This document shows positions 1 through 26,645 of a DNA stretch of 26,645 nt, piece after piece (position 1 is the stretch's first letter; every line of letters starts with the position of its first letter). Origin of the DNA: a virus (taxonomy: Duplodnaviria; Caudoviricetes). The stretch is taken from the IMG/VR virus record IMGVR_UViG_3300035164_000153, positions 1 to 26,645 of that record, one strand, 5' to 3'. The notes beneath the pieces were generated by a model. That model made no database searches. It was not told the DNA's origin and was given only the letters and a program-made list of their open reading frames with translations. A program made the translations under genes and the position numbers.

Positions 1-365
1 TTCGGCTTAGTCGTAGCCTTGGTCGTTGTTTTCTTCGGTGCTTTTACAAGGCTCATCTTGCCTTGACCAAGGAACTCCAACAACTTTCTCAGTCTGTTGA
101 TACCCTTGGTGTTGTTAGTCTTGGCTTGTTGTGAGAAACACTTCCTAGACTTCCATTCCCTTTGGGCTAGTTCACACTTTGCCCAAGCAACGACTTGAGC
201 TTTGGTGTCGGCTGACATCTCGACCTCGCCAAAGGTCTCTTTGTCGACTTGGTTGATAGCGATTGGCTTGTTGTTGCCGACCTTGATGGTCTTGGCACAA
301 GTACCGAAGTTCTTAGATGTGAAAGTTTCGACTACTTTCAGAGTCATTTTGCCAGATTTAGGCAT
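1..365 (-). CDS. Hypothetical Lys-rich protein, 3' end runs off the window (MPKSGKMTLKVVETFTSKNFGTCAKTIKVG...KAPKKTTTKATTKP)
   Basis: Translated manually. ATG at 365 has GGAG 6 nt upstream on the - strand, and the frame is open to position 1. It is absent from the ORF track because no stop lies within the window. Confidence 0.8.
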   Translation of the reverse strand, partial: MPKSGKMTLKVVETFTSKNFGTCAKTIKVGNNKPIAINQVDKETFGEVEMSADTKAQVVAWAKCELAQREWKSRKCFSQQAKTNNTKGINRLRKLLEFLGQGKMSLVKAPKKTTTKATTKP

Positions 366-493
366 AGCATTCTCCATGCGGTTGTAGTTACCCATTAGGG
401 ATAACTGGGTTAAGTTCGTCATTCCGAAAAACGACAAACGATTCATCATTTACTCCCCCCTATCCCCCTTTGGGGGACTATCGCTAAACTTCC

Positions 494-506
494 TAAACCT
501 TTGATA
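494..506 (-). promoter_or_regulatory. IHF consensus match (TATCAAAGGTTTA)
   Basis: Exact match to WATCAANNNNTTR on the - strand, in the non-coding region upstream of the terminase genes. Confidence 0.4.
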
Positions 507-638
507 TGATTAAGATTGTTGGTTATACTAGCAGTTAATTGCTAACCTATTACCACCTTTGGAAACATTAACGACTAAACGACTAACATTTTGCCCTAGA
601 TAGGCAACAAAAATCTAACAAAAACAACGACTTAGCGA

Positions 639-703
639 CAGAAAACTAGTTTTCTGACAACTAACAAACTAGTTTGTTAGTCTAGTGGGGCGGTAGCCCC
701 ACT
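639..703. repeat. Three adjacent inverted repeats; candidate packaging/terminus or operator site
   Basis: Perfect palindromes CAGAAAACTAGTTTTCTG (639-656) and ACTAACAAACTAGTTTGTTAGT (660-681), then hairpin AGTGGGGC-GGTA-GCCCCACT (684-703). Confidence 0.85.
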
Positions 704-789
704 CCGCCGACTGACTTCCTGGTCACTGTCACCCACCCCCACGAATTTTCGCACCAAAAATTGAAATCGTTGTAATAAAAATAAGACAA

Positions 790-821
790 GGACGATTAAA
801 CATGGTTAATTAAGGTATGTT
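790..821 (+). promoter_or_regulatory. GGACGAYT-type putative late promoter, copy 1
   Basis: GGACGATTAA at 790 and TATGTT 20 nt after GGACGA. The same motif recurs in three other intergenic gaps. Confidence 0.55.
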
Positions 822-840
822 TCTAATAAAGGAGAAGATT

Positions 841-1269
841 ATGGGTAAGTTTGTTAAAAAAAATCCGCACCCAACAAAAGGTTTTGGTCTACCGCCTGTA
901 ACTCCACAACAAGTAGACAGAGTTCGTCGCAGTGTTTTAGATGTTGTGCGAAATAAAATACCTGATGTGCGACTGGTTTTAGATGGCTCTAAAAAATGGG
1001 ACAATCAGCAAGTTAGATTGTTCGGCATGATGTTAAACAAAGTAATGCCAGACTTGCACCACAGTTTTAACGAGCACACTGTAGAAAATAAAAACATGGA
1101 CGAGCTAACTATAGAAGAATTACAAGAGATTGCTAAACAAGCCGAGACTTTAGAAGGAGAGTATCAAGATGCAAGTAACGAGAGTGGAAGCGGCGAGAAG
1201 ATTGCTACAGATAAACGAAACCAAGAAGAGCTTCCAAGGATTCGTGAAGGCACTAGCCCCTCAGTTTGA
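841..1269 (+). CDS. terS: Putative terminase small subunit
   Basis: Lies immediately upstream of and overlaps terL, and is a small helical protein with a C-terminal DELTIEELQEIA. The start is moved from 817 to ATG 841, which has an AAGGAG RBS. Function is assigned from synteny. Confidence 0.6.
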   Translation: MGKFVKKNPHPTKGFGLPPVTPQQVDRVRRSVLDVVRNKIPDVRLVLDGSKKWDNQQVRLFGMMLNKVMPDLHHSFNEHTVENKNMDELTIEELQEIAKQAETLEGEYQDASNESGSGEKIATDKRNQEELPRIREGTSPSV

Positions 1270-2782
1270 GCTTGCACCCTTTCAAGTAGAGCTTGTCGAT
1301 ACACTAGATAAATTAGAAAGAGGAGAGTTAAATGCTAAACGATTACTCATCACGATGCCACCAAGACACGGAAAGTCTTGGTTAGCCTCAACGCTATTCC
1401 CAGTATATTACCTAGCCAAGAAACCAAACAGAAATGTTTTGGCTACATCATACAACCAAGACCTCGCTAAAACCTTTGGTCGTCAGACCAGAGACCATGC
1501 GAGAGAGAAGATTGTTGAACAATCCTTCCCTGACTTTCGATTGTCTGACGAGTCTAGGGCTGTTGATGATTGGCGTACAACTGAAGGCGGCACTTATTAT
1601 GCTACGGGTATCGGTGGTTCTACTACTGGTAGGGCGGCGACTTTACTATTGGTTGACGACCCCATTAAGGCAAGAGAAGAAGCCGACAGTGCCACACAGC
1701 GAAACAAGACTTGGTCATATTACGTCAGTGCTCTTACAACTAGAAAGCAACCTGAACCAGATGGAACGTCGCCACTAGAGATTATGATACTCACACGTTG
1801 GCATGTTGATGATATTGCTGGACGACTAATGGAGACTGACGATTGGAAAGAAGGTGCTTGGCATCACATAAACTTCCCAGCAGTAAAGTTGGTGTCAGGT
1901 GGGATAAAGCAATCTGTTGCCTCACTGCCACCTGACGACCCAAGATATATACCAAGCGGCAAGCTAAGTACAGTGTCACCTAAAAAAAGATTTTATATAG
2001 AAGACAAAGAAGAAGCATTGTGGGAAGAACGCTTTCCATTAGAAGAACTTAAAAAACGTGAGCGACTAGACCCAAGAGAGTTTGCGTCACTTTACCAACA
2101 AAGCCCATTTATAAAAGGCGGTAACATTATAAAAGAGAACTGGTGGAGATACACAGATTCACAAGAGTGTTCTCAGATAATTATAGCGGCAGATACAGCG
2201 TTTAAGAAAACAGAGCAAGCTGATTTTTCTGTGCTGATGATTATGGGTGTCGATAGAAGCGGCGACATACACGTTATAGATGTCGTTCGTGGCAAGTACG
2301 ATTTTCCAGAACTAAAAAAACTATGTGTCACAGTAAATGCAAAATGGCGTGGCAAAGGGTTGAGAGGGTTCTATATCGAGGACAAAGCTAGTGGACAATC
2401 GCTAATTCAAGAGCTTCGAAAAGAGTCTGGCATATCTGTAATACCATTTAAAGTTAATCAGGATAAAGTTGCACGACTAAATGCTGTAACGCCATTGATA
2501 GAAGGTGGACGAGTCTTTTTGAAAAAAGATGTAACATGGCTTGACGACTTTATGAACGAGATGCAGTCATTTCCAAATGGTGCACACGACGACCAAGTGG
2601 ACGCACTGTCAATGGGACTTGATGTATGTTCAAGAATGGGAGGTGCTATGAGTGATATGTTTGACAGTTCCATAGATATGGCATCATCTTTAAATAAACA
2701 ATTTACGCCAACAACATCTGGCAACTGGTGGGACAAATATAAGAAGCCAGATTCTTGGCAGAAATCATGGGGCGAAATGTAA
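1169..2782 (+). CDS. terL: Terminase large subunit
   Basis: Walker A region MPPRHGKS, TGR motif, Walker B LLLVDDP, and RNase H-like nuclease acidic motifs AADTAF, DFS, IEDKASG and HDDQVDA. Confidence 0.97.
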   Translation: MQVTRVEAARRLLQINETKKSFQGFVKALAPQFELAPFQVELVDTLDKLERGELNAKRLLITMPPRHGKSWLASTLFPVYYLAKKPNRNVLATSYNQDLAKTFGRQTRDHAREKIVEQSFPDFRLSDESRAVDDWRTTEGGTYYATGIGGSTTGRAATLLLVDDPIKAREEADSATQRNKTWSYYVSALTTRKQPEPDGTSPLEIMILTRWHVDDIAGRLMETDDWKEGAWHHINFPAVKLVSGGIKQSVASLPPDDPRYIPSGKLSTVSPKKRFYIEDKEEALWEERFPLEELKKRERLDPREFASLYQQSPFIKGGNIIKENWWRYTDSQECSQIIIAADTAFKKTEQADFSVLMIMGVDRSGDIHVIDVVRGKYDFPELKKLCVTVNAKWRGKGLRGFYIEDKASGQSLIQELRKESGISVIPFKVNQDKVARLNAVTPLIEGGRVFLKKDVTWLDDFMNEMQSFPNGAHDDQVDALSMGLDVCSRMGGAMSDMFDSSIDMASSLNKQFTPTTSGNWWDKYKKPDSWQKSWGEM

Positions 2783-4680
2783 TGGCTAAATATAAAGACA
2801 TAAAAATAGAAAAGCACGATATGGTCTGTGACCTATCTAACCTTGCAGAGCCGTTACTAGCATACGAAGATATCTCAGACATGTTGTCCGACGAGCAAGA
2901 AACCAAGATGGTGGATTATGTTCGTGCGTTAACTAAAATGTCATACGAAAGAATCTCACGACGATACAGCCACTGGCGTGATGCAGACCGAGCACACGAC
3001 GTATGGGTTCCAGCCGACAGCACAAAATTTAGAGAGAAGGCAGTCGTTGCAGACACAAGAGCAATCGCTGACACAGTTTTGACATATTTGATGGCGGCAC
3101 TAGCTGGTCGTAATCCCATGTTCCAACTAGAGGGACTCAACAGAAAGTCTCGTAAATCGTCATTGATATTAGAAAGATTACTACACCAGCATATGCGTAG
3201 AACTGCTGGTGAAGCAAGAATAGCTCAGATGCTTATGGACAGCATACGTTATGGCTTTGCACCGACGAAGGTAATCTGGGACCCTCAATCAAACACAAAT
3301 CACATTGTAAACTTTGACCCACGCAAATGTTTTCCAGACCCAAGAGTTCAATGGGGCGACTGGGACAGAATGCAGTACGTCGTGTTTACAGACCACATAT
3401 CTACAAACGCATTGTATGGCTCGCCACATTATCCAAAGATTAGAAAATACCCAGGGTTACGTTCTAAACGTACCAGCAACTTTAAGTCTGGGTGGGACGC
3501 ACACAGATGGGTCAAAGAAGAAGGCAAGGGTCTGAACATAAATCCTGAAGACCCAAGGGGCGACGAGAACGGATACCACTTCACACTAGATGACACACGC
3601 ATAGTTGATGAAGCATGGGTCAGATTAAATGGATACGAAGTTGGCATTCCTCAGATAGAACAACTATGGGTCTGCTTAACAATCTTAGACGAAGAAGCAG
3701 TTATCAGATTCCAACTCAACCCATACGGAAGACAGTTTCCAGTAGCTTTTGGCGGTCTGTATAACGACCAACACAAAACATACAGTCAATCTTTGTATGA
3801 TTTACTGCTTCCAATGCACGAGATATCAACTTGGTTACTACGTTCAAGAATCGACAACGTACAAGCGGCACTAAACAATCTTATCTTCGTAGACCCTACG
3901 TCGGTAAGCGTTCCAGACTTGATAGACCGAAATCCTTGGGGTGTTGTAAGAACTTTGCCAGGGACAAAGCCAGGAGATGGCATATTCATAGCAGAAGTTC
4001 CAGACGTAACAAGAGGACATTGGAACGACATAGCCGCAATGTCAGACCTCAAGCAAAGAGTGAGTGCCGCATCAGATGCACAACAGGGCGTTCCAACTGC
4101 TGACGGCATACGAACTGCAACTGAAATACAACGACTAACGCAACTAGGCTCTCAACGACTAGGCGTGTTAGCCAGAATCTTATCAGCACAATCCATACGA
4201 CCAGTGGCTAGAATGATGGTGGCAAACTTACAAGATGCTCTTGAATATGAAGGCTCACTTAGAATGCAAGATGGAGCATCAGCACCTGGCGAACTAACAA
4301 ACATGATTGACGACGGATATTTAGACTTTGATGTTAGCATGTTACAAGGCGAGGTAGATTATCTCGTCGTAGATGGCACTTTACCAGTAGAGCCGACGAA
4401 GAACGCTGAAACTTGGCTAAACATGTTGCAAGTTATAGGACAGTCAGGTTTACAAATGGAATACAAAACAAGCAGAGTTATAGAAGAAGCTATCAGGGCT
4501 ATGGGAGTTAGTGACGTAGACCAGTTTAAGATAAGCAAAGAAGAATCAGCACAAGGCATGACACCATCACAGCAAATGTCACTCATGGAAAAAGCTCGTG
4601 GTGCTAACGTCATGCCAAACGAGCAGATGCAAAGTGAAATACAAAAAGGAAACTTAATACCAGCAAGGGAGGCTATGTAA
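2782..4680 (+). CDS. Portal protein
   Basis: About 630 aa, directly after terL (TAATG overlap at 2780-2784), with podovirus-portal-like segments FDPRKCFPDP, RIDNVQAALN and RTATEIQ. Confidence 0.85.
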   Translation: MAKYKDIKIEKHDMVCDLSNLAEPLLAYEDISDMLSDEQETKMVDYVRALTKMSYERISRRYSHWRDADRAHDVWVPADSTKFREKAVVADTRAIADTVLTYLMAALAGRNPMFQLEGLNRKSRKSSLILERLLHQHMRRTAGEARIAQMLMDSIRYGFAPTKVIWDPQSNTNHIVNFDPRKCFPDPRVQWGDWDRMQYVVFTDHISTNALYGSPHYPKIRKYPGLRSKRTSNFKSGWDAHRWVKEEGKGLNINPEDPRGDENGYHFTLDDTRIVDEAWVRLNGYEVGIPQIEQLWVCLTILDEEAVIRFQLNPYGRQFPVAFGGLYNDQHKTYSQSLYDLLLPMHEISTWLLRSRIDNVQAALNNLIFVDPTSVSVPDLIDRNPWGVVRTLPGTKPGDGIFIAEVPDVTRGHWNDIAAMSDLKQRVSAASDAQQGVPTADGIRTATEIQRLTQLGSQRLGVLARILSAQSIRPVARMMVANLQDALEYEGSLRMQDGASAPGELTNMIDDGYLDFDVSMLQGEVDYLVVDGTLPVEPTKNAETWLNMLQVIGQSGLQMEYKTSRVIEEAIRAMGVSDVDQFKISKEESAQGMTPSQQMSLMEKARGANVMPNEQMQSEIQKGNLIPAREAM

Positions 4681-4964
4681 TGACAATACCTGACCCAAAC
4701 AGCTTAAATCCTAAATTATCAGGGTCACAAAGAGACTACATCAAAGCAGTTGCAGAAAGCGTTACAAAGTTAGCGGTATCTGAACTTAGAAAAGAGTTTG
4801 TTGATTTACTCCGTAAGTCGAACGAACCACACACAACAGATGCAAAGGTCGATTCGATAATTAGAAAAATTGAACAATTAGAAGCAAGATACAAAGAGGA
4901 CGACAAGTTTACCCTAACCAGTGCTAAAATACAGGCACTCATGAAAGAAAAGGGTATTAAATAA
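4680..4964 (+). CDS. Hypothetical protein (94 aa, helical)
   Basis: TAATG-coupled at both ends. Confidence 0.75.
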   Translation: MTIPDPNSLNPKLSGSQRDYIKAVAESVTKLAVSELRKEFVDLLRKSNEPHTTDAKVDSIIRKIEQLEARYKEDDKFTLTSAKIQALMKEKGIK

Positions 4965-5479
4965 TGGCTTTTACCAGACCAACCACCGACCAGGTCAACT
5001 TTAGGTCAGCCACTACTGGCACACACTTATTAGACACTTACTTGGAAGGCTGTGAAAAAGGCGGGTTTACTTTACCAGTTTTGATGGACAATCTTTTTAG
5101 TTCTACTGGAGGTCTTAATCCAAACGCTATAACATTTAGGGTCAAACCAAACGACGTAAACAATACGTTTCAAGCTAGATTTGGTTTATATACTGACCCA
5201 AACCAAGGTTGGTTTGATACTAACCAGTTTTTCTTCAGGCAAAAAGGGGCTTATGCGGCTGGAACAGCTTATGAAAGACTGGACATGGTGCAGTCAGGTC
5301 AAAAAAGTTTTGTTTGCATTGAGGCACATACTGGACCAGCAGTCATTGACCAAACTAAATTCCAAGTTTTTTTCAATGGGGACGACTTATTCAATGAAAT
5401 AAGTCAATTTAGAATTAACAGTGAGCCACGAATAGATTTGTTAGAAGAGTTTGTTCTGCTCAAAATTGATGTTTTGTAG
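4964..5479 (+). CDS. Putative virion fibre adaptor: N-terminal domain paralogous to the 15732 tail fibre, plus a CBM5/12-like module
   Basis: Residues 26-83 align with residues 28-81 of the 15732..17567 protein. The C-terminal part contains YAAGTAYERLDMVQSGQKSFVCIEAHT. Confidence 0.6.
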   Translation: MAFTRPTTDQVNFRSATTGTHLLDTYLEGCEKGGFTLPVLMDNLFSSTGGLNPNAITFRVKPNDVNNTFQARFGLYTDPNQGWFDTNQFFFRQKGAYAAGTAYERLDMVQSGQKSFVCIEAHTGPAVIDQTKFQVFFNGDDLFNEISQFRINSEPRIDLLEEFVLLKIDVL

Positions 5480-5490
5480 GAGGTTTATAA

Positions 5491-8124
5491 ATGTCTACAT
5501 CAACTCTTAGAGAACTTGTCGAAGCTATAAAAACGCAAGGCAAGGCATTAGCTGGAGCATCAGGAGCCAGTGCCGCAACAGCACGAGACCTGGTATATTT
5601 ATCAACATCAGTCGAACGACTATTCGGGGCAGACGCAATACTAGAGCTAGTAGATAGTGCGGCTAAACCAGTTACAGTTGTAAGTGCGGCTCTTGCGTCA
5701 ACGCAAGCGGCTGACCTAACAGTGGACCAAGTCACAAAGACTGTTATCAAATTCACAAACACAAGCGGAACACACTCTGCAACAGACTTTACAGCAACAA
5801 TACCGAATCAAGGTGTGGCTTTCGTCGTAGACAACGAAATGCCAGTGCCAGTCAAATTCAAAACACTAGAGCAAACCACCAACATCATTTCGGTAGGTGC
5901 TGGCAAAAAAGGTTGGGTCTTCTGTAACGGAACAGTTGTAGAGCATGTAATTGATGTCGAAAGTATTACGAGTGCATTAACCTCCCCCACTCAGAATCCT
6001 GGAGACATGATTTACCGAGATGGTAAAGCAAGCGGAACTACAGAGTATTACAACGTCTATGTAAGAAACTATGGTGGTCAAAACCTATACTACTTTTCTC
6101 CTTACAGTGGCTACACAGGTATGGGTAGTACTTATAACTACAACAGAACACCTAACTTTGTTTTGTATCCAGGCGTTACCTATCGTTTTTACCAAGAAGA
6201 CGGCACAAATACTGGACACCCAATAAGGTTTTCAACAACACAGCACGGAACACACAACAGTGGTGCAGAGCTAACTGATATAAACAGTGACGGCACAGCC
6301 GATATTACCTACGTCGGAACTCCTGGAAGTTCAGGTGCATACACTCAGCTTGTTATACCAACAACAGGAACAAATGCCGCTACATTGTACTATTATTGTA
6401 GTAACCACAACCTGATGGGTGGCGACGGAGTTGTTTCAATACCTTCTAGTATTGGAGTGACAAAGTTACCAATAGGTTCTGCTCAACAAGTTTTGAGAGT
6501 TTCTGAAGATGGAAACAGACCTGAGTGGCAAAACGAATTTACAAGAGGCGGTGTCAATGTTGGGGCTTGTGCTCCTCCAAACGACGTTACAGGACTTTGG
6601 TCAGAAGGAAGGTACAGATTAGGAACTCATATTGAGAACGCTACAGACTATCCTCACGCCGCAAATAAGGGAACTTATACTTCAGGTCATCATGGCAACG
6701 AGCAAGGCTACAGAGGTTCAGCATGTCTTTATTGGGCAAATGGAAAAGCTAATGCTTCCGCATGGGGTCATACCAGCGAGGGCAGACAAACTATGGAGTA
6801 CGACAAGTACGAGCCATACAGTGGAGTTGTTCTGACTTATAACTATGGTTCAGCTATGGGCTTAGACGCAACACAGCCTAGTCAAGATTATTCAAAGTAC
6901 GGAACAAAACAAATTATCTCCGCTTACAACAATACAGCCCTATTGCTTGAAGACGGAAGTGTGTGGGTTACTGGAAGAGGAGACGAAGGTCAAATCGGAA
7001 ATGGAGCGGCGGCTGACAACTACGGATTTGCAAAAGTAAACATGCCAAGTGCGGCTGGACCGATAAGGCTCATAGCGTCTACAGTCACTTATCCAAACTC
7101 AAGTGTAACATTTGGTGCTCTAACAGAATCAGGAGATGTTTACCTCTGGGGCTACAATGGTCATGGGCAATGTGGAAGCTCCGCTGGAACAAACCAAAGC
7201 ACTCCAGTAAAACATGCTGGATTATCAAACATTGACTCGCTAGTTGGCGGAGGCGGTGGGCAGTATGGTCACTGGGCGGCTCTTGACACTAGCGGTAACT
7301 GTTTCACATGGGGTTACAACGGATACGGACAGCTTGGACATGGAAACACAAACAACACAGCAACAGCCACTCAAGTATCACCACAAGCTGGGGTTAAGGT
7401 AGCAAAAGTTCTGTGTGCTGGCGGAGGCTCTTACGGCAACACTTACTTTATGATGGCTAATGGTCGTTTATATGCCTGTGGATATAATGGCTACGGACCG
7501 ATTGGAGACGGCTCTACAACTCAAAGAAACAGCCCAGTTCTTGTATCTACTGTAGGCTTAGAGACTGGGAAGTATGTCGTAGACATATTTGCTCCAGGAG
7601 GAAGTTACTTAGATTCCACAAGAATGGCTCTGACAGAAAACGGCGACGTTTATGGTTGGGGACAAAATGCAAGAGGTTCTGTAGGAGTTGGAAACACATC
7701 TAACGTATACACACCACAGATTGTTCCTGAACTAAAATTCATCAGTCAGTTTACTTCTTCAGGAAGCACTACCAGCACATCATACTACTACAACAACTAT
7801 ATGGCTGTATGTCATACAAGTTTTGCTGACAGAATGAAGCGTATTAACGGCACAGTAAAGACTGCTGGTTACTCTTCTCCAGCAATGGGAAGGTATAACG
7901 TCGCAACAAACGAATCGACTTATAAGCCGATATATCTTGATGCGAGAGCTAGTGGAAGAGTTAGGTTTGCCTGGGCTTCTGGCTATCACACAAGTAGCAC
8001 ACAAGAGATGTCCAGATACTGCATAGATATGGACGGACGTTTGTGGGCTTGGGGATATTCTTCTAATGGCTCGACCTTTAACGATACTGGTGGAAGCAAC
8101 TATGTTCCATCTATTGGACACTAA
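5491..8124 (+). CDS. Fibre/receptor-binding protein with a cupredoxin-like domain and RCC1/BLIP-II beta-propeller repeats
   Basis: GGAGG RBS. Repeats GSVWVTGRGDEGQIG, GDVYLWGYNGHGQCG, GNCFTWGYNGYGQLG, GRLYACGYNGYGPIG, GDVYGWGQNARGSVG and GRLWAWGY. Also HP...YYYCSNHNLM. Confidence 0.8.
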   Translation: MSTSTLRELVEAIKTQGKALAGASGASAATARDLVYLSTSVERLFGADAILELVDSAAKPVTVVSAALASTQAADLTVDQVTKTVIKFTNTSGTHSATDFTATIPNQGVAFVVDNEMPVPVKFKTLEQTTNIISVGAGKKGWVFCNGTVVEHVIDVESITSALTSPTQNPGDMIYRDGKASGTTEYYNVYVRNYGGQNLYYFSPYSGYTGMGSTYNYNRTPNFVLYPGVTYRFYQEDGTNTGHPIRFSTTQHGTHNSGAELTDINSDGTADITYVGTPGSSGAYTQLVIPTTGTNAATLYYYCSNHNLMGGDGVVSIPSSIGVTKLPIGSAQQVLRVSEDGNRPEWQNEFTRGGVNVGACAPPNDVTGLWSEGRYRLGTHIENATDYPHAANKGTYTSGHHGNEQGYRGSACLYWANGKANASAWGHTSEGRQTMEYDKYEPYSGVVLTYNYGSAMGLDATQPSQDYSKYGTKQIISAYNNTALLLEDGSVWVTGRGDEGQIGNGAAADNYGFAKVNMPSAAGPIRLIASTVTYPNSSVTFGALTESGDVYLWGYNGHGQCGSSAGTNQSTPVKHAGLSNIDSLVGGGGGQYGHWAALDTSGNCFTWGYNGYGQLGHGNTNNTATATQVSPQAGVKVAKVLCAGGGSYGNTYFMMANGRLYACGYNGYGPIGDGSTTQRNSPVLVSTVGLETGKYVVDIFAPGGSYLDSTRMALTENGDVYGWGQNARGSVGVGNTSNVYTPQIVPELKFISQFTSSGSTTSTSYYYNNYMAVCHTSFADRMKRINGTVKTAGYSSPAMGRYNVATNESTYKPIYLDARASGRVRFAWASGYHTSSTQEMSRYCIDMDGRLWAWGYSSNGSTFNDTGGSNYVPSIGH

Positions 8125-8133
8125 GGAGGAAAC

Positions 8134-8517
8134 ATGTCAAAAATACCAAGTTACTCAGGAACAAAAGGCAAAGATGGGATTATAGAAGGTAGTTACCTTC
8201 CTACACCAAGAACTTTTGTGAAAATAGGAAAAATGCCAAAAACCTGGGGTTCAGAAAATGTGTCAGAAATGGGAATCACTCATTTGTTTTCTAAGGACGG
8301 AAATGACTGGGGGTCTGTTGACACTGCTATATTCAAGGCTGACTTAAAAAAGAAATACTCACTAACCGAGGAAACAAACAACTGGGTTATGAGCATGGCG
8401 TTAGAACTTGCACCAAAATGTAAGCCTTGGACCGCTGAAGAGAACGAAGATTGGGGCATCAAGGTTGACGCTGACAAAGTAGCGGCTGACCAAAAGACTT
8501 ACGAAGACTCTCTATAA
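8134..8517 (+). CDS. Hypothetical protein (possible fibre chaperone or accessory)
   Basis: Strong TAAGGAGG RBS; directly downstream of the fibre gene. Confidence 0.7.
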   Translation: MSKIPSYSGTKGKDGIIEGSYLPTPRTFVKIGKMPKTWGSENVSEMGITHLFSKDGNDWGSVDTAIFKADLKKKYSLTEETNNWVMSMALELAPKCKPWTAEENEDWGIKVDADKVAADQKTYEDSL

Positions 8518-8771
8518 TGGCTAGAAAATCTTTAACAGACGAACAACTAGAGGCTCTGTTAGAGAGGGCATCTCACAAAGGTGCACAAAGAGCATTGTCA
8601 GATATTGGCTTGCAAGACAACGAAGCTGTACACGACATCAAAGATTTAAGATTACTTATTGAAGGTTATCGTAGCCTAAAGAAGACTGTGGCAAACACAG
8701 TTCTAAAGTGGGTTATTGTGGCTTTCTTAGGCTTTGTGTCTTTTGCAGTTTGGACACAGATAAGGAATTAG
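8517..8771 (+). CDS. Small membrane protein with one C-terminal TM helix (possibly holin-like)
   Basis: Hydrophobic WVIVAFLGFVSFAVW; TAATG coupling. The lysis role is inference only. Confidence 0.6.
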   Translation: MARKSLTDEQLEALLERASHKGAQRALSDIGLQDNEAVHDIKDLRLLIEGYRSLKKTVANTVLKWVIVAFLGFVSFAVWTQIRN

Positions 8772-8773
8772 TT

Positions 8774-8935
8774 ATGGCGGCAAAGAAAAAAGGTAAAAAA
8801 GACGCTTGTTATCATAAAGTAAAAGCTCGCTACAGAGTTTTTCCAAGTGCTTATGCTTCAGGGGCTTTGGTTTCTTGCCGAAAAGTTGGAGCCGCAAACT
8901 GGGGAACCAAGTCTAAAAAGAAGGGTAGAGCATAA
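8774..8935 (+). CDS. Basic miniprotein 1 (53 aa; MAAKKKGKKDACYHKVKARYRVFPSAYASGALVSCRKVGAANWG...)
   Basis: ATG 8774 has TAAGGA upstream and is the in-frame internal start of track ORF 8708..8935. TAATG-coupled to the next gene. Confidence 0.8.
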   Translation: MAAKKKGKKDACYHKVKARYRVFPSAYASGALVSCRKVGAANWGTKSKKKGRA

Positions 8936-9144
8936 TGCCAAACAAAAGTAAAAGAACAACACTTAGTCGTTCGCAAAAAGAGTCTAACTATGCTCGAAAA
9001 ACTAATAAGAGCGATAAGTCAAGAGTCTTCAAACCATCAAAGAAAAATCCTTCTGGCTCACCACTTGGAAGATTTAGTATTTTAAATCAAGTTATTAGGG
9101 GTGTAGACAAATTAACAGGTCATAAAAGAAAGTATCCAAAATAA
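8935..9144 (+). CDS. Basic miniprotein 2 (69 aa)
   Basis: TAATG-coupled at both ends; Lys/Arg-rich. Confidence 0.75.
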   Translation: MPNKSKRTTLSRSQKESNYARKTNKSDKSRVFKPSKKNPSGSPLGRFSILNQVIRGVDKLTGHKRKYPK

Positions 9145-9272
9145 TGCCATTTAGTAAATATAGTCCAAAGCAAAAAAAATTAGCGAGAGTTGCACCACCA
9201 CGAAATAAAATCACTGGTGCAGACCTAAAAAAACTTCGTAAGAAGAAAACTACTAAAAAAAGGAGAAAGTAA
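9144..9272 (+). CDS. Basic miniprotein 3 (42 aa; MPFSKYSPKQKKLARVAPPRNKITGADLKKLRKKKTTKKRRK)
   Basis: Manual translation, below the track length cut-off. The start overlaps the previous stop (TAATG). Confidence 0.8.
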   Translation: MPFSKYSPKQKKLARVAPPRNKITGADLKKLRKKKTTKKRRK

Positions 9273-9404
9273 ATGCCTATAGTAATTGTCCCAAAAAGGA
9301 AATCTGATAGAAGCAGTGCCAAAAATAAAATGAAGAAAAAGGCAATGCCTAAGAAAAAGCCTATGATGAGGAAAAAGAAAACCATGAAGAAGAAGAGTTA
9401 CTAA
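9273..9404 (+). CDS. Basic miniprotein 4 (43 aa; MPIVIVPKRKSDRSSAKNKMKKKAMPKKKPMMRKKKTMKKKSY)
   Basis: Manual translation. AAGGAG RBS; ATG immediately follows the previous TAA. Confidence 0.8.
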   Translation: MPIVIVPKRKSDRSSAKNKMKKKAMPKKKPMMRKKKTMKKKSY

Positions 9405-9405
9405 A

Positions 9406-9558
9406 ATGCCAGGGGTAATGAAAAAGCCAGGCACGACGCAAAAGAAGTTTCCTTACACACAAGCTGGTATAATGGCGGCAAAGATGTACGCTAAGAAAAC
9501 TGGCGGCAAGCTAATCATGGAAGGCAAAGGTGGCTACGGCAAAAAGAAAAAGCGGTAG
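9406..9558 (+). CDS. Basic miniprotein 5 (50 aa; MPGVMKKPGTTQKKFPYTQAGIMAAKMYAKKTGGKLIMEGKGGYGKKKKR)
   Basis: Manual translation. ATG lies 1 nt after the previous stop and the ORF fills the gap. Confidence 0.78.
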   Translation: MPGVMKKPGTTQKKFPYTQAGIMAAKMYAKKTGGKLIMEGKGGYGKKKKR

Positions 9559-9754
9559 TGACGGCTTACGCAAATGGTTCTCTCGGAACAATGGCAAAGG
9601 TTGGATAGACTGCAAGACAGGAAAGCCCTGTGGTCGTAAGTCGGCAAAGGGTGGCTCAAAACGCCCGTACCCAGCTTGCAGACCGACGAAGGCTCAGTGC
9701 AACTCGGCGGCTAGAAAAAAGAAGGGACCAGCTAGAATTAGTTGGAAAAAATGA
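9530..9754 (+). CDS. Basic Cys-containing miniprotein 6 (74 aa)
   Basis: GTG start; GLRKWF...GWIDCKTGKPCGRK...RPYPACRP; ATGA overlap with the next gene. Confidence 0.75.
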   Translation: MATAKRKSGSDGLRKWFSRNNGKGWIDCKTGKPCGRKSAKGGSKRPYPACRPTKAQCNSAARKKKGPARISWKK

Positions 9755-10014
9755 ACAAAGTAGAACAAAAAAGAAAGGTACAAGATTTACTAAAATCTGA
9801 TGGTTGGGGTATAATCCAACAGAAGATGCAAGAAGAGATTTTATCTGCGGCTTATCAAATGGCAGAAAATAAAATGCTAACGATAGACGAGATAAATTTT
9901 AGACGAGGTGCAATGTTTGCGGCTCGTCGTTTGGTAGAGCTACCAAAGAACTTAGACATGTTGCTAGACAACGAAATACTTATGGAAAGTTCAGAGGTAG
10001 ACAAAAAACAATAG
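9751..10014 (+). CDS. Small helical protein of the type found between portal and scaffold genes
   Basis: ATGA coupling at 9751; LLKSDGWGIIQ...FRRGAMFAARRLVELP; position just before the scaffold gene. Confidence 0.65.
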   Translation: MNKVEQKRKVQDLLKSDGWGIIQQKMQEEILSAAYQMAENKMLTIDEINFRRGAMFAARRLVELPKNLDMLLDNEILMESSEVDKKQ

Positions 10015-10050
10015 GACGCTACGGCTTCCGCAACGTTCGCTACGGCTGAC
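10014..10050 (+). promoter_or_regulatory. Tandem C(UACG)G hairpins in the scaffold leader (putative RNA operator)
   Basis: GGA-C-GC-TACG-GC-T-TCC (10014-10029) and GTT-C-GC-TACG-GC-T-GAC (10035-10050), directly 5' of the AAGGAG RBS. Confidence 0.7.
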
Positions 10051-10063
10051 AAAGGAGTAAAAA

Positions 10064-11185
10064 ATGGCAGAACAATTAAATGAACAAGATAAGGCGATGA
10101 TTAACCAAATGGCTAGTCAACAGTTAGGAGATGCAAATGCTACGGCTCCAGCACCCCAAACGCCCCCACCTCAAGGTATGCCACCTCAAGGACAACCGCC
10201 TCAAGGTAAACCGCCAGAGCCAAAAGACGCACCCCCTACTGAAGTAGAGAAGGCTCAAGAAGCAGTTTCACCTACAACTGAAGCAGACAAATCTCTGGAC
10301 GAGAGTGTCTCGATGATAAAGGTAGATTTTGGAAACGGAGATGTTAGAGACTTATCTTCTAACCAAATCAAAGAAACCTTTAACAGATACAAAGACGCAA
10401 ACTATAAACTAATGCAGAACAAGCCAATGCAACCAGCACTGGATTATGTTCAAAGCATTATGGAAGGTGCAAGCAGAAATGGGCAGAATGTAACTGCGGA
10501 CGACGTAGTACAGTTTTTAAAATCTGCGGCACAAGCCGCTGTAAAAAACCCAACTATGGGAGCACAGAAAGACCCAACACCTGACAGACAAGGTACGCCA
10601 GTAACCAACATGGCTAATCTTGACAGTGAGTTCGAAAACCAAATCAAAAGATGGGAAGAAGAGAATGCAGTGTCTCTGCCACCTATGTTTAGAGAGGGTT
10701 TCAAAACAATACAAGCATTGCAACAAGACAATCAGAACATGAGAATGACTCTAAATCAATTCTTGGCTTCTGCTGGTCAGATAAATCAAGATGCGGCTAA
10801 AACTGCAATGCAATCAGAAACACAAGCTCAAGACGCTTATAGGCAGACTGCGGCAAACAATCTAAATCAGGCACAACAAAAATATCAGTTGCCAGATTCG
10901 GAGAGTGATGACTTCTTTACCTTTGCTTACGAGAGAGGTTTTACACAAGAAGATTTCATAGATGCTAGTCTGACAGATAAGGTCATGGGTGATTATGTTG
11001 CTGTAAAAGGCACACCAGAAATGGAAAGACTAAGGGATATGGCTAAACGACGAGTGGCATTTACAGGAAATATTAACGCTACTCCAGGTTCAGCGACTGC
11101 TGGCGGTCAACAAGCCCAAGACCCAAACATGGATTTTATAAACAAAGTAGCAGATGAGGCTATGAAAAAAAGAAATATGGCATAA
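10064..11185 (+). CDS. Putative capsid scaffolding protein
   Basis: Directly upstream of the capsid gene; acidic, Gln-rich, coiled-coil-like, with a Pro-rich N-terminus; strong RBS. Confidence 0.75.
   Translation: MAEQLNEQDKAMINQMASQQLGDANATAPAPQTPPPQGMPPQGQPPQGKPPEPKDAPPTEVEKAQEAVSPTTEADKSLDESVSMIKVDFGNGDVRDLSSNQIKETFNRYKDANYKLMQNKPMQPALDYVQSIMEGASRNGQNVTADDVVQFLKSAAQAAVKNPTMGAQKDPTPDRQGTPVTNMANLDSEFENQIKRWEEENAVSLPPMFREGFKTIQALQQDNQNMRMTLNQFLASAGQINQDAAKTAMQSETQAQDAYRQTAANNLNQAQQKYQLPDSESDDFFTFAYERGFTQEDFIDASLTDKVMGDYVAVKGTPEMERLRDMAKRRVAFTGNINATPGSATAGGQQAQDPNMDFINKVADEAMKKRNMA
10166..10216 (+). repeat. 15-bp coding tandem repeat (PPQGx, 3 copies)
   Basis: CCACCTCAAGGTATG / CCACCTCAAGGACAA / CCGCCTCAAGGTAAA. 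Confidence 0.8.
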
Positions 11186-11188
11186 TAG

Positions 11189-11219
11189 GGACGACTTAAC
11201 ATAAAAGTTGTTCTTTAAT
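11189..11219 (+). promoter_or_regulatory. GGACGAYT-type putative late promoter, copy 2 (capsid gene)
   Basis: GGACGACTTAA with TTTAAT 19 nt after GGACGA. Confidence 0.6.
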
Positions 11220-11227
11220 GAAGATAA

Positions 11228-11310
11228 CACGAGACGCTACGGCTTCAAAAATCGTGAACGGGTTTATCAAATGATTATGCTGAAAGCAGTTTGTTTGTGA
11301 GCACCCAGTT
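11228..11310 (+). promoter_or_regulatory. Structured 5' leader of the capsid gene, containing the third C(UACG)G hairpin
   Basis: CACGA/TCGTG stem (11228-11256) enclosing GA-C-GC-TACG-GC-T-TC, then a long imperfect hairpin 11257-11310 capped by TGC-TGAAA-GCA. Confidence 0.6.
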
Positions 11311-11345
11311 AGAAAAACGCAACTTTATCGCAAAAGGAGGTCAAT

Positions 11346-12524
11346 ATGACTGCGATTACAGGACTGCGTGGGACTGGGCAATTCGGTACAGAATTTCGTC
11401 CCACGAACTATAGAGAGCTATTCACTCTCTTAGAGCCTAACGGAACAGCACCTTTGCAAGCATTGCTTTCAATGGCTGGCTCCGAAAGCACAGACGACCC
11501 TAAGTACAATCACTTTAGGGACGAGCTTCCAAACAGAACTGTTACTGTTAATGGAGCGGTCGCATCAACATCAACAACATCAATTACGTTGGATAATGAT
11601 GACGACGAAGCATTTATTGTAGCTGGAACTATCTTACAAAACCAGACAACTGGTGAGATAATGAGAGCAACAGCAGATGCAAACTTATCTGCTAATACAA
11701 TAGCAGTTGAAAGAAACATTGGTGGCACATCTCACACCATTGCTGACAACGCTGTATTAATTATTGCTGGACATGCCGACCAGGAAGGTGGCACTAGTCC
11801 AACAGCTATCAGCTTCGACCCAACCACAGACTTTAACTTCACTCAGATTTTCAAAACTGCGGTGCAAGTCAGTGGAACTCTCCAGAACACATACTTGAGA
11901 ACTGGAGACAAAGAGCAAGAGCAACTTACAAAGGCACTCAAGTTACACATGGGTGACATTGAAAGAGCTATGTTCTTTGGTAAAAGGCACGAGGCAAACG
12001 GCTCAACAGCTAATCCGACAAGGTTTACTGGTGGTCTGTTAACACAGATTACTAACGTAACCGACGGAGCTTCTTTCGGTGCAAGTGCAAACACTATCAC
12101 TGAAAAAGAGTTCGACAGACTTTTGATTGAAACAATCTTTGCGTTTGGTTCATCAGAGAAGGTCGCATTCTGTGGTGCTAGGGTTATTTCTAACCTCATG
12201 GAGATTGGAAAGAACAGATGGCAACCAACACAAATCGACAACGCTTATGGAGTGTCACTCACAAGGTACACAACATATGCTGGCGACTTGTTGGTATACA
12301 TGCACCCAATGTTCAGGCAGACAGGTATGGACCAAGAGATGATTATCTTGGATATGGGCGAACTAAAGTTCAGATACCTACAGGGTAGAGATACTCAGCT
12401 TATCAGAGACATTCAGGCTCCTGATTTTGATGGTGTCAAGCACATGTATATGACAGAGTGCGGACTTGAGATGACTCAAGCAAAAGTACATCATAGAATC
12501 AAAGGCTGGCAAAAAGTCACATAA
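11346..12524 (+). CDS. Major capsid protein (resembles the SU10/DUF5309-type family)
   Basis: AAGGAGGT RBS, motifs NFTQIFKTAVQVSGT, LHMGDIERAMFFG, RFTGG and TECGLE, followed by a terminator. Confidence 0.9.
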   Translation: MTAITGLRGTGQFGTEFRPTNYRELFTLLEPNGTAPLQALLSMAGSESTDDPKYNHFRDELPNRTVTVNGAVASTSTTSITLDNDDDEAFIVAGTILQNQTTGEIMRATADANLSANTIAVERNIGGTSHTIADNAVLIIAGHADQEGGTSPTAISFDPTTDFNFTQIFKTAVQVSGTLQNTYLRTGDKEQEQLTKALKLHMGDIERAMFFGKRHEANGSTANPTRFTGGLLTQITNVTDGASFGASANTITEKEFDRLLIETIFAFGSSEKVAFCGARVISNLMEIGKNRWQPTQIDNAYGVSLTRYTTYAGDLLVYMHPMFRQTGMDQEMIILDMGELKFRYLQGRDTQLIRDIQAPDFDGVKHMYMTECGLEMTQAKVHHRIKGWQKVT

Positions 12525-12556
12525 GGACGATTAAAAACTCCCCTTGATGTTACAAT
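12525..12556 (+). promoter_or_regulatory. GGACGAYT-type putative late promoter, copy 3
   Basis: GGACGATTAA, then extended -10 TGtTACAAT with TACAAT 20 nt after GGACGA. Confidence 0.65.
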
Positions 12557-12585
12557 AAGGACGGGCACAACCCGTCCTTATTTTT
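12555..12585 (+). terminator. Intrinsic terminator after the capsid gene
   Basis: 11-bp stem ATAAGGACGGG-CACAA-CCCGTCCTTAT followed by a T-run. Confidence 0.85.
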
Positions 12586-12598
12586 ATTGGAGGTAACA

Positions 12599-12979
12599 AT
12601 GGCAGAAAGAGCAAGGAACGAAAAAGGTCAACTCATGGGAGATGACCCATCAACACCTAACGTAAACGAAGCTTGGGAAGGTGGCATAGCACCAAGCAAA
12701 GAAGCTAAAAAGAAAGCTTCATCAAACGCTAAAGAATCAAAGTCACAAAAGGCTGTAAAGAACTCAGCACCTAAAAATCCAGCTAGAGAAGCAAACACAA
12801 TCTATGTCTCAGCAGAACCTCAAGTAATCAACAGAGAAACTCATCTTAGAGGAGAGCTATACAGAACTTATTGGGACGCAGATAGAGAGTATAATATGTT
12901 CTCAATCAAGCCAGAACACGTCGAGGCTTTTGAAATGCACGAGTTTTTTGTGAAAGAGATATATCTCAAAGAGGAGTAA
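12599..12979 (+). CDS. Hypothetical virion-associated protein (N-terminal RARNEKGQ...DDPSTPNVNEAW motif)
   Basis: ATG 12599 has a GGAGGT RBS, so it is preferred over TTG 12587. Confidence 0.75.
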   Translation: MAERARNEKGQLMGDDPSTPNVNEAWEGGIAPSKEAKKKASSNAKESKSQKAVKNSAPKNPAREANTIYVSAEPQVINRETHLRGELYRTYWDADREYNMFSIKPEHVEAFEMHEFFVKEIYLKEE

Positions 12980-12982
12980 TAC

Positions 12983-13810
12983 ATGAGTTATCATAGCGGT
13001 AGCAGTAGTAGCGGAAGCAGTGGCAGTAGTGGGAGCGGTAGCTCTAGCTCAAGTTCAAGCTCAAGCAGTGGCGGTAGCGGAAACAATCCAGTATCGAACA
13101 CAAACGCAAATGCTAGTGCCAGTAACACTGGAGGCGGAACTACAGGAACTAACGCCGCTGGTGCAAACAGAAGTTACTCAGATATAACTGGTGCAAGACC
13201 TGTAAACACAGACCCAACTCACTACGACGAAGGTACGGGTAGGGCAGATATGCCAGGTGTTCGTGATTTGCGTGACGTTATTGACGCAAATACAGAAAGA
13301 GAAATAAGAGAAACTTGGCAGAAAGACTGGGACAAAGAAGAAGCTCGTAACAGATATTCTGTAAACAATCCTCATATATCCGAACCATACAGTGATTTAG
13401 AGGCTTTGATATTTCAAGCTCTTCGTCGTTACGGAGACATGCACCCAGGAACTGTAGATGGTGAAGTCATGCTAATGTTTGTAGAATTTGCAAACTTAGT
13501 GATAGAAGACTTACGAGGTCATGCGTATTGGGACAATCCAGAGATTGATTACTATACGCACCCCCAACAACAAAGAGCTATACCTGATTCTATAATGGTG
13601 TCAGGTTTGTTGTATCACTACTCTGTACAGCAACAATCAAACAAGATTGAGGCATACGGACCAATGTATTTTAAAATGATGAACAGAATCTTGTATCAGA
13701 GGAAGTATGGTTCTGGTCCAATAGAAATGTCACCTTGGGACAAATCTGTTACACCAACTGGCTCACAACCTTATGATGCAAGGAGAGATGGGAAAAGGAC
13801 TAGCTACTAA
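12983..13810 (+). CDS. Putative head-tail adaptor with a Ser/Gly low-complexity N-terminal extension
   Basis: GAGGAG RBS; helical C-terminal half; position between capsid and tail genes. Function is assigned from synteny. Confidence 0.55.
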   Translation: MSYHSGSSSSGSSGSSGSGSSSSSSSSSSGGSGNNPVSNTNANASASNTGGGTTGTNAAGANRSYSDITGARPVNTDPTHYDEGTGRADMPGVRDLRDVIDANTEREIRETWQKDWDKEEARNRYSVNNPHISEPYSDLEALIFQALRRYGDMHPGTVDGEVMLMFVEFANLVIEDLRGHAYWDNPEIDYYTHPQQQRAIPDSIMVSGLLYHYSVQQQSNKIEAYGPMYFKMMNRILYQRKYGSGPIEMSPWDKSVTPTGSQPYDARRDGKRTSY

Positions 13811-15732
13811 TGTCAACTACATACGCACCATCAGGCGTAAAGACCAAGATATACCCTTACGAGGACTTTCAAGGTATTGACGCATCAAGAGATAAGGGTG
13901 CTTTGGACACAGGGCAAAAGCAACATCTTATATCAATCGTAAATGGCTATGCAGATTTCCGTGGGTCTATTGTTAGAGACCCAGGTGCAACGCAACGAAC
14001 AACAGGTGACGCACTAATAAAACACGTCGCATTCTTTGGGCGTGACCTAGCCGTGTGGGCACAGAAAGATGGAGGCGGAACAACCTTAAAGTCAGAACGT
14101 GCTTTAGCTAATCCGCAAAGAGTTGTTCCATTAAAGTTTAACAGTGGCAACACTGGGTTAGAAGACGACACAAGCGGCACTTACAGACCCACTGGCACAC
14201 TCGTTTATTACACTATAGTTTACGAAACAGTAGCCAATTATCCAGACATGACATCATTTGCTTATGGTCTTGCAACAACTGGTACACCAGTTTACAGCAT
14301 TGAAGTTGCATTTGACAAAACGCACACCCCTGTAAACTTAACTCAAAGCGGAACACTGAAGGTCGCTGTTGACCTGATATTTAATAAAATCACAGTAAAG
14401 TCCCAAGGTTCTGCCGCCGCAGATTTTACAGCCTTCTATGATTGGGTTGCCGCACAGCAAAAGGCGGACGGAACTCAGCAAGATTACTACATATATGGTC
14501 GTAGAGTCGATGTGTCGCCACAGTCAGGTGCACATGCAACAGAAGAAGTTTACCCAGCATCAGCTATCGTGACGACTACAGTTTATAACAATAAAGTTAT
14601 ATTCGCATCACGAGACTTTCCAATGTATTCATATGATGGATTTAAGTTTGAGGTAATAGAAGCTAAGTCTGACCCCAGACCAGCCTACGTCGTGTCTGTT
14701 CAACGACGATTAGCGACTGCGGGACAGCCTGGACGACGAACAATCATTGATTTTAGTCGTGTAGATACCGAAGACGTATTCACACTAGACGAAGATGTGA
14801 GTGCTGTGCAAGTAACACAGGCTTCAGACATTGATGTGGCAAACGTAATTGGTACTGCTGATGAGATAAGAGGGCTTGGAGTGTTTGAAAACTCACGACT
14901 AGCCGTGTTTACATTCGACCAAGTGCTTGTGTATCAGCTACACCCTAACTACACACTATGGCAAATCGACGATAAAGCTAATATTAAGGTCGGACTGATA
15001 AGCCACAACACCATTGCACAAGCTGGTTCAGACCTTTTGTTCTGTTCAAGAGACGGCGTACATTCGCTAAGACGCTCAGAAACTAATGGTGTGACTATAT
15101 TTACCATTCCAATGTCTAATAAAATCGACTTGATATACAGAGATTATCTAAAATCTGTGCCTGACACAGAGGAAATCAACGCATTCTTTGACCAAGACGA
15201 AGGTCAGTATCATATATTCTTTCCTCAATCAGACCAGATATCCAAAAGGCTAACCCTAACACTGAACCCACAGGTAGGTGGAGAAAGTAAATGGTCATCT
15301 GGAGACTTTCTAAATACCAGATGTGCAAAAACACTAGGGGGAGTAACACTCTTAGGAACGCCAGGAGGCATCTGGGAGCATAACAAAATCGAAGATATAG
15401 TGCAGTACAGTCCAGAAATGGTCGTGACTACACCCATACTATGGCAAGGTGCTATCAACGACATCAAGGAAAGTTACAGCTTTATCTTGCAAGCAACTGG
15501 TAAAGGTGAGCTTCAAGTTGAAGCGTTTGATGAGCGTGGTAGGTATCTGTCTTCTATGCAATTTTTGATAGAAGATGACGGAGCGGACGACAAATTCCCT
15601 GATGTGCCGTTAAGTAGACAGTATGAAAGAAAATTTGAACATCGTTATCGTGGAGTACAGTTCCGCTTCACGACTAGCGGTAAAGGACTCTTGAAGATTA
15701 TAGGGTTCGCAGTAGCAGTGAGGACAGGATAA
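13810..15732 (+). CDS. Putative tail nozzle/stabilisation protein (T7 gp12 / P22 gp10-like role)
   Basis: 640 aa and beta-rich, with N-terminal DFQGID and internal VGLISHNTI...SDLLFCSRDGVHSL; synteny after the adaptor. Confidence 0.7.
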   Translation: MSTTYAPSGVKTKIYPYEDFQGIDASRDKGALDTGQKQHLISIVNGYADFRGSIVRDPGATQRTTGDALIKHVAFFGRDLAVWAQKDGGGTTLKSERALANPQRVVPLKFNSGNTGLEDDTSGTYRPTGTLVYYTIVYETVANYPDMTSFAYGLATTGTPVYSIEVAFDKTHTPVNLTQSGTLKVAVDLIFNKITVKSQGSAAADFTAFYDWVAAQQKADGTQQDYYIYGRRVDVSPQSGAHATEEVYPASAIVTTTVYNNKVIFASRDFPMYSYDGFKFEVIEAKSDPRPAYVVSVQRRLATAGQPGRRTIIDFSRVDTEDVFTLDEDVSAVQVTQASDIDVANVIGTADEIRGLGVFENSRLAVFTFDQVLVYQLHPNYTLWQIDDKANIKVGLISHNTIAQAGSDLLFCSRDGVHSLRRSETNGVTIFTIPMSNKIDLIYRDYLKSVPDTEEINAFFDQDEGQYHIFFPQSDQISKRLTLTLNPQVGGESKWSSGDFLNTRCAKTLGGVTLLGTPGGIWEHNKIEDIVQYSPEMVVTTPILWQGAINDIKESYSFILQATGKGELQVEAFDERGRYLSSMQFLIEDDGADDKFPDVPLSRQYERKFEHRYRGVQFRFTTSGKGLLKIIGFAVAVRTG

Positions 15733-17567
15733 TGGCTAGATTAAGACAACAACACCCACAAAACTATGTGAATAGTGGGAACATACATACCGACTTTGAG
15801 AATCTCATTCGGTATATCAACTCTGCCGAGCTTGGAAACAAAACAATCGGTGAGTTGTTTGGTATCTTATTTAACGAAGAGGGGGTGTTCCGTGGTCCCA
15901 TTCAGATGAGACAGGACGTGAACACTGGTATTCAGTACAGGGTAGGGCAATACGCTGACGACGAAAGTGGCTGGATAACCATAGCAAACATTGCTGACCT
16001 AAGAGGAAGTGCTGGTGCTTCTGTTGGTAACGTAGAAGGTCCATTCTTTTTCAACAGACAAGACTTTGAGATTGGCTCAAGCCTTACTGCAATTACAGTA
16101 GGTGCTGGAGGCAGTGGATACACAGCCGCACCATCAGTAACAATCGGTCCTCCAAATGACACGACGAACGGCGTACAAGCCGCCGCAACAGCGACGATAT
16201 CTGGAGGAGCAGTCACAGCAATCACTATTACAACCGCTGGTTCTGGCTATTCTGCCGCTCCGACCATCACCCTCACTGGTGGTAACGGAAGCAGTGCAAC
16301 AGCTACAGCAACAATCGGAACTCCAAACACAGTTGTGCCTTACACATTTGACGCAAGCACAGAAGATATTGTGGTGTACAGAAACGGCATACTTCTACAC
16401 GAAGCAACAACTGGCGGAACTGCGGCACAATACACATACAGTACGACGAACAATACTGTAACAATCGGTAACGTAAATCCAGCACTAGCCAATGCAGATA
16501 AGATTACCATTTACTCTATTCGTTCTCAGGCTGTTACAAACTTCCGAAGAGTAGACAACGAGATATCAGGTGCAACAACTCTTGTATCTTTTGTGCACAC
16601 AACAGACGAAAAGCTTTTAGTATTTAGAAATGGTGTTTTGCAAGAGCCAGGTGGTAATGCTGACTACTTAGCGTCCTCTGCCGCTTCAACAATTACATTC
16701 TTAGACACAAACAACCAGCTAAACACTGGTGACAAGGTAACAATTATAACTGTTGAGAATACATCAGTAAAAACTGTTGCTGGTTTGATGTTCGAAGATG
16801 AGTATACTGACGAAAACGGATTCATAAAATACGCAAAGCTATCGGTTACAGATAACCAGATTCCGCAGATTAAGGTCTCAAACCTTGCTACGTCGTTGGC
16901 TGGCAAGGCAAACATCGTCAACTCGCTGACCGCTCCAACGGCTCCAGTAACAGGAGACTTGTGGCTTGACACATCACAAGTACCAGCAGTTCTGAAGTTC
17001 TACGACGGAACACAGTTTTTAAATACGTCTCCTGAAAGCTCCCTCCCTACTTTCTTGCAGACAAATGCTGGGCAGTATGTACGAGTAAATGGCACTGGTA
17101 CGTCGTTGGAGTATGGCGATATTGACTTTTCATCACTTGTGCCAAAGACTTACATGGGTGCGGCTAATGGTGTAGCTACATTGGACACCTCTGGTAAACT
17201 ACCAGTCAGTCAGTTGCCAGAGACATTCTCAACAAACACTATACCTTTCTTTAGTGTTTGGGAACAAAGCTCTGCAACAGTTACAAACAAAACGTATTTT
17301 GTGACAAGGCTATTCAAGCAAACAATACGAATAGACGGATTAGCTTTCAAGCTATCTGGTGGGACATGCACAATACAGCTATCTGTAGATGGAGTTGCTG
17401 TTGGTTCGACATACAGTGTATCAACCACAGCTTCACAACAATCTTTGACGACTATCATTGAGATAGATTCAACATCAGTTGGCAGACGACTAGAGCTTGT
17501 AGTTACAAACGCTTCGTCGGCAACATCACTTGAGGTAGGAATAGCGGCGGCGACTGTTAACGTATAA
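15732..17567 (+). CDS. Tail fibre protein
   Basis: Thr/Gly/Ala-rich. Two AIT(V/I)xxxGSGYxAAP(S/T)(V/I)T repeats, two VxRNGxL repeats, APTAPVTGDLWLDT and GAANGVATLDTSGKLPVSQLP. Confidence 0.8.
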   Translation: MARLRQQHPQNYVNSGNIHTDFENLIRYINSAELGNKTIGELFGILFNEEGVFRGPIQMRQDVNTGIQYRVGQYADDESGWITIANIADLRGSAGASVGNVEGPFFFNRQDFEIGSSLTAITVGAGGSGYTAAPSVTIGPPNDTTNGVQAAATATISGGAVTAITITTAGSGYSAAPTITLTGGNGSSATATATIGTPNTVVPYTFDASTEDIVVYRNGILLHEATTGGTAAQYTYSTTNNTVTIGNVNPALANADKITIYSIRSQAVTNFRRVDNEISGATTLVSFVHTTDEKLLVFRNGVLQEPGGNADYLASSAASTITFLDTNNQLNTGDKVTIITVENTSVKTVAGLMFEDEYTDENGFIKYAKLSVTDNQIPQIKVSNLATSLAGKANIVNSLTAPTAPVTGDLWLDTSQVPAVLKFYDGTQFLNTSPESSLPTFLQTNAGQYVRVNGTGTSLEYGDIDFSSLVPKTYMGAANGVATLDTSGKLPVSQLPETFSTNTIPFFSVWEQSSATVTNKTYFVTRLFKQTIRIDGLAFKLSGGTCTIQLSVDGVAVGSTYSVSTTASQQSLTTIIEIDSTSVGRRLELVVTNASSATSLEVGIAAATVNV

Positions 17568-17577
17568 GGAGGGAACT

Positions 17578-18522
17578 ATGAATTTTGACCAAATACCCTC
17601 AAAAGAAACTTTACAGTACCACCAAAGCAAAATGAGGGGTGGTGATACAAACGTTTCTTATACAATGGAAGGCGAGTATGTCGTTCCAAAGCCAGTCATG
17701 GAGAAGTATCCAGCAATGGCTATGGCAATCATGCAAGCTACAAGAGACGAAGGCTTGAACCCAGAGCAGTTTAAAGTCGGAAGCGACGAAGGTGTATATA
17801 ATCCAGAGACAGGTGCTCAAGAGTTTAGTCATGTCTGGTATCATGTAGACATAGACAACTTAATCGACAGCACGAAACAGCTTGGACAAGAAATTTATCA
17901 AAGCTCTGTCGATAGTTTAAAAAAGAATTACGACGAGTTTCTTCAAGACCCACTAGACAACAGAGTTGTACAGGCAACATTGGCTGGAATAGCTTCTGGC
18001 GGAGCGGCAAAACTAATTGGAGCCGACAACGACCAAGCTTTACAAACCGCTATTGGTGGAGCATTAGCTTATGGCGGTCTGCCTTCTGGCACAGATAAAA
18101 ATCCAATAACAACAGCAGATAGAGTTTTTGCTGGATTAGCTGGAGCTTATGGTGCTTACGAAGGGTATCAACCGCCATTGCCAGATGAAAAGCCTTTGCA
18201 AGCTAACAATCCACCACCAACTGATTATGCAAGTATACTAGCCACACAACCAGTCGCTGGGTTCGACCAAAACGAACAAGCAAATGTTTCGCTGGGTCTA
18301 CCATCAAAGACACCTCCAGCACCAGCCTTTACAACAATGCCTGAAATACCAGATGGAGTTAATTATAAAAGAAAGGTAAAGGACAGAAAGACTGGAGGCA
18401 TAAGCTACGGAGATGCAAAACCAACAAGCTCCTTTAGTAGAAACATAAACACTGAAGGAAGAAGACAGGGCTTGTCTCCAGGATTTGGAAGCAAAGTTCT
18501 GTATATAGATGATGACAAGTAA
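17578..18522 (+). CDS. Putative internal virion/ejection protein with an N-terminal GGDT...GEYVVP...NPETGAQEF domain
   Basis: TAAGGAGG RBS; Gly/Ala-rich hydrophobic middle region; synteny. Confidence 0.6.
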   Translation: MNFDQIPSKETLQYHQSKMRGGDTNVSYTMEGEYVVPKPVMEKYPAMAMAIMQATRDEGLNPEQFKVGSDEGVYNPETGAQEFSHVWYHVDIDNLIDSTKQLGQEIYQSSVDSLKKNYDEFLQDPLDNRVVQATLAGIASGGAAKLIGADNDQALQTAIGGALAYGGLPSGTDKNPITTADRVFAGLAGAYGAYEGYQPPLPDEKPLQANNPPPTDYASILATQPVAGFDQNEQANVSLGLPSKTPPAPAFTTMPEIPDGVNYKRKVKDRKTGGISYGDAKPTSSFSRNINTEGRRQGLSPGFGSKVLYIDDDK

Positions 18523-18976
18523 TTTTATAATAAGGAGAGCGAGGTTAGAAGATGTGGGGAGTTGTGTTGATTTGGGTAAGTCGTTCCATGCCACCTCTTA
18601 CTGGGGGAGCAGAGCGTATGTCCCAGAAAAGGTTGCAGAGTATGCAAAAAGAACAATCGCAAACCCATATAAACTATTCCTTGTGTCGGAAAATGAAAAA
18701 GGAATCTATGGTCTCTTCGTTGCTCACTGGTCTGAAATGTTTTTTACAGATGAAAGGGTCAGCGACGAAGATGTCTTGTGGGTGCAAAAAGGGTCTGGAA
18801 CTGTGTGGACTATGATGGGCTTTTTTAAAGAATGGGAAAAATGGGCAAAAGCAAATGGGTGCTCGCTCATGCACTATAATCCTACGTCTCATGTTCAGTA
18901 TGCAGAGAAGTGGGCAAAGTTTATGAAGAGATATGGCTACGACGTAGCTGGTGCTTCTTATAGAAAGGAGTTGTAA
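18509..18976 (+). CDS. GNAT-family N-acyltransferase
   Basis: IIRRARLEDV start, central GIYGLFVA strand, WEKWAKANGC, KFMKRYGY; 155 aa. Confidence 0.85.
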   Translation: MMTSNFIIRRARLEDVGSCVDLGKSFHATSYWGSRAYVPEKVAEYAKRTIANPYKLFLVSENEKGIYGLFVAHWSEMFFTDERVSDEDVLWVQKGSGTVWTMMGFFKEWEKWAKANGCSLMHYNPTSHVQYAEKWAKFMKRYGYDVAGASYRKEL

Positions 18977-20787
18977 TGGGCAATTCTCCTGGAGACGACC
19001 AAAATAATGATGGCTTAAACGATACCACTGGTAAAAACATATTCGGCGGCACGAACACAAAGATGACCGACGAAGAAAGAGAGGCGTTAGACCAAGAAAT
19101 AATGGACCTTCTTGATGAACAAGAACGAGAAGAACAAGAAAAAAGCATGTTCAGCAATGACGCTGAAGCCACTGCTGGAACATATTTCTCTGACGACGCT
19201 ACTGGTGCTTCAGGGGGCTGGTCTCCTGGAGATAAAGTTCCTTCCGTCGGAGTTGTTAGAAATGTTACAGACTTTGCCACTGGGGAAGTCAGTCAGATTT
19301 ACAGCATAGATGGCAAAAACGTTACTAAAGAAGAGTTTGATGAGAACAGTGCGAAGAGGTCTTCTTTTGTTAACCAAGCCACAAATCCCAACTCTCCTTA
19401 TCATGAAGAGGCGTTTGCCGCAGAAAGTTTAAGAACTCAAAACAAAGATTACAGAAGTGGCGAACACAGGGAAGAGTATGAAAAAACACAGAACGATGCA
19501 GACGCATATGTAAAAGATAATAGAGACACAAATACTAAGCTAAATGATTTAAGAGATAACCCAGCTTTTTCAAACCTACCTTACAATACTCAACAGTCTC
19601 TGATGCAAGGGGTAGCGTCAAACAACAAACAAATGCAAACACAAGCACTGCAAGACTTTGCTAGAGAGCTTGGCAAGAGTCAAAGGCAAGATGACCCTTC
19701 AATGAGAGCGTATGTGCTAGAGGTATTAGGTGCAGATAACGTTGCGAATATCAGAGGGTTTGGACAACTGAGTGGTGCAGAGTATGCTAAAGCTATTGTA
19801 GATGGATTAAACTCTGGCTCTGGTGTGGACATAAACGTTCCATTTACAGATATTAACATTGCACAAGGTCTAGGCGGCACAAACTTCAGAATCACTGACA
19901 GCGGACAAATAACAGCTACGAGTCAAGGTAATCAACTTCTTGGAACTGGAGTTGATTTAGCTACAATGTATGCAACTTCTGGAATGTCAAATGCGGCAAG
20001 GCTTGCTACTGGTGCATTAGATGTAAACTTTGGGGAACAGACATTAAGTAGCTGGGCATCTGGAGGAGAGGCAAAGTTAGGCTCGAATCCAAATATTACT
20101 TTAAGTCCATCAAATCTTATGGGAAGCCTTGGAGCTAAGTACATAGGTGGACCAGTAGGTGGGGAAGTAGCAAAGGGCATTTACAAAGAGACAGGCAATA
20201 TCCCACTTGCCATGACTGGAGTAGTTGCTTCAAACAAAGTTATAAAAGATTTGGTAACAGAAGGCAGTGAAAAGTTAGGTCTTCCTGGGTCAATAAATAT
20301 TGCTGGCAAAAACTATGATGAACTGCCAACAGGCAGTGGTGGAAAAGGAACAAAGGCTACTGTAAATACTAAGTCAGGAGTAACATCATCAATTCAGTCT
20401 GACCTACAAGCTGTTGATGAGACAGGGCAAGACAGTGATATAGATTATACAGATTCAGGGTTTGGCTCTAACTTGAAGAGTGGTGGAAGCAACAATAATA
20501 ACAACAACGATGACGGCGGAAACGATACAAATTACGTTGACCCGTTACAAAACATCAAAAAAACACCATTAGATGTGAACACATTACAAAACTTTGGCAC
20601 AGAAACAACACCTCTTACCTTACAAAACAACGATGCTTCGTTAATGATGAACATGATGAACAGAGGTTTTGGTGGCAGATATCTTCAAAGAGGACGAAAT
20701 AGAGACACAGGAAGTGTTACAACTAGAAGAGCAACTCAAAGAGAAGTTGATAGAGACAATCGACGCTCTGGAATATTATTTGGATAG
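18976..20787 (+). CDS. Putative internal virion/ejection protein (MGNSPG N-terminus)
   Basis: TAATG-coupled to the GNAT gene; acidic N-half and Gly-rich C-half. Confidence 0.6.
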   Translation: MGNSPGDDQNNDGLNDTTGKNIFGGTNTKMTDEEREALDQEIMDLLDEQEREEQEKSMFSNDAEATAGTYFSDDATGASGGWSPGDKVPSVGVVRNVTDFATGEVSQIYSIDGKNVTKEEFDENSAKRSSFVNQATNPNSPYHEEAFAAESLRTQNKDYRSGEHREEYEKTQNDADAYVKDNRDTNTKLNDLRDNPAFSNLPYNTQQSLMQGVASNNKQMQTQALQDFARELGKSQRQDDPSMRAYVLEVLGADNVANIRGFGQLSGAEYAKAIVDGLNSGSGVDINVPFTDINIAQGLGGTNFRITDSGQITATSQGNQLLGTGVDLATMYATSGMSNAARLATGALDVNFGEQTLSSWASGGEAKLGSNPNITLSPSNLMGSLGAKYIGGPVGGEVAKGIYKETGNIPLAMTGVVASNKVIKDLVTEGSEKLGLPGSINIAGKNYDELPTGSGGKGTKATVNTKSGVTSSIQSDLQAVDETGQDSDIDYTDSGFGSNLKSGGSNNNNNNDDGGNDTNYVDPLQNIKKTPLDVNTLQNFGTETTPLTLQNNDASLMMNMMNRGFGGRYLQRGRNRDTGSVTTRRATQREVDRDNRRSGILFG

Positions 20788-20796
20788 GAGGCAATA

Positions 20797-21696
20797 ATGG
20801 GTAATTCACCAGGCACAAGCTCAGAAGACAGCTATGGAAACACAAGAATGGAACCGAGTGATTTCCAAATGGTAAACTTCAATCTGACCACACCAGAAGA
20901 AAAAGCAATGGGTGAGAGAATGACGTTAAGTGCTTCAGGTCGTGAAAAGATGGGCATGTCAGACCCAGGCGGTGATGATGACGGCGGAAGCAGTAATCAA
21001 CAGAATGGTGGCAACGCTCAAGGCAAGTACACTCCTAAAGGTGGAATACTAGATGAACCAGTCCGTCCAGAAAACAAGCCAAAGCAAAAACAAATTACAG
21101 ATTTTTTGAGTGAGAGCCAAGCCACAGAGTACCGACTAGGCACAAGAGTAGGTGCGGAAGGACCAGGAAGTTTTCTGGGAGACGCAGATTCTGTTCAGGC
21201 TTCAGCACTTGGGGCTGAATTAGATTCAGCAATGGCTGGAGTTGGAGGCGTAAAAAGTCCTTTTGCCCCAAGCGAAAGAGGTAGATTTCTAAAAAGCCAA
21301 GGTGCTGGAATGGAAACTGGCATGGACGCAACAGTGAATATGCAAGGCGGAACAGCAACTCCAGGCGGAGATGTGGGTGTAGGACAGCAAGGATTTGGGC
21401 TAAGAGCTTTAGGCGGCGGAGATACAGTTGTTGAAAACATGGCTCCCCCAGGTGCAGAACAAACTGACGTAGTTGCTTCTCAGGCACAGCCAGATGTTCA
21501 GCCTGACCCTAATTTACCTCCTTTAAGTCCACAGCAAGCGGTAGTGCCAGATGTAAATTATGTATTGCCAACCGCTGGTCAACAGCAAGTTATTGCCTTT
21601 TCTCCAAATGACCCAAGGGCTGTGTTTACTGCTCGTGGACCACTGTCTCGTAACTTGATAAGTGAAAGGACTGGATTTGGAAGGAAGTTTTCATAG
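20797..21696 (+). CDS. Putative internal virion protein (MGNSPG N-terminus), largely low-complexity
   Basis: AGGAGG RBS; Gly/Pro/Gln-rich. Confidence 0.6.
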   Translation: MGNSPGTSSEDSYGNTRMEPSDFQMVNFNLTTPEEKAMGERMTLSASGREKMGMSDPGGDDDGGSSNQQNGGNAQGKYTPKGGILDEPVRPENKPKQKQITDFLSESQATEYRLGTRVGAEGPGSFLGDADSVQASALGAELDSAMAGVGGVKSPFAPSERGRFLKSQGAGMETGMDATVNMQGGTATPGGDVGVGQQGFGLRALGGGDTVVENMAPPGAEQTDVVASQAQPDVQPDPNLPPLSPQQAVVPDVNYVLPTAGQQQVIAFSPNDPRAVFTARGPLSRNLISERTGFGRKFS

Positions 21697-21705
21697 GAGT
21701 AATCA

Positions 21706-22647
21706 ATGGGCTTTGGAGATTATGTAGCAAAAGGGATATCGTCGTTATACCCAGGTGAGGACGGAGACCCATCAAGAGCCGCAATGGGCATTCAAGCTGG
21801 CGGTAAAATATTTGATTACTACCAAGCAAGAAAACAAGCGGAACGAGACGAAGAGATTGAACGTCGTGAAATAGAAGCACAACGAAGAATACTGCAACAA
21901 CAAATGAATATGGCACAACGACGTGCCCAAGAAGAAACAGCTTTACGACAAGGTATTGTGAGTAGAGCACAGCTTTTGGAGCAAGCTCTAGCAAATGCAA
22001 GACAAGCTATGGGGCAAGCACCAACTGCTTCTCAAGATGATATAAACAGAAACTACCAACAAATCAGGGAAACAATGGTAGATGATTATTATAACACTTT
22101 AGATAGAGTTTCATCACAAGGTTTCGCTGACGCAATAGCTAAAGGCATGGATAGGTCAGATAGGTTCAGAGACACGCAAAGAGAACTTGGTCAGCAAAGT
22201 GCCGAGGAGCTACGCAAAATTGACCAGGAGGCTTACAATGCGGCAATTAATAGAACTCAAGCAAATCTCGACACAATTTACTCAGGGCGTGAAAAACGTC
22301 TTGGCGAGATTGGTGGGCAGTATAAAGATTCAGCAGATATCCTTAAGGGGGTTCTTCCAAGCAATGCTGGAACTCTTTTCGAAAATACTTCACGGAATCA
22401 AGGTGCTTTTGTTAGGAATGCTAGGACTAATGCGGCAGATTCAAGAAGTGCTGTGGGAACTCTTGAAGGCGACATATCGAAAAATGTCGCTCCTAATGTC
22501 GGCTATATGCTCGGTAAAACAGATAAGCCGACTAACAGCAGTCAAGCTGAAATCGAAGCCCTTAAAAAACAAATTTCAGACTTACAAAAAAGGAACAACC
22601 TCCTCGTCGGCAACAGCAACCGATACACAGGGGCTGGTGGTCCGTAA
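21706..22647 (+). CDS. Putative ejection protein, coiled-coil (Gln/Arg/Ala-rich)
   Basis: AGGAG RBS; long heptad-like helical stretches. Confidence 0.6.
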   Translation: MGFGDYVAKGISSLYPGEDGDPSRAAMGIQAGGKIFDYYQARKQAERDEEIERREIEAQRRILQQQMNMAQRRAQEETALRQGIVSRAQLLEQALANARQAMGQAPTASQDDINRNYQQIRETMVDDYYNTLDRVSSQGFADAIAKGMDRSDRFRDTQRELGQQSAEELRKIDQEAYNAAINRTQANLDTIYSGREKRLGEIGGQYKDSADILKGVLPSNAGTLFENTSRNQGAFVRNARTNAADSRSAVGTLEGDISKNVAPNVGYMLGKTDKPTNSSQAEIEALKKQISDLQKRNNLLVGNSNRYTGAGGP

Positions 22648-22677
22648 GAAAAGAGGCAGACCTAGAAAGGCAAAGAC

Positions 22678-25023
22678 ATGAGGATATCATCTGGTTTTCT
22701 TGATGCTAAAAGAAAAGAAGAAGATAGAATTGATAAGAAGCGAAGGGAGAACAGAGAAGCCTTCGAAGCTTACAGAAAGATGCGTATAGAGAACGGCGAC
22801 GAAGTTTCTGTTGCTGACTTTCAGCAAATGCGTCAAAGCCTTTCTGGTGGAGATGCTTTTCTTTTACAAGACCTAGGTCCAGGCTCTATGTTGTCAGAGA
22901 TGGCAAAGAGAACTAATCAGCAATCTTTGAACACAAGAGTAGCTGAAGATGCAAAGTTTGCTGAAAACAGAAAAAAGACTCAAGACTTGTTCAACACATT
23001 TGTGATGGACAACTTGAACTTAGACCCAACCGACATGATAGGCAACAAGCAAAAGTTCATGGCTTTATTTCCAGAAGCAAAAGAACTTGGCGAAGAAATA
23101 TGGGCAAGAAATTCTGGTAAGTTTGCAGAAGCTATCTTAGATGGAAGGCAAAAAGGGGCACAAGAGTTTCATGATTTGTTTCTACAAAACGTTCACACTA
23201 TGGAAGAAGCAGAAGCCATAATGAATGCCAATGGCGTTAAGCCTTGGAAGAAGAATGCCATAACTTCTATTATGAAACAAAAACAATCTAAGTTTGTTTC
23301 AGACACCACTACAGAAGCTTTAAAGCTTGTAGATAATTTTTCAACTGTAACTTCGAACTTAAGGCATTTTAGTGACGCACAAATAGAAGTTGAAGTTGAC
23401 GGCATTCTAGCTAGAGCGAAAGTCAACAAAACGTTGATGGGTGACGAACAATATAAAAAATTAAAAGCATCTGTAAAAGCTCAATTAGAAGCTAAAATAT
23501 CTCACTCTAAAACAGAATACACAACACAAATGGAAAAAGAGTTTAACGCTTTGGTTCGTGGGCAAGGCGGAGAGCAGTTCTTTAAACATGGAAAAGATGG
23601 CAGAGGCTTCAACTCAAAAGAAACCTTAGACCTTTACAACGACTTAAGAAGAGAGAAAGGCTTGCCAGAAGTAGAAGCAACTGACTCTCAGTACTTGAGC
23701 CATATGGCAAGCATAGGCATAAGATATAACAGTTCTTATAAAGCAAACTATGAAGAGGCAGAAAAGAAAGCAACAACTAAAGTTGATGCAATAGTGAAGC
23801 AATATAAGCAAGAACTCTTAGGCAGAGGTAGCATGTTTCAAGATGGAACATCTGCTCAGTTAGCATTTAGGAGTATGATAAATAGTGGAATGGTTCTTAG
23901 ACCGACAGTAGACGCAATTACGCTAACTCAAAATATTATTAAAGATTTTCCAAACTCTAAAACAAAAGGTAGCTACAGTGCAGAAGAAGAAAATTCAATT
24001 AGGGCAGTGCTATCTAATTATATGATGCCTGAAAGTGAATTTAGAGAAGCTGTTATGAGCGACCAAATGTCTAAGTCAGGCTTGGGCTTTAAGCCTCAGA
24101 CTGATTTCATGACTCAAATAGATGAAGACAAAAAAGACTATATCAAAACTATGGAAGATTACATTAAAGACCAGTTAATAAAATTTACAGTTAATGTAGA
24201 TATAGACGACCCCAGGTTCGATGCCTTTATCAATAACTTAGATGCAGAGTTCGACAATTATATAGATGCAACTGTTAATGTTTACATGAAAAGCCTAGGA
24301 GCTTTTGATGTGTTTCCAGACAGCGGAAGCACAATAGAAAAAGAAGTCGCTAACTTAAAAGCAGAAATGGTTAAAACAAAAGAAGACATAATGACAGAAG
24401 TAAGGTCTGGAGAAAGAAGAGGCTCAATGTTGCCTAAAGGCTCTTATGTGTTACCAAGAGGTAACTTGTGGAGACAAGGCTACAAGCTTATGACAGTAGA
24501 CTTGAAAAAGAAAATTGCATCAGATAATGCTCCTACTGGCTACACTGAAGTGGCTGTTACAGATAAAAATGGCAGTCCTGTTCTGGAAGGTGATTTAATA
24601 AGGGTTGGTGCTGATGGCACGATTGAGAAGTACGACCCAGGAAGTGCTGGAAACGCTCCAGTTTTAACTCAGATTGCAACCGACCCTAAAAAGGTAGGAA
24701 CGGACTTAATGCAAAGTCCTAACATGAGAAGCTTTGGAGGTTACACTTCTGGCATTGTTGGTGGAAGCGACAAAGACACTGCTGAAAATCATATAGCTGA
24801 TATACTTTATCAAATGTATTCAGACATGAAGAGTAACGGAAATCTTCCTAACAACAGCAATGGTCAACAAATTGATAACCCAGCAGACTTCGCTATACTC
24901 GTCCTAGGTGGTCAACCGAATGTAGGTCCATCGGGAACTGCTGGCGGAATTAGACCCAATTCGAGAGCGACTAGTATCATTCTGATGATGAGAAGAAACA
25001 TAGATGGTAGATTCAACCCATAG
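22678..25023 (+). CDS. Large helical putative ejection/internal core protein (781 aa)
   Basis: Long charged helical ORF in the ejection-protein position; no enzymatic motif recognised. Confidence 0.55.
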   Translation: MRISSGFLDAKRKEEDRIDKKRRENREAFEAYRKMRIENGDEVSVADFQQMRQSLSGGDAFLLQDLGPGSMLSEMAKRTNQQSLNTRVAEDAKFAENRKKTQDLFNTFVMDNLNLDPTDMIGNKQKFMALFPEAKELGEEIWARNSGKFAEAILDGRQKGAQEFHDLFLQNVHTMEEAEAIMNANGVKPWKKNAITSIMKQKQSKFVSDTTTEALKLVDNFSTVTSNLRHFSDAQIEVEVDGILARAKVNKTLMGDEQYKKLKASVKAQLEAKISHSKTEYTTQMEKEFNALVRGQGGEQFFKHGKDGRGFNSKETLDLYNDLRREKGLPEVEATDSQYLSHMASIGIRYNSSYKANYEEAEKKATTKVDAIVKQYKQELLGRGSMFQDGTSAQLAFRSMINSGMVLRPTVDAITLTQNIIKDFPNSKTKGSYSAEEENSIRAVLSNYMMPESEFREAVMSDQMSKSGLGFKPQTDFMTQIDEDKKDYIKTMEDYIKDQLIKFTVNVDIDDPRFDAFINNLDAEFDNYIDATVNVYMKSLGAFDVFPDSGSTIEKEVANLKAEMVKTKEDIMTEVRSGERRGSMLPKGSYVLPRGNLWRQGYKLMTVDLKKKIASDNAPTGYTEVAVTDKNGSPVLEGDLIRVGADGTIEKYDPGSAGNAPVLTQIATDPKKVGTDLMQSPNMRSFGGYTSGIVGGSDKDTAENHIADILYQMYSDMKSNGNLPNNSNGQQIDNPADFAILVLGGQPNVGPSGTAGGIRPNSRATSIILMMRRNIDGRFNP

Positions 25024-25054
25024 GGACGACTAAGATAATGGATTGATATACTAT
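25024..25054 (+). promoter_or_regulatory. GGACGAYT-type putative late promoter, copy 4
   Basis: GGACGACTAA followed by TGaTATACTAT (TATACT at spacer 17, TACTAT at spacer 19). Confidence 0.65.
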
Positions 25055-25088
25055 AAAAAAATAACCTTTTGGAAAACTGGAGTATCCA

Positions 25089-26645
25089 ATGGCAGTTCAT
25101 TACAAACCAGGTTCTGGTTCTTATAATAATTCTACTGTTACTAATGAATATCAACAGGCGGATTATACTGAAAACTTACAAGAAGATGAAGCGGAAGCAC
25201 TACTAAGCAACCCTGAGTTCTTAGAAGATATATATTCGTATTATGGCGAACGTGACGGAAAAAGCTTTTCTGGTCAGCAAGAAGCTGTTGAATACTTTTT
25301 ATCAGACAGACGCTGGAGAAACCTTAATACAGTTTCTATAGGTAAAGATGTTTACGACGCTAAAACTCAAAGCGACGCACAATCCAGACGACTAGCAAGA
25401 ATACAAAAAGCTTACGACGCTATGCCTAACTTTGTCGGCGACAAAGGGCAAGCCGCTCTTAGTATTGCTGGTGCTCTAGCATTTGACCCACTAAACCTTA
25501 TAGGTTTCGGTGCTGGTGGAGCCGCCGCAAGAACCGCAGTTACAGCCGCCAAACTATCTGGAAATCTAACAAGAGGCTTCATGGGAACTGGCATGAGGGC
25601 TGGTATGAAAGCTGGTGCTATCGGTGAAGGTGTAGCTGGTGGTGTTGTTGAAGGCATAGCCGATATCGGAATGCAAAACCGAAACATAGAAATAGGGTTA
25701 CAAGACGAATTTAGCTATGGACGACTTGCTGGTGCAGTAGGATTAGGCACAGCAACTGGCGGAATAATCGGTGGAGGACTTGGTGCTGGAGCCGCTGTTG
25801 GGAAGTTTAGAAACCTTGGTGTTAAAGGCTTTAGACCATTTGATGACTCAAGAATAGTCGGCGACAAAGGCGGTGTTATTGGCAACAGACCAGGAGGTAT
25901 GCAAGCCACCAGAGAAGACATGATGGGAGAGAACTTAGAAGCTATTGCTGAAGAGATGGGCATTAGCGTTGATGCGGCTAGTGAGCTAACTAAGTCGTCC
26001 GTTGGTCGTGGTGAGATTGATGCGGCAATACAAAAATCAAAGACATTACAACAAAAGCTAAGACCAGAGTTGCAAGCATCTGTAGATGTTGACGGAGGCA
26101 CTGGAAGTTTAGAGAACGAAGTCCCTTTTGGTGAAGATGCAAACGACAATCAGTTGTTTGATGATTTGATAGCAGTCAATGAGCAAGACATTGCTAACAA
26201 ATTAGAAGAACTAAACGGACAAAGATTTCCTGAAGGAAACTCTAGTCAAAGAGTAGATGAAGGCGGCGTTTTAGATACGACGAACAGAAATTTTGATTCA
26301 GACCCAGAAATACAACGTGCAAAAAAATCTATACAAAAACTTAAATGGTTAAAAGAGTGGCGTAAGACTCGCAGACCAGCACTTGTAAAAGCAAGGGAAG
26401 AACTCTTAGCTAAGATGAGTCCTGAAGAAGCTGGCTCTGGAACACCTGACGCTAGGATTTCAAAGATTGATGATGCGATAGAAAGAGGCGACAGAACTCA
26501 TTCTGAGTTTACGACGTTTATGCGTAACCAAACTCAGAAGCAAGACCCTCTCTTGCTTGAGCATATGGACGATAAAGTAGAAAAGATAGTTGACGACGAA
26601 GTTCTAAACTTAACAGATGACCGAAACATAATGGGTCTTCTGGAA
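25089..26645 (+). CDS. Large putative ejection protein, 3'-truncated by the window (MAVHYKPGSGSY...)
   Basis: Manual translation from ATG 25089 (GGAG RBS). Contains FDPLNLIGFGAGG and long Gly/Ala-rich membrane-like segments. Absent from the ORF track, consistent with having no stop in the window. Confidence 0.8.
   Translation, partial: MAVHYKPGSGSYNNSTVTNEYQQADYTENLQEDEAEALLSNPEFLEDIYSYYGERDGKSFSGQQEAVEYFLSDRRWRNLNTVSIGKDVYDAKTQSDAQSRRLARIQKAYDAMPNFVGDKGQAALSIAGALAFDPLNLIGFGAGGAAARTAVTAAKLSGNLTRGFMGTGMRAGMKAGAIGEGVAGGVVEGIADIGMQNRNIEIGLQDEFSYGRLAGAVGLGTATGGIIGGGLGAGAAVGKFRNLGVKGFRPFDDSRIVGDKGGVIGNRPGGMQATREDMMGENLEAIAEEMGISVDAASELTKSSVGRGEIDAAIQKSKTLQQKLRPELQASVDVDGGTGSLENEVPFGEDANDNQLFDDLIAVNEQDIANKLEELNGQRFPEGNSSQRVDEGGVLDTTNRNFDSDPEIQRAKKSIQKLKWLKEWRKTRRPALVKAREELLAKMSPEEAGSGTPDARISKIDDAIERGDRTHSEFTTFMRNQTQKQDPLLLEHMDDKVEKIVDDEVLNLTDDRNIMGLLE

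Follow-up and report, generated by a model that had tools for sequence, protein, structure and literature searches.

A covarying mismatch hairpin in the scaffold and capsid leaders of CRP-810-type marine phages, with a putative role as a protein-bound operator

The leaders of the scaffold and capsid genes of CRP-810-type marine phages share a small RNA hairpin, which is a real, family-wide and covarying cis element that is uncatalogued in Rfam. Its conserved feature is a mismatch with the flanking G-C and C-G pairs, rather than the UACG sequence of the loop. Family-wide, the hairpin may well serve as a putative RNA operator that is read by free scaffold and tunes the output of head proteins.

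The stretch analysed here (the window, 26,645 nt) contains the late genes of a podophage, including a terminase, an SU10-type portal and an SU10-type capsid protein identified by profile search. The major capsid protein (MCP) is 62.7% identical to that of the Roseobacter phage CRP-810, the nearest cultured phage, with the next matches at 34% or below. The homologous MCP and the gene order (small gene, scaffold, MCP) place the window among the CRP-810-type phages. In CRP-810 itself, gp47, gp46 and gp45 follow each other in the same order, with one hairpin copy per gene at the scaffold and MCP genes. The main text of the CRP-810 family paper, as far as it was available, makes no mention of a scaffold, hairpin, promoter, riboswitch or sigma factor (PMC11288001). 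The 373-aa product encoded before the MCP gene has no Pfam or PHROG match; we call it the scaffold because of its position, its helical model and weak matches with scaffold proteins (atlas, 0.88; Foldseek, E 0.006-0.2). The features of the region are listed in Table 1.

Table 1. Mapped and predicted features of the scaffold-capsid region of the window
Feature	Positions	Strand	Basis or remark
87-aa helical protein gene, directly 5' of scaffold	9751..10014	+	stop codon overlaps hairpin copy 1; no known family
Hairpin copy 1, GGA-C-GC[UACG]GC-U-UCC	10014..10029	+	sequence and fold
Hairpin copy 2, GUU-C-GC[UACG]GC-U-GAC, candidate operator	10035..10050	+	adjoins scaffold SD
Scaffold Shine-Dalgarno AAGGAG (10052-10057) and start codon ATG (10064)	10052..10066	+	sequence
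Probable scaffolding protein gene, 373 aa, candidate hairpin reader	10064..11185	+	position before MCP
Scaffold residues 84-119, candidate RNA-contact module (Q101, R108, Y109, N113)	10313..10420	+	inferred; structure model
Predicted phage late promoter: GGACGAC, then -10-like TTTAAT; predicted start ~11226	11189..11219	+	conservation
P1, predicted stem at the 5' terminus of the MCP leader; hairpin copy 3 (11233-11246) forms its cap	11228..11256	+	
P2, second predicted irregular MCP-leader stem, apical C-UG... loop	11257..11312	+	folds and alignment
ACG-N-AAC box, conserved, single-stranded, 5' of MCP SD	11317..11323	+	alignment
P3, predicted hairpin: MCP start-codon region pairs with bases 5' of SD	11328..11355	+	
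Major capsid protein gene, SU10 type	11346..12524	+	PF17236, E 7e-44

In a scan of the window, the + strand carried three exact matches to the core CGCTACGGCT, at 10017, 10038 and 11235. Tolerating one mismatch brought the number of matches to four, where 0.59 were expected, and four was attained in 0/100 shuffles. The earlier note on this sequence had described these three copies, with the lower stems GGA/TCC, GTT/GAC and GA/TC, and both the positions and the stems were confirmed. Each copy folds in isolation into a stem, the C-U mismatch, the G-C and C-G pairs and the UACG loop, and copy 3 caps a longer stem in which 11228-11232 pairs with 11252-11256. Two copies had been said to abut the scaffold ribosome-binding site (RBS); this is true of copy 2, whose 3' end is one base from the Shine-Dalgarno (SD) sequence, but not of copy 1, which overlaps the end of the 87-aa gene. 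Copy 3 is found 100 nt before the capsid start. The fourth near-match, at 10138, was rejected, being located inside the scaffold ORF, devoid of a lower stem and not conserved, as were copies at MCP +1550 in four relatives (L062-65), which are coding and not conserved and have a weak stem or none. A cmscan of the window against Rfam 15 gave 0 matches at E ≤ 5, and the three matches at E 7-8 were unrelated minus-strand hits, none of them on the hairpins.

Conservation was assessed in a first set of 80 related loci, in which leaders were counted only when enough sequence was present. The core was detected in 76/76 capsid leaders and 60/60 scaffold leaders, with two copies in 55 of the latter. The search pattern prescribes the G-C and C-G pairs, which are taken as real because every leader of this set matches. 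It left the mismatch bases free; they form a pyrimidine-pyrimidine combination in 85/85 per-class unique 20-mers, and the same combination occurs in 33/200 background cores elsewhere in these loci (five listed background cases are leader copies skipped by the script). Below the mismatch, the next two pairs form in 82/84 and 81/84 distinct copies, with both sides changed in 51 and 46 of them, respectively. Covariation over these 84 copies is 0.535; shuffles gave 0.117 and slid controls no more than 0.178. The cells are counts of sequences and not of events. The covariation of the lower stem proposed from a single genome thus extends to the family, and the comparison of related leaders that had been suggested as a check found the motif present and covarying in them. 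The mismatch column is paired in 0/84 distinct copies.

In a wider set, 185/204 unique capsid leaders carry the strict core over 85 nt 5' of the gene. A relaxed pattern raised this count to 202/204, but it often matches by chance, so this figure was set aside as evidence and the 19 exceptions were judged by eye: six have a canonical copy closer in, 11 have the same mismatch core with another loop (UAAC, UUAC, UCGC, UCAC, ACAA, AAUA, GAUA or longer loops) and two are without the hairpin. These two, loci L442 and L447, are the only ones among the 204 to lack it. In scaffold leaders, the core lies 24-34 nt before the AUG, measured from the mismatch, in 153/163 unique sequences, with the mismatch C-U in 86, C-C in 67 and paired in 0/153. 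Of the remaining ten, four have the core further up behind an insertion, one has a mis-called start and five are without it. The hairpin is absent in five distant SU10-MCP phages (25-34% MCP identity), in which the gap between scaffold and MCP genes is 6-50 nt. Prophage-like loci of the family are found in alpha-, beta- and gammaproteobacterial records. Metatranscriptome contigs from four seawater runs span parts of the region, including the hairpins; strand, start and level are not derivable from them.

The UACG loop and the C-U mismatch had been described as invariant, which is correct for the three copies of the window but not for the family, where the loops are mostly of the YNMG type and the mismatch can be any pyrimidine pair. 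The dominant loops are UACG, CAAG, UAAG, UUCG, CACG and CGAG, and with their C-G closing pair they conform to the definition of the YNMG/YNUG tetraloop class (PMC5633025). Read on the mRNA strand, the exceptions are GNRA, YNUG and others, and one nested clade has GNRA loops at both sites, GAAA and GCAA. A pattern search for further GNRA lineages, run on 4/64 parts, gave 0 family members among 120 loci. Since GNRA and UNCG loops can adopt a common fold (PMC5311481), the loop swap need not imply an altered reader. Such exchanges are known from cUNCGg/YNMG hairpins, for example in domain d of the enterovirus oriL, where loops interchange, sometimes with GNRA (PMC5633025, PMC5311481). The phage element differs from these in its two pairs over a fixed mismatch, in being a weak hairpin and in its location in the mRNA leaders of head genes. 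The free exchange of YNMG, YNUG and GNRA loops suggests that shape, not sequence, matters.

The hairpin is not predicted to be extra-stable on its own. The predicted energies of copies 1 and 2 are -5.1 and -2.9 kcal/mol, and the median probability of the hairpin in context is 0.35 in 79 scaffold leaders and 0.54 in 96 MCP leaders. This marginal folding suggests that a destabilising feature has been kept by selection. A fixed destabilising mismatch together with a free stem sequence has the look of a binding site read by shape, and the hairpin is probably a protein-bound operator, albeit a putative one. In the lowest-energy fold of the window copy 2 is not formed, its bases pairing instead with the scaffold start codon; a bound protein could thus also activate.

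The placement of the scaffold copy is that of an autogenous operator, namely a conserved structure adjacent to the RBS. In most leaders, 0-2 nt separate the last copy from the SD. Five loci (L044, L045, L049, L050 and L054) have an ORF of 12-47 codons inserted in the scaffold leader. Here the hairpin still abuts an SD and the AUG is found at +24 or +26, but both signals now belong to the mini-ORF. The mini-ORF in turn extends into a new hairpin, by which the scaffold SD is masked. In this one lineage, control would reach the scaffold via coupling.

The capsid leader is built differently. A promoter-like GGACGAC and a -10 hexamer are conserved before the MCP hairpin, and copy 3 caps P1 just 3' of this predicted promoter, in agreement with the proposal that the capsid copy sits at the predicted 5' end of the transcript. 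Both the window and CRP-810 have the GGACGAC motif after the ends of other late genes, too. Six near-complete genomes were searched (G001, G006 to base 59,800 of 60,205, G007, G008, G009 and CRP-810), and in them the hairpin was absent behind the other GGACGAC promoters. The scaffold and capsid leaders hold 15/17 of the non-coding stemmed copies of these genomes, the other two having 2-bp stems and not being shared. The regulon therefore appears to comprise two genes, the two to which the element had been assigned. The capsid copy is found 101-159 nt before the AUG in 96 leaders (six leaders are shorter), and its median long-range pairing with the RBS is 0 in these 96. A switch in which P1 pairs directly with the MCP RBS was rejected, as it is not predicted. 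Being at least about 100 nt away and not paired with the RBS, the capsid copy is not a simple ribosome-blocking operator. As far as placement goes, the idea of a translational operator for the head genes fits the scaffold leader, but not the capsid copy, which is not adjacent to its RBS.

The scaffold protein is the candidate reader that we put forward; on present evidence the case for it is finely balanced. A fold search of the scaffold found no solved relative, only weak viral matches, and no recognised RNA-binding fold. Residues 84-119 are predicted to form a β-hairpin and a helix (pLDDT ~70-80), and within this helix R108 and N113 are retained in 195/196 full scaffolds, being lost only in L442. 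L442 and L447 form the only lineage without both hairpins. L442 breaks 3 of the 16 scaffold columns that are near-invariant, the most of any of the 196 sequences, but none of 113 in the MCP and none of 6 in the 87-aa protein. The same changed helix is present in P0014, known as protein only from an independent assembly. L447 is without the scaffold region holding R108 and N113, P0014 is without leader DNA, and a search for more members gave L442, L447 and P0014 only. The co-loss in L442 is a single event in one lineage, found post hoc; it shifts the odds toward a scaffold reader and does not settle the matter.

Other losses are mixed. In L467/468, the scaffold copy is lost, the loop of the capsid copy is changed and Q101 of the same helix is altered, while in L457, L214 and L531 the scaffold copy is lost with no change in the helix. 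All of these loci are without the scaffold copy, yet keep R108, N113 and the capsid copy. Two other indications were rejected. Scaffold R291 is changed in the GNRA clade, but also in L508, L512, L588 and L596, which have canonical hairpins. An earlier binned comparison had favoured a scaffold-specific rate shift in the GNRA clade, but all three proteins are faster there (0.39 versus 0.50 for the scaffold, 0.49 versus 0.61 for the 87-aa protein and 0.76 versus 0.80 for the MCP).

The operator could also be read by another protein. Within the phage, this could be the 87-aa protein, capsid protein that has yet to assemble or some other core protein; on the host side, it could be a conserved RNA-binding protein. 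We regard a reader other than scaffold as possible but rather unlikely. All the evidence on the RNA side is compatible with any reader. The 87-aa gene lies beside the scaffold gene in 128/128 loci with enough upstream DNA, and its product, a three-helix model (pLDDT 92), carries an R-G motif; a fold search with it gave no match at E ≤ 0.001, only generic helical hairpins. Several other small core proteins are common to the six genomes. However, the 87-aa protein and the MCP are intact in the hairpin-less L442, and the distant phages without the hairpin also have small proteins of similar size and position (a likeness judged by eye). Given the range of proteobacterial records with prophage-like loci, a reader of host origin would need very wide conservation. 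Of the ligands named in the earlier note (free scaffold, the 87-aa protein and the basic miniproteins), the miniproteins fare worst. They are missing upstream in L016, L030, L040, L044, L076, L210 and L211, where the hairpins are kept, and any one of the window's upstream miniprotein ORFs has a homologue in at most 31/102 eligible loci. A miniprotein search in five records, run without a positive control, found none. Judged by these distributions, the basic miniproteins appear to be poor candidates; of the other two, the 87-aa protein is unchanged and the scaffold changed in the hairpin-less lineage.

Alternatively, no specific protein would be involved, and the hairpin would be a ligand-free element that stabilises the 5' end or enhances translation of two head genes with high expression. 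In favour of this, the loops are of extra-stable types and the stem capped by the MCP copy stands at the predicted 5' end. A GGACGA motif lies 50-115 nt upstream of the scaffold gene in 71/196 cases, so the hairpin of these genes may also be near a 5' end. A stabiliser would not, however, be expected to retain a mismatch that never closes, nor fixed G-C and C-G pairs over a freely varying stem. The other late promoters are without the hairpin, and neither tandem copies nor a constant SD spacing after ORF insertion is needed for stability. We consider this explanation unlikely.

A role in transcription or at the DNA level, as a put-like antiterminator, part of a terminator or a single-stranded DNA hairpin signal, is very improbable. 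In the HK022 put antiterminator, tandem stem-loops are located just behind the promoters of long operons. The scaffold hairpins are also in tandem, and the promoter before the MCP copy is often inside a terminator-like hairpin; but the MCP promoter is followed by a single copy and the other GGACGAC promoters by none, and the spacing in the scaffold leader is tied to the SD and AUG rather than to a promoter. A terminator is disfavoured by the lack of a U-tract 3' of the hairpin on the + strand, none of the three copies being called as an intrinsic terminator (G+C-rich stem plus U run). Wobbles in the two pairs below the mismatch also favour the + strand (five of G-U type versus one A-C), and the loop set is the known RNA set on that strand only. 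A chance or coding repeat (Ala-Thr-Ala) can be dismissed as having a negligible probability, as GCTACGGCY tandems are indeed frequent in coding repeats (103/121 loci of a tandem scan of viral contigs, 20/64 parts, are unrelated) but all 16/121 loci with both stems ≥3 bp precede a scaffold homologue, and conservation, covariation and the reading of copy 1 in two different frames within the upstream ORF of some relatives refute it.

Returning to the scaffold as reader, a mechanism can be outlined. The protein would read the shape of the pyrimidine mismatch under the two fixed G-C pairs and stabilise the weak hairpin; when bound 11-14 nt before the scaffold AUG it would hinder 30S loading. Free scaffold, probably through the helix with R108 and N113, would keep ribosomes from entering its own message; once drawn into procapsids, it would leave the RNA, as in P22 autoregulation. 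R108 and N113 could instead serve assembly. The capsid copy would either titrate free scaffold according to the amount of capsid mRNA or protect that mRNA; this is the weakest step of the proposed mechanism. In a bolder version, which we offer tentatively, the scaffold would be a shape-specific RNA binder with a two-gene regulon and opposite outputs, its own translation being shut off at the SD-adjacent hairpins and the capsid mRNA being stabilised or scaffold tethered at the nascent capsid, so that the hairpin would set the scaffold-to-capsid ratio.

Most knowledge of how scaffold is matched to capsid in tailed phages comes from genetic work on P22 in the 1980s. In 1985 Casjens and Adams, and Wyckoff and Casjens, reportedly described autogenous post-transcriptional control of P22 gene 8, for which we know of no defined RNA-protein complex. 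This gene encodes the P22 scaffold, which is autogenously regulated (PMC5529062). Both cases concern a podophage scaffold gene, with feedback by unassembled scaffold shown in P22 and proposed here; the differences are the compact covarying RNA motif found here, its presence in the capsid leader as well and the absence of a known sequence link to P22. The gp43 operator of T4 and RB69 is a hairpin of 16-18 nt located 5' of the RBS, with a conserved top, and is bound by its own idle product (PMC3014915). The geometry of a small hairpin upstream of the RBS is alike, but what gp43 reads is the sequence of the loop, and its operator lies about 40 nt 5' of the AUG (PMC3014915). In the phages analysed here the loop varies (YNMG, GNRA or other), the mismatch is fixed, the distance to the AUG is 24-34 nt and a second gene has a copy. 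By analogy, the hairpin would work most like P22 scaffold autoregulation, and its geometry is that found in the gp43 operator of T4. We assign it to neither type, because the capsid copy fails on placement and both reader and repression are putative. The MS2/R17 coat operator is a small hairpin with a bulged A that buries the SD and the AUG and is read by a structural protein. The likeness lies in the small hairpin with an unpaired feature and in the structural-protein reader (putative here); unlike in MS2/R17, the SD is outside the stem, the feature is a pyrimidine mismatch and the message is that of a dsDNA phage.

A full-text literature search gave no description of the motif among its listed matches, and the available text of the phage L preprint contained nothing relevant to it. 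Fremin et al. (2023) reported 8,495 unnamed candidate viral structured RNAs, including cis elements, as yet uncharacterised, that precede capsid and scaffold genes, as here (PMC10690425). Among them, DNAVirus_5306 is marine and precedes 'Phage-scaffold' genes, and DNAVirus_5700 precedes DUF5309 (SU10 MCP) genes, comes from engineered solid habitats and was called a terminator (PMC10690425). The scaffold of the window differs from the genes behind DNAVirus_5306 in having no match to the Phage-scaffold Pfam family. Compared by description only, the motif may be among these candidates.

The family supplies a 16-nt RNA target, a candidate helix and variation that occurs naturally (exchanged loops, leaders with one or with two copies, the leader-ORF insertion and the hairpin-less lineage). 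Since target and helix are all present in the cultured CRP-810, the question of scaffold and capsid balance becomes directly testable.

Additional structure was predicted in the capsid leader. The P2 stem had not been described in the earlier note. A circularly permuted hairpin copy at the MCP start codon was seen in L005 only and was discarded as not conserved. Finally, local pairing at the MCP start codon, corresponding to P3, is 0.60 compared with 0.32 in shuffles, and is higher than in shuffles in 74% of the 96 leaders.

A promoter-like motif, consisting of GGACGA(C), a spacing of about 17-19 nt and a -10-like hexamer, was found family-wide, and the stop codons of late genes often directly precede it. 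This motif suggests a phage factor that would alter -35 recognition. Five of the six near-complete genomes carry a LuxR-type HTH gene, which has a putative link to such a factor.

In many relatives (loci L005, L009, L016 and L028, among others), a terminator-like hairpin just past the scaffold stop codon holds the GGACGAC box in its 5' arm, and in these a single stretch may both terminate the scaffold mRNA and initiate the capsid mRNA. No terminator-like hairpin was found around the box in the window itself. Added DNA separates the scaffold and capsid (MCP) genes in four loci, the distance from scaffold stop to MCP start being 432 nt in L457 and L467 and 760-820 nt in L544 and L566; the promoter-hairpin unit remains with the capsid gene.

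Additional conserved parts of the capsid leader, present in the window and its relatives, are the P2 stem, the ACG-N-AAC box and the start-codon hairpin P3, which may be separate control elements. The P2 loop is of the C-UG type, or GUGA..CC in other subgroups. The capsid leader is longer in L442 and L447, the lineage that lost the hairpin, and in it a different module, GAGC..AAGACGAUGG..CCGU..GCUC, occurs twice, resembling a duplicated P2. The target may have been switched in this lineage, rather than control lost.

Coordinates of the features discussed
Feature	Sequence	Position
Six highly basic miniproteins in succession, each of 42-74 aa	window	8774-9754
P2, ACG-N-AAC box, P3	window	11257-11355
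GGACGA(C) promoter-like motif	window	790, 4898, 11189, 12525, 25024
GGACGA(C) promoter-like motif	L081 (phage CRP-810)	111, 2709, 4910, 13466, 15102, 16445, 26414
Inserted ORFs upstream of scaffold (12-47 codons)	L044	2639-2719
	L049	2570-2730
	L054	2586-2726

The ORFs inserted before the scaffold gene in three loci overlap a GCUCC/GGAGC hairpin masking the scaffold SD, and ORF and hairpin together are likely a translational-coupling device. A GCAA-loop hairpin of 5-7 bp with a pyrimidine mismatch, observed about 495 nt upstream of MCP in a single lineage (L019, L022-L024), is located within the scaffold ORF and is probably due to chance.

Finally, the basic miniproteins of the window, with 14-20 Lys plus Arg apiece in the five of six counted, are possibly DNA-condensing proteins. 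Their number and kind differ among lineages, some having none at this place.
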